Origin: a virus
Virus record (IMG/VR): IMGVR_UViG_2716884766_000001
Location: 124,504 to 188,503 of that record
Direction: 5' to 3' (one strand)
Length of the DNA: 64,000 nucleotides
The translations under genes were made by a program, and so were the position numbers. Positions 1 through 64,000 of the stretch are shown piece by piece. Every line of letters starts with the position of its first letter. Within the stretch, counting starts at the first letter, position 1. Below the pieces are notes generated by a model. That model was given only the letters and a program-made list of their open reading frames with translations. It did no database searches and was not told where the DNA came from.

Positions 1-398
1 TGTATGTCTGTGTGGATACTAGCAAGTGGTTGTGATAACCAATAGCATTCTTTATCAGTCATAGAGATCCCTTTCTTCTGACCGAACACATGGAAACCAG
101 GATGACCTAGTTTATCATCAATGGTACAAGGATCCCCTAGTTCCTCCTCGAATCTACGACACAGAATGTCGTACAACCAAGAGAACTTCTTCTTTAATAT
201 TGGATTGATTGCCTTCCTATGTCTATGGTACATGCCTATGTTCTCTGTACCATCGAGATAAGTGACTGCTCCTAGCGTCCAGAACGGAACACGAGGGGTG
301 TGTGGTTGACCACCACTACGGTTCAACCAACATTTATCTAGACTGTGTATTATATCTACTGCTCTCTGTCTCTCTTCTTCTGTCAGGATGTTCTTCAT
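1..398 (-). CDS. Partial CDS running off the window edge; possible 2OG-Fe(II) oxygenase-like protein
   Basis: Translated by hand from ATG at 398: MKNILTEEERQRAVDIIHSLDKCWLN...GHPGFHVF...LASIHTDI. It stays open to base 1 and ends in an HxD-like motif. Not in the ORF track. Confidence 0.55.
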   Translation of the reverse strand, partial: MKNILTEEERQRAVDIIHSLDKCWLNRSGGQPHTPRVPFWTLGAVTYLDGTENIGMYHRHRKAINPILKKKFSWLYDILCRRFEEELGDPCTIDDKLGHPGFHVFGQKKGISMTDKECYWLSQPLASIHTDI

Positions 399-408
399 CC
401 TGCCAAAC

Positions 409-1122
409 TTACATGTTGATGAAATCTGATAGGAACTGTTTAGAGTTTCCAACGTTGTCGATCCATGCTTCTTTGTGGTCATCACTTAATTCCATAAACT
501 TAGTTACTACATATGCTGCTTCCTTAACAGTGATTTCTAGTTCACTATCATCATAGAAGAAGTATGTTGTAGGGTTGGTGTTAGTATCTTCGATCTGCTC
601 TAGCATAAAGTTAAGAATGTTAGCACCATCATATGCTTCTGTCTTACCTTTATCCTTGTTAAGATTCTGTGCGATCTTCTTCTGTCTATCTTTTGCCTTA
701 CGTTGATAGTCAGCAGACTTAGCACGAGCGATTGTCTGGATCTCGTTCTTGCGGTTAGCGGCTCTCTTATCACGTTCTTGTTTCTTCTGCACCTTACGAC
801 GCTGAGATAAGAACTTGTATGCTTGTTTAGTAGCAGCTCCAGATTCTGCTAGTTGTTCTTCGTTCATTTTCTTTTTGCGTTTAGCTAATCGTTTAATAAG
901 TTTACGAGCTTGCTTGCTCCTACCATCTATGTAGGTAGGATCTTTTCTCCTGTGATCCCACTGTTTACCCGCAGACTCTTGCTTCTTACGTTTCTTAGTG
1001 GCACGTTTGGAGAACTTCATGATCGGATCAAACCCTGCTATAGCACCTTGTCCTGTGACGGGGGTGTTAATAGGACCCACGTTGCCACCAAATGTTCCCA
1101 TCTCAGCGAGTCCGTGGTTCAT
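409..1122 (-). CDS. Lys/Arg-rich putative internal head/core protein with a gp23-like N-terminal peptide
   Basis: 237 aa; ATGA overlap with the upstream gene; N-terminus LAE-MGTFGGNVGPINTPVTGQGAIAGFDPI resembles this phage's gp23 N-arm; highly basic middle region. Confidence 0.6.
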   Translation of the reverse strand: MNHGLAEMGTFGGNVGPINTPVTGQGAIAGFDPIMKFSKRATKKRKKQESAGKQWDHRRKDPTYIDGRSKQARKLIKRLAKRKKKMNEEQLAESGAATKQAYKFLSQRRKVQKKQERDKRAANRKNEIQTIARAKSADYQRKAKDRQKKIAQNLNKDKGKTEAYDGANILNFMLEQIEDTNTNPTTYFFYDDSELEITVKEAAYVVTKFMELSDDHKEAWIDNVGNSKQFLSDFINM

Positions 1123-1490
1123 AATGATTTGAGTTCCTTAATGATCTGTTCGTTAATAGGTATTCGTTTGAGAGTATCAGTCTCAACTTGGGGATAGCGT
1201 TCAAGGAATATCATAATTGATTTTATGATAGACCAATACTCCTTGTCCATCTTGTAGAACAAGAGGGGAGTAGCAGCCTCATTGAACACATTATATACTA
1301 TTATAATATGATTGAGAAGTAAGTGTAACTTGACCTCTCCGTTCTTTAGATACTTGTTAATGAGACGCTTGATATATTTAAAGCGTCTCAGGTCATCTAA
1401 AAAATCTTCTTTGGTAACCGCTGAAGGATTATCATAATATTTAATAGCGAATAGGACGTAGTTGTCCTCAGTCAATTCAGTAAAATTCAT
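1119..1490 (-). CDS. Conserved T4-like marine phage hypothetical protein
   Basis: 123 aa; MNFTELTEDNYVLFAIKYYDNP...DLRRFKYIKRL...LLLNHIIIVYNVF is a family recalled from cyanomyoviruses. Confidence 0.8.
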   Translation of the reverse strand: MNFTELTEDNYVLFAIKYYDNPSAVTKEDFLDDLRRFKYIKRLINKYLKNGEVKLHLLLNHIIIVYNVFNEAATPLLFYKMDKEYWSIIKSIMIFLERYPQVETDTLKRIPINEQIIKELKSL

Positions 1491-1493
1491 TCA

Positions 1494-2108
1494 TTAGTTG
1501 CCGTATGTGAGTGTAGCAGCTCCGTTTGTGATTACTTCTGTAGCACCCTTAGATGTAGTTATCTTACATCTGTACTTGTAACCGTCGAGTGAATCATCAC
1601 CGTAGCTACTGTAACCAAGGGTTGCTGTAGTGAAGTTAGCGTATGTGATACCTGTGTCAAGGTTAGCAGTGATGTTAGTCCATCTGTTTCCAGTGGCTGT
1701 CTGTCTCTGCCATACGTATGCGGGAGTACCAGATTGGTCAACAGATACTGTAACAGCAAATGTTCCTGCTTCACTAGAAGAAGTGGAGTTAGCAGGTTGA
1801 CCAGTAATAGTAATGGTCTCTAGTACGTCTGCTCCGATTGTATCGTCGGCTTGTGTCTCAGATGCGTTAGCTTCTGGTTTAGCAATGTAAACGAGTTGCT
1901 CTGCCTTATGGCGTGTCTTACCATGACTGTCGGTGTATGTAAAATACGACCACCAGCCAGGTGCGTTGAGTCCTCTGTCCTTATTGGACTTGAGTTGTGC
2001 TTCTGTATCGTCAATAAAGACAACAGTTTTTGCTTGTGATGAGGCACCAATACCTATACCAGCTTTGGTTTTATTAGCATTGCTGTCATCATTTCCATAA
2101 AGTGACAT
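1494..2108 (-). CDS. Virion structural protein with C-terminal Ig-like domain
   Basis: 204 aa; cyanophage-type N-terminus (VFIDDTEAQ...RGLNAPGWW...RHKAEQLV) plus Ig repeat (ITGQPANST...YVWQRQ...YKYRCKIT); AAGGAGA RBS and late promoter upstream. Confidence 0.75.
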   Translation of the reverse strand: MSLYGNDDSNANKTKAGIGIGASSQAKTVVFIDDTEAQLKSNKDRGLNAPGWWSYFTYTDSHGKTRHKAEQLVYIAKPEANASETQADDTIGADVLETITITGQPANSTSSSEAGTFAVTVSVDQSGTPAYVWQRQTATGNRWTNITANLDTGITYANFTTATLGYSSYGDDSLDGYKYRCKITTSKGATEVITNGAATLTYGN

Positions 2109-2145
2109 GAGACACTATCTCCTTGTTTGTTTAATACCTATGATT

Positions 2146-2153
2146 TATTTATT
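2146..2153 (-). promoter_or_regulatory. gp55-dependent late promoter (AATAAATA)
   Basis: ATAAATA on the minus strand about 40 nt upstream of the 204-aa structural gene. Confidence 0.7.
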
Positions 2154-2334
2154 CAAGTAGTGCTTTCTCTAGTGCTGCAACCAGTTGGTCATCTACTTTG
2201 TTACCTGATTTAGCTGCTGCTTTCTTCAGCAATCCGATAACGAACTCCTTGATTTTACCCTCTAGATCTTCGGGGATTTTGTCTACTGCTTTGTCGATAA
2301 TGTTGATAGCAATAGGTAGTAAGAATTTAGTCAT
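2149..2334 (-). CDS. Small helical hypothetical protein
   Basis: 61-aa ORF filling the gap between neighbours. Confidence 0.7.
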   Translation of the reverse strand: MTKFLLPIAINIIDKAVDKIPEDLEGKIKEFVIGLLKKAAAKSGNKVDDQLVAALEKALLE

Positions 2335-2350
2335 AATAATACAGTAATTA

Positions 2351-3052
2351 CTAATCTATATAGGGGTCTTCTAACACGAAGTCTGTGAGTTCTTCTAACT
2401 GGTCAATGGAGTAATCAAATATGACCACGATACGATCCCTAGTGCCATTATGCTGAGCCCAATGCTTATCATTATCATAAAATCCGAAAACATTCCCTAC
2501 CTCCCAAGTACGTTTGCGTCCTCTTACTGATAACCAAGCATCTGGATCTGTTACTACTGGGAAGTGTACCCGTAGAGAATCAATGTCACCGTTATGAGGA
2601 TTTATCTTAGTACCTGGTGAAAGACGAGAGATTGTTGCGGACTTTAACAATTTCTTAAGGATATCCTCTTCTAAGTATGCTGCTGTCTTGGGGCAGCAAC
2701 GTACGAAACTGTCATAGATCTTAGGACCTAACTCATTCATCTCTTCCAATGTAATATTAAAGAGCTTAGCAAACGATACCATCTCACTGAGTTGGTAGTC
2801 ACCATCTATTGCTGTACACCCTACCTCATTGATAGGAAAGGGTATGACTCTCCAGTCACCATCCCATAGTTGTACTCGTCCTAGGTTCTTATCATCCACC
2901 CACTTATCCATGATCCATTGATCCATCAAGTACTCATTGTCCTTGACGAATGCTAGTATCTCTGGAATTATTTCCTTATGTTTGTCTCTTAAATTACGGT
3001 AGGAACTAAGGTTTTCTAATCTGTCCTCGTACCAAATTTTCCTCACTGCCAC
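2351..3052 (-). CDS. Aspartyl/asparaginyl beta-hydroxylase (AspH)-family 2OG-Fe(II) dioxygenase
   Basis: LSPGTKINPHNG..LRVHFPV...W....FGFYDNDKHWAQHNG..DRIVVIFD matches the AspH cupin pattern. Confidence 0.8.
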   Translation of the reverse strand: MAVRKIWYEDRLENLSSYRNLRDKHKEIIPEILAFVKDNEYLMDQWIMDKWVDDKNLGRVQLWDGDWRVIPFPINEVGCTAIDGDYQLSEMVSFAKLFNITLEEMNELGPKIYDSFVRCCPKTAAYLEEDILKKLLKSATISRLSPGTKINPHNGDIDSLRVHFPVVTDPDAWLSVRGRKRTWEVGNVFGFYDNDKHWAQHNGTRDRIVVIFDYSIDQLEELTDFVLEDPYID

Positions 3053-3242
3053 ATCCCCATTGTATATTGTAAAGGCAACTGCCTATCAGCATGTCGTACG
3101 CATTTATATATTTGTCTTGCTTATTCTCATCATACAACCAACACTGTAAACTTCCATAGTTTGCTCTTGGTACTTCTTGATCGAACCACCAATCGTAAGG
3201 TGTGTATTTGTCTGATGCTTTGTATGTCATTAACAATTCCAA
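3006..3242 (-). CDS. Hypothetical protein
   Basis: 78-aa ORF overlapping both neighbours, aromatic-rich. Confidence 0.55.
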   Translation of the reverse strand: MELLMTYKASDKYTPYDWWFDQEVPRANYGSLQCWLYDENKQDKYINAYDMLIGSCLYNIQWGCGSEENLVRGQIRKP

Positions 3243-3865
3243 GCTCTAAGTGACTTATTTATTCTTGAATCAGGATCGTTAGCAGTCTTCTTAGACGTTA
3301 ACTTCTTCTTCATACCTTTCATTCTAGCACAGAAACTTGCTCTTCGCTTGTTTCCTTTCTTCTTTGATGGTGCTTTCAAGTCAGAGCCAGGATTCTCACG
3401 TTCATAAGACTTGCGTCCCTTCTCATTGAGTCCACCCTCCTTGTTCTTGCCAGACTTCTTAGTCCAAGCAGCACCTTCTAGGATACCATCCTTGTTCACC
3501 TTTGCTCCTTTAGGAATAGGTTTACATTTCTGGTCATCATTACAGAAGTAGTGACCTTCTTTACAGGTCTTCTTACCTTCTTCCATACTTGTTTCGTTCT
3601 TATGCTTCCAAGCAGTAGCATAAGCAATGCCTTCTTTGTCTTTAGGATAGTTCTTTTTTATATGCTTGACCATCCTAGCATACTTTTTTCCTTTTGGTGC
3701 CTCTTCCTTTACAGTTGCACAATCTTTTGTACCGTGAACAGGACACTCATCGCCTTTCTGTGTATGGTTACATGCCTCCTTTACCTTTTGCTTAGGTACC
3801 TTGGGCATTTTCTTGTCCCCTTTGAGGTGCGGTTGAGATCCATCGGCATCGTCGATCTCAGGCAT
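3230..3865 (-). CDS. Basic modular protein with C-terminal DUF6321-like domain; probably the C-terminal part of a frameshift fusion with 3883..5088
   Basis: C-terminus AAWTKKSGKNKEGGLNEKGRKSY...RRASFCARMKGMKKKLTS...DSRINKSLRAWNC is a widespread phage domain (family name from memory); weak RBS; frame stays open back to the A7G site. Confidence 0.75.
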   Translation of the reverse strand: MPEIDDADGSQPHLKGDKKMPKVPKQKVKEACNHTQKGDECPVHGTKDCATVKEEAPKGKKYARMVKHIKKNYPKDKEGIAYATAWKHKNETSMEEGKKTCKEGHYFCNDDQKCKPIPKGAKVNKDGILEGAAWTKKSGKNKEGGLNEKGRKSYERENPGSDLKAPSKKKGNKRRASFCARMKGMKKKLTSKKTANDPDSRINKSLRAWNC

Positions 3866-3882
3866 GATCTCAACGGGACCTA

Positions 3883-5088
3883 CTACTTTTTTTCAGTTAC
3901 CTCTTTACGCCACTCAGCGAACTCTTTAACGCAGTTTGGTACTGACTTACCACCCTTCATCTTAGTTCCTTTTGCTTTATATCCCTTCCAACAACTAGGT
4001 TTCTTAGGATCTCTACCTATGTTCTTACGTGCTGTTGCTAGTGATGCTTCCTCTACTGAGCTAGGAGTACCATCACCACCTAGATCCTTATCTTTCTCCT
4101 CATCTGAATGTGGAATAACTTTTCCAGTAGAAGGATCCTTCTCATGATGCTCCTTTGCCATCGCTTTAGAGATTGCCTTTCTCTTCTTATGAAGATACTT
4201 GTCGCTGCTATCTGTATCACCATCATTGTCTATATCTTTATCCTTTCTGTTCTTAAACTTTTTCTTTACTGCCACCTTGTTGACTGGATCAAGACTCTTC
4301 TCATCAAGAACTTCTTTGTTCTTGTCATCATTGATTGCGTGTTCATGATACTCAGACAGTGTGACGTTGAGTTCGTTGATTGATACGTTCTGCTCTAGAC
4401 CATGCTCAAACATAACATCGTAGTGTGTTACTGTTCCGTCTTCGTCTAGTGTGTGCTGTTCCTTCAGACAGTTTCCTGCTCCCCACTCTGGATGCTCAAC
4501 CTTAGTAGCACAAGCATGCTTAGGTTTCTTGATGGATGGTTTACCCTTTGTACCTTTTGGTTCTGCCATCTTCATGCCAGGTGCGTCACCGCCACCAACA
4601 CCTTTAGCACCGCTAGTGCCTTTAGGATTCTTGTTAGCTGTACCTTCCTTTCCGACTGGTGTCTTCTTGACTGGTGGTACTGGTGAGTACTCGTTAAGCT
4701 GATCTACTACAGCTTGAACTAGGGATTCATGGTTGTCCATCTTATCTTTTTTGGGGTCTGTTGGTATTACTTGCTTGACTTTGACTGATCCTTCTGGTTT
4801 CTGTACCTTCTGACCAGGTGTCAAGGACATAACGTATTGCCTATAGGCATCCGTACCAATTTCAAAGACTTCCTTAACGTCCTTGACCCATGTACGGAAC
4901 TTTGTATCTTCAGCTGTCAAACATATAAGATAGTTAGGACCTCTACGTATGATCTTGCCAACGTGATCTTTCTCAGTGAGTACCCACTCACCTACCTTAT
5001 AAATTTCTTCACGATAATATTGGTCACGGACGTTCTGATCCTTGACCTCTTTGCGTATCGTTTTGAAATCGCTGAATGATTTCATCAA
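3883..5088 (-). CDS. Basic modular putative internal head protein (N-terminal SH3-like module)
   Basis: 401 aa (ATG at 5085); modules RDQYYREEIYKVGEWV..GKIIRRGPNYLIC, HACATKVEHPEWG, KDKDIDNDGDTDSSDKYLHKKRKAI and CWKGY..PNCVKE; own late promoter. Confidence 0.75.
   Translation of the reverse strand: MMKSFSDFKTIRKEVKDQNVRDQYYREEIYKVGEWVLTEKDHVGKIIRRGPNYLICLTAEDTKFRTWVKDVKEVFEIGTDAYRQYVMSLTPGQKVQKPEGSVKVKQVIPTDPKKDKMDNHESLVQAVVDQLNEYSPVPPVKKTPVGKEGTANKNPKGTSGAKGVGGGDAPGMKMAEPKGTKGKPSIKKPKHACATKVEHPEWGAGNCLKEQHTLDEDGTVTHYDVMFEHGLEQNVSINELNVTLSEYHEHAINDDKNKEVLDEKSLDPVNKVAVKKKFKNRKDKDIDNDGDTDSSDKYLHKKRKAISKAMAKEHHEKDPSTGKVIPHSDEEKDKDLGGDGTPSSVEEASLATARKNIGRDPKKPSCWKGYKAKGTKMKGGKSVPNCVKEFAEWRKEVTEKK
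3886..3892 (-). other. Candidate -1 ribosomal frameshift slippery site A_AAA_AAG
   Basis: Minus strand GAA AAA AAG TAG TAG; the -1 frame reads K-V-V-G-P-V-E-I-M into the ORF at 3865; downstream GTTGAGATC/GATCTCAAC stem. Confidence 0.55.
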
Positions 5089-5109
5089 ACTCTAATCTTA
5101 TTACAGTTT

Positions 5110-5117
5110 TATTTATA
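5110..5117 (-). promoter_or_regulatory. Late promoter TATAAATA
   Basis: Exact T4 late consensus overlapping the stop of the nucleotidyltransferase gene. Confidence 0.75.
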
Positions 5118-5664
5118 ACAGTTCTGCTATTTCATCGAATAAATTCCGCGTCTCTTTAGGTCCCAAAGCCTTTGGTATACCTTTCTTGAACCCTTCAAAG
5201 TCTCCTGCTTCAGCTGCTCTCCGCATCTTTGTACCAGATATAGCGAAGGTATCACCATCAGCATCACGTTCTCCACTAGATATCACTTCTATCTTTCTGA
5301 AGGTGTAGTCCTTACCATTATAGTTCTTGATCCACTGCATAGCCTGCACTCTGTCACTACCTACTACCATGACAGCATCATCATATCCCTGTGACTGTAG
5401 TTCTGATAGTATAGCAACGGGATCTTTAGGACCTGATCTAATTTTCTTTGACAACTGTGGGAACATCTTCTTAGCATAGTATAATTTCCTGTCAGGAGGT
5501 AGAGGATTAGATCCTTTCTTATCTACAGTCTGCGACAAGTAGATATAGTAGTCACACTTCCCTGCCTTGCTTGCTACTGCCTTGAAGTTTTCACCATGAC
5601 CTATCGTTGGAGGTTGGAACCTACCAAAGGTGAAGTACACGCATTTATAATCTATTATCTCCAT
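5113..5664 (-). CDS. HIGH-superfamily nucleotidyltransferase (cytidyltransferase/NMNAT-like)
   Basis: FTFGRFQPPTIGH (HxGH-like), VVGSDRV, ISGTKMR (KMSKS-like). Confidence 0.85.
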   Translation of the reverse strand: MEIIDYKCVYFTFGRFQPPTIGHGENFKAVASKAGKCDYYIYLSQTVDKKGSNPLPPDRKLYYAKKMFPQLSKKIRSGPKDPVAILSELQSQGYDDAVMVVGSDRVQAMQWIKNYNGKDYTFRKIEVISSGERDADGDTFAISGTKMRRAAEAGDFEGFKKGIPKALGPKETRNLFDEIAELL

Positions 5665-6863
5665 TGTTTTGCCAGTGTGAAGTTGATGTAAGAGAACTCA
5701 ATTCTATTTACAAGTTTGATCATGTCTCCGTTGTGATGTAACACATAGCCCTCTGGTGCGGTGACCTTGTACCCCTTGTCAGTCCGTACAAAAGTTCTAA
5801 AAGTTTCAAGGTTATCTAATGCTTCTATGACTATAGTTTTATTCTCTTGTATCTTTCTATAGAGATTGAACATAGCATGGAACGCTTGTTCATTGTCTTC
5901 CAGATATGCTAGACCATCGTATAACATCTTCCTTCTCTCTGCCTGTTTCTGTACACTCTTCATCTTATTAACTTCCTTGCCCATCTTCTCGTGATAGAAC
6001 TCACCCAATGACTTGAGTGCTTTCTTAGGATCAGTGATACTACGAGACGCTTTGATCTCCGCATTGAAGAACTGTTTAAGATATGATGCTACATGAAACT
6101 TCTTATCACCTTTCGTACCCATGTTCTCTACTAGATGATCTAAAAACTTACCAGACTTCTTACACATCTGAGCTATGATTGTGACATTAGCTTCAAACTT
6201 TTTAAGTTTAGATGCGTCAACAGATACATCTGACATCTCTGTATCATTCTCTACTACCACCACGTTGTCAGACTTACTGAACTGTGAAGTAGGAGCACCA
6301 CCCTTTGCTGACATCGTAGTCAGTTCTTTACCAGTGTAGTGTGTATGAAATACTATTCCTATCTTTGCGTTCTTAATCTGTGTGCCTATAGGATGATCTA
6401 CTGGTATACCATAGGTGATAGTGTTAGGTGTAAACGTATATAATTTCTCACCATCTACCTCTTCCTCTTTTACATCTGAAGTGAACAACAGATCTCCCTG
6501 TACAACAGTAGGTATATTAAGATCAGGAAAATACTTGACACAGAATTTTAATTTCTCTTGTAGATCATTACTAGCATCACCGTACATAATATCTACATCT
6601 GCTTCGTCATAACATATCTTTGGTTCTTTATTAAATACTGACTTGGTTCCCGCAAAGAACATACCATTAACAGGATGCTTACCACATACTACAGCGGGAG
6701 CACCATCCCATTTAGTCTGCATGTAACCACTGCTAGGTTTCTTACCTAACATACGAAGCATCTCTTTCATAGCAGACACAGCAGCATCACACCCATCTAC
6801 TCCGTAGTTGAGCATCTCATCTTCTATATGTTCTAAGTGTTTTAGTTGAGTTATGTTTGCCAT
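5655..6863 (-). CDS. Conserved T4-like protein (DUF6267-like) with ligase/capping-enzyme nucleotidyltransferase motifs
   Basis: HLEHIED N-terminus; motif I TKWDG; VQGDLLF; APEGYVL; MIKLVNR. Confidence 0.7.
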   Translation of the reverse strand: MANITQLKHLEHIEDEMLNYGVDGCDAAVSAMKEMLRMLGKKPSSGYMQTKWDGAPAVVCGKHPVNGMFFAGTKSVFNKEPKICYDEADVDIMYGDASNDLQEKLKFCVKYFPDLNIPTVVQGDLLFTSDVKEEEVDGEKLYTFTPNTITYGIPVDHPIGTQIKNAKIGIVFHTHYTGKELTTMSAKGGAPTSQFSKSDNVVVVENDTEMSDVSVDASKLKKFEANVTIIAQMCKKSGKFLDHLVENMGTKGDKKFHVASYLKQFFNAEIKASRSITDPKKALKSLGEFYHEKMGKEVNKMKSVQKQAERRKMLYDGLAYLEDNEQAFHAMFNLYRKIQENKTIVIEALDNLETFRTFVRTDKGYKVTAPEGYVLHHNGDMIKLVNRIEFSYINFTLAKQWR

Positions 6864-8302
6864 TACATTGCTTTTAAATATGGTGCGGAATCTTTTGATT
6901 GTGATGTAGCATACAACGCAATTAAATTTGCCACTTTATCTTGGTCACCTGTTGATAAGTCCATCATTCTATCTACAAATAATAGACCAAGATACTTTGA
7001 GAAAACCCACTGCCCTTTAGTCGTTGTTCTATTGTAATGATAGTCTATAGTTTCCTTTGTCATCTTTGGTGCTACAAACTTAGAAGACTTCTTAGGATTC
7101 TTACTTCCATTAATAATATCCTCATGCTTCTTTGCTAATCTCAATAGACGATTGTTTAAACTACCGCTTTTAGCTGCTGATTTATACACATCAATATTTC
7201 TATACAGTTCTTTACCAGTCACCTCTCCTAGGATACGACTGTAAACACCACCACCTATCTTACCATGCTTAGCTAAAGAACCTATCGCTTCACCCTGCCA
7301 CTGTAATCCTTTACCTCCAGATGTATCACGGAACTGAACCTCTATTTTCATTTGACCCTGTGTATACATCCAAACATCTAATGAGTCAAATGACTTAGCA
7401 TATATGTCTTTAAAAGTATCCTCTGGTCTTGAAGCACTATAGTTTACATGTTTAAGAGTAATCTTATCACTGGTTGTTTTCTTTAGAGATATACCAAACA
7501 ATATTTTCTTATCAATAAACTCTTTGAGTAGAGCATTGTAAGAAGCAAAGTTAGTTGCTTTTGTCAACTGATCCTGAGTTACACTACACTCACATGCCCA
7601 GATATCTGCGGGTGTCCACTTGTTTAAGTTAGAAAATGGAGCTGAATCATAACTGTCGTTGACTTTCTTAAACTGTTTATTAAGCATGTCAACAAACTTA
7701 CCACCCCTGTACCATTTGTATTTGTTCTTTGTTCCTTTACCAAACTCATTATACAATGCGTTAGCAGTAGCCATACATGAATCAACCCATGCAGGTTCTT
7801 CTTCTAGAAATGCTTTGATGTCATCTAATTTTTTATCTGTATCAACTATACTCTCAACACTTTTATATTCATCATCATTTGGAGCATACTTTAAGTCTTT
7901 ACTCCTACTAAATCTAACAGCAGAAAACCATGCAGCAGCTGACTCTTGTAGTGCTGTTCCTGCTGCACCACCACCTGATCCCTTGTTAGATCCAAACCTT
8001 GTTGTCTTTTCTAGATCAGAGAGTTTCATATCAACAGTCCCACTCTTCGTGATATATTTTAACTTACCATTACCTTTTATAGCAGCGTTTAATTTATCAT
8101 GTATCTTTTCATCCATAGTATCAGCAGCGTCTTTGAGTAGACCAATTATCTTTGGGTCTTTAACCTGTACAGCATACTTGCCACCTTTCATGAACTCTAG
8201 AGGAGTTCCTTTTTGTATGGCATCTAACAATACAGCAGCACGTGACGTTCCTACACCTGTTGGGTCATTGCTTCGTAGATCTTTTGGTGATAGTGCTCCC
8301 AT
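6863..8302 (-). CDS. Putative PD-(D/E)xK-like nuclease, conserved in T4-like phages
   Basis: 479 aa; TALQES...KWTPADIW...GISLKK motif set; TAATG-coupled to both neighbours. Confidence 0.55.
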   Translation of the reverse strand: MGALSPKDLRSNDPTGVGTSRAAVLLDAIQKGTPLEFMKGGKYAVQVKDPKIIGLLKDAADTMDEKIHDKLNAAIKGNGKLKYITKSGTVDMKLSDLEKTTRFGSNKGSGGGAAGTALQESAAAWFSAVRFSRSKDLKYAPNDDEYKSVESIVDTDKKLDDIKAFLEEEPAWVDSCMATANALYNEFGKGTKNKYKWYRGGKFVDMLNKQFKKVNDSYDSAPFSNLNKWTPADIWACECSVTQDQLTKATNFASYNALLKEFIDKKILFGISLKKTTSDKITLKHVNYSASRPEDTFKDIYAKSFDSLDVWMYTQGQMKIEVQFRDTSGGKGLQWQGEAIGSLAKHGKIGGGVYSRILGEVTGKELYRNIDVYKSAAKSGSLNNRLLRLAKKHEDIINGSKNPKKSSKFVAPKMTKETIDYHYNRTTTKGQWVFSKYLGLLFVDRMMDLSTGDQDKVANLIALYATSQSKDSAPYLKAM

Positions 8303-8895
8303 TAGAATTGTTTCCAGTACTTCGGATGTGTGAGTCCTCCTTCTTTATTTAGATCTGTGTTAGTGAGTAACACGTCTCCTGCTAGACTCCAACGGTGTCC
8401 AGTATTATATGTCATGTGTCTCAAGTTGGCAGGGAATATTAGTAGGTCACCCTCCTGTGTGTTCTCCTCCCAGACAGATGTGTTAAGAAAATTCTTCTCT
8501 GCGTCAGCAAATGCCTGTGGGAACCACTCGTTCTGACTATCCTTAGTAAAGCATAGTGGGTCTTGTGTGTCCAAGTAATACACCCATGATATATGAGCAG
8601 GGTCATGACAATGATTAGGAACTGAACAGTCCTCACCACTGATAGCATACCATGTCTTCATGAAATGAATATTATATTCTACGTTCATAGATGCTAGGTA
8701 CTGATCTATACAGTCATTGATCTCTAGCATAAAACTATTAAGTTGTGGGTCAAGATGTACTAACACCTTACCATTTAACTCTCCTGTTAGACCTTCATTG
8801 AACATGTGATGTTCATACCTCTTGGCAACCCAATCAGTATAGTCTATTAAATTAAATTTACCTACAGTTGTAGGAAATAGATTAATCTTTTCCAT
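8302..8895 (-). CDS. Putative 2OG-Fe(II) oxygenase (TIGR02466-like)
   Basis: LFPTTV N-terminus; HCHDPAHISWVYYL; EGDLLIFPANLRHM. Confidence 0.8.
   Translation of the reverse strand: MEKINLFPTTVGKFNLIDYTDWVAKRYEHHMFNEGLTGELNGKVLVHLDPQLNSFMLEINDCIDQYLASMNVEYNIHFMKTWYAISGEDCSVPNHCHDPAHISWVYYLDTQDPLCFTKDSQNEWFPQAFADAEKNFLNTSVWEENTQEGDLLIFPANLRHMTYNTGHRWSLAGDVLLTNTDLNKEGGLTHPKYWKQF
8346..8352 (-). promoter_or_regulatory. Late promoter variant CTAAATA
   Basis: Inside the 3' end of the upstream oxygenase gene, about 45 nt before the 479-aa gene start. Confidence 0.5.
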
Positions 8896-9401
8896 TATAT
8901 TGGTATCAATGATAGCATATTATTAGGAGGAGCCGTGTGTGTTGTGACATCAAATCCTATTGTGATTCTTGGAGTCTCAAACTTCTCGTTAACAATAACT
9001 TCATGCTGTCTGTGACCAGGTCCTATGTAGATATTACCTACCTCATTTACTATTGAGTAGTCAGCAAAACGAGTTGTAGTATCATGTGGAACTATACTTA
9101 TATAACCATGGTAGTCCCAGTCGTGGTTATGCCATTTCAATACTTGATCTGGGTAATGATAATTGATCCATGACTGCATCCACTTACCATCATCAGGTAT
9201 AAGATTCTTCAGTTCAACAAACAACTCATACGCTAGAGCGTTAGGTGCTGCTAAAGAAAAGAAATTATACTTGTAGTATGACCACGTAGAATCTTCACCA
9301 AATATATTCTGATGAAAATCCCAACACTCACTTACAAGATCTACAAATTCTTGGTGGTTGTTAAGTATCAACTCAGAGGTATGTACTTTATGGTCCTTCA
9401 T
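8895..9401 (-). CDS. Putative 2OG-Fe(II) oxygenase-like protein
   Basis: SWINYH..LKWHNHDWDYHGYISI...HRQHEV...RITIGFD. Confidence 0.7.
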   Translation of the reverse strand: MKDHKVHTSELILNNHQEFVDLVSECWDFHQNIFGEDSTWSYYKYNFFSLAAPNALAYELFVELKNLIPDDGKWMQSWINYHYPDQVLKWHNHDWDYHGYISIVPHDTTTRFADYSIVNEVGNIYIGPGHRQHEVIVNEKFETPRITIGFDVTTHTAPPNNMLSLIPI

Positions 9402-9564
9402 GTATTTGTATGAAAGGATTATCTCCTTGTCTAGACTTGTTGTATATAATTATTCTATCGTTTTTATAGTCTGGAACGAACTCTAACTCATCAGTATTAG
9501 GCCACATCATTTCTTGGTAAAGAGAATTGAGTTTTGCCATGTCATCATATAGATCACCTGTCAT
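9388..9564 (-). CDS. Small hypothetical protein
   Basis: Likely start MTGDLYDDM at 9564, overlapping the mazG stop; the ORF-track start at 9606 lies deeper in mazG. Confidence 0.6.
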   Translation of the reverse strand: MTGDLYDDMAKLNSLYQEMMWPNTDELEFVPDYKNDRIIIYNKSRQGDNPFIQIHEGP

Positions 9565-9964
9565 CTGCTGCTCTGTTCTCTGATTTATAGATGTCAAATG
9601 TTCCACTAGGATATCTCTTCTCTAATTTCTTGACGTTCATCTCTAAGACATCTTCAAAGTCTACACCTAATGCCATACATGCTTGTGCTACGTACCACAT
9701 AACGTCACCCAACTCAATAAGAAGATGTTCTCTATTACTGTCACTCCAAGGCTTACCTTGGAAGACCATCTTCTTAACGATCTCCAAGAACTCTCCGCTT
9801 TCAGCAGCAAGGCCAACACCAGAAGTGGTAAGACGTTCAATATTGGCACCCTGTCTGTCAAGTTCAACCAGACGATCAGCAAGATCGACAAAATCTTTAG
9901 AACAATCGGATGTGACAGCATCCACGAACTCCTCGTAACGTTTAAAATCTATTTGTTTTTTCAT
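9554..9964 (-). CDS. mazG: MazG-family nucleoside triphosphate pyrophosphohydrolase
   Basis: GLAAESGEFLEIVKK..FQGK...ELGDVMWYVAQACMAL...N..KL..RYP. Confidence 0.92.
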   Translation of the reverse strand: MKKQIDFKRYEEFVDAVTSDCSKDFVDLADRLVELDRQGANIERLTTSGVGLAAESGEFLEIVKKMVFQGKPWSDSNREHLLIELGDVMWYVAQACMALGVDFEDVLEMNVKKLEKRYPSGTFDIYKSENRAADDR

Positions 9965-10221
9965 GATTTAGCATCAATAACTTTAGCGGTTTCAATGTCA
10001 TCACTCTCATCTGGATTAGTATGGTGTGTGACTTCTTTTAATGTCTTGACATATTCTAAGACATGTTCTCTGATCTCCATCAGTTCATCGTAGCAACCCT
10101 GATTGTGAGCACAACCTCTGAGGTGGTGGTCAGGTGCTAGGAGTGATTCAGTAAACAGAGCAAGTGCTCTATCATATTTGATAGCAGGAGTCTCTTCTCC
10201 TACAGATGCTTGGTCTTTCAT
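9961..10221 (-). CDS. Conserved cyanophage hypothetical protein
   Basis: 86 aa, between gp41 and mazG; PDHHLRGCAHNQGCYDELM. Confidence 0.75.
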   Translation of the reverse strand: MKDQASVGEETPAIKYDRALALFTESLLAPDHHLRGCAHNQGCYDELMEIREHVLEYVKTLKEVTHHTNPDESDDIETAKVIDAKS

Positions 10222-10223
10222 AA

Positions 10224-11603
10224 TTAAAACTTAAAGTCATTGAACTTACCCTTAGATTGAGTAAGTGCCTTGACTGTATCTTGGTTCAGAACAACTTGAC
10301 CTGAGTCCATGATGTTATTCTGTGCCTCTTGTTCAACATTATACAGTCTCATCTTCGCTCTGTCAATACCTACAACAAAACGTTTGTTAAGTGTGGGATC
10401 ATAGTATCTATTCTTCAACTGTTTGACCATTATCTGATTCTGTTCCTCCAATTCCTCCGTAGATATAAGAGCAAACATAAGATCAGCAGTTGCGGGAAGC
10501 CCAAAACTTTCGCTTGTATCAGTAAGATCAACATCACTACTCCCATAGCCAGAACGAGTCGTCTGAGTAGCGGAGACGAGTGGTACATTAAACTCAACTG
10601 CAAGACCACGGAGCTCTTCCGCAATCGACTTAACCATGGTATATGAATTGACCGACGCATTTCTAAACCTCTGCGATGTACAGATATTTAGATAGTCTAT
10701 GAATATTATCTCTGGTCTGAATGCTTTCTTTAATGCCAGATCATTTAAGAGTGCTCGGAAGTGACCCGCATGTGCTGACGCAGTGGGGTACTCTTTTACT
10801 ATGAGTTTACCTTGTGTCTTCTTAGATAAGTCTGTGATCTTATTCTCAAACATTATCTTAGGTAACTGTGCCAGTGTTTGTATGTCTACGTTGAGGAGGT
10901 TTGCGTCAATTCGTTCAGCAATTTTCTCTTCTGCCATCTCCATTGTAATATAGAGTACGTTCCTCCCTTGGAGCAACACGGAGCTAGCGACGTGGCACAT
11001 GAATAGAGATTTCCCGACACCTGTACCAGCCAACGCGATGTTAAGAGTCTTATTAGGTAGACCACCTTTTGTAATTTTGTTAAAGAAGTCAAGGTCAAAG
11101 GGTACTTTGGTTTCAACTCTGTGATAACTTTCGTATCTTTCTTCGTAGTCATCTATGTAATCGTGTCCTATATGATTATCAAACGACACACCAAGAGCGT
11201 CCGATAGTATACTTGGTATAGCATCGGCACTCTTCTTATCATCAGAACCATCTGCTATCTTGATTGATTCCATCAACGCAAGATAAATCGCACGGTCTTG
11301 GCACCACTTCTCAGTAGTATCCAACAACCAATCTAGTTCTGTTTTCTCTTTATCAAACGACTCTAAAGTCTGGTGTATCTGCTTGAACTGATCATCACTA
11401 AGTGTAGATATCTTACCTACTTCAATGGTAAGGGCTTCAACTGTTGGAACAGCAGAATACTTTACGAAGTATTTATGAATTACATCGAATAGATGTTGAT
11501 CTGTTCTGTCCTCAAAATATTCTTGTTTGACAAACGGAAGTACTCTCCGAGGATAATCCTCAGTTAACAGTAAGTTCTTCAGTATCAGTGTCTCCACCTT
11601 CAT
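10224..11603 (-). CDS. gp41: Replicative DNA helicase
   Basis: Walker A AGTGVGKS, IFIDYLNIC, SATQTTRSG, LKNRY; likely start MKVET at 11603. Confidence 0.97.
   Translation of the reverse strand: MKVETLILKNLLLTEDYPRRVLPFVKQEYFEDRTDQHLFDVIHKYFVKYSAVPTVEALTIEVGKISTLSDDQFKQIHQTLESFDKEKTELDWLLDTTEKWCQDRAIYLALMESIKIADGSDDKKSADAIPSILSDALGVSFDNHIGHDYIDDYEERYESYHRVETKVPFDLDFFNKITKGGLPNKTLNIALAGTGVGKSLFMCHVASSVLLQGRNVLYITMEMAEEKIAERIDANLLNVDIQTLAQLPKIMFENKITDLSKKTQGKLIVKEYPTASAHAGHFRALLNDLALKKAFRPEIIFIDYLNICTSQRFRNASVNSYTMVKSIAEELRGLAVEFNVPLVSATQTTRSGYGSSDVDLTDTSESFGLPATADLMFALISTEELEEQNQIMVKQLKNRYYDPTLNKRFVVGIDRAKMRLYNVEQEAQNNIMDSGQVVLNQDTVKALTQSKGKFNDFKF
10338..10366 (-). promoter_or_regulatory. Consensus sigma70 promoter inside the 3' end of gp41
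   Basis: TTGACA (10366-10361), 17-nt spacer, TATAAT (10343-10338). Confidence 0.7.
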
Positions 11604-12168
11604 AGACTTCCTCTTCAATAAAAAAATTAAATGATATAGTAGACCTCATCTTGGAGGACTTGTTCATGGGAGCAGCATGCTCTAACCATGATGGGAAGAT
11701 AATCATATCACCCTCTTGTACCCAAGGGGTAATGACATTCGCCTTGCTATTAATCATACCACTTGTCGCAAGTAATGTCTCTAATGGATGATGAAAGTTT
11801 GTTGCCTTATGCTCATTCGGATCGAAGTGAACATAGTATACACCAGACCATTGACCTGGTGAGTGGATATGTTTCTCTTGCCAGTGCTTAGTCTCATAGA
11901 CATTCATCCATAAGTCTGTCAAAATCATATTACCATAACATTGTGCTTCTGTCTGGAACTCATCTAGTGTGGGTGTGAATGCGTCTAAACATTCTCCAAT
12001 AGGAAACTTGCCTGACCCATAGGATGTAAACAGGTCACAGTTCCACTGGTCAGGTACATCAGTTTTAAATTTATTATCTTTATAATATTCTTCTACTCTT
12101 GCTTTGATAGCATCGTTATCATCTATGTGATACCTGTAGAGGAGTGTGGGGAATGCTTCTACTTTCAT
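11560..12168 (-). CDS. Putative 2OG-Fe(II) oxygenase (TIGR02466-like)
   Basis: LWMNVY...[17 protein letters not shown]...[22 protein letters not shown]. Confidence 0.85.
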
Positions 12169-13175
12169 GATCCGTATTTAAACTCCTGTCCTGCTGCCCA
12201 ATCTAATTTCTCCATCACTTCTCCTGTGAAGTATTTGTCAGGATCCTTGAGAATAGCAGAAGGGTACACGCTAGACTCCCCAACAACAACACGGTTACCT
12301 TTACGTTCAAAAACTCCATACTTCTCACCCAGTTCCAGTAGCCCGTAATATTTGTCAAGTCCACGTTCATCATAGTACAGTCTGATACTAACACTTGCAT
12401 TCTCCTTTGATAATCTGCTCTTAGCAGTCTTTGCTTTAATGATATTACCTATCACTTCCTTACCATCTTTCTCTTTAGACTTGGTAAGATATATGATTGT
12501 AGACGCAGCATACTTAAGTCCACTACCTCCACCCATTTCTTTGGTAGGTACGTAAGCACCAACCACATCATATGTATGATTGGTCACAAGCATAGGTACG
12601 TTTGCTTTGCCTAATTTTAATGTAAGTATTCTAAAGATTGCCTTAACAACTTGTGCTCTTGTCATGTCACGAGTGTCTTTACCTTGTGCTGAGTCTTCTA
12701 ACTCTTTACTTGTTGACAACATGCCAAGAGAATCTAACACAAACATTAAGGGTTTGCGATCTTTTTCTGGTTGTTCTAAATATTTGTCTAATATTCTGAT
12801 TGCCTGTGTACGAAACTCCTGTACTGTAGTGACAGGTACGAGCATCATACGTGTGGTGTCCACGTTACGATCCTCCATCATCTGTTTACTGATAGCAGCT
12901 TCAGACTCAAAGTATATAACTCCTGCGTCTTTGTTCTCTCTTAGAAAGTTCTCTACAACACCAAGACAAAAGAATGTCTTACCTGTAGATGATTCTCCTG
13001 CGATAGCAGTGATCTTATTAGAAGGGATACCACCATTGATACTACCACTGACCAGTGCGTTAAAAATATAAGAACCAGTATCTACATACCCTCCTATATC
13101 TCCTACTGATCCATCCGCAAGTATTCCTGCGTAGTCGTTACCTATTTCTTTAACGACATCTTTCAAAAAACTCAT
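12165..13175 (-). CDS. uvsX: RecA-like recombinase
   Basis: [29 protein letters not shown]. Confidence 0.97.
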
Positions 13176-15664
13176 GTAAATAAAAACTCAAGCGATGATT
13201 TCTTCTCTGTATCCCATCCTATCACATTAGTGATGATTTGTAAAGGATCAAGAAAAGATTTTTTAAAACTGATCTTGTGATCAATACATTCCTCTAGTCC
13301 AAGTTCCCTCGGAAATGTGTTGAGGAATGATAGTACGTTTTCTCCAGTATAATTTGTGCGACCTACCTTCATGTAGATATATTTTATCTTTTCTCCTTCT
13401 TGAATGAGAGGGTACTTGTTCTCCAGTTTCTTTTGAGCGACATAAAAATTATACAGGAGAGATCCACGAACATGTAGCGGGCATCCCTTTGAATACACGT
13501 CTGTGTCTGATTTGAATTTGCGTAGTCCATTGACCGACCTCGGAAATGCAATGTCTTCTGGTGGTAGAGAGTAGAACTCTTTCTTAAAGTCATCTATAAA
13601 CTTTATGAGTTCATCCTGCTCACCAGTCATCATTATGTTTAGTGCGTCCTTAATAGCTTTACGACAAGGCATCGGAGTAGAGGACTTGACTGCCTCGATA
13701 CCCATCATCTTCAGCTTTGGTTGATTGTATCTGACACCTTCACTGTCCCACACGTTGAGGATGTATCTTTTCTTAGCAGTCCAGATACCTCTAGCAGCAA
13801 TGTTCTCTCGCTTCATAAACATCTTCTGTTCATAAGCGTTAGTGTACTCTGCCAACTCAGTGTACGATCTATCAATGAAGGGTTCTATTTTTTCCTTACA
13901 TGCCTTGTCAAGAAAATCAACTACCTTCTCTTGACTTACTTCCTTATCACCATAAACTTTAGTAACTAAATCATCCAAACAGATGTAGATACTATCTGTA
14001 TCACTAGCGATAACATAATCTTTTTCATTACTATTTAACAGTTTGTTTAAGTAACCATTTACTTTGTTTTCGATCCAACGAATTGATACCTGACCTGACA
14101 ATGTAATTGCTTCAGCGTTTCTCAGATTATAATATCTGAAGTACTGATTACCAATAGCACCATAGGCAGAGTTAAGTTGAATCTTACGTGCCATCTGTAT
14201 ATTATTATACTTACTGATACTCTTCTCTAGATCTTTAGTAGGTGCCTTCTCATACTCCTGCTTTGCCATGAGCATAAGCTTCTTACTTTGTACACGTTCA
14301 TCGTATATCTTCTGCATCATCTCTGGTAAGAAACCATGGATGTCCTTACGATACTGAGCACCATTAGCACACGTAGCAAACTGTGGATCTATCTTGTCTG
14401 TTTGATTGAGGAGTCTCTCAACATTAGCAGAGGGATGGCGGGATTCCCAGAGCGTCTCTGGGGAAATATTATATTGCATAATGAGATGAGGGTACAGAGA
14501 GTTAAGATCAAAAGACACCACCCACTCATACTTTCCAGGTATCGGTTCCTTGACGTATGCTCCTGCGTATTTCTCATCTTTGTTTGATCTCTTTGCGGGG
14601 GGTACGACAACGTTTCTCTCCTTTAAAAAATTGTATATCAATGTGTCCCACATTCTAACCTGATAGTACACATCTTTCAAGTTCACCTTAGCGTCATATG
14701 CTAGGGCAACAGCAAGTTCAAGGAGCTTCATCTTATCCTCTAACTGTAGAACAAGTTCCACGTCCTTGATGTTGTAGTCGATAAACTTCTGCCAGTCCTT
14801 CGTGTAGAAGTCCTTGAAGTTTTCATACTCACTGTGATCTAATTTCTTCTGACCTAGTTCAACAAATGCTATGTGATCTAGTCTATATGATTCCTGATTT
14901 GTATATGTAAATTTCTTATACAGATCCATGTAGTCTAGTACATTGATCCCCATAAGATTGTATAGAATATTTGTTCTACCTTTTATCTCTATCTCTTCAC
15001 TCTTTACCATGCCCCATGGGGACATCATCTTTAATTCTTTCTCTCCGAATAGACGTTCAAGACGACCACAGATATAAGGTACGTCATACAACTCGACATT
15101 CCACCCTGTAAGAACATCTGGGAAGTCAGTTTGCCAATAAGCAAGGAAGCACTGTAACAGATGTTTCTCATCGTCACAGTAGATAAAATCAACATCCTTA
15201 CGGGTATTGTGATAATCCCTCGTCGCGAATACTTTAAGTTTACGTGTCTGATAATCCTGTACTGTGATCGCCAGTAGTTGTTCCGCACATTCACGTACGT
15301 TAGGAAAGCCATTTTCACATGCGACTTCAATATCAAGTGATGTAATCTTGAGAGTCTTGATATCGTAGTCAACTTCGTTGGAGAACTCCTCAGAAATATA
15401 TTGATATAAGAACCTATCATAACCATGTACCTCAAAATTCTCTACGTCTTTGTACTTGTCTTTAAAGTCACGTGCCTGACCTACAGTATCAAATCGTATA
15501 GGTTTAGCATAGCGACCATCCAGAGTTTTGTATTCTGTTATCTGATTGCTGACTACGTAGAGAGTAGGAGAAAATTTAAACTTACGTTGAATACGTTGTC
15601 CATTCTCATATCCTATGTAGAGAAGATTGTTACCAATCAGATTTACATTGGTATAGAAACTCAT
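13172..15664 (-). CDS. gp43: Family B DNA polymerase
   Basis: Exo I SLDIEV; SFDLNSLYP; KIQLNSAYG; ASDTDS; KKRY. Confidence 0.98.
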
Positions 15665-15900
15665 TTAGTTACCATCTTATACTTGTCAAGAATTTCTTGC
15701 TTGGGTTCTAAGATTGTAGCAATAGTGTCAGAATAAATCAAGACATCTTCATCATCTGTATGCAATGGCCAAGGTTCCAGAGTGCCATCATCCTTAATAA
15801 GATATGGTTGTTCTAGATGGGCAGCGGGTTCCTCATCCAAAGTTTCAATTTTAGTTATCAGGTAGATCCCCGACTTCAGTAGGAGGAGTTGCGTTTCCAT
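15661..15900 (-). CDS. Sm-like-fold small protein (paralog 3)
   Basis: LLLLKSGIYLIT...QPY...EPWP...IATILEP...Y; likely start METQ. Confidence 0.6.
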   Translation of the reverse strand: METQLLLLKSGIYLITKIETLDEEPAAHLEQPYLIKDDGTLEPWPLHTDDEDVLIYSDTIATILEPKQEILDKYKMVTK

Positions 15901-16291
15901 CTTCTTCATTCATAATTTTTTCTGCTTCACTAAACATAGATTCTAGATCCTGCTCCTCATAACTGAGGTTGAATCTTTCTTCATGCTTCTTGAAGTTTTC
16001 ATTGTATCTGTCTTCATCAACAGCAGACAGATATTGTGTAGCAAGTGCGTCAAGTGGATTGTACACTGTGACTACGTGACTACCTGGTAAAAAGTAATCT
16101 CTATCCTTAGACAGAGGTGCCCAAGGAAACCATTCAATCTGATATCCTTGACCTGTTTGTGAGTCAACAATCTCTAGACGAAATGGTTTGTTTAAACGAT
16201 ACCCTAATGGTTTATCTGTTTCTGGTTCAACTATCTCTTGTACTGTAGATATAACTTCTTCACCAGTTCTCAACATCAACAGTTTAATCAT
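15851..16291 (-). CDS. Sm-like-fold small protein (paralog 2)
   Basis: IKLLMLRTGEEVIS...KPF...FPWAPLSKD...VVTVYNP...Y. Confidence 0.65.
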   Translation of the reverse strand: MIKLLMLRTGEEVISTVQEIVEPETDKPLGYRLNKPFRLEIVDSQTGQGYQIEWFPWAPLSKDRDYFLPGSHVVTVYNPLDALATQYLSAVDEDRYNENFKKHEERFNLSYEEQDLESMFSEAEKIMNEEDGNATPPTEVGDLPDN

Positions 16292-16659
16292 ACAACCTCA
16301 GTAGGTGTGACAGGTGGTTCACCCTGATCTCCTGTCTTTGATCTCACGTTAGAGAGATATGTTTGTAGGATACTAGGTGATGGTTCCATTACTGATATCA
16401 CATAGTCAGGTGTGATAGCGATCTTCTGATCAATAGTAAATGGATTCCATGGTGTGTATCTGATCTTAACTTCTTGATCTTCAAACGTTTCCATATTTAC
16501 AGGTGTCTCAGGATCTTCAGTGATCTTTACCTTGTATGGTATGGTCATGATGTATGCCTGTCTTTTGCCAGTCTCTTTATCAACTGCCTCCTGTAGATCA
16601 CAGATGATATTGTCTCCATCACGTGTGAATACTAATTTAATTCTTTCTTCTGCTATCAT
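16288..16659 (-). CDS. Sm-like-fold small protein (paralog 1)
   Basis: IKLVFTRDGDNIIC...IPY...TPWNPFTID...VISVMEP...Y. Confidence 0.65.
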   Translation of the reverse strand: MIAEERIKLVFTRDGDNIICDLQEAVDKETGKRQAYIMTIPYKVKITEDPETPVNMETFEDQEVKIRYTPWNPFTIDQKIAITPDYVISVMEPSPSILQTYLSNVRSKTGDQGEPPVTPTEVV

Positions 16660-16680
16660 GGCAAATTAATGTATGCATAT

Positions 16681-16709
16681 ATTATAAAAGGGGAACCGAC
16701 ATTTGTCAA
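16681..16709 (-). promoter_or_regulatory. Consensus sigma70 promoter for the Sm-like/gp43 operon
   Basis: TTGACA (16709-16704), 17 nt, TATAAT (16686-16681). Confidence 0.85.
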
Positions 16710-16716
16710 TCCCCCT
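16686..16716 (-). terminator. Intrinsic terminator of hsp20, overlapping the promoter
   Basis: GGGGA-TTGACA-AA-TGTCGG-TTCCCC hairpin followed by TTTT. Confidence 0.65.
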
Positions 16717-16724
16717 TATGTATG

Positions 16725-17150
16725 TTAGATGTAATCCTTCCTTGCGTGGTGTTCTGGTACTACTTTCTTCAGTGTTACTGTGAGTAGTCCGTCCTCTAAT
16801 GTGACCTCACCTATCTCGGTGTCGTCAGATAGTGACCACTGTTTTGAGAAAGAACGTTGTGCTAATCCCCTGTGTGTATAATTCTCAGGTTCTTTTTTAT
16901 CTTCCTTCTGTGCCTCTACTGTGAGTTTACCATACTCTGTGTAGACTTTGACCTCATCTCTCTTGAAGCCTGCTAGTGCTATCTCTAATCTGGATAGTAC
17001 ATTTGAGACAGCAATTAGATTGTATGGTGGATAATTTGATGTAGTCTGATTCCAGAAAGAATCAAAGTACTCATCCATTCCTATACTATTCTTAGAAATT
17101 TTATCAAATAGTGTTGGTAAATCGGCAGCACTATATCTTTGAATGTTCAT
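16725..17150 (-). CDS. hsp20: Small heat shock protein
   Basis: NYPPYNL...LEIALAGF...HRGLAQRSF...DGLLTVTLKKVVPE. Confidence 0.95.
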   Translation of the reverse strand: MNIQRYSAADLPTLFDKISKNSIGMDEYFDSFWNQTTSNYPPYNLIAVSNVLSRLEIALAGFKRDEVKVYTEYGKLTVEAQKEDKKEPENYTHRGLAQRSFSKQWSLSDDTEIGEVTLEDGLLTVTLKKVVPEHHARKDYI

Positions 17151-17177
17151 GGTGACCTCCTTAAGCGTCGTTAGTTT

Positions 17178-17196
17178 GTGTACCCGAAGCGTACAC
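17178..17196 (-). promoter_or_regulatory. cUUCGg-capped hairpin in the hsp20 5' leader
   Basis: GTGTAC-G-C-TTCG-G-GTACAC upstream of the AAGGAGG RBS (17162-17156). Confidence 0.55.
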
Positions 17197-17217
17197 TACT
17201 AATTATAATACTTCCAT

Positions 17218-17244
17218 AAAAAAAGGGGGTGTGGTTAACCCTCC
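17218..17244 (-). terminator. Probable weak intrinsic terminator after the 374-aa gene
   Basis: GGAGGGT...ACCCCCT imperfect stem plus T7 run. Confidence 0.4.
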
Positions 17245-18359
17245 TCCTCAAATGGATTGAACTCCATGTAGTTAGTAAAATCTACTTGTATTGGTTCTAA
17301 CTCACCCTCAAGTTGGTGAAGAACATAAACCTCACTTGCCAAACTATGAACACCTTTGAATGGAAAATCAACTGTCCATCCAGTAGCTTTTAACTTACCA
17401 TTGATAACTTCCTCAGCATGTGTTTTGTAACTCTCGTATGCTAGGTTACAGTATTCAACTACTTTAAAAAATAAATCATCTCGATCATTTTTTACACCCA
17501 GAGCAGTTCCTTTTTTAGATTGAACAATTATTTTACAAATGTACCCTCCTGCTTCTGCTTCCCAAAAATGACGAAGCATATCCCAAGCATATCTCTTGTT
17601 AAAATTGCTATCCGCAACCATTGTTAATAGTTTTACACCATTTTTATCAGTTGTATTACTACCGAATGGATTATCTTCCCTACTTATGAAGTCCTTAAGT
17701 TCTTCTTCTGTAGAATTTTCTGTCATTCTTGTGGGTTCATCACCCCATTTAGTAATGGCATTTTCTATAGTAGTAATAGCACCAATGTAATTGTATCTAT
17801 TATTAACCCCACATAGTTCAAGAAGTTCTCTTACTATTTTGATGTTAGTGTGATCAAGGTTGTTATCCTGACACACTCTTACCACAACAAAAACAAAATG
17901 ATCTTGGACAGCGTTAGTTGTACCGTCATTGGCATTTATATAAAGACCCGCCATAATTATTTTTGATTCGGGTGTTAAGAAACTATACTTATGTCCTTCT
18001 GCTTCAACATACTCAGCACCAGGTACGTCTGGGATTGCTAACTGACTAACAGCAGCATGAGAATGTCTACGGTCAATTAATGTTTTTAATTTCAGTTGAG
18101 TTAAAGCAATGAAAGGAAATGGCCACTTTGTTAAGTCCCATCCTCCTGCGTTAAAGGAAGCATTAAGAGCATGAACATTTCCTTTTTCTTTTGCTGTTCC
18201 TCTCGCTCCGTTGTCTCTGACAACTAGATATTTTGTTTTCTCTAATGAAAATCTTATGAATTTTAGTAGTGGAAAATCTATAAGTGGATCATCGAACTTA
18301 TCTAATTTCGACTTGACATCCTCTACCGTTAGGTTTTCAAACCTTACTTTTCTAGCCAT
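17235..18359 (-). CDS. Hypothetical protein, possibly with a ParB/Srx-like N-terminal domain
   Basis: Likely start MARKVRF at 18359 (374 aa); LIDRRHSHAA resembles the ParB-like hhDGxHR motif; A/T-run-rich coding. Confidence 0.6.
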   Translation of the reverse strand: MARKVRFENLTVEDVKSKLDKFDDPLIDFPLLKFIRFSLEKTKYLVVRDNGARGTAKEKGNVHALNASFNAGGWDLTKWPFPFIALTQLKLKTLIDRRHSHAAVSQLAIPDVPGAEYVEAEGHKYSFLTPESKIIMAGLYINANDGTTNAVQDHFVFVVVRVCQDNNLDHTNIKIVRELLELCGVNNRYNYIGAITTIENAITKWGDEPTRMTENSTEEELKDFISREDNPFGSNTTDKNGVKLLTMVADSNFNKRYAWDMLRHFWEAEAGGYICKIIVQSKKGTALGVKNDRDDLFFKVVEYCNLAYESYKTHAEEVINGKLKATGWTVDFPFKGVHSLASEVYVLHQLEGELEPIQVDFTNYMEFNPFEEEG

Positions 18360-18422
18360 TTTTAAATTGATTAAATACGATCCCTGTAAAAACAACGATC
18401 AATGTACATTATATAGTATACC

Positions 18423-18983
18423 TTAGTCTTCTACTTTTGTCCACCCCTTATATCCATTTGGACATCGAGTACCTCTAATCACTTCCCAAAGATTAGCTCC
18501 ATTTAAACTATGTTTTTTAGCAAAAGGATAGATGCCTTTGGCAGTATAAATTTTTCCATTTGGATCTCTTACCTTAAAGTCTATTGACTTTGTTACTGCT
18601 GCCTTTCTTTGGTTGGCAAGTCTTTTTTCACGGGACATTTTGTGGAAGTGATGTGTACCATTAGCAAATTTTTCTTTAGCACTTTTAGAAATTGCTTCAG
18701 GATCTATGTGACCTGCTACGTTTTTATTAATACACTTGTCCTTTCCAAATTTTTTCCACCCTTCCCTGATAAAAATTGTTTCTTTAGCGGTTAAGTCTGC
18801 GTAAGAAATATCAGAGCTCTCGAAAAGAATATGTTTTTCTTTTTTCATCTCCCATAAAGGTTTATTCATTTTACCAGGAGATCCCCAGTAATCTACATCA
18901 TCCTTTGCGGGCACTTTTGATTTACGAGATCCAATATAAAATCTACCGTCCTCAAATTTAATCATATAGAGATAATAATACAT
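18423..18983 (-). mobile_element. Free-standing GIY-YIG homing endonuclease (Seg-like)
   Basis: YYLYMI...FYIGSR...YWGS...KETIFI...CINKN catalytic pattern; C-terminal NUMOD1/IENR1-like FAKKHSLNGANLWEVIRG...YKGW. Confidence 0.8.
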
Positions 18984-18984
18984 A

Positions 18985-19998
18985 TCAGAATGTCAATTTC
19001 ACTGTCTTCATTCTATCTATGTACCTACTAATGTATGGTTCTTGAAGGTAAGGTTGATAAGGTTTCCGAGTCAAAGTATAACATAGGTACGTGTAATCAA
19101 ACTGATACCTATGACATAAACGATTGCTAGTATCACCTAGTCTTCTATGTTGTACTATACTGTTGTCAAATATTAATAGGTCATCATCATTCTCCCACCA
19201 ATAATCATAGGTATACTTATCGAGACCCCATCTTATTTCGTTCAGTAGTCTTACTGATTCTTCTATAGGATAGTCCTTGATACGTGTGGTTGTATTGTAT
19301 GGGAAGTGTAGTCCTTTAATACCACCAGGTGATTGTATGACTAGAGGTATCTCAGTGTCTGGTTCGGGACACATGTTCTTGTACAATAAATTATTCTCAC
19401 CTTCTACGTTTATCTTTCCATCTTGGAAGTTATGGACGAGCACCATCTCATCCAGTTCACTACGCATACTTTCACTGAGGCTATAGTAGTAGGGTGTAGT
19501 GACCATGAATCCAGTAGCACTTTCCGTCATTCCATGATCCCCAAGGAGTGCTACGCCTGGCGTAAAGGCTATGTCACCACTCTCGTTGCTATGCCATAGT
19601 AGCTCTCCATGAGCAAATAGCCCTGTGCCATCACCACAAACTCTCAGGACGGCACCGCTTGTGTTGCCACCTATCTTATCGTATTCTTTTAGTATTGCTT
19701 TCTCATGGTCAGTCACCTCTGGACTATCCATAAGTTTATGTCTATCTTTATTTGCCCATGGATACTTAGCAAAGAGAGTAGCAGCATAGTTCTGTCTATC
19801 TCTCCCCCATATCTTCATTAACTTATGAAAGTGCTGCCTCTTGAGTCCAGTGTTACGTATAACCATAACAGGTTTCTTCATATGAAGCATGCCAAGTTCC
19901 TTCCACTCCTCTCTAGTGAGGTGTTGGAAGTCTATACCATCTACAAAGACACCATAACCTTCTAGGTTAGGTATATCACTAAGTCTTTTTCTTCCCAA
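18985..19998 (-). CDS. TauD/TfdA-family dioxygenase
   Basis: PVMVIRN, GELLWHSNES, WENDDDLLIFDNSIVQHRR, RLCHR. Confidence 0.8.
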   Translation of the reverse strand: MGRKRLSDIPNLEGYGVFVDGIDFQHLTREEWKELGMLHMKKPVMVIRNTGLKRQHFHKLMKIWGRDRQNYAATLFAKYPWANKDRHKLMDSPEVTDHEKAILKEYDKIGGNTSGAVLRVCGDGTGLFAHGELLWHSNESGDIAFTPGVALLGDHGMTESATGFMVTTPYYYSLSESMRSELDEMVLVHNFQDGKINVEGENNLLYKNMCPEPDTEIPLVIQSPGGIKGLHFPYNTTTRIKDYPIEESVRLLNEIRWGLDKYTYDYWWENDDDLLIFDNSIVQHRRLGDTSNRLCHRYQFDYTYLCYTLTRKPYQPYLQEPYISRYIDRMKTVKLTF

Positions 19999-20404
19999 TA
20001 TTATACTTACTCTCTAAGTTCCAACCACCCTTGTCCTTATAACTTAGGACTTTGATCTGGCTAAGAGGTGCTACATCTACAATAGTATCTGGTTGCTTGA
20101 TAGTAATTAAACCCCAGTCACTTAGTAACTGTATGATTCTATTGCGACGTTGTACATCATTGAGTGATAAGTTTGCTGACTTACCATCCAATGCGAACAG
20201 TTCTTTAAAGTGTACGATATAATACTTGCCTTGCTTATGAAGTATGTGACAGGACTGGTATAACTTCTTCTCTTTTCTAGAAGCTACTCCTATCCTAGTT
20301 AATGTTTCTCTTACCTTTAAAAAATCATCTGGTTCACTCAAGTTTACTTCTACCATTTGATCAGGACTCCATTTGACTTCCTGCTCAGTGAATGAAGTGC
20401 TCAT
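19979..20404 (-). CDS. regA: Translational repressor
   Basis: PDDFLKVRETLTRIGVASRKEKKLYQSCHILHKQGKYYIVHFKELF. Confidence 0.97.
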   Translation of the reverse strand: MSTSFTEQEVKWSPDQMVEVNLSEPDDFLKVRETLTRIGVASRKEKKLYQSCHILHKQGKYYIVHFKELFALDGKSANLSLNDVQRRNRIIQLLSDWGLITIKQPDTIVDVAPLSQIKVLSYKDKGGWNLESKYNIGKKKT

Positions 20405-20793
20405 CGTCTTCCTCCCTTCTCATGTTTTTTACGAATGTATTCAATTTGGGTGTTGGTAAGAAGAGTTAATGCGACCCTCGCTTTCTCATTACTATATCCA
20501 TAGTGTGTTTTGACCAGATCCAAGTCATCGACTTGTTCTTTCTTCAACCAAGGTGTGAAACGTTTACGTTTTCTCAAACTATTTAGCAAGAAGTCATATT
20601 GAAGACGCTTGTCTAGGAGGGGGTACTTATTTACTTCATTAGCAAATAGGATCGCATCAATGTGTCCACTGAGACATCTGTTGACAATGTAAGGAGGATA
20701 AGATTTAACACGGTCAGGATCATCAAGATACAAATGCTCTTTGGTATTGTTGATAGACGCGAGAATTTCTGAAAGATCACTACTCATAACCAA
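20401..20793 (-). CDS. gp62: Clamp loader small subunit
   Basis: YPPYIVNRCLSG..D.ILFANE.N...QYDFLLNSLRKRKRF. Confidence 0.92.
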   Translation of the reverse strand: MVMSSDLSEILASINNTKEHLYLDDPDRVKSYPPYIVNRCLSGHIDAILFANEVNKYPLLDKRLQYDFLLNSLRKRKRFTPWLKKEQVDDLDLVKTHYGYSNEKARVALTLLTNTQIEYIRKKHEKGGRR

Positions 20794-21284
20794 TTCGGTT
20801 TACGGGATGGGTCACGAAGATAATTAGATGCAACCCAAGGTTTGCTGCCAATGTAATTCTTGTAAGCAGTAAAAGTGTCAATGCTTGTGTCATATTTAAA
20901 CCGTTCGGGCATTGCTCTGGTATAGCTCGTAGGGATATCATTGTTGTTAGGGAATATTATATTAGCATGAAGCATAGTATGTTGACAACTATGTACCTTG
21001 TTGTATCTATGTGTGTACTCAGCACACAAGGCAAGACCATGCTTGATCAACCAACGGAAGTTAGTCTGTGCCCAGATAGTACATGGGTGGTTACGGAACG
21101 CACCCTTCTCTGTCTTGTATGGTTCACCATTGAGTTTAGGTAAGTCACCGAAACCATGACCCCACTTGCTAGACGCTACGATAGATAACATCTGACATGT
21201 TTCTAGTGGCATCTTGACAATATGTTTGTCAGGTAATACCTGAGCAGACTTGATAGGGTCAGGGTCGGTAACAAATATATTCAT
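20784..21284 (-). CDS. Pyrimidine dimer DNA glycosylase/endonuclease V-like protein
   Basis: MNIF..DPDP..SAQ.LPDKHIVKMPLETCQMLS...HPCTIWA...LCAEYT.RY.KVH. Confidence 0.85.
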   Translation of the reverse strand: MNIFVTDPDPIKSAQVLPDKHIVKMPLETCQMLSIVASSKWGHGFGDLPKLNGEPYKTEKGAFRNHPCTIWAQTNFRWLIKHGLALCAEYTHRYNKVHSCQHTMLHANIIFPNNNDIPTSYTRAMPERFKYDTSIDTFTAYKNYIGSKPWVASNYLRDPSRKPNWL

Positions 21285-21904
21285 AGTATAGGAGGATTCT
21301 TAGCGTATGCTTTATAGTCAGGAGTAATGTTCATAGTCAGAGTCAATCTCCTGTCGTTAGTATCATTATAACCTGTTTTGTGGCGAAGCCAAGAGGGGAA
21401 GAACACAACGTCACCTTCTGAAACACTGATCCTTCTCCAAGGATGATTGCCACTGATAGGTTCTGCTGCTCTTACTGCTGTCATGGGATCATAGATCCAT
21501 AAGTCACCAGAGTTCTCTGGTTTGAGGATGTATGCTGTACATGTGAGACCCACACCATGATGATGCTCGTCAGTATAGTCCCATTGATAATGTTCATTAT
21601 ACCATGAGTTAGATATGTAGTGTGGGTATCCTTCATACCTCCATGCTGTACGTAGATACTGCATCTTCTGTCTTAACCATACCACATACTTAGAGTTCAC
21701 TTCCAAGTTATGTGGAAAGTGATTGCTAGGTTCTAGTATATTAAACAGGTCAGCAGTAGACTTACCACCTTCTTCTAGTGCTGATTCAATATCATACTTG
21801 TCAACCATGTCAAACAATTCATCAGCAGTTTTGATCTGTTCTGATGTATTAAACTTGAAGGTGTCTTTGTATACAACAGGTGCTGAGATGTTGATAGGTT
21901 TCAT
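21281..21904 (-). CDS. Putative 2OG-Fe(II) oxygenase (TIGR02466-like)
   Basis: SWYNEH...EHHH...EGDVVFFPSWLRHKT..RLTLTMN. Confidence 0.85.
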   Translation of the reverse strand: MKPINISAPVVYKDTFKFNTSEQIKTADELFDMVDKYDIESALEEGGKSTADLFNILEPSNHFPHNLEVNSKYVVWLRQKMQYLRTAWRYEGYPHYISNSWYNEHYQWDYTDEHHHGVGLTCTAYILKPENSGDLWIYDPMTAVRAAEPISGNHPWRRISVSEGDVVFFPSWLRHKTGYNDTNDRRLTLTMNITPDYKAYAKNPPIL

Positions 21905-22116
21905 GTAATTATTCTTCTGGGTCCGTTGACACCTGTGCGGTGTTGATTGATTTCATAGATCGCTACTGATCCAGACTCCAGAGTGACATGTATCTCGTCA
22001 CCCTGTATTAATGCTTGTACAGCACCCCTAGCAAAATTAGTAAGGACACCTCTGCGTGTATGATATAGAGAACAGATTCCGTTCTTGACTCTGACTCCTA
22101 AGCTTCCTTCTGACAT
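21901..22116 (-). CDS. Small hypothetical protein
   Basis: 71 aa, overlap-coupled to neighbours. Confidence 0.65.
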   Translation of the reverse strand: MSEGSLGVRVKNGICSLYHTRRGVLTNFARGAVQALIQGDEIHVTLESGSVAIYEINQHRTGVNGPRRIIT

Positions 22117-22955
22117 GAGTAGTTCGTAAGTAAAAGTTCGCGTCTCCCCTGTTGATTCTTCATGTAATCACCAGTGGATCTCATAGTATAAGTATGATCC
22201 CAATCATACGAATGCCATTCCCAAAAACGATCAACGATCTTCTTTGAGTTATTATATGATATCATAACATTACCCATTGTGTCATCCATTGTGTCAGCAA
22301 ATCGTGTATGATCGAATCCTTTATGTAGTTTACCCTTCTCACCATATAGATTATCTTTGATACTGTATGGAGGATCAGCATAGATGAATGTATTGTCATC
22401 ACATGTAAGAGAACCTATTCTACCTAGACAATCTTCTACTAGATCAGCATAGTCTACACATGTTATCTTCCACTCACGTATCAGTTCACAGTAAGCAGGA
22501 AGTTTTTCTATTCCACGCATCGTCCAGTTGTTATCTGATGCTTGAGGAGAGAATGATGATGACTCAGTTAGACCTGAGAAACTACACTTGTTAATAACAT
22601 AAAACTTAACTGCTCTCTCAAGATCAGTACCATCTTTGAGACTATCTTTGTAGTCATCAAATAATTCTCTTGCCTTATCAGGAGTATCATATTCTTCTTT
22701 TAGATCTTTTAGATCTGATGTCAACTCTTCTCCATCCTGTTGTAGTTGTACCCAGAAATTATAGAGTGGTTCATACATATCGTTGACCCAGATAGGTAGA
22801 TCTGGAAATTGTTTTGTCATAGCAATAGCAAAGCTACCACCACCCAGAAAAGGTTCACGAAACTCTGTGATATGTTCTGGTAAGAATTGGAATAGTTTTG
22901 ATACTGCTCTGGATTTACCGCCAGGATAACGCAGTGGTGTCTTCAAAGATTTCAT
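22098..22955 (-). CDS. dam: DNA adenine methyltransferase (Dam/D12 class)
   Basis: LRYPGGKSR, REPFLGGGS, DPPY. Confidence 0.92.
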   Translation of the reverse strand: MKSLKTPLRYPGGKSRAVSKLFQFLPEHITEFREPFLGGGSFAIAMTKQFPDLPIWVNDMYEPLYNFWVQLQQDGEELTSDLKDLKEEYDTPDKARELFDDYKDSLKDGTDLERAVKFYVINKCSFSGLTESSSFSPQASDNNWTMRGIEKLPAYCELIREWKITCVDYADLVEDCLGRIGSLTCDDNTFIYADPPYSIKDNLYGEKGKLHKGFDHTRFADTMDDTMGNVMISYNNSKKIVDRFWEWHSYDWDHTYTMRSTGDYMKNQQGRRELLLTNYSCQKEA

Positions 22956-23452
22956 AAGTAAGTTGCGACTAAAACGACACGTCTTGTTCCGTTACATGGT
23001 TGTTCGATACTATGTAACCCTTCAAATATTATTATATCATCTTCTTGTGGATTATGCGACTCCCCTTCAACATTTGTAGCACCACACTCAAATTGATTTA
23101 GATATACTACTATGTTATGTGTATCAAAATCATGATCCATATGTACAGGTGTAGTATTACCATCCGTTTCATGTGTACAGTTAACATTGATCCTGAGCAC
23201 ACTCTTGACCTTGATATTATTTGCCATAAAGATCTCTAAGAGAACCTTGTTAGCAATGTTCAACCAGTCTGATTGTTGAGTAGGCATGAGTGACTCCTCA
23301 TAGCCAGGTCTTGCCAGTATAGTATGACTATAGTATGCGGGACTTGCTTTATCTCCATGAAAATAATTCCAAGGGAAGGCACTACTATTAACATCACTCT
23401 TGAACCTACGATAGGTTTGTGTTAGAGGATTATCTATTACTTGAATTGACAT
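22952..23452 (-). CDS. Putative 2OG-Fe(II) oxygenase-like protein
   Basis: PVHMDHD...IVVYLN...IIFEGLHS...RRVVLV. Confidence 0.75.
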   Translation of the reverse strand: MSIQVIDNPLTQTYRRFKSDVNSSAFPWNYFHGDKASPAYYSHTILARPGYEESLMPTQQSDWLNIANKVLLEIFMANNIKVKSVLRINVNCTHETDGNTTPVHMDHDFDTHNIVVYLNQFECGATNVEGESHNPQEDDIIIFEGLHSIEQPCNGTRRVVLVATYL

Positions 23453-24378
23453 TCTACCATGATCTCCGTGAGTGCTGCTAGTAGATTGATCTCTTGATCA
23501 GCAACAAATGCTATCTGATACTGATACTTTGCGATGACCAATACAGCAGAGGGTATACTACTTGGTTCTAATTTCTCATACAGTGAGTCATATAGATTAC
23601 GTAGTATAATATTAGGATCGTTGTCAAGATTATCAACAACCCATTTCCTAACACTACCATAATCTTTTCTTGATAGAAAGTCAACTAACTGATCAATGTT
23701 AGTATCAATCATGGCAGCAAGGATACCTGTGTCAATGTTTCCAGAGGTAGAATATCTCTGTAGTTCATTGAGTACACGTCTCCAATCAGGGAAGTATCTC
23801 TGAATCAATTCTGCTATAACTTTCTTCTCATATGCTATCCCTTCTTCTTCTAATATAGTATTCAACCTACCAAAGAATGATGCCATGATCTGTTGCTTTT
23901 CATTCTTCTGAATCTGAAAATCTATACAACTACATCTTGAGTGTATAGGTTCTATTATCTTATTCTTGAAGTTACAAGTGAATATGAACGAACAAGTCTT
24001 ATGAAATTCCTCAATGAATCCACGGAGGAGAAGTTGTACGTCGTGAGTGGTATTGTCTGCCTCATCAATAATAATGACCTTGCGTGAGGATCCACCCAAG
24101 AGGGAAACAGTTGATGCAAAGTTTTTCGCTTGACTCCTGACGGTATCAAGGAACCTGCCTTCGTCAGATCCGTTAATAACATAACTGTCTACTCCTAATT
24201 GTTTACATAAAGCTTTTGCTACGGTAGTCTTACCGATCCCTGCTGTTCCAGACAGCAATAGATTAGGTACCTGACCCTGATCTACTATCTGTTGGAAGGT
24301 ATCCTTAATACGTGAGGGTAGGATACAATCTTCAATCTTCTGTGGACGATATTTCTCGACCCAAAGAAATTCACTCAT
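23437..24378 (-). CDS. gp44: Clamp loader large subunit (RFC-like AAA+)
   Basis: WVEKYRP, GTAGIGKTT, IIDEAD, SRC. Confidence 0.97.
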   Translation of the reverse strand: MSEFLWVEKYRPQKIEDCILPSRIKDTFQQIVDQGQVPNLLLSGTAGIGKTTVAKALCKQLGVDSYVINGSDEGRFLDTVRSQAKNFASTVSLLGGSSRKVIIIDEADNTTHDVQLLLRGFIEEFHKTCSFIFTCNFKNKIIEPIHSRCSCIDFQIQKNEKQQIMASFFGRLNTILEEEGIAYEKKVIAELIQRYFPDWRRVLNELQRYSTSGNIDTGILAAMIDTNIDQLVDFLSRKDYGSVRKWVVDNLDNDPNIILRNLYDSLYEKLEPSSIPSAVLVIAKYQYQIAFVADQEINLLAALTEIMVECQFK

Positions 24379-24950
24379 GATAAAACCGTGTTAATTAAGA
24401 TCCGAGTTTGATGCTCGGAGGGGGAGTATCCTGTATGGAGATAGTTCCCATCAAATAGTACCATACGTCCTGCCTTGGGAGCAACCCTCTCCTTAATAGG
24501 GAGGTTGTTTGTCTCAAGATATGTTTCTGCCCACTTAGTTTTGTGGTCATAGATTACTGTGTCTCCATCACTGTCATTAACATATACTATACACGCTACG
24601 TGCGGTTGATCTATGTCAATGTGAGGAGGATGTAAGTATCTATCGTGTAGAACTGTCATGTCTAGTCTACACCTCAGAATGTGATCTGCCTTTGCTATAT
24701 CTTTGATACGATATATCAGAGGTTGTATCAGTGTTGCTATAGGAGTCTCTTCAAACTTATCTGGTTGCCATGGTGGTACTAAACCAATAGAAAAACCGAA
24801 GTCTTCTATCAAAGCATTGTCATATTCAGAAAGAGATTGCGACCCTTGAAAGTACCATGGGGTACTAGCAGGATCACACGCACTCTGTATAGCTTCTAGG
24901 TATGATGGCGATACGAAATCATCGTAGATCGCTAGATCAATTTTCCTCAT
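24375..24950 (-). CDS. Putative 2OG-Fe(II) oxygenase
   Basis: PPHIDID..H..IVYVNDSDGDT...PKAGRMVLFDGNYLHTG..RILIN. Confidence 0.85.
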   Translation of the reverse strand: MRKIDLAIYDDFVSPSYLEAIQSACDPASTPWYFQGSQSLSEYDNALIEDFGFSIGLVPPWQPDKFEETPIATLIQPLIYRIKDIAKADHILRCRLDMTVLHDRYLHPPHIDIDQPHVACIVYVNDSDGDTVIYDHKTKWAETYLETNNLPIKERVAPKAGRMVLFDGNYLHTGYSPSEHQTRILINTVLS

Positions 24951-25644
24951 AGGTTGAGTCAGGTTCTAGAGCGATAAGGTATACAACTCCATCGGATGAT
25001 ACCCACTGACTAGCACCAGACTTACTGATCCTCACATTGTAACCTGTGTTAGCGTTACTATAATCTAGTTTAAATATATTTTCTGACTTAAGGTTGAAAG
25101 AGAATGAAGCATCAGTATTACCTACACCTATAGAGTATGTGTTAGAGGATGCGTTCTCTCTGTCTCTGATCTCAACAGATACAGTTCCATTCTTACCTAC
25201 GATAGCAATGTCTTCTAGATGACCATAGATTGATAGAGCAGTTCTAATTCTATTAAGATCACCAATACTTAAATCAAACTCACATTCTATACTAGGCAAC
25301 TCTGGAAACTCAGCAGGAGGTTGCTGTACGATAGAAGGATCAGCAAAGAAATATTTTGCCTGTGTTCTATCTGTCTTGACAGTAACGTATGCTTCATTGT
25401 CAAAGATAAGATCTCCTTGGTTATCAGTAAGACTCATAACTTTAAGGAACTCGTCTAGATCATAGATAGCAAAATCCTGTGGGAATGTTTCCTCAACAGG
25501 TGTCTTAGCAAGAACGTTCTTTTGTATTGATAAAGAAGATAGTTCATTACCTTCTTTAAATTGAATCGACCTGTTGATCTTAGACATATTGGTCAAGATT
25601 CTAATGGTACGATCAGATAATTTCATTGGTGTTTGTGTGCTCAC
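24937..25644 (-). CDS. gp45: Sliding clamp
   Basis: MKLSDRT..IL.N..IN.SI, FAIYDLDEFL, YFFADPS, YLIALEPDS. Confidence 0.95.
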   Translation of the reverse strand: MSTQTPMKLSDRTIRILTNMSKINRSIQFKEGNELSSLSIQKNVLAKTPVEETFPQDFAIYDLDEFLKVMSLTDNQGDLIFDNEAYVTVKTDRTQAKYFFADPSIVQQPPAEFPELPSIECEFDLSIGDLNRIRTALSIYGHLEDIAIVGKNGTVSVEIRDRENASSNTYSIGVGNTDASFSFNLKSENIFKLDYSNANTGYNVRISKSGASQWVSSDGVVYLIALEPDSTYEEN

Positions 25645-25987
25645 GTTTTCTAGAAAAATGATATAGTAGGACGCAGTAATGAATTGCCTTTAAGATGTCA
25701 CTCTCTGGAAATCCTTTCTTATCATATCGTGCCAGATACTTAATAGCATTTGAACGACAGAACGCAGGAGCGTCACCCACTGCGTCAATAAGATCTAATG
25801 TTTGTATGCCATCAGCACTTGAATAGTGTTTAGCATATGTACTCCTGATATAGTCAACAGCACTGCTGAGGATTTCATCCTCATTGTACTTACAGGGAAC
25901 AGGAGGAGATTTACTCTCCACCTGTTTCTCGAAACTATTCATAGAGTCTGCCAAAAGTTCACTTGCTGATTTTAACTCATGTTCCAT
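25613..25987 (-). CDS. DUF3310-like protein
   Basis: YIRSTYAKHY...QTLDLI...FCRSNAIKYLARYDKKG..DILKAIHY; start uncertain. Confidence 0.75.
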   Translation of the reverse strand: MEHELKSASELLADSMNSFEKQVESKSPPVPCKYNEDEILSSAVDYIRSTYAKHYSSADGIQTLDLIDAVGDAPAFCRSNAIKYLARYDKKGFPESDILKAIHYCVLLYHFSRKREHTNTNEII

Positions 25988-26014
25988 GTTACTCTGTTTC
26001 CTTTCCTTTGTCAA
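25986..26014 (-). promoter_or_regulatory. Probable sigma70 promoter at the end of cobS
   Basis: TTGACA (26014-26009), 17 nt, TAACAT (25991-25986). Confidence 0.45.
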
Positions 26015-27101
26015 CCTCGAACTCTACATCAGCATCAACCTTGTCATATAACTCAGAGAACGCTTGCTTTGTCTCGTCATCAAATCTGTTGATACATGTA
26101 GATATAGCTTTTGCTTTATCGTTAAAGATTGAGTATGCTTTAGCGATGTGTACGAGTCTACGTGTACTGATAACCTCGTCAATACCACCATCCTTGAATG
26201 TTCTACGGATGATGTCTGCCCAATCACATAGGTGCTTGATGTAGTTCTTGTCTTCACAGTGGAAGGCAAGTATCTTTGCTTCGGTTACAGGTGTAGGATA
26301 CTCCTGCTCGAATGTGATAGGGAATCTCTCAAGGAATGCTTCGTTCAATACGTTAGTACCTACGAATCTTCCGTCATCAGATCCTTTACCTTTTGTGTTA
26401 GCAGTAGCGATCACTGTGAATCCTGCTGCGGGTCTTACATACCTACCGATCTTCTTAAGGAAGACACCCTTGCCTTCTAAGATAGATTGTAGACATAGTA
26501 CCTTGTTAGATGCTAGGTCAACCTCGTCTAGTAATAGAACAGCACCCTTCTCAAGTGCTTCTATGACAGGACCGTTATGCCAAACAGTGTCCCCATCAAC
26601 AAGACGAAAACCACCAATAAGATCATCCTCATCAGTTTCAATAGTAATGTTTACACGGATTAACTCACGATTCAACTGAGCACATGCTTGCTCAACTGAG
26701 TAAGTCTTACCGTTACCAGATAGACCAGTGATAAACATAGGGTAGAACTGCTTAGATCTCAAGACTTTCTTGACATCGTTGAAGTTACCGAATGGTACGA
26801 ACTCAGCGTCCTTAACTGGAACTAAGTTCTGTGTGACTCCCTGCTCTGTTTTTAGTGTAGCACATGTTTGAGGAGTTGTCGATGGTGACGCAACAAATGT
26901 GTCTTCTAGTGCTTGTCTTTGTGAAGCAAGAGACGCTAGGTTCCACTGACCTTTAGTGTTAGGTACTTTATATTTTTTGAGTTGCTTTGCGATAGTAGAG
27001 TAACGGATACCTACCTCTGCGATGTACTCATTGACTTGAGCAGATGATACGTTGTTACCGTAACGTGCTTGAAGTTCTTGTGCTCTGTTTTTAGAAGACA
27101 T
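25989..27101 (-). CDS. cobS: CobS/MoxR-type AAA+ ATPase
   Basis: GLSGNGKT, LLDEVDL, ATANTKGKG, NEAFLERF. Confidence 0.9.
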   Translation of the reverse strand: MSSKNRAQELQARYGNNVSSAQVNEYIAEVGIRYSTIAKQLKKYKVPNTKGQWNLASLASQRQALEDTFVASPSTTPQTCATLKTEQGVTQNLVPVKDAEFVPFGNFNDVKKVLRSKQFYPMFITGLSGNGKTYSVEQACAQLNRELIRVNITIETDEDDLIGGFRLVDGDTVWHNGPVIEALEKGAVLLLDEVDLASNKVLCLQSILEGKGVFLKKIGRYVRPAAGFTVIATANTKGKGSDDGRFVGTNVLNEAFLERFPITFEQEYPTPVTEAKILAFHCEDKNYIKHLCDWADIIRRTFKDGGIDEVISTRRLVHIAKAYSIFNDKAKAISTCINRFDDETKQAFSELYDKVDADVEFEVDKGKETE

Positions 27102-27129
27102 AATACTGTGTGAATTGCTTATGTATTAA

Positions 27130-27186
27130 TAATATAGCCTCAAGCACTACTTGTGAAGCTATTGTGGACACTTATTTTATTGTCAC
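27130..27186 (-). promoter_or_regulatory. Early promoter with upstream AAGTGTCCAC motif (cobS)
   Basis: GTGACA...AAGTGTCCAC, then TTCACA-17-TATTAT. Confidence 0.5.
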
Positions 27187-27795
27187 ATCTGACCCACCAT
27201 AGTGACCAAACTTGCCACGTATGAAAACATCAAAAGCTACTGCGTATCTGACTTGATCTGTCTTATTCTTTTCTACGTTATGTATAACCTGACTAGGGAA
27301 AACTAAGATCATACCGTTCTCAGGTCTGACTCTCCAACTCTGCTGTGTATATTGATTGAAGAAATTTACATCGGGTGTGAGTGTGGTCATGAAACAATTA
27401 GTTGAGTGTTGACCCTTCTCTATCACTAGGTCACCACTATTCTCACTCACATCTAGGTAGTATATACCTGAGAATACACTGTTCATATGACAATGATTTT
27501 GTGCCCAGTCGTTAGGCATATGTTTGATACCCCATGCCCTACACACATCAATATAAACGTAGTCAGATACCTTTAGATGCCCATAGGCAAAGTACTTTAC
27601 AGCATCAGATATCTCATGCTTAAGTGAACGTAACTCTGGGTGTGAAAATATATCTCTATCTCTACTAATATATCCATTGTCCATCGCTGTGCGATCATAA
27701 TTTAATGTCTTTACATATTCCAACCACCCCTCCTTCAGAGGTATTTCACTCTGGAAGACAGGGGTGGGGAACAGACTATGTACCTGTGGTTTCAT
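27172..27795 (-). CDS. Putative 2OG-Fe(II) oxygenase (TIGR02466-like)
   Basis: LFPTPV; HCHMNSVFSGIYYL; ILVFPSQVIHNV; RYAVAFD. Confidence 0.85.
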   Translation of the reverse strand: MKPQVHSLFPTPVFQSEIPLKEGWLEYVKTLNYDRTAMDNGYISRDRDIFSHPELRSLKHEISDAVKYFAYGHLKVSDYVYIDVCRAWGIKHMPNDWAQNHCHMNSVFSGIYYLDVSENSGDLVIEKGQHSTNCFMTTLTPDVNFFNQYTQQSWRVRPENGMILVFPSQVIHNVEKNKTDQVRYAVAFDVFIRGKFGHYGGSDVTIK

Positions 27796-29921
27796 GCTAT
27801 AACTGAGATGAACTCATTCAATATTCTCTTAGATGATGTCTTACCTTTTTGTGACTTCTTGAATGCTCTAGAGATGTCTTGCTTACGTGCGTCTTCTTTG
27901 ACCTCAAAAGCATTGTCAGAGTCATCCATTACTGTTGTCTGTATGTATAAGGATCTGGTGTATGCTGAGTTGAAGTTGATGTAAGACTTGTGCTTTCTCC
28001 ACTCTGCCTTTACCTTCTCCTTAGTATCGAAGTCCATGTCCCATGTAACTCTGTTGAACTCATGTCCAGAGCATAGTCTGATAGAGATAACGTTAGTGCT
28101 AGGGAAGTGATCCTTTAGGTTTTGAACAAAGATATCTGTGTGACTAGAACCATAGTAGTCGTAACCAAACATAGGATAGATTCTACCTACCTTTCTGTCA
28201 CGTAACTGACAATCAGCGATGTTACCTGATACAAGTTTGTCGTAGTCATAGTGACCCCACTTCTTGTTTCTCATGATATATGAACCCTCACCATCTGTCA
28301 AGTTAATGATGTGTGACTTCTCTACATTGTTCTTCTTAATGAACTGAGGAAGAATCTGTCTCATTGAGATGATCGCTTCGTTAAGTGGTGTACCTGATAG
28401 GTATAGAGAGTAAGGTACGTTGTAACGTGAATGTCTGTATGTCATGCTGTAGGCAAGTCTGAACATATACTTCATAACCTTGTCTAGTTGCTTAGTCTTG
28501 AGTTGACTAGAAGCAAAGTTGATCATGTTGAATCCTTCGATGATAACTTCATTCTCGATAGGGTTGTCAACTCTTTGTGCTTCCTTACGATCCCACTCAT
28601 TAGTGAAGGCATATACCTCGAATGGGATACCTGTCTTCTTACAGAACTGAACTAGGTTTAGTAACTGCTTCATAGTATTGAAGAGTACGTTAGACATAGA
28701 ACCAGACCAATCTAGGTTGAAGATTAGACCGTGGTTCTTACCATCAGGTGTTACTGCGATCTTCTTGAAGATGTCATCGTTGTACTTGTACTGGAAAAGC
28801 TTTGATGTGTTAAGAACACCTGTCTTAGACACTGTTGTACGTGCGTATGCTGAAGCACTCTTCTTCATCTCGAACTCTTTAACGAGATAGTTGACTTCCT
28901 TTGTTGATTGTGTCTTATACTTTCTCCACTCTGCGTCTATCTCTGCGAACTCGAAGTGCTCATGCTCTGTCCAGTAGTCCTCAAGACACTTAACCCATGT
29001 GTCAGGTGTAACGATAGTCTTCTCTAGATTGATCTCTGGAAGAGTAACATATGTGATAGGAGCAGACTCGGTGTCAACAAGGTTTTGGATTGATTCTTCT
29101 AGGATTGAATCTGTAACTGCTTCCAAGTCATCGCCATAAGTCTTACCACTTGTAGCACCTTTTCCTGCGGGTGCTGCGGGTGAGGGAGCACTCTCCTGAG
29201 ACTCCTCAGACTTTTGACCGTCTTCTTGTTCTGCCTTGGTAGGTGCTTCTGTTCCCTGCTCGTTAGATTCTTTTGATTCTGTTGGTTCCTGCTGTGAGGA
29301 TTGGATCTTGTCACCACTACCTTGTTGAGGTAACTCTATAGGAGTACCTTCTGTTGCTTCGGTCTGGGAGGTTGAATCCGAGACCTGTTCCTGCTGATAT
29401 TTAGCGATACGTGCTGCTAAATCCTTGACCTCTTCAAATGTCTCAACAGTTGCTGCTTCGTCTCTGAATGCTATCTCCTGAGCACCTGTGAATGGGATGT
29501 CCCAGAATGAACCGACCTTATAGAATAGGTTGATGCGGTCAATAAGAGCAAACGCTTCTAGGTCACGGAACTGTAGTTGAAAGAAGTCTTTCTTGTTGAT
29601 ATCTTTGTAACCATTATAGAATGTCTTAGGAAGTCCTGCGTATCTACGCTTCATTAACTTCTCAACACGTACATCTTCTATAACGTTGACGTATGAGAGA
29701 GGAATCTGACCTACGAAGTCCCACTCATTAGGTGTGTATAGTGCGTGACCTACCTCATGAGCAATGAGCATGTCGATGACAGAAGCTTCTGCTTTCTCCC
29801 ACATTGGAAGTGTTAAGATACGCTTTTCTACATCAAATTGTGCTGTTTCTACCTGTCTGTGCTCAACGATTAGATCTTCTTGAGCAAGTAGTTTAGCGAG
29901 TGTGCCTTTGACTTCTAACAT
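27792..29921 (-). CDS. CobT-like VWA-domain protein with HExxH metallopeptidase-like N-terminus
   Basis: AHEVGHALYT and NVIEDVRVE; MIDAS motifs LDWSGSM, SGTPL and LTDGE. Confidence 0.85.
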   Translation of the reverse strand: MLEVKGTLAKLLAQEDLIVEHRQVETAQFDVEKRILTLPMWEKAEASVIDMLIAHEVGHALYTPNEWDFVGQIPLSYVNVIEDVRVEKLMKRRYAGLPKTFYNGYKDINKKDFFQLQFRDLEAFALIDRINLFYKVGSFWDIPFTGAQEIAFRDEAATVETFEEVKDLAARIAKYQQEQVSDSTSQTEATEGTPIELPQQGSGDKIQSSQQEPTESKESNEQGTEAPTKAEQEDGQKSEESQESAPSPAAPAGKGATSGKTYGDDLEAVTDSILEESIQNLVDTESAPITYVTLPEINLEKTIVTPDTWVKCLEDYWTEHEHFEFAEIDAEWRKYKTQSTKEVNYLVKEFEMKKSASAYARTTVSKTGVLNTSKLFQYKYNDDIFKKIAVTPDGKNHGLIFNLDWSGSMSNVLFNTMKQLLNLVQFCKKTGIPFEVYAFTNEWDRKEAQRVDNPIENEVIIEGFNMINFASSQLKTKQLDKVMKYMFRLAYSMTYRHSRYNVPYSLYLSGTPLNEAIISMRQILPQFIKKNNVEKSHIINLTDGEGSYIMRNKKWGHYDYDKLVSGNIADCQLRDRKVGRIYPMFGYDYYGSSHTDIFVQNLKDHFPSTNVISIRLCSGHEFNRVTWDMDFDTKEKVKAEWRKHKSYINFNSAYTRSLYIQTTVMDDSDNAFEVKEDARKQDISRAFKKSQKGKTSSKRILNEFISVIA

Positions 29922-29942
29922 TTGATTCCTGTGTCTGTATAC

Positions 29943-30092
29943 CTATATGATAACAAAAAACCGCCCCTTGGGACGGTTTAGTAGACACTTTGTCAACTGG
30001 TTGCGTCTGGCACGTGCTTGTCGTAGTGCCTGAGGCTTTAGTGTTCTCTTTTGTGGTTTCTTTGAATGATGCTGCCAGTTTGGAACTCGCAT
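29943..30092 (-). CDS. 49-aa basic peptide (conserved cyanophage small protein)
   Basis: MRVPNWQHHSKK..KRTLKPQALRQARARR; strong AAGGAGG RBS; true start 30092, not 30248. Confidence 0.75.
   Translation of the reverse strand: MRVPNWQHHSKKPQKRTLKPQALRQARARRNQLTKCLLNRPKGRFFVII
29955..29978 (-). terminator. Intrinsic terminator-like hairpin inside the 3' end of the 49-aa ORF
   Basis: AACCGTCC-CAAG-GGGCGGTT plus T run. Confidence 0.6.
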
Positions 30093-30121
30093 AACGACCT
30101 CCTTAAGTGTGTTTGCCTCAA

Positions 30122-30128
30122 TATTTAG
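30122..30128 (-). promoter_or_regulatory. Late promoter variant CTAAATA
   Basis: Between the ncRNA and the 49-aa ORF. Confidence 0.45.
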
Positions 30129-30134
30129 TAAAGA

Positions 30135-30302
30135 GGGAGGTTGGATTCCTGTGTACCAACAAACAACGGGCATTACTACAGTAGTAAAAACGTTGTTGCC
30201 TGAGACCCGATTGGTTGAATCGGTTCTGCATCGCTGCAGCAGCACCACCTGTGTCTCATCACCTTAACTAGCGGTTGCCAGTAAGTTTATTCAGTCACTC
30301 CC
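30135..30302 (-). ncRNA. Structured ncRNA, manA-motif-like
   Basis: Closed by GGGAG/CTCCC; contains GTTAAGGTGATGAGACACAGGTGGTGCTGC, GGGTCTCAGGC and ACAGGAATCCAACC segments that I recall from cyanophage manA RNAs; internal stems CTGC-AGCGAT-GCAG and CCGATT/AATCGG; own promoter. Confidence 0.7.
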
Positions 30303-30322
30303 ATGTCGCGTCCGACTCTTGT

Positions 30323-30351
30323 ATATTAACAGGGTCTTCGCATTGTGTCAA
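30323..30351 (-). promoter_or_regulatory. sigma70 promoter for the ncRNA
   Basis: TTGACA (30351-30346), 17 nt, TAATAT (30328-30323). Confidence 0.7.
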
Positions 30352-30394
30352 CCCCCTCTGGTGGTATCCTATGTGAAATATCTCAACAAGGATG

Positions 30395-30434
30395 AAAAAC
30401 CCCACTATCAGTAGGTTACAGACAGTCAAGGGGT
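30395..30434 (-). terminator. Probable terminator after gp46
   Basis: ACCCC..ACTGTC....GATAGT.GGGGT plus TTTT. Confidence 0.5.
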
Positions 30435-30445
30435 GTGTTATGACG

Positions 30446-32167
30446 TTAAATACCGCTTTCTTCATTGATTACAGAGAAGTTTTGCTTCTTTTCTACTCTT
30501 AGTATTCTATCAAACTTATCCTGTAAGACATCAGTTTTGTGTGAGATTATAAACACGTTAGTACTGTCGTTAAATGACCTCAGAATCTTCATAAAGTCAT
30601 AAGTTCCTGCTATATCCAGAGAACTATCAAATATCTCGTCAAGTATCAGTAAATTAGTGTTGGCACTGTTCTTCATCTTAGCTATGGTTCTCCATGTGAA
30701 CAGAAGTGCTAGATCTATCCTCATTTTCTCCCCTTCAGAGAAGGATGCGTAGCAAAATTCGTCTCTAAACCTAGATTTTATAGTCTCCTCAAAGTTTTCA
30801 TTGAGATCAAATGACACATAGAAATCTAACTCATTCAAATACTTATTAATCAGTTGATTCATGATCGGAAGGTACTTTTTAATGATCTGAGACTTGATTC
30901 CAGTGTCCTTGAGCAGTGATGAACACACATCAAAATTTTCTTTCACCTTCTTAGTTTCCTTGAGTGCTATCTCTCCCTCTAGACCCTCTTTTACCAGTGT
31001 TTTTAGGTTATTTTGCTCTCTTTTTAGGTTATCTGTCTGTGGTGTGTCAATCTCTTCTTGTATCTTCTTCATAGATTTTTTCTTCCACCTAATCTCCTTG
31101 GTGTCGGAGGAAATATTGCTCTGAACCTCCCTAATTTCCTTGATTTTACCCTCTTTTAGTGATACTTGCTCCTTGATCTCTTCAAGCTTTTGTTTAAGAT
31201 CCACTGTGGCACTTTCAATTTGATTGAGTTGGTCTGTAATTCCTCTCTGGTTGCTCTTCTTGCTTCGTTCCGTAATAGTTTGGCTACAAGTTGGGCATCT
31301 ATCGTTTTCTTCATAGAATTTCATCTCCTTATTAAGTGTTTTCTTCTTGTCATTGAACTTAGACTGATACACCTTCAGTTCATTTAACTTAGAGGTCACA
31401 TCACCTATGGAATCTGCCTCATTTTGGAGCAAATCCACAGTTTCTGCTGCTTTTATGATGTTATCCTCTAGCACATCTACCTCAGTCTGTAACGTGTGGA
31501 TATCCGTACTCTTTGCGTCCCTCTGTTTCTTCTGATTTGCCTTAATATCCTCTATAAATCGCTGTTGTATCTCTACTTTCTCCTTAATTAGGTCAAGGTC
31601 ATACGTTGCCTGTGTTATGCTGTCACGTAGTCCTTTTGCTCTTCCTTTGAGGATGTCATTCATGGTAGAAAACACCTTAATATCAAGCAAATCCTCTATA
31701 ACCTCCCTTCTATTGGGTGCTGTGAGTTGCATGAAAGGTACGAAGGTACTGCTACCTAGTATCACTACCTGTGTGAATGACTTATAGTTTAATTTTAGTA
31801 CAGATTGCTCCAACCAGGTCTGTTGATCACGCTGATTTGACTCCTGATTGAGTGCTGTACCGTCTCTAAAGATTTCAAATATATTTGGCTTCACTCCTCT
31901 GTTCACTTGCCAATGAGTTGACCCTATTTTGAACTCAATAGAGACCATCATCTCCTTCTCATTGACAGCATTTATCAGTTGTGCCTGTGATATCTTACGG
32001 AAAGGTTTCTTGAACAGGACAAAGCAGATAGCATCAAGCATCGTGCTTTTTCCTGCCCCGTTGGAACCGACAATTAGTGTTGATGGACTACCTTTCAAGT
32101 CAACTTCGCTAAAAGCATTACCTGTTGCTAGGAAATTCTTCCAACGAATTTTCTCAAATACGATCAT
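30446..32167 (-). CDS. gp46: Recombination endonuclease subunit (SbcC/Rad50-like ATPase)
   Basis: GSNGAGKST, CPTC zinc hook, FSEGEKMRIDL, LILDE. Confidence 0.97.
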   Translation of the reverse strand: MIVFEKIRWKNFLATGNAFSEVDLKGSPSTLIVGSNGAGKSTMLDAICFVLFKKPFRKISQAQLINAVNEKEMMVSIEFKIGSTHWQVNRGVKPNIFEIFRDGTALNQESNQRDQQTWLEQSVLKLNYKSFTQVVILGSSTFVPFMQLTAPNRREVIEDLLDIKVFSTMNDILKGRAKGLRDSITQATYDLDLIKEKVEIQQRFIEDIKANQKKQRDAKSTDIHTLQTEVDVLEDNIIKAAETVDLLQNEADSIGDVTSKLNELKVYQSKFNDKKKTLNKEMKFYEENDRCPTCSQTITERSKKSNQRGITDQLNQIESATVDLKQKLEEIKEQVSLKEGKIKEIREVQSNISSDTKEIRWKKKSMKKIQEEIDTPQTDNLKREQNNLKTLVKEGLEGEIALKETKKVKENFDVCSSLLKDTGIKSQIIKKYLPIMNQLINKYLNELDFYVSFDLNENFEETIKSRFRDEFCYASFSEGEKMRIDLALLFTWRTIAKMKNSANTNLLILDEIFDSSLDIAGTYDFMKILRSFNDSTNVFIISHKTDVLQDKFDRILRVEKKQNFSVINEESGI

Positions 32168-32181
32168 AATAATTAGACAAA

Positions 32182-32436
32182 TTAAAAATCAGGAGGTATC
32201 ACTATTTGATCAGGTCTGATCACATAATATGGGTGATTATACTTCTTACAAGTACCTATCGCCTCGTCTGCATCAACTTCTACCGCACACATCTGTGGGT
32301 AATCGTTCGCTTCCAATAACCTAGCATAGCGTATTGCGTCATCTTTGTCAAGGAAAAGGTAAAGTGTTTTAAGACCCTCTCTTTCCACTGAATAAGCACC
32401 CTCTTTTTCTTTTCCTTTGAGTGCTATGATGTACAT
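32182..32436 (-). CDS. Conserved cyanophage hypothetical protein
   Basis: 84 aa between gp47 and gp46; EGAYSV...LYLF..KDDA.RYA.LLEA. Confidence 0.8.
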   Translation of the reverse strand: MYIIALKGKEKEGAYSVEREGLKTLYLFLDKDDAIRYARLLEANDYPQMCAVEVDADEAIGTCKKYNHPYYVIRPDQIVIPPDF

Positions 32437-33470
32437 TAGACTAGCTCCAGTGCTTCGACGTAAAGTGATTTTAAAATAGTCTTGATACCCTCCTTATCAT
32501 GGTATTCCATACCATTTACATAGTTGTCTAGTAGTGTGAGTGTATCTTCCTTCTCTATATCTATATCATCTGAAAATTCTGAGTCGTATGATGAGTCCTC
32601 CACTACCTTGATGTCATATACACCATTAACATACAGTTGAGAGATGAAATATTCAAACTTAGCAGTGTCTTTTTTGTTCTCTACTATGACTTTGACCATC
32701 CTATCCTTATACTGCCTAGCATCAGGTAGTTTCCTCTCATCATAAAAAATCTTGTCAAAGATTTTATAAGGATTTTCTATGAATTTCTTCTCTTTTGTGG
32801 TCGTATTGTACTCATGGAACCCTCTTTCGTCACCCCAGTCGTTCCAGTATATGTGATAGGGATTACCAAGGTAGTGACAGTTACCATGGTGTGACTTAGT
32901 GTGGTAGTGACCACTGTATACTTGGTCAAATTTAGCAAAAAGGTTCTTATCTATGCCATGTGTCATAGTAAATCCTTTGTGTGCTTCAAACCCATTGAGT
33001 TCTAGATGTCCCATTGCTACTGTAGCAGTGGTTTCTTCTATCATTCTATAGGTATTCTCCTGATTTTCAGCATTTATCCATGGTATGAACAGTATTTCTA
33101 GGTCACCTATCAGCACCTGTGTTGGTTCAGAATATATGTGTACGTTCTCGTACTCACCAAGGAAATTATCTAGTGTATTTACGCTGTTTGTGTCCTTATA
33201 ATAGGCAGTATGGTTCCCCACGAGTGAATGAACCTCGACCCCCATTTTTTGTAGACGATTGAAGTAATTATTTCTTGCCCAATCCACTGACCAGATGTCT
33301 ACATTCTTACGATTGTCAAATGTATCACCTAAATCTAGTAGTATTTTTATATTATTCTCTTCTAAGTATGGAAAAAATACGTTGTCGTAGAAATTTTTAA
33401 AGTAGTCATGAAAATGTCGACTAGACTTCCTAGCACCGAAGTGCTGATCAGTTATTATTGCTATATTCAA
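32436..33470 (-). CDS. gp47: Recombination endonuclease subunit (SbcD/Mre11-like)
   Basis: ITDQHFG, LGDTFD, VGNH, GHLE, SGHYH. Confidence 0.97.
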   Translation of the reverse strand: MNIAIITDQHFGARKSSRHFHDYFKNFYDNVFFPYLEENNIKILLDLGDTFDNRKNVDIWSVDWARNNYFNRLQKMGVEVHSLVGNHTAYYKDTNSVNTLDNFLGEYENVHIYSEPTQVLIGDLEILFIPWINAENQENTYRMIEETTATVAMGHLELNGFEAHKGFTMTHGIDKNLFAKFDQVYSGHYHTKSHHGNCHYLGNPYHIYWNDWGDERGFHEYNTTTKEKKFIENPYKIFDKIFYDERKLPDARQYKDRMVKVIVENKKDTAKFEYFISQLYVNGVYDIKVVEDSSYDSEFSDDIDIEKEDTLTLLDNYVNGMEYHDKEGIKTILKSLYVEALELV

Positions 33471-33928
33471 TTTGATTTTACCTGTACGTTCTCTTTTATG
33501 CTGTTCATTGCTGAGTGATCATCAGTTCCATCACTGTGGAATAGTTGATCGTACCCTGATTTAGTGATAATCTTGTTCTTTATCTCTAATTGTCTCTTCT
33601 CTTTAGAAATCCTACGTAAAAAAGCATAGTATATTATCTGTGTAAAATATGCGAAAGGGTTACTTGACTTGCTTGGGTCGAAGTTTCCTATGTACTGTAC
33701 ACAATTTTCTATACCATCACATATCATGTCCTCTCTGAACATATAGTTGACGAAGTTAGGTTTGTATGACAGGTGCGTTGCTATCTTAAGAAAACATTCT
33801 CCTATGTAATTGTTGATCCGAGGTTTGGGTTCACCATTTTCCTCAGCAACCTTACATTCTGCCTTGAAATCTACAAGGGCAAGAAGGAATTCTTTGTTAT
33901 TAACGTAGTGTTCTGACTTCTTTTTCAT
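33467..33928 (-). CDS. gp55: Late transcription sigma factor
   Basis: HYVNNKEF, IGECFLKIA.HLSYKPNF.NY, NPFAYFTQI. Confidence 0.97.
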   Translation of the reverse strand: MKKKSEHYVNNKEFLLALVDFKAECKVAEENGEPKPRINNYIGECFLKIATHLSYKPNFVNYMFREDMICDGIENCVQYIGNFDPSKSSNPFAYFTQIIYYAFLRRISKEKRQLEIKNKIITKSGYDQLFHSDGTDDHSAMNSIKENVQVKSN

Positions 33929-33950
33929 ACCAATGAGTTTGGTTACTTAC

Positions 33951-33979
33951 AGTATACTATGTTACGATGTCCACGTCAA
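33951..33979 (-). promoter_or_regulatory. sigma70 promoter for gp55
   Basis: TTGACG (33979-33974), 17 nt, TATACT (33956-33951). Confidence 0.75.
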
Positions 33980-33981
33980 GC

Positions 33982-34010
33982 TTGACAACACGCTCTGAAA
34001 GGTGTACACT
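33982..34010 (+). promoter_or_regulatory. Divergent (antisense) sigma70 promoter
   Basis: TTGACA (33982-33987), 17 nt, TACACT (34005-34010). Confidence 0.55.
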
Positions 34011-34036
34011 AACTGTGTAGCAGGTTCAGAGACATA

Positions 34037-34429
34037 TTAGGACCATTTATTTTTCTTCTTAAAGATAGACTCTAGAATTGCTCTAGACTCTTCCACCGTA
34101 CCTAGGTCACCTTCCTTAGATGCGGTCTTTTTATTATAATCAGGATCAATCTTTTCTATAGACATCTCATAGAACATTGATACCTCTATGTCACACTCTA
34201 CACAAGTGACGATTCTATCCATCGGAACGATGAATGATCTTTCCTTAGAGAATTTCATCCAAGGGGATACTTTTGCACCTACTCTGGAGTCCATAGTAAC
34301 CTCTTCAACTACTATAGGGTTCTCAAGAACAAGATAGTTTCCGTTCTCGTCGTTGACATACGTCACTTTAGACAGCACTTCTTCACCTGTCACTATTTTG
34401 AGTGCTCCTAGGAATTCTTCTTCAGGCAT
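34037..34429 (-). CDS. Sm-like-fold protein (paralog 4)
   Basis: LKIVTGEEVLS...ENP...SPWMKFSKE...IVTCVEC...Y. Confidence 0.65.
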   Translation of the reverse strand: MPEEEFLGALKIVTGEEVLSKVTYVNDENGNYLVLENPIVVEEVTMDSRVGAKVSPWMKFSKERSFIVPMDRIVTCVECDIEVSMFYEMSIEKIDPDYNKKTASKEGDLGTVEESRAILESIFKKKNKWS

Positions 34430-34431
34430 AT

Positions 34432-35901
34432 CTATTTTGTTTTAAGGTTGACATCAATAAATTCATAATCGAATGACTCTTCATTGTATATTTTAACACG
34501 TTCAATCAGATGATTGAGAGTATAGTTGCGACGACCTCCTTTTGAGATGTCATCTGCTATATCATATAGTACAGCTTTGGTTTTGTTATCTCCTTTACGG
34601 AGTACACGTCCTATAGACTGTAAATTCCTTATCCTCGACTTGCTTGGCGACGCAAAGACAACGTTGTGTAAGTTCCTAATATTAATACCAGTACTAAAAG
34701 TGCCATAGGATGCCACAATAATAGAATCTTTAGTAGTCTCAGCGATGCGTCGTGCCTTCTCCCTGTCCTCTGTGTCTACTCCTCCATAGATCAGGAAGGT
34801 TTGTCTTGAATCCTCTACTTTATTATTTATCAGTTCAAACAGTGGCATGCCATGTTTCTCTACGTAGTTGAATAATACTAGAGTGTTGCCTTCTAGATCA
34901 CATACGAGGTTACGTATGAACCTATTGCGACCCGCGTGGGAGCATAGGTACTCCATCTCATCTTGGTAGGTATCAAACTCTTGATACTCATGCTTTAACA
35001 TGAGGACTTTGATTTCAAATTCAGACAGGTGTCCTTGTTCGATAAGGTTCTCAGTCTTGGTGACCTTGGCACACGTACCAAACACACCCTCTAAGACCAG
35101 TCTATTGGTCTGTAACCCATCTAATGTACCAGTAAACCCTATTCTATACTTACAGTCATGTAATTTACCCATGATACCTGTAAGAGATTTAGCTTTGAAC
35201 TGGTGTGCTTCGTCTCCTATGACAGCACCGAACTCATTAAAGTACTTCTTAGGTAACTTATAGATGGATTGCCATGTAGTTATTATAACATCTTTCTCAG
35301 AAAATGGGGTCGCCCCGCCATATACCTTGTGGCAATGGTGCTTTGCGTTCCAACCATACTCTCGAAAGTCCTTATACATTTGCTCTACAAGGGACGTAGT
35401 AGGCACTACAATAAGAGTTTTAAGGTCTTTCTTACCAAAGTATCTACAGAGGGCATATATCATAAGACTTTTACCACTCGCAGTAGGTGACAGGAGGAGT
35501 TTCCTCTTGAACCTCATTGCTTCATAGATTGCTTGGTACTGATAGTCCCTTACTTTGTGAGGTAACTGTAGTCCCTTAACGAATGCCCCGACAGCAGCGG
35601 GTGTAACAAGGTCATCCACTTCTTCTGGAAGTCCATAGACATCGTTGTCGACGAATTTGTATGGGTATCCGTGCTCCTGTAGAAAAGTTGTAACGTAAGG
35701 TAGCAAGCCAGCATATATTTCACCTGTAGCTGGACTGAATAATTTGATTTTTCCATCCCAATACCTCTTTTTATAGGCAGACATAAATTTTGCTTGAGGC
35801 ACCTCGAAGGTGAACTCGTCTGCCAATTCATATTGTACGTGGGGTGGGCAATCTAATGTGAGATATACTTCGTTCTTCTTCTTGATAAGGACATCAGACA
35901 T
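34432..35901 (-). CDS. uvsW: SF2 DNA helicase
   Basis: SPTASGKS, GDEAH, GFTGT, QSIGRVLR. Confidence 0.96.
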   Translation of the reverse strand: MSDVLIKKKNEVYLTLDCPPHVQYELADEFTFEVPQAKFMSAYKKRYWDGKIKLFSPATGEIYAGLLPYVTTFLQEHGYPYKFVDNDVYGLPEEVDDLVTPAAVGAFVKGLQLPHKVRDYQYQAIYEAMRFKRKLLLSPTASGKSLMIYALCRYFGKKDLKTLIVVPTTSLVEQMYKDFREYGWNAKHHCHKVYGGATPFSEKDVIITTWQSIYKLPKKYFNEFGAVIGDEAHQFKAKSLTGIMGKLHDCKYRIGFTGTLDGLQTNRLVLEGVFGTCAKVTKTENLIEQGHLSEFEIKVLMLKHEYQEFDTYQDEMEYLCSHAGRNRFIRNLVCDLEGNTLVLFNYVEKHGMPLFELINNKVEDSRQTFLIYGGVDTEDREKARRIAETTKDSIIVASYGTFSTGINIRNLHNVVFASPSKSRIRNLQSIGRVLRKGDNKTKAVLYDIADDISKGGRRNYTLNHLIERVKIYNEESFDYEFIDVNLKTK

Positions 35902-36307
35902 CGTAACCCTTCAGCATTTTGGCAAACTCAATCGCATTCTTAATCATAAACGATTGATTGTTCACAGCCGTTAGTATACTCTTAAGAGTATCAATCATCT
36001 GGTTATAATACTTCAGCTTGAACACAGCCTTCTGGTATTTTTCATCCGAATCTATGTAGATAGAGATGTCTGTTTTTAGAAGTTTAGTAGGAAATGGCTT
36101 GGTTGACTTTCCAGTATAAAATTCCCAGAGTTCACGGTAAAGTGACTTAAGTTTTAGTTCATGCTCATCTCTGAGCATAGTTACTTGATTAAGTAATTGA
36201 AGATATTTAGCATGTTTTCTCGGTATAGAGAGGGAGTCATGATCTAATTTTTCATCATCAAGTTTAGAGTCCTCTTTCCACATGGACTCAATCATCTCAA
36301 GGTTCAT
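35894..36307 (-). CDS. uvsY: Recombination mediator
   Basis: W.EDSK.D...S..IP..HAKY, K.....I.N..F.IKNAIEF. Confidence 0.9.
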   Translation of the reverse strand: MNLEMIESMWKEDSKLDDEKLDHDSLSIPRKHAKYLQLLNQVTMLRDEHELKLKSLYRELWEFYTGKSTKPFPTKLLKTDISIYIDSDEKYQKAVFKLKYYNQMIDTLKSILTAVNNQSFMIKNAIEFAKMLKGYDV

Positions 36308-36332
36308 ACTAAATGTCCTGTTGTATTATATA

Positions 36333-36899
36333 TTAAACTTTATTACCGTCGTTATCCTCAAATTCTAATAGGGTATACTGGAAGGTGACATCTGCTGTTA
36401 CGTAGTCAATGTCAGTAGGATCTGCTGAGAACCTCACACCACTGAGTGACACAGGGAATACATCCATGAATACTGTAGTGGTAATAGTATTAAAGTTACT
36501 GTCTAATACTAATAGTCTAGCATCTGTAGTTGCTTTTCGGAAGGGTTCTTGTCTACCAACTTCTTTCTTAACACCCGCAAGGTAATTAAAAAACTCTTCC
36601 TCTTCTTTAGGATTGGATAAACCTTTCATCCATTTGTATATCTCATAATAATTATCCATGTTCTCGTTGATCAAGAACGTTAGATTAAGATCACCAAAGG
36701 TCATCTTATCACCTGGTGTGTTATATGCTTTAACTCTGGTCTCTAGTTGTCTAGAACCTATGCTTATTTCTGGTAAGTTGACAGTCTGACAGAAAAATTC
36801 TACCGTAGGTATCCTCTCTATAAGAAACTTAAACCCAACTGGAGATAGAAAGTTCTTACTGTCAGGTGAAAACATCGCGTTTGAGGATGTCATTCCCAA
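36333..36899 (-). CDS. gp3: Tail tube terminator/completion protein
   Basis: NFLSPVGFKF...VEFFCQ.VNLP, F.DVFPVSLSG, TF.YT. Confidence 0.85.
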   Translation of the reverse strand: MGMTSSNAMFSPDSKNFLSPVGFKFLIERIPTVEFFCQTVNLPEISIGSRQLETRVKAYNTPGDKMTFGDLNLTFLINENMDNYYEIYKWMKGLSNPKEEEEFFNYLAGVKKEVGRQEPFRKATTDARLLVLDSNFNTITTTVFMDVFPVSLSGVRFSADPTDIDYVTADVTFQYTLLEFEDNDGNKV

Positions 36900-37054
36900 T
36901 ACTCATCTAATACATCTAATACATTATTTAGGATCATCTGAGCTGCTGCTCTCTCATTTTCATCCCAATGAGGGTACCACTGATGCCTATGAAGACCATC
37001 CTTCATCCTCATCACCTTCGCAGTCATCGCTACTTTGTTCACTCTTCCGTTCAT
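36890..37054 (-). CDS. Small hypothetical protein
   Basis: MNGRVNKVAM...WDE.ER.AAQ..LN.VLDVLDEY; likely start 37054. Confidence 0.65.
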   Translation of the reverse strand: MNGRVNKVAMTAKVMRMKDGLHRHQWYPHWDENERAAAQMILNNVLDVLDEYWE

Positions 37055-37072
37055 AGTATTATAATTTAGCAT

Positions 37073-37096
37073 AAAAAAAGGGGCGAAACGCCCCTT
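37073..37096 (-). terminator. Intrinsic terminator after gp23
   Basis: AAGGGGCG-TTT-CGCCCCTT plus T run. Confidence 0.9.
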
Positions 37097-37128
37097 GTAA
37101 AGTTATTTCAGTATATCCTGATACAGGA

Positions 37129-38496
37129 TTACATAAGGTTAGCAACTCTAACTCTTCTGTAGTAAGCGTTAGCACCAATGTTTGTGCTGTGCTGTGGATC
37201 AGAGTTTGAAAGTGCTGTAAGTCCCTTAGCGAATGGGTTAAGAACCATTCCGTAACGAGTTTTAAACCCGATACGTGGCTGGAATGTATCCTGACCAATC
37301 GCTCTGTACATTTGTAGCGGAACGTATGGGCAGTAGAATAATCCTGCGTCGTATGCGTTAGTACCTTTGTATCCAACAACGTAGTATTGGTCAGCAGATA
37401 CGTTTGCTGAGTAAGGGTCGATGTACACTTTGAATCTTCCGTTGATTGTACCAACGAATGTGTTTCCTGTGTCATCAATCTCGCCAAGTCCACCAACTGC
37501 TTGGTTGATACCTGAAGAGTAGTCTAGAACACCCGCCATAGCAAGAGCAGAAGCAACATCACTAGAAGTGATGATTACGTTACCCTTTCCTCTACGAGTC
37601 TCTAGTGCGATTGCGTTAGCATCTCTTTCGATCTGGAATAGTAGACCTTTGAATTTCTCAACAGACCATCTTCCATTTGAGTCAACGTCTAAGTCAAATA
37701 CACCTGCATTTGCTGTGTTAACCTGAGCACCAGGCTTAGCACCTCTGTATACAGTACGTACAACTTCTCTGTTGATTTCAGCAAGGATCTCAGTAGAAAG
37801 AATGTTTGCTAGTTCAGACTCGGCATCTAATCCGTGGATTGCTTTCAAGTCTTGAGCAAGTTCAACTGAGTAGTCTGCTCTTAATGCTCTACCTTTAGCT
37901 TCAACAGCAATTCTGTCGATGCTAAACGCCATTTCCATGAACGCTGTAGAAGTTCCTTCTCCAAGAGATTCCATCTCAGATGTGCCGAACTTAGAAGAAG
38001 CAAGGTCATAGTTACCTTCTGTTGTACCACCACCAGAAGCATCGTTGATCAAACCTGGGTTTTTCTCAGTTGTTGCTGTTGGAGGAGTAGCTCCGTCGGT
38101 ACCAGAGAACTGTGCGTCTGGCTCATCGAAGAATGCTTCGTTACCTGACTGGTTAACGTAGCGTGATCTCATTGCGAAGATTAATCCAGTAGGACCATTC
38201 ATAGGCTGAACACCTGCGATGTCATAAGCAATAAGCTTAGGCATAGCACGACGAATCAAGCTAATAAGAATTGGGTCGAAACCGAAGTTAGCACCCGCAC
38301 CTGTGGTAGGGGTGTTGATAGGACCTGCGTTAGTAGGTGCCTCTGTAAGGATTTGCTTTTCCTCACGCATGAACCTTTCTTGGTTCTCTAGGAGTTGTGC
38401 GGTAACCGCTTTACGATAGTTATCCTTTATCTCAGGAAGACCATCATGCTTTAGTACGGGATTCCACTTCTCCTGTAGTTTTTCTGTATTGAACAT
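37129..38496 (-). CDS. gp23: Major capsid protein
   Basis: LLENQ, DPILISLIRRAMP.LIAYDI.GVQPM.GPTGLIFAMR, FQPRIGFKTRYG. Confidence 0.99.
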   Translation of the reverse strand: MFNTEKLQEKWNPVLKHDGLPEIKDNYRKAVTAQLLENQERFMREEKQILTEAPTNAGPINTPTTGAGANFGFDPILISLIRRAMPKLIAYDIAGVQPMNGPTGLIFAMRSRYVNQSGNEAFFDEPDAQFSGTDGATPPTATTEKNPGLINDASGGGTTEGNYDLASSKFGTSEMESLGEGTSTAFMEMAFSIDRIAVEAKGRALRADYSVELAQDLKAIHGLDAESELANILSTEILAEINREVVRTVYRGAKPGAQVNTANAGVFDLDVDSNGRWSVEKFKGLLFQIERDANAIALETRRGKGNVIITSSDVASALAMAGVLDYSSGINQAVGGLGEIDDTGNTFVGTINGRFKVYIDPYSANVSADQYYVVGYKGTNAYDAGLFYCPYVPLQMYRAIGQDTFQPRIGFKTRYGMVLNPFAKGLTALSNSDPQHSTNIGANAYYRRVRVANLM

Positions 38497-38523
38497 TTTA
38501 AAATGTTAGTTTAAGAGAGTGAA

Positions 38524-39618
38524 TTAGATCCTTTTAGCTAGTTGCTCGACATATGCTGCCATGCTTTCACTAACAGTTTCAAGTGTTTTTTCTGCTTCTG
38601 GAGCAGATTCTTCTGAAGCAACCTCAGTCACGGTCTCTGCCTTTGGAGCACCAAAGTATGATTCCTTAATTTGACCTAGCTTCTCACGATACGACTCATC
38701 AGATTTGAATTCGACTGCATCGGCAAGGGATTTGAACTTGTCCTTCTGTGTCTCAGCGAGACCTCTGGTTAGTTCTGTCAAAATCTCATTTTTACGATAG
38801 GTACCCACTACCTCGTGTAGTTCGACATTCTTCTTAACCTGTTCGTTAAGTCGGTCTTCCATGTCATCTATTTTCTCGCTCATCTCAGCAGCAAGATCCA
38901 GTTTATCATCTGGAACATTGATGTTTGATTCGATGAACAATTTCCTTAATCCTTCCATGAACGTCTCAGTGACTTCAGTGCGGAGACCTTGCTCTACTGC
39001 AAGTTCGTTCTCCTTGAGCCACTCATCTGCAGCGTACTGGAGGAAATTCTCTACGCGGCCAGCAAACTCGTCTTTCATTGATTCGATTTCTTCAACGAAT
39101 TTTGCTGCTGCTTGCTCCTTAAGGGAGTCAATCTTTGCTGCGACTCTTGCGTCTACAGCTGCTTCAAAGACAGTCTTTGCTTTTGCTGTGAAGTCTTCAT
39201 CTAAATCAGCACCCTTAAGTACTGCATCGATGTCTTCACTGCTGTCTTCAGTTACCACATCTCCTTCGACTTCCACGTCGTCAAAGATTTTAGCTGATAA
39301 AGCACCAGGCATTGATGATGATGCACCAGATGGTTTCATCTTCAAGGTCTTGTCTTTTTCTACTCCTACAGGAGCAGCTGCTTTTTTACCAACGTTGTCA
39401 GGACCTTCAGGTTTTTCCTTAGAAGAACCACCTACCTCAATGGCATCGTTCTTTAAGTCTGACTTTTGTTGTGGAACAGCACCACCAGTTATGGCAGTGT
39501 TACCTGTTGCTGCGTCTTCAGAAACTTCGGTTTTTGGTTCAGATGCTTCCTCAGCTACAGCTTCAGTTGCTTTCTTTTCCGCGATGAGTTTCTCAAATTT
39601 TTCATCTATTGTGGACAT
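38524..39618 (-). CDS. gp22: Prohead core scaffold protein
   Basis: KAKTVFEAAV, YAADEWLKEN.LAVE.GLR.E. Confidence 0.95.
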   Translation of the reverse strand: MSTIDEKFEKLIAEKKATEAVAEEASEPKTEVSEDAATGNTAITGGAVPQQKSDLKNDAIEVGGSSKEKPEGPDNVGKKAAAPVGVEKDKTLKMKPSGASSSMPGALSAKIFDDVEVEGDVVTEDSSEDIDAVLKGADLDEDFTAKAKTVFEAAVDARVAAKIDSLKEQAAAKFVEEIESMKDEFAGRVENFLQYAADEWLKENELAVEQGLRTEVTETFMEGLRKLFIESNINVPDDKLDLAAEMSEKIDDMEDRLNEQVKKNVELHEVVGTYRKNEILTELTRGLAETQKDKFKSLADAVEFKSDESYREKLGQIKESYFGAPKAETVTEVASEESAPEAEKTLETVSESMAAYVEQLAKRI

Positions 39619-39660
39619 GGTTTCTCCTACGAAATAAGATCTGCGGTAATTTACTATTTT

Positions 39661-39668
39661 TATTTATA
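39661..39668 (-). promoter_or_regulatory. Late promoter TATAAATA (gp22/gp23)
   Basis: Exact consensus in the gp21-gp22 gap. Confidence 0.85.
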
Positions 39669-39670
39669 AT

Positions 39671-40318
39671 TTATATACTTCTTAGGAAACTCGCGAACGC
39701 GGAGATTTTCCTTTCTTGAAGTTCTTGTGGTGTAGGTGCGTTGTCAATAGCAGCCTTGATCTCTTCGATCTGTTGCTCTTTGAACTTGCCATCTACAGTG
39801 ACCCACTCACGTCCTTCGTATATACCTTCTACGAATGCATCAGGTGCTGAAGGATCTGCTACGATGTCCGCAGCAGTGGAAAGAATAAAGTCATCTGCTA
39901 CCACAGAACAACTACCTTCCTTCTTGATTGAACCGAGACCTCTTGATGATACTCCCAGTTGTACACCTTCTTCGAGTAAAGACTTTGCAATCTTACCCAT
40001 TGGTGTTTCCATAAGTTTCGCCTTACCTATGAAGTTAGTACCTTCTGGATAAAGTTCAACGATTTTATGTGACACTCTATCTAGGTTAAGTGTCGGACCC
40101 TCTGGATGACCTAACTCACCAAGAGCTCTACCTCTGTTAACGAACTCCTCATTATACTTTGACACCTCTCTATTCATGGTATCGAATTTGTACATCCGAC
40201 CATTGCGATTGGTTATCTCAGTCTGTAGGAATACACCTTTGATATAGGTTGATTTCTTACCGTCTTTTTCTTCGGTAAGAACTTCTATATCATTGTTCTG
40301 TTCCGTTATCAGTTTCAT
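39671..40318 (-). CDS. gp21: Prohead protease
   Basis: NRNGRMY, ALGELGHP, GVSSRGLGS, DIVADPSAPDAFV. Confidence 0.97.
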   Translation of the reverse strand: MKLITEQNNDIEVLTEEKDGKKSTYIKGVFLQTEITNRNGRMYKFDTMNREVSKYNEEFVNRGRALGELGHPEGPTLNLDRVSHKIVELYPEGTNFIGKAKLMETPMGKIAKSLLEEGVQLGVSSRGLGSIKKEGSCSVVADDFILSTAADIVADPSAPDAFVEGIYEGREWVTVDGKFKEQQIEEIKAAIDNAPTPQELQERKISAFASFLRSI

Positions 40319-40544
40319 CAGTAGGTTCCTCTAATTCAGCAGTAGGGTTTTCCAGTGCTTCTGGATCAGGTTCCGCATTACCTTCATCAGGTACATGAGG
40401 AAACATCCTGTCAGCAACACCTTGCTTACTAGCGTCTACTGCCATAGCAGCTTTCACTTGTAGCATGTCTTTGAGTTTTCCCAGAGCGTCAGCCTGGTCG
40501 TCATTCCAAAGCAAATCAACGAGTTCTCGTTCTTGTGAAGCCAT
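40290..40544 (-). CDS. Small prohead core protein (gp67-like position)
   Basis: 84 aa, acidic tail, between gp20 and gp21; late promoter upstream. Confidence 0.7.
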   Translation of the reverse strand: MASQERELVDLLWNDDQADALGKLKDMLQVKAAMAVDASKQGVADRMFPHVPDEGNAEPDPEALENPTAELEEPTDETDNGTEQ

Positions 40545-40564
40545 AATAAATGTGTTACGTAATG

Positions 40565-42217
40565 TTATTTATTACCATTCCCACTTTTAGCAGGGGTTCT
40601 GGTACTACCAGAGGGGTTAGTGGTACCCTTTTCTTTGGTAGATTTAATCTGTGCTTTCTTCATCTCCTTATCAAGATCCGCATTTTGTTTCTCATCTTCC
40701 ATGGCTTGATTATCCATAGCGGTGACTTCTAATGGGTCTATGATTTTACCTGAAGAAATATCATCTGACATCTGATCGTCAAGTTCTTTTTTCTCGACTT
40801 CAGATTGACCTAAGATGTTTGTACGTACGTATTCAGTTGAGAAGTAACGTCCCATGAATGGTTCCATGGCAGTGATTAAGTTAATCTTCTCGTTTAACAT
40901 TTCAATATTCTTAAGTTCTGTAAAGTGATTGTCATATAAGTAATCGTACTGTATATGCTCCTTCATATCATCCCAGTCTTCTGGTGTGATCACACCTTTT
41001 AGAATGAGTTGAGTCTTAAGAATGTCTTGGAACATCTCACTAAATTTCTTGCGGAGTTTACCCACAAACTTAGTGAACTTCAGTTCATCACGCATGATCT
41101 CTGAAGATCTTCCTATGTTAAATGTTGACTCTGAATCTAAACGACCAGCTGGTACGTTCAGTGCCTTGTAAAGTTTAGTCTGGAAGTACTGGATGTCCGT
41201 AAGTTCTCCAAGATTTTGTCCACCTGGTAACGTAGTGATTTCAGTACCTCGTCCTCCTTCTCTACGTGGCAACCAGAAATCTTCGAGCATCGACATGTAT
41301 TTTCTGTCATCTCTAATCTCTCCTGTGTTAGCATCGTAAACAAGTTTGTTTCTATAGCGACTCATTACCTCACGTAGGTATTGCTCCGCTTTCACCTTTG
41401 GTAGGTTTCCTACATCAATGTAGAAAATTCTACGCTCTGGTGCTCTTGATATCCTGTAGATAACAAGAGAGTCCTCGATCATCATGAGTTGATTAAGAAC
41501 TTTGATTGCCTTATGTAAGTAAGACAATACTATATTCTTATTAGTATCAAGGATACCAGAGGTGACATATGTTATAGCATCTTTCGCAATCTTTATACCA
41601 CTATTTGCGGAGGTGTTGCGTAGTCCTTTGGGGTTGTATATAAAATATTCATCTACCTTTCCGTAGTCTAGTGACTGGAACTGGTCTGCTGTCTTTGGAA
41701 TCTTGTTGATCTGTCTGACCTTCTTGATCTTTTGTGGATCTACATAGCGGAGTTCGAGTATACCATCTTGAGGTCTCTTCAAATCTATGACCTTATGATA
41801 ATACAAACGCCCATCAATGTACCATCTACGGAACATCTCATGGGCTTTAGTATCAAATCCTATTAAGTTTTTAATATAATCGAACTCGTCTCTAATCATA
41901 TTTTTGACAGAATCACTGACATCTAAGTTTGCCAGATCAATCTGTACGGGCGAATCGTTCTGATCTGTGACGATTGCCTCTTGTATAATGTCTTCAATTG
42001 CACTGTCTACTTCAGGGTGCATCGCCATCATGCGATACTTAACCACCATGTCATATTCAGTTTTGAAGTTACCGTCTAGATCTACGTAGGTTCCATGATA
42101 ACCTCCCGCAATGAAACTGGTAGCACCGTCTTCATTCGTGGGGGCAACAGGAGAGGGAGCACTTTTCTTTAACTGCTCCTCTCTTTTCCTAAACGAGAAT
42201 CCGAATAACTCTGCCAT
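40565..42217 (-). CDS. gp20: Portal vertex protein
   Basis: IYRISRAPERRIFYIDVGNLPK.KAEQYL, EDFWLPRREGGRGTEI. Confidence 0.99.
   Translation of the reverse strand: MAELFGFSFRKREEQLKKSAPSPVAPTNEDGATSFIAGGYHGTYVDLDGNFKTEYDMVVKYRMMAMHPEVDSAIEDIIQEAIVTDQNDSPVQIDLANLDVSDSVKNMIRDEFDYIKNLIGFDTKAHEMFRRWYIDGRLYYHKVIDLKRPQDGILELRYVDPQKIKKVRQINKIPKTADQFQSLDYGKVDEYFIYNPKGLRNTSANSGIKIAKDAITYVTSGILDTNKNIVLSYLHKAIKVLNQLMMIEDSLVIYRISRAPERRIFYIDVGNLPKVKAEQYLREVMSRYRNKLVYDANTGEIRDDRKYMSMLEDFWLPRREGGRGTEITTLPGGQNLGELTDIQYFQTKLYKALNVPAGRLDSESTFNIGRSSEIMRDELKFTKFVGKLRKKFSEMFQDILKTQLILKGVITPEDWDDMKEHIQYDYLYDNHFTELKNIEMLNEKINLITAMEPFMGRYFSTEYVRTNILGQSEVEKKELDDQMSDDISSGKIIDPLEVTAMDNQAMEDEKQNADLDKEMKKAQIKSTKEKGTTNPSGSTRTPAKSGNGNK
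40566..40573 (-). promoter_or_regulatory. Late promoter AATAAATA
   Basis: Overlaps the gp20 stop codon. Confidence 0.7.
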
Positions 42218-42239
42218 AATATTGTGTACTTGTACCTAT

Positions 42240-42246
42240 TATTTAG
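42240..42246 (-). promoter_or_regulatory. Late promoter variant CTAAATA (gp20)
   Basis: In the gp19-gp20 junction. Confidence 0.6.
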
Positions 42247-42834
42247 TTAGGTTGCGGAAGTAACTCTTTTCATAGTGTTGGATCCTATTCCAGTCTCGAA
42301 GTACTGATAAGCAAACTCAACATCGAACTCTTCATAAGAATCGTTGTTGTCATATGCTATTGATACCTGAGATACAGATACTGGGAACGCACTAATGAGT
42401 TTGTACTCTCTGATGTTCTTAAATCCTGTAGCACTACCACCAAACTTATCCATCTGGGTAACTGTAATATCCTTTAAGATATCACTGATATTACCAGCTG
42501 CTGTGTTAGCGTCAACTGTGTTAGTTAACTCTACCCACTTTTCATAAGCACCACGTAACTCAAACGCATCATCCATGTAGAATGTAGCAGTCCATGATTC
42601 AAAGGTTCTGTCGCCAGGTACCTTTATTACTCTACCACGGAAAGGTAGTTCGACTGTACCTACAGTAGATGCAGGAAGAGCAGCAGACTTACATAAGAAA
42701 GTTGCTAGTTCTTTGTTGACACTCAACCCTCCTGTACTAGGAAAGTCGTGGTTCACTTGGAACAGGTTAGGTCTAACTGCTCCTTTAATTTTTTGTTGGA
42801 ACTGTAAAACGCCCAACGCTGCGGTTTCTGCCAT
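42247..42834 (-). CDS. gp19: Tail tube protein
   Basis: RPNLFQV, FRGR.IKVPGDRTF..W. Confidence 0.96.
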   Translation of the reverse strand: MAETAALGVLQFQQKIKGAVRPNLFQVNHDFPSTGGLSVNKELATFLCKSAALPASTVGTVELPFRGRVIKVPGDRTFESWTATFYMDDAFELRGAYEKWVELTNTVDANTAAGNISDILKDITVTQMDKFGGSATGFKNIREYKLISAFPVSVSQVSIAYDNNDSYEEFDVEFAYQYFETGIGSNTMKRVTSAT

Positions 42835-42837
42835 TGT

Positions 42838-44796
42838 TTAGGTTCTCCTTGGGATTACTTCCTCGAAGCTAACGCCAGTACGTGTAGCAACAAAGGTTAG
42901 TGTAATGAAGTTGATTGAACGAGAAGGTTTGATGTATATTTCAGCAACAAACTCATTTCTATCAATTACTTCAGGTGTGTTGTTAGAACTATCACATACA
43001 ACTAAGAAATCAGTGATACCACGACGTGCTTGGATGTCACGTAGATATGGTTCAATGATGTTGTTGAAGTTGTTTCTAGTAAATTCGTCGTTTAGTTCAA
43101 ACAATACTCCCTTCGCAGCATTTCCTATTGTCTTCTCTACGACGAGGAAGAGACGACGGACGTTGATGCGATCAAAAGCAGATGGTGAAGCGAGAGCAGT
43201 TTTGTCTCCGAAGAGCACGATACCTTGACCAGGAAGAGATGTGATAGGGTTAACTCTCTTCTGATATAGTGTATCTCTTTCAGATTTTTTAGGTGAGTAT
43301 GCTAGTTTAATAGCATTTCTGATTCCACCTCGGTTCAATCCTGCGGGAGAGAACCATGGGTCACCGTTAGCAGTGGTGCTAGAACATAGTCCAGCTACGT
43401 CACCGTTACATGGTACCCATCTATACTTGTCAGCGAAGCGGTCATAAAGATACTTCCAACCACTATCGAAGACAGCGTAAGACGTTGACGCAAAGTTTTC
43501 AAAGAATGAAACTATGTTTGATGTCTGAGTGGCAGAGTCTGCTACTCCGATTACATTTGTTTTATCTGGAGAGATAAACGCTACACAGTCTTTTCTGTTT
43601 CCTGCGATACTTATTAGTTTGTTTGCCTTTGCCTGAGACTCGGTTTCATTACCACCGCCACCACCCATGATGAGGTAGTCGATCTGAACTGTCTCTGGAT
43701 CAGCAAAGTAATCATATCCTGATATGATTTCTGCCTGTGTTAAATCGAAATCATCAGCACCACCAGTCAATACGTATTCTTTCTCACCAAGAACGTCGAA
43801 TGCTGTTGTACTGTTTCCACCAAAGTTAGAAGAGTTGGCAAGAGCGTTGCCACTTACATCCCAGATGTCCTCATTATCATGAGAACCCCAGTAGATATAC
43901 TGACTTGATGTAAGTAATACTTCTGGATAGTATACGTTAGATCCTTCAGCAGATTTACCGTCGGATGCCTTTGATAGATAAAGGAATTTTTCAAGAACAG
44001 TGTTAGGTGTTCCTGTTACTCCACCGTCTACATCAACTACAACGATGTGCATCTCGTCAGTTGATCCACCACGATCAGCAACGTATGGTGATGTGCCTGG
44101 TCGGGGAGCCACTTGATTCCAGTTCAAGCCTGTTGTGATAGTCTGAGCATCGTACCAATCTTGTACACCAACGATAGGAATGTCAGGACTAGAACCATCG
44201 TCAACGATGTCTGTTGTTGTCCATCCACCACCTGTTACCCAGATGATGTCAACCTTTACTCCGTCTATTGCGTGAATGTACGCAGATTTAGTACCAACTG
44301 TATTCTCTAGTAATGATCCTGGAATAGCACCACCCGCTAGAGAGTTGTTTAGTGTTAGTTGCTGACTAGCACCCGCGTCGATTGCTACAACTTTAATTGA
44401 GTTACCTACAGTACCTACAGACCTAGACGCATAGTCCCATGCCTGAGTTCCATCGTAGTAATTACCTTCGTAATCTTCTACGCTATTAATTGTAACTGAT
44501 ACTCCACCTTTATTAGCAGTCTTAAGTGACGCACCACTAGCACGTACTACATCAAGCACTCCACCGTATGAGAGGAATGAGCTTGCTGCGAACCATGTTT
44601 CATAGTTGCTGTCAGAGGGTTCACCGAATGTAGATAGTAATTCTGATTCACTGTTGATTCTAACTGGTTTGTTAACAGGTCCTTTACTAAAGGCACCCGC
44701 TATTGCTCCAACGTTAACTTCTACGGTTTCAATGTTTCCGAGGGACGCATCCCTCTCTTGAATTACCACTCCTGGTGAGAGAAGTGTGCTAGCCAT
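42838..44796 (-). CDS. gp18: Tail sheath protein
   Basis: LSPGVVIQERD, PWFSPAGLNRG, RINVRRLF, KPSRSINFI. Confidence 0.98.
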   Translation of the reverse strand: MASTLLSPGVVIQERDASLGNIETVEVNVGAIAGAFSKGPVNKPVRINSESELLSTFGEPSDSNYETWFAASSFLSYGGVLDVVRASGASLKTANKGGVSVTINSVEDYEGNYYDGTQAWDYASRSVGTVGNSIKVVAIDAGASQQLTLNNSLAGGAIPGSLLENTVGTKSAYIHAIDGVKVDIIWVTGGGWTTTDIVDDGSSPDIPIVGVQDWYDAQTITTGLNWNQVAPRPGTSPYVADRGGSTDEMHIVVVDVDGGVTGTPNTVLEKFLYLSKASDGKSAEGSNVYYPEVLLTSSQYIYWGSHDNEDIWDVSGNALANSSNFGGNSTTAFDVLGEKEYVLTGGADDFDLTQAEIISGYDYFADPETVQIDYLIMGGGGGNETESQAKANKLISIAGNRKDCVAFISPDKTNVIGVADSATQTSNIVSFFENFASTSYAVFDSGWKYLYDRFADKYRWVPCNGDVAGLCSSTTANGDPWFSPAGLNRGGIRNAIKLAYSPKKSERDTLYQKRVNPITSLPGQGIVLFGDKTALASPSAFDRINVRRLFLVVEKTIGNAAKGVLFELNDEFTRNNFNNIIEPYLRDIQARRGITDFLVVCDSSNNTPEVIDRNEFVAEIYIKPSRSINFITLTFVATRTGVSFEEVIPRRT

Positions 44797-44836
44797 GCTT
44801 GGTACTCCTAATGAATAATTTCAATTTGTCTAAAAA

Positions 44837-44843
44837 TATTTAG
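44837..44843 (-). promoter_or_regulatory. Late promoter variant CTAAATA (gp18)
   Basis: In the gp17-gp18 gap. Confidence 0.65.
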
Positions 44844-44857
44844 GGAAAGTAGCTTTT

Positions 44858-46558
44858 CTACCGATACTCCCACATAAATGATCTGTCACCATACTCGTCT
44901 GTATTCCATTTACTGTCTTCCCTGTCACTTCCGTCCATCTCAAGTGACCAGACATCTCCTTTCTCATCTACTACCACCTCTTCATCATCTACACCGTTAA
45001 GAATAAATCCAAATGGTGCCATGTCTTGCTCTATCTGATTTTTCTGTTCTTCGTAGATCCTGCGACGGATGTCCTGATCTGTAAGTTCTTTAAAATACTC
45101 TTGCTGTACTAACCACGCAAAGATAACCAGACACATTACAAGGTCATCGTTATATCCCTCGTCTGCCTCAAATGATTGCTTGTTTTGTATGAATGTAGTC
45201 AGTTCAGATACAATGTTATAGTCGTTTACAATTAGTTTATCATCTTCTATCAGTGTCTTGAGGTTTGAGCATCCCTGTGCTTTCACAGTCTTACTCATCT
45301 TGACACCCATCTGTGTCTTACCTCCGCTAAATCCTGTACCAACTATCTGTCCAGCTCTACCACGCATAGCACACATGAGTACATTCTCATACTCCACATC
45401 ATAATGGAGTTGTGATGCTACTGCCTCTCCTATATCATTTACTTCTATCAATACATATGCCATATTATATGCCTTTGCTACGTCAGCAATGACATTTGGT
45501 AGGAGCATAGGTCTAATCTCATGGTCTCTATACTTTGCTACGAGTTTCCATGGAGCTTGTGATATGTCTATAACGCAGAAAGCACTATAATCCTGTGCTA
45601 AACCACGGGATATATCGCACGTAATTATATAATCTCTCTCAGGTATAGGGTTTTCATATACATCTAGTGATCCATTTGTCCGCACGGGGTCATCATAAGT
45701 CAGTACTCTTAACTTACTAGCAGCTATGAGTGTATCAACAGACCCTAGGAACTCACAGTCAAACTCTTGAGTGAACTGTCTGACTGACGTGTTGGCAATA
45801 GTAGTTTCTTTCCACGCAGCATCCCTGCCTGGTACTTTTGACCAGTGTACTTCAGTCCATATGTATCCGTTCCTACCTTTCTGTGCGTCAACCCACAACT
45901 TGTAGAAATGATTCATTCCGTTGGGGGTAGAAATAATAATGACTTTCGTGGACTTACCAGAAGTAATAGTAGGATAAACGGAACTAAAGAATTGCTCCGC
46001 AATATGGTTAGGTATAAACGCAAACTCATCGAGGAAGATGATGTTAAACGACATACCACGAACAGCAGATGCTGAAGTAGATGCAGCGAGAATCTTTGAT
46101 CCATTTTCTAACTCCATGCTACCCTTGTTCCATGCTATGATCCCCTGTTGCATCCAGAGTGGGAGTTGTTCATAGGCAAGTTGTAGTCTTCCGAGTAGAT
46201 CTCTAGCAGTGGATAGCTTGTTTGCTAGGATACCAATGTTCACGTTGTCGTTGAACAGTGCATAATGTAAAAGGTAAGACACACACGTAGTGGACTTACC
46301 AGTCTGTCTAGGAAGTTTTGCTATATTAAACCTGTTCTCGTGAAAGTTTCTAATCAATTCCTGTTGGAAGTCCCACATCTTAAATGGAACTATACCTTCA
46401 TCAAGAGATATAATCTTGATGTAGTTCATAGCAAAGTATACAGGATCTGCCTTACACTTAAGGTATTCCTGTATTTGTTCTTGGGTAAACTCAATTTCAG
46501 TTCCAACCTTTTTGAGGTTGGGGTTACCAAGATAGAAGTCTTGGGCAGATGAAGGCAT
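44858..46558 (-). CDS. gp17: Terminase large subunit
   Basis: YLGNPNLK, LPRQTGKST, FLDEFAF, STPNG, DDLVM. Confidence 0.98.
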   Translation of the reverse strand: MPSSAQDFYLGNPNLKKVGTEIEFTQEQIQEYLKCKADPVYFAMNYIKIISLDEGIVPFKMWDFQQELIRNFHENRFNIAKLPRQTGKSTTCVSYLLHYALFNDNVNIGILANKLSTARDLLGRLQLAYEQLPLWMQQGIIAWNKGSMELENGSKILAASTSASAVRGMSFNIIFLDEFAFIPNHIAEQFFSSVYPTITSGKSTKVIIISTPNGMNHFYKLWVDAQKGRNGYIWTEVHWSKVPGRDAAWKETTIANTSVRQFTQEFDCEFLGSVDTLIAASKLRVLTYDDPVRTNGSLDVYENPIPERDYIITCDISRGLAQDYSAFCVIDISQAPWKLVAKYRDHEIRPMLLPNVIADVAKAYNMAYVLIEVNDIGEAVASQLHYDVEYENVLMCAMRGRAGQIVGTGFSGGKTQMGVKMSKTVKAQGCSNLKTLIEDDKLIVNDYNIVSELTTFIQNKQSFEADEGYNDDLVMCLVIFAWLVQQEYFKELTDQDIRRRIYEEQKNQIEQDMAPFGFILNGVDDEEVVVDEKGDVWSLEMDGSDREDSKWNTDEYGDRSFMWEYR

Positions 46559-49500
46559 TAAGAAGAAGCTCTATATGTAAAGTCAAGGTATAACGCAGCA
46601 GTACCAATAGCACAGTTTCCTGCGGTAATGACACTTGATCTCTTGTAGTCAGCGTTACGTATCTGGAGTACCATCCACTGATTCTGAGATCCTGCGTGTG
46701 ATACTACCATGTCTTTACTGTCGTCTAAGAATATTGCTTGTCCTGTGTTCAAGAAGTGTGTGGATGATGTATCCATTACTACTGTCTGTACTGGTGCGTC
46801 ACTATGTGATAGTGCGGGTTGGAATGGAATTGGGAACTTAAGAACACCACCAATCAATGATGCGTCTTGAATGTTAACTGTAACCTTAGCATGTACATGT
46901 ACCATTCTACCTACCTTGGTGTAGTAACCAGTAGATGTAGTTGTCATACCAGCTCTGATTGTTGACGCAAACTCTGGAGTAGCATCATAGAAACCTTCTT
47001 CATAGTGGTCAAGGATTTGATATGTTTTACCAGGTAGTGATGTCTGGTTACTGAAGTCAATACCTTTGTCTTGCTGTAACTTATAGTGACCTGACTCAGT
47101 GATTCTTGCTGCTTCAGATAGTGTACCAGACTGTACAGTAAAGAACTTAAGTGCTCCGTTCTCCTGTAAGTTTCCTGTGCCAGTAACTTCAGCAAAGATA
47201 CCTGCGTAGGTAACGTTAGCATCATCATTAGCATTTCTACCTCTGAAGTCAATTCTACCTGGCTGATGTCCAACACCGATAGTACCTGATTTGTATAGTA
47301 CAAGGTCAGGAGCAGTAGTAGAACTGTTAGTTGTGTTCTCAATAATTATCTGGTCAGTTGTGTCATTACCTTTGACGTGTAACTGTCCTGCGGGTTCCTC
47401 TATATTCAGACCGACTAGACCACCACGTAGTGTCATAGTCTTGACTTCTGATCCTGCGTCTATAACTGAGAAGTTGAGTAGTCCTCTCTCAGATCCTTGA
47501 GTATCAAAATGTATCTTGGATTGTATCTTACCAAACTCTACGTCAGCACCGTTACTTGTATTCCTACCATGGAACTTAACAGCACCAAGTAAGTCATTAG
47601 TAGCAGCACTAGCACTGTCTCTCTGAATAATAAGATCAGGACCTGCGTTCTCTGAAGCATCATTTAACTCAACTGTAAGTGATGATCCTACTACCTTAGT
47701 TGTAGCAGCAGTTAATGAGATGTAACTAGAACTAAGATTTAAGTTTGTGTCACCTACCTCTAGGTTAGGTGTACCATTATTATTTGCGTCTACTTCAAAT
47801 GTTACTTTGCTTCCTTCTGTATTTCTCTTTCTAAATCCAAAAGCTGCTACCTTAGAACCACCGTTGTTTCTAAAGTCAATATGTCCTAGGTCATTACCAT
47901 CAGCAACAATACTATCAGAGGTAAAGTCAATACCACTGTGTTTAAATGTGATGTTAGCAACTGTGTCTACTGTACCTACGTTGTCAGTGTTCTGTATAAG
48001 TAGGTTTCTTGTACCACTAGCACCGATAGTTACCTCACCAAAGGTAACGTCTGAGTTAGTAGCAACTGCCTGTCCAATAGAAATCGCACCTGATGCGGAA
48101 TTATAAGTTACACCTGTACTACCACTAAGGTGTTGTCTAGTCTCTAGAGGACTAGGACCTGTGTAAGTTATAACACCTGTGCTTGCGTCATAAGACATAG
48201 ATCCGTCACCACCTAAGTCAGTGACTGAAACATGTGCTCTTACTTCAGCAGCACTAGGACCTGTGTATGTGAATACACCTGTGCTATTATCGTATGCTAA
48301 ACTACCATCTCCACCACTATCTGTGACAGAAACGGATGCTCTTGATCTAGTATTAGTAAAGTATAGATCGGTAGATCCCTCTACAACATCATCAGTTGTA
48401 AACTCTGTAAAGTCTACAGATAATGTGAGTGAGTCTGCTAAGTCATTGTATGACTTGGAGATACCAGTTCCACCTACAAGTAATGTTGATACTCTATCGT
48501 CTACTCTTTCATTAGTAAAGAATAAATTTGTTGGTGAACTAGACGCTTCTGCGATATCATCTAGATCTAATGTGATGTCAGCACCACCATTAAATGATAC
48601 ACCGTTTATATTTCTTGCTGTCTGTAATGTTGTTGCTGTAGTTGCGTTACCCACAACTGCTGCTGTTACTTGATTAAATTCTACATCGTCAGTTGTACCG
48701 ACTGCCTGTCCTATGGCAACTGATCCCGACGCGATTGTAACTCCCGTCCCTCCCGAAAAATGTGCTCTAACTTCTGCGGAGCTAGGACCAGTATAGGTAA
48801 TAACACCTGTGCCTGAGTCGTAACCGAGGGAACCATCACCGCCAGAATCCGTGACACTAACCGCAGATCTCGCTCTAGTGTTTGTGAAGTACACATTCGT
48901 TGGGGTTCCCGACTCCTGAACATTGTCAGTAACCAAGTCGATATCTGCTCCACCATTGAACGAAACGCCCGAAATGTTTCTAGCAGTCTGTAAAGTACTT
49001 GCAGTGTCAGCATTACCAGTAAGTGCTCCTGTTATAGATGTGATGTTAGCAGCGTCACCATATATGTTCTGCCAACGTATTAAATTGCTACCTAAGTCAT
49101 ATGTGCTATCAGCAGCAGGGAATACATGTTGATTAAACTCCCATGCGTCATTAGCATTTGACCAGAGCATACTGTGATCTGATGCTCCTTTCAAGATTAT
49201 ACCACCACCATCTGCTGTAGCGTCAGTAGGTGAAGCAACAGTACCAAGCTCTAAGTTTTTGTCATCGACTTGAACGGTAGTAGAGTTCACCGTAGTGGTC
49301 GTCCCGTTAACTGTCAAGTCACCTGTGACTGTCAAGTCATTAGGCATCGTGACATCATTTGGGAAAGCAAACTGTATATTATTATCGTCTATACGTGAAC
49401 ATATAATCTGCTGTACATTACCTTTAAATGTTATGTCATCTAATACAGAGTAAGAAGATGTCAATCTAAAGATAACATCAGGAGATGTAGATGCGATAGC

Positions 49501-49710
49501 ACGTATATCATATTCTGTACCAATAGTAGATCCACCACCACCAACGTCAAAGTTTCTGACAACACCATCTGTGCCCTTCAACTTCATGGTCAGGACGTTA
49601 TTAGCAGTTGCCTCTAATACTACGTCACCATTTTGTGAGGGTGATATACTTGATGGGGGTCTGAGCAGATTGTTATCCTGTTCAGGTAATCTACGAATCG
49701 TCAGTGACAT
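46558..49710 (-). CDS. Fibre-like virion protein with internal repeats
   Basis: 1050 aa; GDLTVNGTTTTVNST; 2x LQTARNI.GVSFNGGADI; 3x VSVTD.GGDGS..YD..TGV.TYTGPS; C-terminal LDHYEEG...YYTKVGR.V. Confidence 0.8.
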   Translation of the reverse strand: MSLTIRRLPEQDNNLLRPPSSISPSQNGDVVLEATANNVLTMKLKGTDGVVRNFDVGGGGSTIGTEYDIRAIASTSPDVIFRLTSSYSVLDDITFKGNVQQIICSRIDDNNIQFAFPNDVTMPNDLTVTGDLTVNGTTTTVNSTTVQVDDKNLELGTVASPTDATADGGGIILKGASDHSMLWSNANDAWEFNQHVFPAADSTYDLGSNLIRWQNIYGDAANITSITGALTGNADTASTLQTARNISGVSFNGGADIDLVTDNVQESGTPTNVYFTNTRARSAVSVTDSGGDGSLGYDSGTGVITYTGPSSAEVRAHFSGGTGVTIASGSVAIGQAVGTTDDVEFNQVTAAVVGNATTATTLQTARNINGVSFNGGADITLDLDDIAEASSSPTNLFFTNERVDDRVSTLLVGGTGISKSYNDLADSLTLSVDFTEFTTDDVVEGSTDLYFTNTRSRASVSVTDSGGDGSLAYDNSTGVFTYTGPSAAEVRAHVSVTDLGGDGSMSYDASTGVITYTGPSPLETRQHLSGSTGVTYNSASGAISIGQAVATNSDVTFGEVTIGASGTRNLLIQNTDNVGTVDTVANITFKHSGIDFTSDSIVADGNDLGHIDFRNNGGSKVAAFGFRKRNTEGSKVTFEVDANNNGTPNLEVGDTNLNLSSSYISLTAATTKVVGSSLTVELNDASENAGPDLIIQRDSASAATNDLLGAVKFHGRNTSNGADVEFGKIQSKIHFDTQGSERGLLNFSVIDAGSEVKTMTLRGGLVGLNIEEPAGQLHVKGNDTTDQIIIENTTNSSTTAPDLVLYKSGTIGVGHQPGRIDFRGRNANDDANVTYAGIFAEVTGTGNLQENGALKFFTVQSGTLSEAARITESGHYKLQQDKGIDFSNQTSLPGKTYQILDHYEEGFYDATPEFASTIRAGMTTTSTGYYTKVGRMVHVHAKVTVNIQDASLIGGVLKFPIPFQPALSHSDAPVQTVVMDTSSTHFLNTGQAIFLDDSKDMVVSHAGSQNQWMVLQIRNADYKRSSVITAGNCAIGTAALYLDFTYRASS

Positions 49711-49719
49711 TATAACTGT

Positions 49720-49962
49720 TTAACTACTTGTACTATGGGTATTTAGCGTATACCAATCACGTGCTTCTGCTTCGTGGTCGAAGAACATCGTGACTCCATG
49801 ATCATATGCCACCCACTTGTCAATTATATAATCCCAGTGAGGTGCTTCTGGGTAATCATTGTGGTGTGCTGTTAGATAATCTTGGTAGAACTCAGGGTTC
49901 TCTTTCATATCTTCCTCAAAGTCCAACTGGGCTGTGAGGCGATCCTCTGGTACTTCAGACAT
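49720..49962 (-). CDS. Hypothetical protein
   Basis: Likely start MSEVP at 49962, downstream of CTAAATA (49983-49989). Confidence 0.6.
   Translation of the reverse strand: MSEVPEDRLTAQLDFEEDMKENPEFYQDYLTAHHNDYPEAPHWDYIIDKWVAYDHGVTMFFDHEAEARDWYTLNTHSTSS
49740..49746 (-). promoter_or_regulatory. Late promoter variant CTAAATA (fibre gene)
   Basis: 30 nt upstream of the 1050-aa gene start. Confidence 0.55.
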
Positions 49963-49985
49963 GGCAATAATTGGTGCTAATATAT

Positions 49986-50534
49986 TTAGCACACTTTCCA
50001 GAATAAATTTCCTGATACGGTAATTCTTTCTTTATCTGTGGAATGATAAGGATACACTGCGTGATTAGTAGGAGACGGAAACATAAGCACCTGTCCGTTC
50101 CATGATCTATCCACGTTGATAAGTCTATCCTCTAGTTGGAATCCACCATCACTAGCAAAGTCTTTCCGTTCCTCCACACCGTATGGTATGTCTACAAAAA
50201 TAACAAAACTTACCACACCGTGATGGCAGTGGTAAGGATTGTATTGACCAGGTTTCTGATAGTTTACCCATAGTTCGCGGAGATCCAAGTAGTTTGGATT
50301 GAAGTCTCCTTCGTATGGGCATGTCTGAAAGAATGTGTGCCAGATATTCTGTGAAGTATGGACGAGATAATCTTCCAACCCCTCAGTAGGAACGAGAGAT
50401 GACTGTTGATTCAAAGCACCAACTAATTTATTATTATAGTCCCAGTCCTCGTCTTTCCTTCTTTCTATACAAGCATCTTTTAGCTTGTTAAAAAGGGAAG
50501 GGGGGATATGTTCGTGCCAAACTTTGCTCATCAC
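49986..50534 (-). CDS. Putative 2OG-Fe(II) oxygenase
   Basis: LWVNYQKPGQYNPYHCHHGVVSFVIFV...LMFPS...HAVYP....RITVSGN. Confidence 0.85.
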   Translation of the reverse strand: MMSKVWHEHIPPSLFNKLKDACIERRKDEDWDYNNKLVGALNQQSSLVPTEGLEDYLVHTSQNIWHTFFQTCPYEGDFNPNYLDLRELWVNYQKPGQYNPYHCHHGVVSFVIFVDIPYGVEERKDFASDGGFQLEDRLINVDRSWNGQVLMFPSPTNHAVYPYHSTDKERITVSGNLFWKVC

Positions 50535-50646
50535 AAGAATATTGTTCTAGGTAGTCCTCTAACTTACGTATAAGTTTCACACTACATTTATCTGTTGTAC
50601 GACACATGTCTAGTAATTCTAGTATGTCGTTTTCTCTGAACTGCAT
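50488..50646 (-). CDS. 52-aa hypothetical protein, below the ORF-track cutoff
   Basis: Translated by hand: MQFRENDILELLDMCRTTDKCSVKLIRKLEDYLEQYSCDEQSLARTYPPFPF; TAATG coupling at 50646. Confidence 0.55.
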   Translation of the reverse strand: MQFRENDILELLDMCRTTDKCSVKLIRKLEDYLEQYSCDEQSLARTYPPFPF

Positions 50647-50879
50647 TAGAAATAATCAATAGCGAATAGCATAGGTAGGTCGGGTGAACGACTTGCTTCT
50701 ACATATGATATTATTCTAGCACCAGGATATATTTTGCCAGCTTGTTTGGCGATATCCTGACGTTTAGGTTTCTGAAGCTTTGGGAAAAATATCTGAACAC
50801 GGTACGGTCTACCACGCCAAACCAACTCGACGTAATAGTATTTGCCATACTCATTCAGTCTCGCAGCTTCTGTAATCAT
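50646..50879 (-). CDS. Conserved cyanophage hypothetical protein
   Basis: 77 aa; YYVELVWRGR.Y..QIFFP....P....I......IYPGA. Confidence 0.75.
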   Translation of the reverse strand: MITEAARLNEYGKYYYVELVWRGRPYRVQIFFPKLQKPKRQDIAKQAGKIYPGARIISYVEASRSPDLPMLFAIDYF

Positions 50880-51421
50880 TATGATACGACTACTTGAACC
50901 TCTGTACAGTGGACTGTTGCTCCACTAGCAGTCTTAGGCATTATAGCATACTTCATTGAGTTACGCACTTCTGCTGTTCCTGCGAACGCTGCGAAACCTG
51001 ATCCATCTGTACCACCTATTGTAAAGGTAGTAGGTGTAGCAGCAGTTACCTCAACATGAGATAAGTTATATGCTGCTGTAGATGAACCTGTAACTGTAAC
51101 GTAGTCTCCTACCTTGATCTGATTATGATTTCCACCTGATCTTTCTATTGTGAATACTACTGGGTTAGCAGCAGTAGCACCTGTGATACCCATACGTACT
51201 GGGCTATCACCTTTGACTATAACTGATTCGCCTTTCTCTACATACAAACTTGAGTTAGTGGCATTGGCAGCTCCACCTAACTGTATGGCAGCACCGCCCT
51301 TTGCGACTTCAGCAGCGAAGCGATAGATACCTGTCTTGACAGATAGTGCTGTACTTTGTGTGTTGGCAGCACTACCGACGGTCACCGTAGGTCCATCCTG
51401 CACTACTTTTAATACTGACAT
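50879..51421 (-). CDS. Probable virion structural protein
   Basis: 180 aa, Gly/Ala/Thr-rich beta protein (ITGATAANPVVFT); late promoter upstream. Confidence 0.7.
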   Translation of the reverse strand: MSVLKVVQDGPTVTVGSAANTQSTALSVKTGIYRFAAEVAKGGAAIQLGGAANATNSSLYVEKGESVIVKGDSPVRMGITGATAANPVVFTIERSGGNHNQIKVGDYVTVTGSSTAAYNLSHVEVTAATPTTFTIGGTDGSGFAAFAGTAEVRNSMKYAIMPKTASGATVHCTEVQVVVS

Positions 51422-51443
51422 TTTAATAATAGTTGGTTCTTAC

Positions 51444-51839
51444 TTATTTATCCTTGGAAGCATTCTTCAACATCTTCTGTAAATCAGCAGTACTGCCTAC
51501 AAATAAAGCGTTGTTAACTGTGGAAGGTCCTTTCTTTTTCTCTTCCTTTACTTCTTTGGTTGTTTTCTGAAGTGCCATAAGTTTATCAGCAACGTCACCG
51601 ACGTGTTTGATTAACTGTCCTGCTACTTCATATGCTCTGGGGTGGTCACTGCCTTGTGCTACATCTAAAGCACCATCGACTGCTTCCTGACCTTTCTCTA
51701 TCAAGGAGTATAGATTTGCTCTAGCATACTCATGATCATCATTGACTTGATCATCAGTATTCTTGACAGGGGTTGCTTTTTTGGGTTTAGGTTCAGAGGT
51801 GTCAAACGCCTTTTCTAAACCACCGAAATTGTTATCCAT
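51444..51839 (-). CDS. gp16: Terminase small subunit
   Basis: DHEYARANLY.LIEKGQEA, HPRAYEVAGQLIK, NNALFVGSTADLQK. Confidence 0.95.
   Translation of the reverse strand: MDNNFGGLEKAFDTSEPKPKKATPVKNTDDQVNDDHEYARANLYSLIEKGQEAVDGALDVAQGSDHPRAYEVAGQLIKHVGDVADKLMALQKTTKEVKEEKKKGPSTVNNALFVGSTADLQKMLKNASKDK
51445..51451 (-). promoter_or_regulatory. Late promoter ATAAATA
   Basis: Overlaps the gp16 stop codon. Confidence 0.65.
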
Positions 51840-52830
51840 AGAAAGATGTCATCTCGTTGAATCCGAAGTCATCATCACTCTCAAGGAGTTCTGTGTCAGC
51901 GGTTGTAATAATATCTATAACTGCACCACTCGCATGAGCAGATTGAGTTGTAGCATTTTGACCACGATGTACAGTAATAGACACTCCATCAGGTTTAGTC
52001 TTGACCTTCATAACCTCGTTGTTGATCTCAATGTAGTCACCTATATTGAATACAGTTGAATCTGTGACAGGTAAGGTTGCGACTGACTTGTTGACCTGTG
52101 CTGTTAACGTTAGACCAGCTCCATCATTATCCTTATCACGGAGAGCAGTAGGTTCTACCTGATATGTCATACGACGTACTGGAGCCGCAGGGGTACCAGT
52201 ATCGTAGTGAACCTTTGCCTTCTTGATTGGTTTCCCAGTCTGTGTAGGTCCGAAGATGTATGCTTTGACAGTAAATGTACAGTCAATCGTAGTCAATTTA
52301 CGTTGATCAAAGTTACCTTCGTATTCGTCAGCGTAGTTTATACTATTTAAAATTATCGGTATATCACGATACTCATTGATGTCATCTATAATCTTGATAC
52401 TGACACTATAACCAGGTTGGAAAACAGGAACTATCTGTTCTATAATTTCCAATGCTTCATCGTTTGTCTTAGATAAGATAGACAAACTAAAGTCTAGATT
52501 ATATGGTACTGGTGTATATATTTTTCTCGCACTCTTTCCATCTTTCTTATAGTCAGCCGTGATAGGACTTAACTTTCTAGAACTATCATATGATATACCT
52601 GATAGTTCAAAAGATATTCTAGGTAGAGTGATAGCAACCTTCTTATTTAATTCTGGTTGTCCCTCTAGTCTAGCTAAAAACTTTTGCTTAGGACCGTAAG
52701 CAAGAGGTACTTTCATCTTCTGGTAAGTTGTACCACCTGTCTCTTTCCTAACTTCTATTCCGTTGAATAAAGTACCAAAAGCGATAACACACTTTCTGAT
52801 TACCTTATTATATGTGTAGTCACCTAACAT
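51832..52830 (-). CDS. gp15: Tail sheath stabilizer/head completion protein, with C-terminal insert
   Basis: VIAFGTLFN, VPLAYGPKQKFLARL, LPRISFE, EQIVP.FQP. Confidence 0.95.
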   Translation of the reverse strand: MLGDYTYNKVIRKCVIAFGTLFNGIEVRKETGGTTYQKMKVPLAYGPKQKFLARLEGQPELNKKVAITLPRISFELSGISYDSSRKLSPITADYKKDGKSARKIYTPVPYNLDFSLSILSKTNDEALEIIEQIVPVFQPGYSVSIKIIDDINEYRDIPIILNSINYADEYEGNFDQRKLTTIDCTFTVKAYIFGPTQTGKPIKKAKVHYDTGTPAAPVRRMTYQVEPTALRDKDNDGAGLTLTAQVNKSVATLPVTDSTVFNIGDYIEINNEVMKVKTKPDGVSITVHRGQNATTQSAHASGAVIDIITTADTELLESDDDFGFNEMTSFYG

Positions 52831-52831
52831 G

Positions 52832-54166
52832 TTATGTTCCTATACCAAATGGGTTACCTTCACTGAAGTCAATAATATCATCAGCAAATGTCTCAAACGT
52901 AGCAGACTCAGAGTATTTAGTATCTGTAGTCTTCATAGCGTCATAACTATGTATCGTTATTGACGCACCGCTTGTATTACCAACGAGTAGTTCTCCTATC
53001 TGGAAGTCCTCAGTAGGTGATTTTAATTTTAACCAGCCTTCAGATTTATCCCAGTCTGCTAAGAGAGCTGTACCCGCAGTAGTACCACTGGTAACAGTCT
53101 CACCATCTGTGAAGTTACCAGACAGTCCAGATGGTACAGACTCTATGTCAAACGCAGCAGTAGTATATCCACTACCACCACTGTCAATTACTATTTGACT
53201 GACTGAATCGTACCCGTCCCCTTCATTTGTAATCTCGACTTTAGTGAGTGTACCATTCGAGTCAAAAGTCGGAGTGACCACAGGTTTGGTGCCTGCAGTG
53301 CCAGGATCATTAAAATCAATATAAGATCTAGATACATCATAACCTTCTCCTCCATTAAGAATTTTTAGACCAACCATCTTACCGTTCTTCACGGTAGGAT
53401 CAAAGGTGGCAGGGGTAATTGGGATTGATCCACCCACGTTTACAACTATCATTTCAGCATGTGCTGTTGCTCCTGTACCATCACCTGTTACAGTCACAGT
53501 AGGAGTGAAGTTGTATTTAGAACCATTTGTATTGACGACAGCCTGTGATACTGCATCGCCAGTTAATAGTGGCGTAGCAGATGCTGACTGACCAGGTGAT
53601 ACAAGATAATAGTATTGTACAGTATACCCTGTATCTATCATCTCGTCGTCTCCTGCGAAGAACTCTCCACCTTCGTCGCTGTACTCGAAGAGTTCTGCTT
53701 TCAGTTTGTAGGTATAGTTCTTACCTAACTGGTAGAAAGGTTCTTCGTGTTCTACAAACTTGATCTCAAAATAGTTTGAGGATAGTGGGAAGTATATTAA
53801 ATCTCCTTCTTGTGGTCTTTCTCCTACCTCTATGTCCTCGTCTAACAATAGGAACTGAGATATAAGATCACTAAATCTCTGCTGTGATATAACCATAGTT
53901 ATCTCATCAGTCTGTCTAATACCAAACTTTGTCAATAGATCTCCACCACCTTGGAACCCATCAAAGTTCTCTAGGTATGCTTCTATAATATATGAATCAT
54001 CGAACTGTGATACTACTTCTTCATTGAACACATTATCTTTTGCTATCAGTTGTCTAGGAATGTATAACACATCCATACCAAACATCTTGATATACTCCTC
54101 AACAAGATTCTGCTGAAGGAACTGCTCGTTACGAGTACCATGTGTGAAGAATACGTTTCTTGCCAT
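52832..54166 (-). CDS. gp14: Neck protein, extended
   Basis: EQ.LQQ.LVEEYIKMFG.D..YIPR, ERPQEGDLIYFP, FSEGNPFG. Confidence 0.95.
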   Translation of the reverse strand: MARNVFFTHGTRNEQFLQQNLVEEYIKMFGMDVLYIPRQLIAKDNVFNEEVVSQFDDSYIIEAYLENFDGFQGGGDLLTKFGIRQTDEITMVISQQRFSDLISQFLLLDEDIEVGERPQEGDLIYFPLSSNYFEIKFVEHEEPFYQLGKNYTYKLKAELFEYSDEGGEFFAGDDEMIDTGYTVQYYYLVSPGQSASATPLLTGDAVSQAVVNTNGSKYNFTPTVTVTGDGTGATAHAEMIVVNVGGSIPITPATFDPTVKNGKMVGLKILNGGEGYDVSRSYIDFNDPGTAGTKPVVTPTFDSNGTLTKVEITNEGDGYDSVSQIVIDSGGSGYTTAAFDIESVPSGLSGNFTDGETVTSGTTAGTALLADWDKSEGWLKLKSPTEDFQIGELLVGNTSGASITIHSYDAMKTTDTKYSESATFETFADDIIDFSEGNPFGIGT

Positions 54167-54975
54167 TATCCGATCATATCCATTGGGGGCATTTCATACT
54201 TAGTCAACATCTCATCTTCTATCTTGTTTAACTCTTCTTGTGCCTGTTGATATATCTGATCACCATTCATAGTGATACCACCTGGCAACTGTGCTCCTTG
54301 GAACTTAGATAAGTTCTGTCCCCACTGTCTCTTGATGAGCTGTGTGGTATATCTCTTGAGGAAGATGTCATCATATAGTGTAGTAAATGATGAAGGATCT
54401 AATGCTCTGTAAGCATCAAAGACTATAAAGTCTCCATCGTTTACATCAGTTCTGAAGTCTAGATCCATGTATAATCTATCTCCTCTGCTCTGGAATCTTA
54501 TTTGCTTCTGTCCTTCTAGTAACCAGTATATATCTTCTAGTCTTCTGTTTACCATTTCATATGTAAGAATCTCAGTCTGAGTTAGATCCCAGAGATCATT
54601 CAATCTCCACTGGTATCTGACATCAAATAGGTTAGTAGTATTCTTAGATGTGAAATCAAATATCTTAATGACTGAGGTGACATGCTCAGGCATAGTAATA
54701 AAGTTATTCTGCTCAAGGAAGTTTGCTTGTCTAGCACCCACCTGTGTCACTGTGGTAGTGGTGTCAGTGGTCATGGCATCTATTGTTGCCTGATCAAACT
54801 GATACTTCAAGAACGTTCTTATATAACCGTCAGTAGATCTCTCTTGGAAAAACTGCAAAGCATCATCAATCAGATCATCTATCTGATCATCATCTACGTT
54901 TATTTCTAGGACTGGTGCTCCTAGTTTTCTTAAGGCATACTCTGCTAGAGTGTCCTTACTACTTGGTTTTGCCAT
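54166..54975 (-). CDS. gp13: Neck protein
   Basis: LRKLGAPVLEINVDDDQ, KRQWGQNL.KF.G.QLPGG. Confidence 0.96.
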   Translation of the reverse strand: MAKPSSKDTLAEYALRKLGAPVLEINVDDDQIDDLIDDALQFFQERSTDGYIRTFLKYQFDQATIDAMTTDTTTTVTQVGARQANFLEQNNFITMPEHVTSVIKIFDFTSKNTTNLFDVRYQWRLNDLWDLTQTEILTYEMVNRRLEDIYWLLEGQKQIRFQSRGDRLYMDLDFRTDVNDGDFIVFDAYRALDPSSFTTLYDDIFLKRYTTQLIKRQWGQNLSKFQGAQLPGGITMNGDQIYQQAQEELNKIEDEMLTKYEMPPMDMIG

Positions 54976-57900
54976 TAGACTGTATCGACGTTGAATCTCG
55001 CTCTTACATAATATGTAGTTGTAGGTAACAGTGTAACGTCACCTGGTAATGTATATGACAGTAGGTTGGTAGAGTTTCCTAACGATTGGTGTACAATAGT
55101 AGTGAATGTATCTGCCTGTGAGAACTGCCAGTCAGTAGAGTTATGTCCATAACCAGTCTTAAATTCTGGTGTTAGAACATTGATAGTAGGATTAAATGCG
55201 GGAGTAATAGTTTGTATATTTGGTTGATCTACAACAGGAGTAGAGAACTGTACAGCAGTCGAGTAATTACTTGATAGTCCTGCGTTATCTTTATACTTAA
55301 CCTGAACTGAATAAGTTGTTTGGAAGTCAAGTGTACCAGCTGGTACTGTGAATGTAGTCAAATTACCAGTATCACCCTGTGATAAATCAGGAACTGTGAT
55401 AGCAGCAGTATCATATATTACTGCGTTATCAGATGTTCTCTTAATTAACCACCAAGATGCTGAATGAGTTGACCCTGCGTACTGTGATACAAATGCGTCT
55501 GATGTAAATGTAGGTTGTCTATTGAATGTCAAGTTAGTTGTTGGGTCTATATTGACAACAATACCAGTAGCTGCTTCTACAAATTCAGACTCATTTACAG
55601 TAATAGTAGCGGACTGAGATGTAACTGATATCGCATTGCTGTTAGACAATACACAACGATACTCATTGTTGAGTGTTGGGAAAGGTTGTGTGACTGTAGT
55701 ATATGAAGCAGCTGTAGCACCATTTATATTTGCCCAGTTAGCACCACTATCAGTTGACTTCTGCCACTGGTAGTTGATTGATCCAGATGTGATAGCAGCA
55801 GTGATACTAAATGTTGCTGTCTGTCCTTCAATGATTGTTTGTGCCTGTGGTTGCTGAGATATACTAATAACTCTAAGAACTGTCTGTACCGCAAAGGTTG
55901 ATACTAGATCATTTTGAGCACCTACTAGACTGAGTGTACACTTAAATCTGTCATCATTATCATCAGCAAATACTAAAGCAGGAGTGGTATAGGTAGCTCC
56001 TACAGCACCTGGTATAGTATTATAGTCTACGCCATTGTCAGATTTACTCCACTGATAAGTATGTGAACCACTAGATGTATTACCCGCTACAGTATATGAT
56101 GATGTTCCTCCTTCATTACCTGTTGCGTTGACTGGTTGAAGGGTTATGTTATGAGTCCTGTAGACAGTTAACAATGCGGCTGAGGTGAACTCATCAGCAT
56201 CAGCACCGATAGCCGAAAGCTTACAACGGAACCTATCATGATGATGATCTGCGTATGTCAATGTGCCTGTGTTGTAAGTAGGACTTGTTGCTCCACCTAT
56301 ATCAGTATATTGATCAGTCACAGTCATCGCTGCTCCTTGACCTGTATGGAAATGACACCAGTAATATAGAGGTGATGACTGAGAACCAGGTACTGTCCAC
56401 TCCACTCTTCTATCACTAGCAGCTACGAATCCACTGACATACCCTGCCATATTTACAGTGACACCATCTAACTTATAAACTACTCCCATCATATAATGTC
56501 CGTTACCATTATGATCTCCGTCAGCACCTGTACTGAACATCAATGGATGATGAACTGAACCATAGGTAGCATTAGTAGAATCATTCTGGATAAAAGTATA
56601 TGTAGCATTCTGCTCAAATTCTAGAACTGCCTTCTCCACTCCATCAAAATAGAATACACCAGTTGATTGTCCTGCGTTCGTATCTACACCTACTGTGACT
56701 GTAATAGTCGCATCACCATCAGATTTCTGCCACTGATACTGGACTGAAGGTGCGTGGTTAGACCAGATAGAGTTGTATAGTTCTGGATCAGCAGCTGTCT
56801 CTGCCTTAGCAGAAGCACCACCACCTGAAGGTGTTGTCCAGTTACCAACTCCAAAGGAAGAGTTCAATAACGCAGTGATTGCTTGAGTCTGTACTGTACC
56901 AACTGCTGTGAATGAAGCAGTCTGTCCCTCATCCCTAGTTGCGTCACTTGGATTAGCAACTACAGATACAGTAACTGTTTCTACCTGTAAGGTAGCAGCA
57001 TTAGAGAATGTATTAACAGCACCAGCCGCGGATATTAAACATCTATATTGATATTCATCGAACTGAGCCGTAAGGGTAGGTGTAGTATATGTGCTAGTAT
57101 TTGCTCCTGAAATACTTGAGAAGTTATTACCATCATCTAGTGACAACTGCCACTGATAGTTAATGTCAGCACTGTCACCATCAGAAAGACTAGCAGTAAC
57201 TGCGAAGTCTGCTGTTCCACCAACTGCTCCTGTGTCATTCTGTGGATGTGCGTCGACTGATATAGTTCTTGTAACTGTTAACTGAGCACTATTTGATACT
57301 ACCTCACTAGCACCTGTAGCGTTGACTCTACATCTAAAGTAGTCTCCGCTGTCAGCAGCAAAGGAAGCTGGAGGTGTACCACCACTATCATATGTGGTTG
57401 CTGTAGTAGTATATGCTGCACTCGTAGCACCTGGTATTTGATGCCATACAGAGTCATCCTCTGACTTATCCCATGCATATGAAATTGATGCTGAGTCAGC
57501 AGTAGAAGCAGTTATATTGAATGTAGCAGCAGCTGGTGATACTACAGATGTACTAGATGGTTGTGCCTGTATACTCACTACTCTAGTTACAGTCAGTGTA
57601 GCAGCATTTGACGTTGTACTAGAAGCTGCTGTATTAGAATCTAATACGCATCGGTATTGCCATCCGTTAAATGAGTAGTCATCATCTACAGTAAGTGTAT
57701 CTGTTGTCTCTCCACTATGTCCTGCTTGACCACTAATACTTGTCCAAGCACCACCTGTACTGTACTGCCACTGGTATGTGATAGTAGATGAGTCTGATAC
57801 AGTAGCGTTTAAAGGACCAAACTGTGCGTTGGTTCCTGCTCCCGCTTCTATTGATGCATCGGAAGGTTGATCTCCAATCGTAACAATAACACCAGTACCT

Positions 57901-60900
57901 AGTGTATGGAAATTATAATTTCTTGATTCTCCAGAACTATCTTCTGTGACTGTGATGTCAAAGAATGTATCCTGATAAGATGATATAACTGTACCAGATA
58001 GAACTCCACTTGTTGTATTAAATGTTAGTCCTGTACCTGATAAACTGTCACCTGAAAGAGTATATGTCTCTCCTGAATTAAATGTTTCGTTAGCATAGCT
58101 CTTGAACTCGTCAACTCCTATGTCTATATTGATAGCACCATTGTGAGCAAATCCATCACCACCTATCTTACCTGTGGTTACTTGGTTTGATGTACCAGTT
58201 CCTTGAGCAGTCTTAAGGAAGAATGGATGACCAGAAGCATTGACATCAAATACTAAGATGTCACCTGGTGTAGCATTGATACCCGCATCATCACCACTCT
58301 GTCCTGCTGTGTTATTTGCTTGTACAGTGATAGTACCATACATGCCATTGTGATACTCACATTGATAGTAGTAAACTCCTATGGAACCTGGTGTCCATGC
58401 GACAGTTCCACCACTCTCAGTACCCTGACCTGTAGCACCACTTACCTGATTACTTGAACCAGTTCCTTGAACAGTCTTAAGATATAATGGGTGACCACCC
58501 GCATTCATATTGAAGTTTAATGTATCACCAACCTGACATACAATAGCAGGGTCAGCACCACTGATTGATCCAGTTCTATCTGTACCTGATAATGTGTAGT
58601 CACTACTACCAGAAGCAGTTACAGCAATATTATATGTGTTGACTACAGGAGTAACATTCTGTTCTGCGATAGTATAGTTGCTACTATTAGCAGCAGTTAC
58701 GTTCCAATATCTTTTGGCAGTACCACCTGATCCAGAAAGCGTAATGGTACCATACATGTCATTGTGATCACGACATTGATAGTAATAACTACCAGCTGTG
58801 ACTCCAGTTGTATCCCAGTATATTCTTCCATTGACAGTTCCTTGACCTCCTGTGCTACTGATATTACCGTTGTAGAACCATGTAATAGTCTTGCTGATGT
58901 ACTGTGTGAACAGTCCTCTGACCTTACTGATCAAAGATCCTGACTGTTGGAAATCAAAGTCAACACCTGAATCTACTGGTATTTGTTTGATAGTACGACC
59001 TGTATGTCCTGCTTCCTCTGAGTCTAACTCGGCAAATAATGTGACGTTACCAAATGTAGGTCCGTCAGTTCCCTCATGTGTATCAGATATTACACACATG
59101 TAGTTACCAGTTCCACCAGCTACCTCGTTACTTGTAGCACTATTGATTACAGTTATCTCGATATAGTTATTAGCAGCATCCTGTCCTGTGATACCCCACC
59201 ATGTTCCAGATATATCATAGATGTCAAGACCACCTACTACAAGTCCAGTGTTAGGTACTCTTAACTGTATCTTCTTACCAATCTTGTTCAAGAATGCTGC
59301 TGAATCTACTGAGTTATAGTATATCTTAATTACATTACTACCTGAACTGGCAGCGAATGGGTTGGTAGGTAACTTATATTCGTGAGCTGTATTAGCAGGA
59401 TATGCAGTAGTACTGACAGCAGCATAGTCGCCAGGATCTCCATTACTTCTAATCCAGTTCTTACATAGTACTGGTAGTGTGCTTGTAGAAAGGTTATAGT
59501 TGTTCGCTGCTATGAACTGACATACCACACCACATGTAATAGGACCTGAGAATGATGTACCCTGTATAACATTGTAGTTTGATACTGATGTGTAAGGTGT
59601 GTTAGTAGTCCAGTTGTACTGAGGTGTTGTTATGTGTTGACCTGGTGCTGTAACTGTTACACCTGAACCATAGTTAGAGAAGTCTGCCCAGAAGTCATTG
59701 TAATCTGTAGCACCTACAGAGATAGACGCGATATTTGTATCAAATATGTTTACGTCACCATCCTGATATCCTGCTGATCTAGTTCCTGCTTGGAATCTAC
59801 CCTGTAGAGGTCCTAAGAAACTGTCACTAGAGTCTTTGAATCCGTTACCCGCTGATCTAACGAGTACAATATTAGCATCTACTACGTCTTTCTCTGTCTC
59901 GTCATATAGTTCTACGTCAAACCCTGCGTCAGTTCCTGCTTCGTTCAACTCAACGTATGGGAAAGAACCACTAGGTTGTGTAGAACCAAAGGATGCATTG
60001 ATGATTGCGGGTCTGGTATTACCTTTGTAGTTAGCATTACCACTGTCATTGTGGTTGATAACGGCTTGATAGGCATTCATGATACCTGACAAAGATCCAC
60101 TACCAAATGAACTAAAGCACTTCAGAGCATAGAATTTTACCTTGTGTGCGACACCACTCTTGATACCACCGATCAAGTTAGCACACCATGTACCGTGTGC
60201 GTTGTCATCTTCATTGCTGTTAGCCACACCGCCAACTGTATATCCTGAGCTGTAACCTGGCACCTCATACACCCTGTATGCCTGTTGCTCTGATAAACCA
60301 TTAAGGTCAGCGTTGTTTGTTATATCAAATAATTCTGGATGTAAACCTACTCCAGATCCTGTTGGTCTTGAAGCACCCCTAATACCAGTATCAAGTACAT
60401 ACACGTCAACACCGTCAGCTTCTTCCGTAGTGTTATATAATCCATTCATGAAACTCCTGCTTTGCTTTGATATACGATCTAGATGCCAGAAGTCATGTAT
60501 ACAGATGGCACCGTAACGTAATGGACTATCATCATAAGCACCGTAATCAGAGTTAGACACGTTGTACCAATATAGTACAGATGCTGTAACACTATCCACA
60601 GTGATACGAGTATACGCACCAGATGAACCAGGCGTACCCGCTGTTGTTACATTATATGTGTACTGTACACCATCTCTATGTGTACCGTCAGGTGTTAAGG
60701 AGAATGCTAGTCTATGTCCTGTGTTAGATGCGTCAGACTGGTCAAAGGTATATGTACCCCCTTGTACGAAACCACTGTAGGTTGCTATTCTACTATAAAC
60801 ACCACCCTGTGTAGATGATAACTGGAATCTCTGGTTACCACTATAGTTTGCTACCTTTACATATATTGTTCCACCACCACTAGATGTTATTATCCTTGTG

Positions 60901-61205
60901 TTTCTCTGTCCTGATATCTCACTTGTGTTGTCTTCTAATGTATCTGTTTCCCACTCTGCTACTGCTGTCTCACCACCCTCTACTGGGTCTATTTTATATT
61001 CTTTATCATACGTCGCACCATGAACATACGCCAACTTCCTAATCTCATCTATAGATGATTGATCCTCGGAAGGTGCTGTAAACTGGATAGTTCTAAATGA
61101 AGGGAAAGATCTTACAAATTCTAAATAACTATGCTGACCCATTATTAGTGCTTGAGCACCATCAAGAGTCATAGAACTTGCTACCTTTACTAAAAGGGTT
61201 GCCAT
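54975..61205 (-). CDS. Giant virion protein: I9-like prodomain, S8 subtilase, cupredoxin-like modules, six Ig-like repeats, FN3-like end
   Basis: VLDTG, HGTWCA, SAGN and GTSFSGP catalytic motifs; YYQCxxHxxMYGTI loops; repeated QP...QWQ...RC Ig units; TATAAATA late promoter. Confidence 0.85.
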   Translation of the reverse strand: MATLLVKVASSMTLDGAQALIMGQHSYLEFVRSFPSFRTIQFTAPSEDQSSIDEIRKLAYVHGATYDKEYKIDPVEGGETAVAEWETDTLEDNTSEISGQRNTRIITSSGGGTIYVKVANYSGNQRFQLSSTQGGVYSRIATYSGFVQGGTYTFDQSDASNTGHRLAFSLTPDGTHRDGVQYTYNVTTAGTPGSSGAYTRITVDSVTASVLYWYNVSNSDYGAYDDSPLRYGAICIHDFWHLDRISKQSRSFMNGLYNTTEEADGVDVYVLDTGIRGASRPTGSGVGLHPELFDITNNADLNGLSEQQAYRVYEVPGYSSGYTVGGVANSNEDDNAHGTWCANLIGGIKSGVAHKVKFYALKCFSSFGSGSLSGIMNAYQAVINHNDSGNANYKGNTRPAIINASFGSTQPSGSFPYVELNEAGTDAGFDVELYDETEKDVVDANIVLVRSAGNGFKDSSDSFLGPLQGRFQAGTRSAGYQDGDVNIFDTNIASISVGATDYNDFWADFSNYGSGVTVTAPGQHITTPQYNWTTNTPYTSVSNYNVIQGTSFSGPITCGVVCQFIAANNYNLSTSTLPVLCKNWIRSNGDPGDYAAVSTTAYPANTAHEYKLPTNPFAASSGSNVIKIYYNSVDSAAFLNKIGKKIQLRVPNTGLVVGGLDIYDISGTWWGITGQDAANNYIEITVINSATSNEVAGGTGNYMCVISDTHEGTDGPTFGNVTLFAELDSEEAGHTGRTIKQIPVDSGVDFDFQQSGSLISKVRGLFTQYISKTITWFYNGNISSTGGQGTVNGRIYWDTTGVTAGSYYYQCRDHNDMYGTITLSGSGGTAKRYWNVTAANSSNYTIAEQNVTPVVNTYNIAVTASGSSDYTLSGTDRTGSISGADPAIVCQVGDTLNFNMNAGGHPLYLKTVQGTGSSNQVSGATGQGTESGGTVAWTPGSIGVYYYQCEYHNGMYGTITVQANNTAGQSGDDAGINATPGDILVFDVNASGHPFFLKTAQGTGTSNQVTTGKIGGDGFAHNGAINIDIGVDEFKSYANETFNSGETYTLSGDSLSGTGLTFNTTSGVLSGTVISSYQDTFFDITVTEDSSGESRNYNFHTLGTGVIVTIGDQPSDASIEAGAGTNAQFGPLNATVSDSSTITYQWQYSTGGAWTSISGQAGHSGETTDTLTVDDDYSFNGWQYRCVLDSNTAASSTTSNAATLTVTRVVSIQAQPSSTSVVSPAAATFNITASTADSASISYAWDKSEDDSVWHQIPGATSAAYTTTATTYDSGGTPPASFAADSGDYFRCRVNATGASEVVSNSAQLTVTRTISVDAHPQNDTGAVGGTADFAVTASLSDGDSADINYQWQLSLDDGNNFSSISGANTSTYTTPTLTAQFDEYQYRCLISAAGAVNTFSNAATLQVETVTVSVVANPSDATRDEGQTASFTAVGTVQTQAITALLNSSFGVGNWTTPSGGGASAKAETAADPELYNSIWSNHAPSVQYQWQKSDGDATITVTVGVDTNAGQSTGVFYFDGVEKAVLEFEQNATYTFIQNDSTNATYGSVHHPLMFSTGADGDHNGNGHYMMGVVYKLDGVTVNMAGYVSGFVAASDRRVEWTVPGSQSSPLYYWCHFHTGQGAAMTVTDQYTDIGGATSPTYNTGTLTYADHHHDRFRCKLSAIGADADEFTSAALLTVYRTHNITLQPVNATGNEGGTSSYTVAGNTSSGSHTYQWSKSDNGVDYNTIPGAVGATYTTPALVFADDNDDRFKCTLSLVGAQNDLVSTFAVQTVLRVISISQQPQAQTIIEGQTATFSITAAITSGSINYQWQKSTDSGANWANINGATAASYTTVTQPFPTLNNEYRCVLSNSNAISVTSQSATITVNESEFVEAATGIVVNIDPTTNLTFNRQPTFTSDAFVSQYAGSTHSASWWLIKRTSDNAVIYDTAAITVPDLSQGDTGNLTTFTVPAGTLDFQTTYSVQVKYKDNAGLSSNYSTAVQFSTPVVDQPNIQTITPAFNPTINVLTPEFKTGYGHNSTDWQFSQADTFTTIVHQSLGNSTNLLSYTLPGDVTLLPTTTYYVRARFNVDTV

Positions 61206-61234
61206 TGAATATTAGTCAGTATTATCCTCTTTTG

Positions 61235-61242
61235 TATTTATA
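61235..61242 (-). promoter_or_regulatory. Late promoter TATAAATA
   Basis: Exact consensus 30 nt upstream of the 2076-aa gene. Confidence 0.8.
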
Positions 61243-61248
61243 GAACTC

Positions 61249-61536
61249 ATGGCTGGACTTAGAGACAGAGAAGCACCAACAGGTGAATATAGACTCAGAG
61301 AACACCTCTGGAGTAGAACTGAAGCAAAATTTGATGGCACTTCAGATACTATTCCATTTGACGTTGGCGACAAATATGACGAAAGACCTATCGTTGCTAT
61401 AGGCATAACAAAAAACGTCTATGGTAAAAGGTACTATCTCATTGTTGAAGGAGATAAAACCCATGCCCGTAGACGTTTAGAATTTGATGAGAAGCATGAC
61501 TTGATATCAAGCAAGTTCCTCAAGTTTGTAGACTAA
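61249..61536 (+). CDS. Hypothetical protein (only credible plus-strand gene)
   Basis: 95 aa; exactly fills the gap; stop codon abuts the stop of the convergent gene. Confidence 0.7.
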   Translation: MAGLRDREAPTGEYRLREHLWSRTEAKFDGTSDTIPFDVGDKYDERPIVAIGITKNVYGKRYYLIVEGDKTHARRRLEFDEKHDLISSKFLKFVD

Positions 61537-61737
61537 TTATTTAACCTTTGCTTCTTTCACAGGAGCAGGAGCTTCTTCTCCTTCTTTCTGTGTTGCTAAT
61601 CGAAGACCTTCTATTGCTCCTTGGAGTCTTAATAGTTGGTCTTCTCTTGTTTTAAGAGCGTCTTTAATTTCTGCGACTTCTGCTTTTACCTTGCTCTGTT
61701 GCTCGGTGAAGTCTGTAATCATTTCTTCAATGGTCAT
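61537..61737 (-). CDS. Small coiled-coil protein
   Basis: 66 aa, heptad pattern, LLRLQGAIEGL. Confidence 0.7.
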   Translation of the reverse strand: MTIEEMITDFTEQQSKVKAEVAEIKDALKTREDQLLRLQGAIEGLRLATQKEGEEAPAPVKEAKVK

Positions 61738-62039
61738 GCTGTAGTTTCCTCAGTACGTTGGATTTTAGATTCGACACCTAGGACGGTGGTGCGTATAATA
61801 TCAAGTGCTTCACAAGCACCTTCAAGACGGTTCACTTTAGTGCGAGCGTCATTAAGATCGGTTAGATCAATACGAGTCATAAGACTAGAGTTCTTATCGA
61901 GCTCCTCTTCTCGTTCTTTGACTTCTTCTCTTGCTGCTACTAATTGAGCAACGAAGTCTTCCCATACCATATCAAATGTCCATTCTTTAGGTTCATTTTC
62001 AACGGTACCCATTCCTGCTGTCTCTGGTTGATCAGACAT
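61734..62039 (-). CDS. Small coiled-coil protein
   Basis: 101 aa, VNRLEGACEAL; similar motif to its neighbour. Confidence 0.7.
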   Translation of the reverse strand: MSDQPETAGMGTVENEPKEWTFDMVWEDFVAQLVAAREEVKEREEELDKNSSLMTRIDLTDLNDARTKVNRLEGACEALDIIRTTVLGVESKIQRTEETTA

Positions 62040-62649
62040 AATTGTTTACTTCATCTTGTATATCTTGCTGTGCTAGAGCAAATGGTGTTGCGAGATAAGG
62101 ACGTGTGTCATACTTCAGATCTTTGTATTGACCATCAGCATAGACATACTGCATAAAGGCATTGATATGTTCTTTGCCTGTATACTTTTCTCTCCAATGT
62201 GGAATGTCTCCACTGTATATTACCACATCACCTGGTTCCAAGTCAATATGTAGAGTTTGCTCCTCCCATAAAAAATTTAGATCCCACTTGATGTCGCGAG
62301 CAATAGACAGATTGACTGCTATTTCTGAGGAACGTCTGTCAGTATGTCTGACGAGTTCACTTCCTTCAGTATATATGCGGCCATAAGAATAGGTCGGTTC
62401 GAGGTTTGTCTTTAGTATTTTCTCCACTTGAGGTTTCAACTGGAGACTCAATGCTTCAAAACAAAGAGGTGAATACCAAGAGAAAGTACCAGGTACCGTA
62501 GGGTCACGATAACCTTCACTACTCCCCATAGAAAGTAAAGCATCCCTCATTAGTCTGAACTCTGTGTACAAGTGATCGACTACTGGAATAGGAACTGCTT
62601 CCTTCCAAATTTTAATTATCGGTTTGTATTTTGTAGTTACGTCTGTCAT
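62032..62649 (-). CDS. 2OG-Fe(II) oxygenase (prolyl-hydroxylase-like)
   Basis: PTYSYGRIY..GSEL.RHTDR.S.E...LEPGD.VIY.G..PHWRE. Confidence 0.85.
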   Translation of the reverse strand: MTDVTTKYKPIIKIWKEAVPIPVVDHLYTEFRLMRDALLSMGSSEGYRDPTVPGTFSWYSPLCFEALSLQLKPQVEKILKTNLEPTYSYGRIYTEGSELVRHTDRRSSEIAVNLSIARDIKWDLNFLWEEQTLHIDLEPGDVVIYSGDIPHWREKYTGKEHINAFMQYVYADGQYKDLKYDTRPYLATPFALAQQDIQDEVNNYV

Positions 62650-63304
62650 AGAACTCTGGGTTTAACACAGTCGGCACACAAGGAATACTCATGGATAACC
62701 TTGTTTTATCTGGTAAAGCACAATGATATGCTCTATCAGGTATATAGAGAAGATCGCCAGGCTTTAATATCCCTTCCCAATCAATTTCCATTATATCATA
62801 GTTTAGTGGTTTGTCATTCTTACATGCTAATAATGATGTCTGTTTGTTCTTATATACTTTCCATGGTGTCTCTCCAACACACTGTATGATGAAATTAGAG
62901 AAATGATCACAGTGTGTTTTGAATGAAGGAGACTTAGTTCTTGCTCCATATACATGTACATCTGTACATACATCTAGAGATCTTTCTATCTCTATACACA
63001 GGTCTTGAGTCTTTCTTTTTATCTTACTATAACCAGTGATGACAAAACTCTCTCCACTTGTTATGTGATTGTATATTGTGTTCTTATCCTGACATGGTAC
63101 AGGAGACCAGTATGGTTTGTACTCTGGTAATGATCTCTTTTCACCATTACCATTTATTAGTTCCCAATACAAATCATCACGTGTAAGACATGTCTCTACG
63201 TCTTTCCATGATAGGTATTCTTGTGGTTTGTCTAGAAACTGCGGGATGTAAACTACTCCATCATCGCAGTGTAGATTACGCGACGCGAAGAAACGGCTTA
63301 ACAT
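62612..63304 (-). CDS. JmjC/cupin-4 (YcfD/ROX-like) 2OG oxygenase
   Basis: DVHVY...SF.THCD..SNFIIQCVG...WKVY...LKPGDLLYIP...YHCA. Confidence 0.8.
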   Translation of the reverse strand: MLSRFFASRNLHCDDGVVYIPQFLDKPQEYLSWKDVETCLTRDDLYWELINGNGEKRSLPEYKPYWSPVPCQDKNTIYNHITSGESFVITGYSKIKRKTQDLCIEIERSLDVCTDVHVYGARTKSPSFKTHCDHFSNFIIQCVGETPWKVYKNKQTSLLACKNDKPLNYDIMEIDWEGILKPGDLLYIPDRAYHCALPDKTRLSMSIPCVPTVLNPEFYDRRNYKIQTDN

Positions 63305-63899
63305 TAGCAGGGTTGTGACGTTTTACAATATTGATTGTGATTGCTAACCTAGCATCATGACGTGCAGGACACGAGCTAGCATGATAGTGCTTACCATCAA
63401 AAACGAAAAGCTTATTCTTTTCGGGATGGCATTTATACTTGATCGTATAGTTTTCCGATTGTTCCTTCTCTTCAAATACAACCGTCGGCCCGTCCGAGTT
63501 ATTGACATAGTACAAACATGTAAAGTGATCTACCTGTGATGATTCTGGAAAATCAACATGAGGTTGGTTATGTAAAAAATGTTCTTCTCTGAATGTAGGA
63601 AAGTTTAATCCACATCTAATTCTAGAAAGATACCATTGATCCCATTCTAGATTGAGAGCATCAATAATATAGTGATAGAAGAAACTAAAATCACCATACC
63701 AATTACTTAATCCACTACCATCACGATATGCTGTGTGATGCATACCTGGTTGACTTCTATAGAAATCAGGAACTTCTGATCTCTCTTCTGGTGATACAGT
63801 AACATCATCTAACCAGAACCATGGGAACTCATTAGATGTTAACTTATCGTGTATCTCATTAGCTAAGGAGATAGGTAAAAAGTTGTGAATCTCTCTCAT
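63276..63899 (-). CDS. Putative 2OG-Fe(II) oxygenase
   Basis: NQPHVDF...LYYVNNSDGPT...LFVFDGKHYHAS..RLAITIN. Confidence 0.85.
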   Translation of the reverse strand: MREIHNFLPISLANEIHDKLTSNEFPWFWLDDVTVSPEERSEVPDFYRSQPGMHHTAYRDGSGLSNWYGDFSFFYHYIIDALNLEWDQWYLSRIRCGLNFPTFREEHFLHNQPHVDFPESSQVDHFTCLYYVNNSDGPTVVFEEKEQSENYTIKYKCHPEKNKLFVFDGKHYHASSCPARHDARLAITINIVKRHNPANVKPFLRVA

Positions 63900-64000
63900 A
63901 ATATATTGAATGATATAGAAATTCTGTCTTCATCAGACAGGTTAGGTTTGACATGATGTTCTACCCACGCAGGGAAGATTAACATTCTATTTGTCTTGGC
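63896..64000 (-). CDS. C-terminal fragment of a TIGR02466-like 2OG-Fe(II) oxygenase
   Basis: Translated by hand: ...AKTNRMLIFPAWVEHHVKPNLSDEDRISISFNIL*; ATGA overlap with the next gene. Confidence 0.8.
   Translation of the reverse strand, partial: AKTNRMLIFPAWVEHHVKPNLSDEDRISISFNIL

Follow-up and report, generated by a model that had tools for sequence, protein, structure and literature searches.

The genes that we designate ORF-A and ORF-B, found side by side in T4-like cyanophages, are very probably joined by a programmed -1 ribosomal frameshift of the dnaX/IS3 type. The predicted signal is tripartite, with a Shine-Dalgarno (SD)-like element, the slippery heptamer A_AAA_AAG and a 3' stem-loop, and is conserved across Kyanoviridae and Eurybiavirus. 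A sequence-only reading of the locus had proposed a shift of this kind and the comparative data strongly support it. Both genes lie on the minus strand of the 64,000-nt stretch analyzed here (the window, C3:124504-188503), and the features of the junction are collected in Table 1. The source contig, C3, is a T4-like cyanophage genome of 189,106 bp and 40.3% GC within a 1.6-Mb assembly of 31-33% GC. The other 31 contigs of that assembly (27-37% GC, about 1.4 Mb) are together of Prochlorococcus size, and the presence of C3 among low-GC contigs points to an infected single cell or to binning carry-over.

Table 1. Features of the ORF-A/ORF-B junction (coordinates of the window)
Feature	Position	Strand	Description
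ORF-A	5088..3883	-	401 aa; TTG 5088 / ATG 5085; 0-frame product
SD-like GAGG	3903-3900	-	7 nt upstream of the heptamer
Slippery heptamer A_AAA_AAG	3892-3886	-	in phase with ORF-A
0-frame stops TAG TAG	3885-3880	-	immediately 3' of the heptamer
Trans-frame linker GTA GTA GGT CCC GTT GAG ATC (V V G P V E I)	3886-3866	-	read only after a -1 shift
Predicted stimulatory stem-loop	3879-3815	-	from 6 nt 3' of the heptamer; encloses the ORF-B ATG
ORF-B	3865..3230	-	211 aa; -1 frame of ORF-A; ATG at 3865
DUF6321 domain	3451-3239	-	ORF-B C-terminus, residues 139-209; PF19846

The elements that had been read from the letters of the window were found in place. ORF-A ends GAA AAA AAG TAG TAG, the run being exactly seven A's long (3893-3887), and the heptamer fits the X_XXY_YYZ phase of this gene. 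After a -1 slip the frame reads AAA AAA, then the linker codons of Table 1 and then the ATG of ORF-B, with no stop, and the GAGG is present at the stated spacing. The 189-kb phage contig contains 7 in-phase copies of A_AAA_AAG among about 173 mechanical ORFs. The heptamer alone is thus weak evidence, and the case rests on its conservation.

Conservation was assessed in two sets of homologues. The first was fetched from IMG/VR with ORF-A peptide anchors that excluded the site, and in it the sequence ..GAA AAA AAG is kept in 66 of 66 complete gene ends (P-HM1 included) at protein identities of 38-95%. In this set the AAG is followed by TAG or TAA, or by one sense codon and then a stop, and the flanking codons vary freely (ACT/GCT/TCT/TCA/ACC/AAC; CGT AAA GAG GTA / AGA GCA ATA / CAG GAG ATC). 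The heptamer is kept even in two relatives, L042 and L070, in which the C-terminal region of ORF-A is replaced. The second set was anchored on S-PM2p142 (38-100% identity) and has A_AAA_AAG in 44 of 45 gene ends; across relatives, the 0-frame stop comes 0-1 codon after AAG. The gene-end counts of both sets and the junction counts given below are phylogenetically non-independent. A pattern scan found at least 120 further contigs with the site, S-PM2 and S-RIM32 among them, and the isolates that carry the heptamer are P-HM1, P-HM2, MED4-213, S-CAM3, S-PM2 and S-RIM32. The sole outlier of the second set (L225, IMGVR_UViG_3300008113_003478) has an additional frame break, ATA AAA AAA TGA, about 40 nt before the usual site and upstream of an ..EIEEEKK end; this break is either an assembly error or a second slippery run.

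Two other in-phase heptamers, both inside ORF-B, served as controls and are intact in only 14/31 and 5/31 homologues, compared with 66/66 and 44/45 at the junction. For the second of them the I-K-K peptide is conserved in 30/31 homologues although the nucleotides drift. Lysine codons hence drift at this divergence, and the nucleotides of the junction heptamer are kept more strictly than the encoded protein demands. The idea that the site is special to this phage or to a DUF6321 fusion did not survive the comparison, since the -1 ORF of most relatives encodes no more than about 45-100 aa.

The sequence that follows the heptamer is likewise constrained. In the relatives of the first set, the sequence that comes next in the -1 frame is in every case homologous to the N-terminal ~50 residues of ORF-B. 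P-HM2 and MED4-213 have the same arrangement with a -1 ORF of about 48-54 aa, which is unannotated in MED4-213. The distance from AAG to ATG is 20 or 23 nt in the relatives, so that the indel amounts to 3 nt. When the junctions were anchored on the ATG, entropies were 1.11/0.33/1.37/1.20/0.82 at third positions of the -1 frame versus 0/0.25/0/0.33/0.54 at second positions, and the peptide encoded upstream of the ATG is conserved as V-x-G-P-V-E-[IV]-M, or as V-A-S-S-S-V-E-I-M and similar. The spacer upstream of the ATG is therefore constrained as a coding sequence of the -1 frame. In the window and in most relatives, a TGA (xxT GAA) closes the -1 frame right before the heptamer, which leaves no upstream start available for this frame.

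An SD-like element precedes the heptamer in nearly all relatives. GGAG or GAGG occurs within positions -18 to -4 of the heptamer in 118 of 127 unique junctions (93%) versus 7% of control windows of equal size taken from the same genes. The element lies 7-12 nt upstream of the heptamer and is encoded by codons that depend on the clade (TGG AGA, AAA GAG GTA, AAG GAG ATC or AAG GAG GAA). The host 16S rRNA has the 3' end ..CACCUCCU with the anti-SD sequence CCUCC present. The host assembly encodes one tRNA-Lys only, with the anticodon UUU, and ARAGORN detected no tRNA on the phage contig C3. In E. coli, A_AAA_AAG owes its marked slipperiness to the presence of tRNA-Lys(UUU) as the only tRNA-Lys.

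Downstream of the heptamer, the minimum free energy (MFE) fold of the window is a long bulged hairpin (-25.4 kcal/mol, z -2.7). A 9-bp stem had been described at this place. The complementary 9-mers exist, but they do not form the MFE pairing, in which the same segments pair differently; that stem is possibly an alternative pairing. Folded individually, all of 49 junctions are predicted to form a stable stem-loop. Its start lies at about 6 nt from the heptamer in every clade, and at exactly 6 nt in 23 of the 49. The mean z of these single-sequence folds is -3.3, with 94% below -2, as against means of -0.2 to -1.0 and 0-12% below -2 in control windows taken 100-500 nt upstream. For the p142 family the mean z is -3.1 versus -0.3 in controls. 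RNAalifold applied to all 49 junctions gave no column-conserved consensus structure across clades, and the 3' partner of the GGUCCY arm is clade-dependent (GGGGAC, CAGGAC, GAGGGAC or AGAGGACC). Because the stems are clade-specific, the evidence for structure consists of single-sequence folds with shuffled and positional controls plus one covariation count at the level of a clade. In the S-CAM3 clade, the helix is positionally conserved, with 93% of cells paired (shuffles 85.7±1.0) and at most 64% when the 3' partners were slid along. Compensatory cells number 26 in this clade versus 9.5±2.4 in shuffles, none of 500 of which reached 26, and GC/CG and AU/UA/GC pair switches occur at synonymous sites of both arms. 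The expectation that relatives would share A7G together with a covarying stem was thus borne out for A7G and, within the S-CAM3 clade, for covariation, but not for a fold common to all clades.

Two ordinary adjacent genes would offer a different account of the junction. ORF-B would be made from its own ATG only, by independent initiation or by termination-reinitiation, and the heptamer would reflect a conserved E-K-K C-terminus. The ATG is indeed invariant across relatives, 17-20 nt after the stop, annotators call two genes, and marine cyanobacteria often initiate without a strong SD. The conservation of the ATG means that separate initiation or termination-reinitiation could also occur, or even be the main route. 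As the sole explanation, we nevertheless consider it very improbable. The codon choice GAA AAA AAG is frozen while comparable K-K codons drift, and the spacer evolves as -1-frame coding sequence with 3-nt indels. In addition, the ORF-B ATG lies inside the stem-loop in the fold of the window and has no conserved SD at a workable distance, the GAGG being 2 nt from the ATG or absent (GTCGAAGTGATG, S-CAM3 type).

The same downstream frame would also be reached by transcriptional slippage, in which the host RNA polymerase occasionally adds one A to the A7 run, which is present as a homopolymer, and A8 mRNAs encode the fusion with an extra lysine. Metatranscriptome contigs of two runs span the site, where they show A7 without any indel, in agreement with the source contig; these are assembled contigs, which hide minor A8 transcripts. 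In a further run, X15, contigs break off at the A run (ends at 3894, new starts at 3898), maybe by homopolymer graph branching, which is a weak hint of slippage. Against it, more than 110 loci all have exactly seven A's before a G, without exception in X_XXY_YYZ phase, whereas slippage needs no phase. In bacteria, efficient transcriptional slippage usually requires a homopolymer of about 9 nt or longer. Moreover, the SD-like element and a 3' stem at 6 nt are stimulators of ribosomes, and we judge the polymerase to be a very unlikely source of the shift. Finally, A7 runs are error-prone on some sequencing platforms, but a homopolymer error (true A8) or a recently broken fused gene is refuted by the relatives to the point of being negligible, because A8, which had been named as the outcome to look for, occurs in none of them (66 + 45 gene ends and the isolates), A7G recurs in at least six isolate genomes and, across dozens of metagenomes, in more than 110 independent contigs, the RNA contigs agree on it, and, as weak evidence, no in-frame fused protein of more than 370 aa with the ORF-B N-terminal module was found among 5.8 billion proteins.

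A programmed ribosomal -1 shift is hence the reading that we prefer, and its mechanism can be sketched from the anatomy of the signal and from E. coli dnaX and the IS3 elements. Ribosomes translating ORF-A would reach A_AAA_AAG with tRNA-Lys(UUU) in both the P and the A site while the upstream GAGG pairs with the 16S rRNA tail and the stable stem-loop 6 nt downstream resists unwinding. We infer that a fraction of the ribosomes then slips back by one base. Unslipped ribosomes would terminate at once at the TAG and release the 401-aa protein, and slipped ribosomes would read K-K-V-V-G-P-V-E-I-M... through ORF-B to give a fusion of ~618 aa. The abutting stop may add a second route by P-site slippage, as in B. 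subtilis cdd.

Comparable arrangements are known from other systems. E. coli dnaX (tau/gamma) has the identical A_AAA_AAG, an SD-like sequence ~7-12 nt upstream, a stem-loop ~6 nt downstream and a single host tRNA-Lys(UUU). In dnaX, a stop follows almost immediately in the -1 frame, so that the frameshifted product is the shorter one, whereas here the immediate stop is in the 0 frame and the frameshifted product would be longer by 45-260 aa. The gene families are unrelated, and the present site belongs to a phage. The orfA-orfB junctions of the IS3 family (IS911/IS150) share A_AAA_AAG near the end of orfA, a downstream -1 ORF with its own start codon, a 3' structure and, in some elements, the upstream SD-like element. 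They differ in that no mobile element or transposase is involved here and the stop directly abuts the heptamer. In T7 gene 10A/10B and the lambda G/GT tail chaperone, a -1 shift near the gene end likewise yields a minor C-terminally extended isoform in a fixed ratio; the slippery sequences and the genes differ. To our knowledge, T4-like phages do not use the G/GT frameshift. In B. subtilis cdd (CGA AAG beside the stop), an AAG lysine codon also stands directly before the 0-frame stop downstream of an SD-like stimulator, so that slippage in the P site can take place with the stop codon in the A site. The cdd signal lacks a tandem heptamer, and no 3' structure is known for it, unlike the cyanophage site with its conserved X_XXY_YYZ motif and stem-loop.

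ORF-A belongs to phrog_22379 and is a modular, mostly low-confidence or disordered protein, annotated as "possible cytitidyltransferase" in P-HM1/2. Its AF2 model, built on a 29-sequence alignment, has a pLDDT of 43.8, too poor for a fold search, and depicts what may be a string of small beta modules in low-confidence linkers. Sequence searches of the PDB with ORF-A and ORF-B gave no meaningful match, and the protein atlas returned only the own family plus a weak Dockerin lead for a DxDxDG loop. This D-x-D-x-D-G-D loop (DIDNDGDTD, window 4213-4239 on the minus strand, ORF-A residues about 284-292) has D284, D286, D288 and G289 invariant and, judged by its residues and the weak Dockerin_1 lead, resembles a calcium-binding loop. 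The earlier designation of the product as a basic head protein found no support with respect to a role in the head.

In phrog_395, from other phages, the N-domain of ORF-A and the neighboring cytidylyltransferase form one protein. The window phage and P-HM1/2 encode the N-domain and the rest of ORF-A as one ORF. In S-PM2 and S-CAM3 the N-domain is a separate gene of 91 aa, mis-annotated as NrdB/RNR subunit, that shares 26 nt with the gene after it, in the +1 frame (L207:2018-2993, S-PM2p141/p142; L089:594-2058, S-CAM3 genes 180/181). A DUF6267 protein (402 aa with a KWDG ligase-like motif) and an HxGH cytidylyltransferase-like protein, both at window 5113-6863 on the minus strand, are fused in other phages (phrog_455, 764 aa). 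The fusions of DUF6267 with the transferase and of the transferase with the ORF-A N-domain suggest that these genes probably work together.

Residues 1-50 of ORF-B match the short -1 ORF of P-HM1/2 (phrog_32143), and further modules are added after them. The assignment of a DUF6321 domain was confirmed by Pfam (PF19846, E 2.7e-23, 82.8 bits versus a cut-off of 28.5). The predicted fusion of about 618 aa would continue from the junction with an acidic MPEIDDADG linker, a CxH...CPVHG...C motif and DUF6321, and its junction peptide would be, for example, VVGPVEIMPEIDDADGSQPHLK. In Bellamy gp123 and in phrog_28131, the motifs CWKGY..PNCVK and CxH..CPVHG and DUF6321 occur in a single ORF in the same order as in the proposed fusion. 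Gene 123 of Synechococcus phage Bellamy (L005:178-2034) encodes a 618-aa mosaic protein adjoining the large terminase, with DUF6321 at its end. Many of these short Cys/His and basic modules recur in it one after another, and they are shuffled widely among cyanophage genes. A DUF6321 gene also lies between gp16 and gp17, as one ORF in P-HM2 (PHM2_112). Its MED4-213 counterpart (L003:2336-3198, CPMG_00012/00011) is split by a frame change in the A-rich stretch CATAAAAATAAAAGAAGAACG; the split may stem from a sequencing error or mark a second case of recoding or of decay. The genes connected by the frameshift site in S-PM2 are p142 and p143, and their neighborhood is syntenic (cytidylyltransferase, GC534, then GC424 and GC537).

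We found no publication that describes the site in the literature on cyanophage or cyanomyovirus, S-PM2 and P-HM2 frameshifts and on DUF6321, or in the 2016 recoding review and the PRFect paper. The cyanomyovirus site is so far an unannotated case of the known dnaX/IS3-type signal. Cyanomyoviruses are among the most abundant viruses of the ocean, S-PM2 and P-HM1/2 are model systems, and a conserved, very probable recoding event has remained unannotated in them: the -1 ORF was annotated from ad hoc GTG or ATG starts or, in MED4-213, not called. With the finding, a syntenic locus (T4-like gene clusters 534/535 and 842/843) receives a corrected annotation, and the fusion protein becomes a concrete, testable gene product.

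The shift likely serves to make a core protein and a C-terminally decorated form of it in fixed proportion, and the decoration differs between lineages, from about 45 to 260 aa. Tentatively, and with rather low confidence, the cassette of SD-like element, heptamer, stop and stem together with the conserved V-E-V-M-P-E-I/L-D-D peptide of the junction may be regarded as a portable recoding joint, at which cyanomyoviruses would swap C-terminal modules (a 45-aa basic tail, the CxH/CPVHG knuckle or DUF6321) to produce lineage-specific, sub-stoichiometric decorated isoforms of the same core; the shift rate might then report the translational state of the host (tRNA-Lys modification, energy or light). 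It appears that selection favors the use of a full dnaX-like tripartite signal on picocyanobacterial ribosomes, and more than 120 natural variants of it are at hand, in which the stimulatory structure turns over and the site stays fixed.
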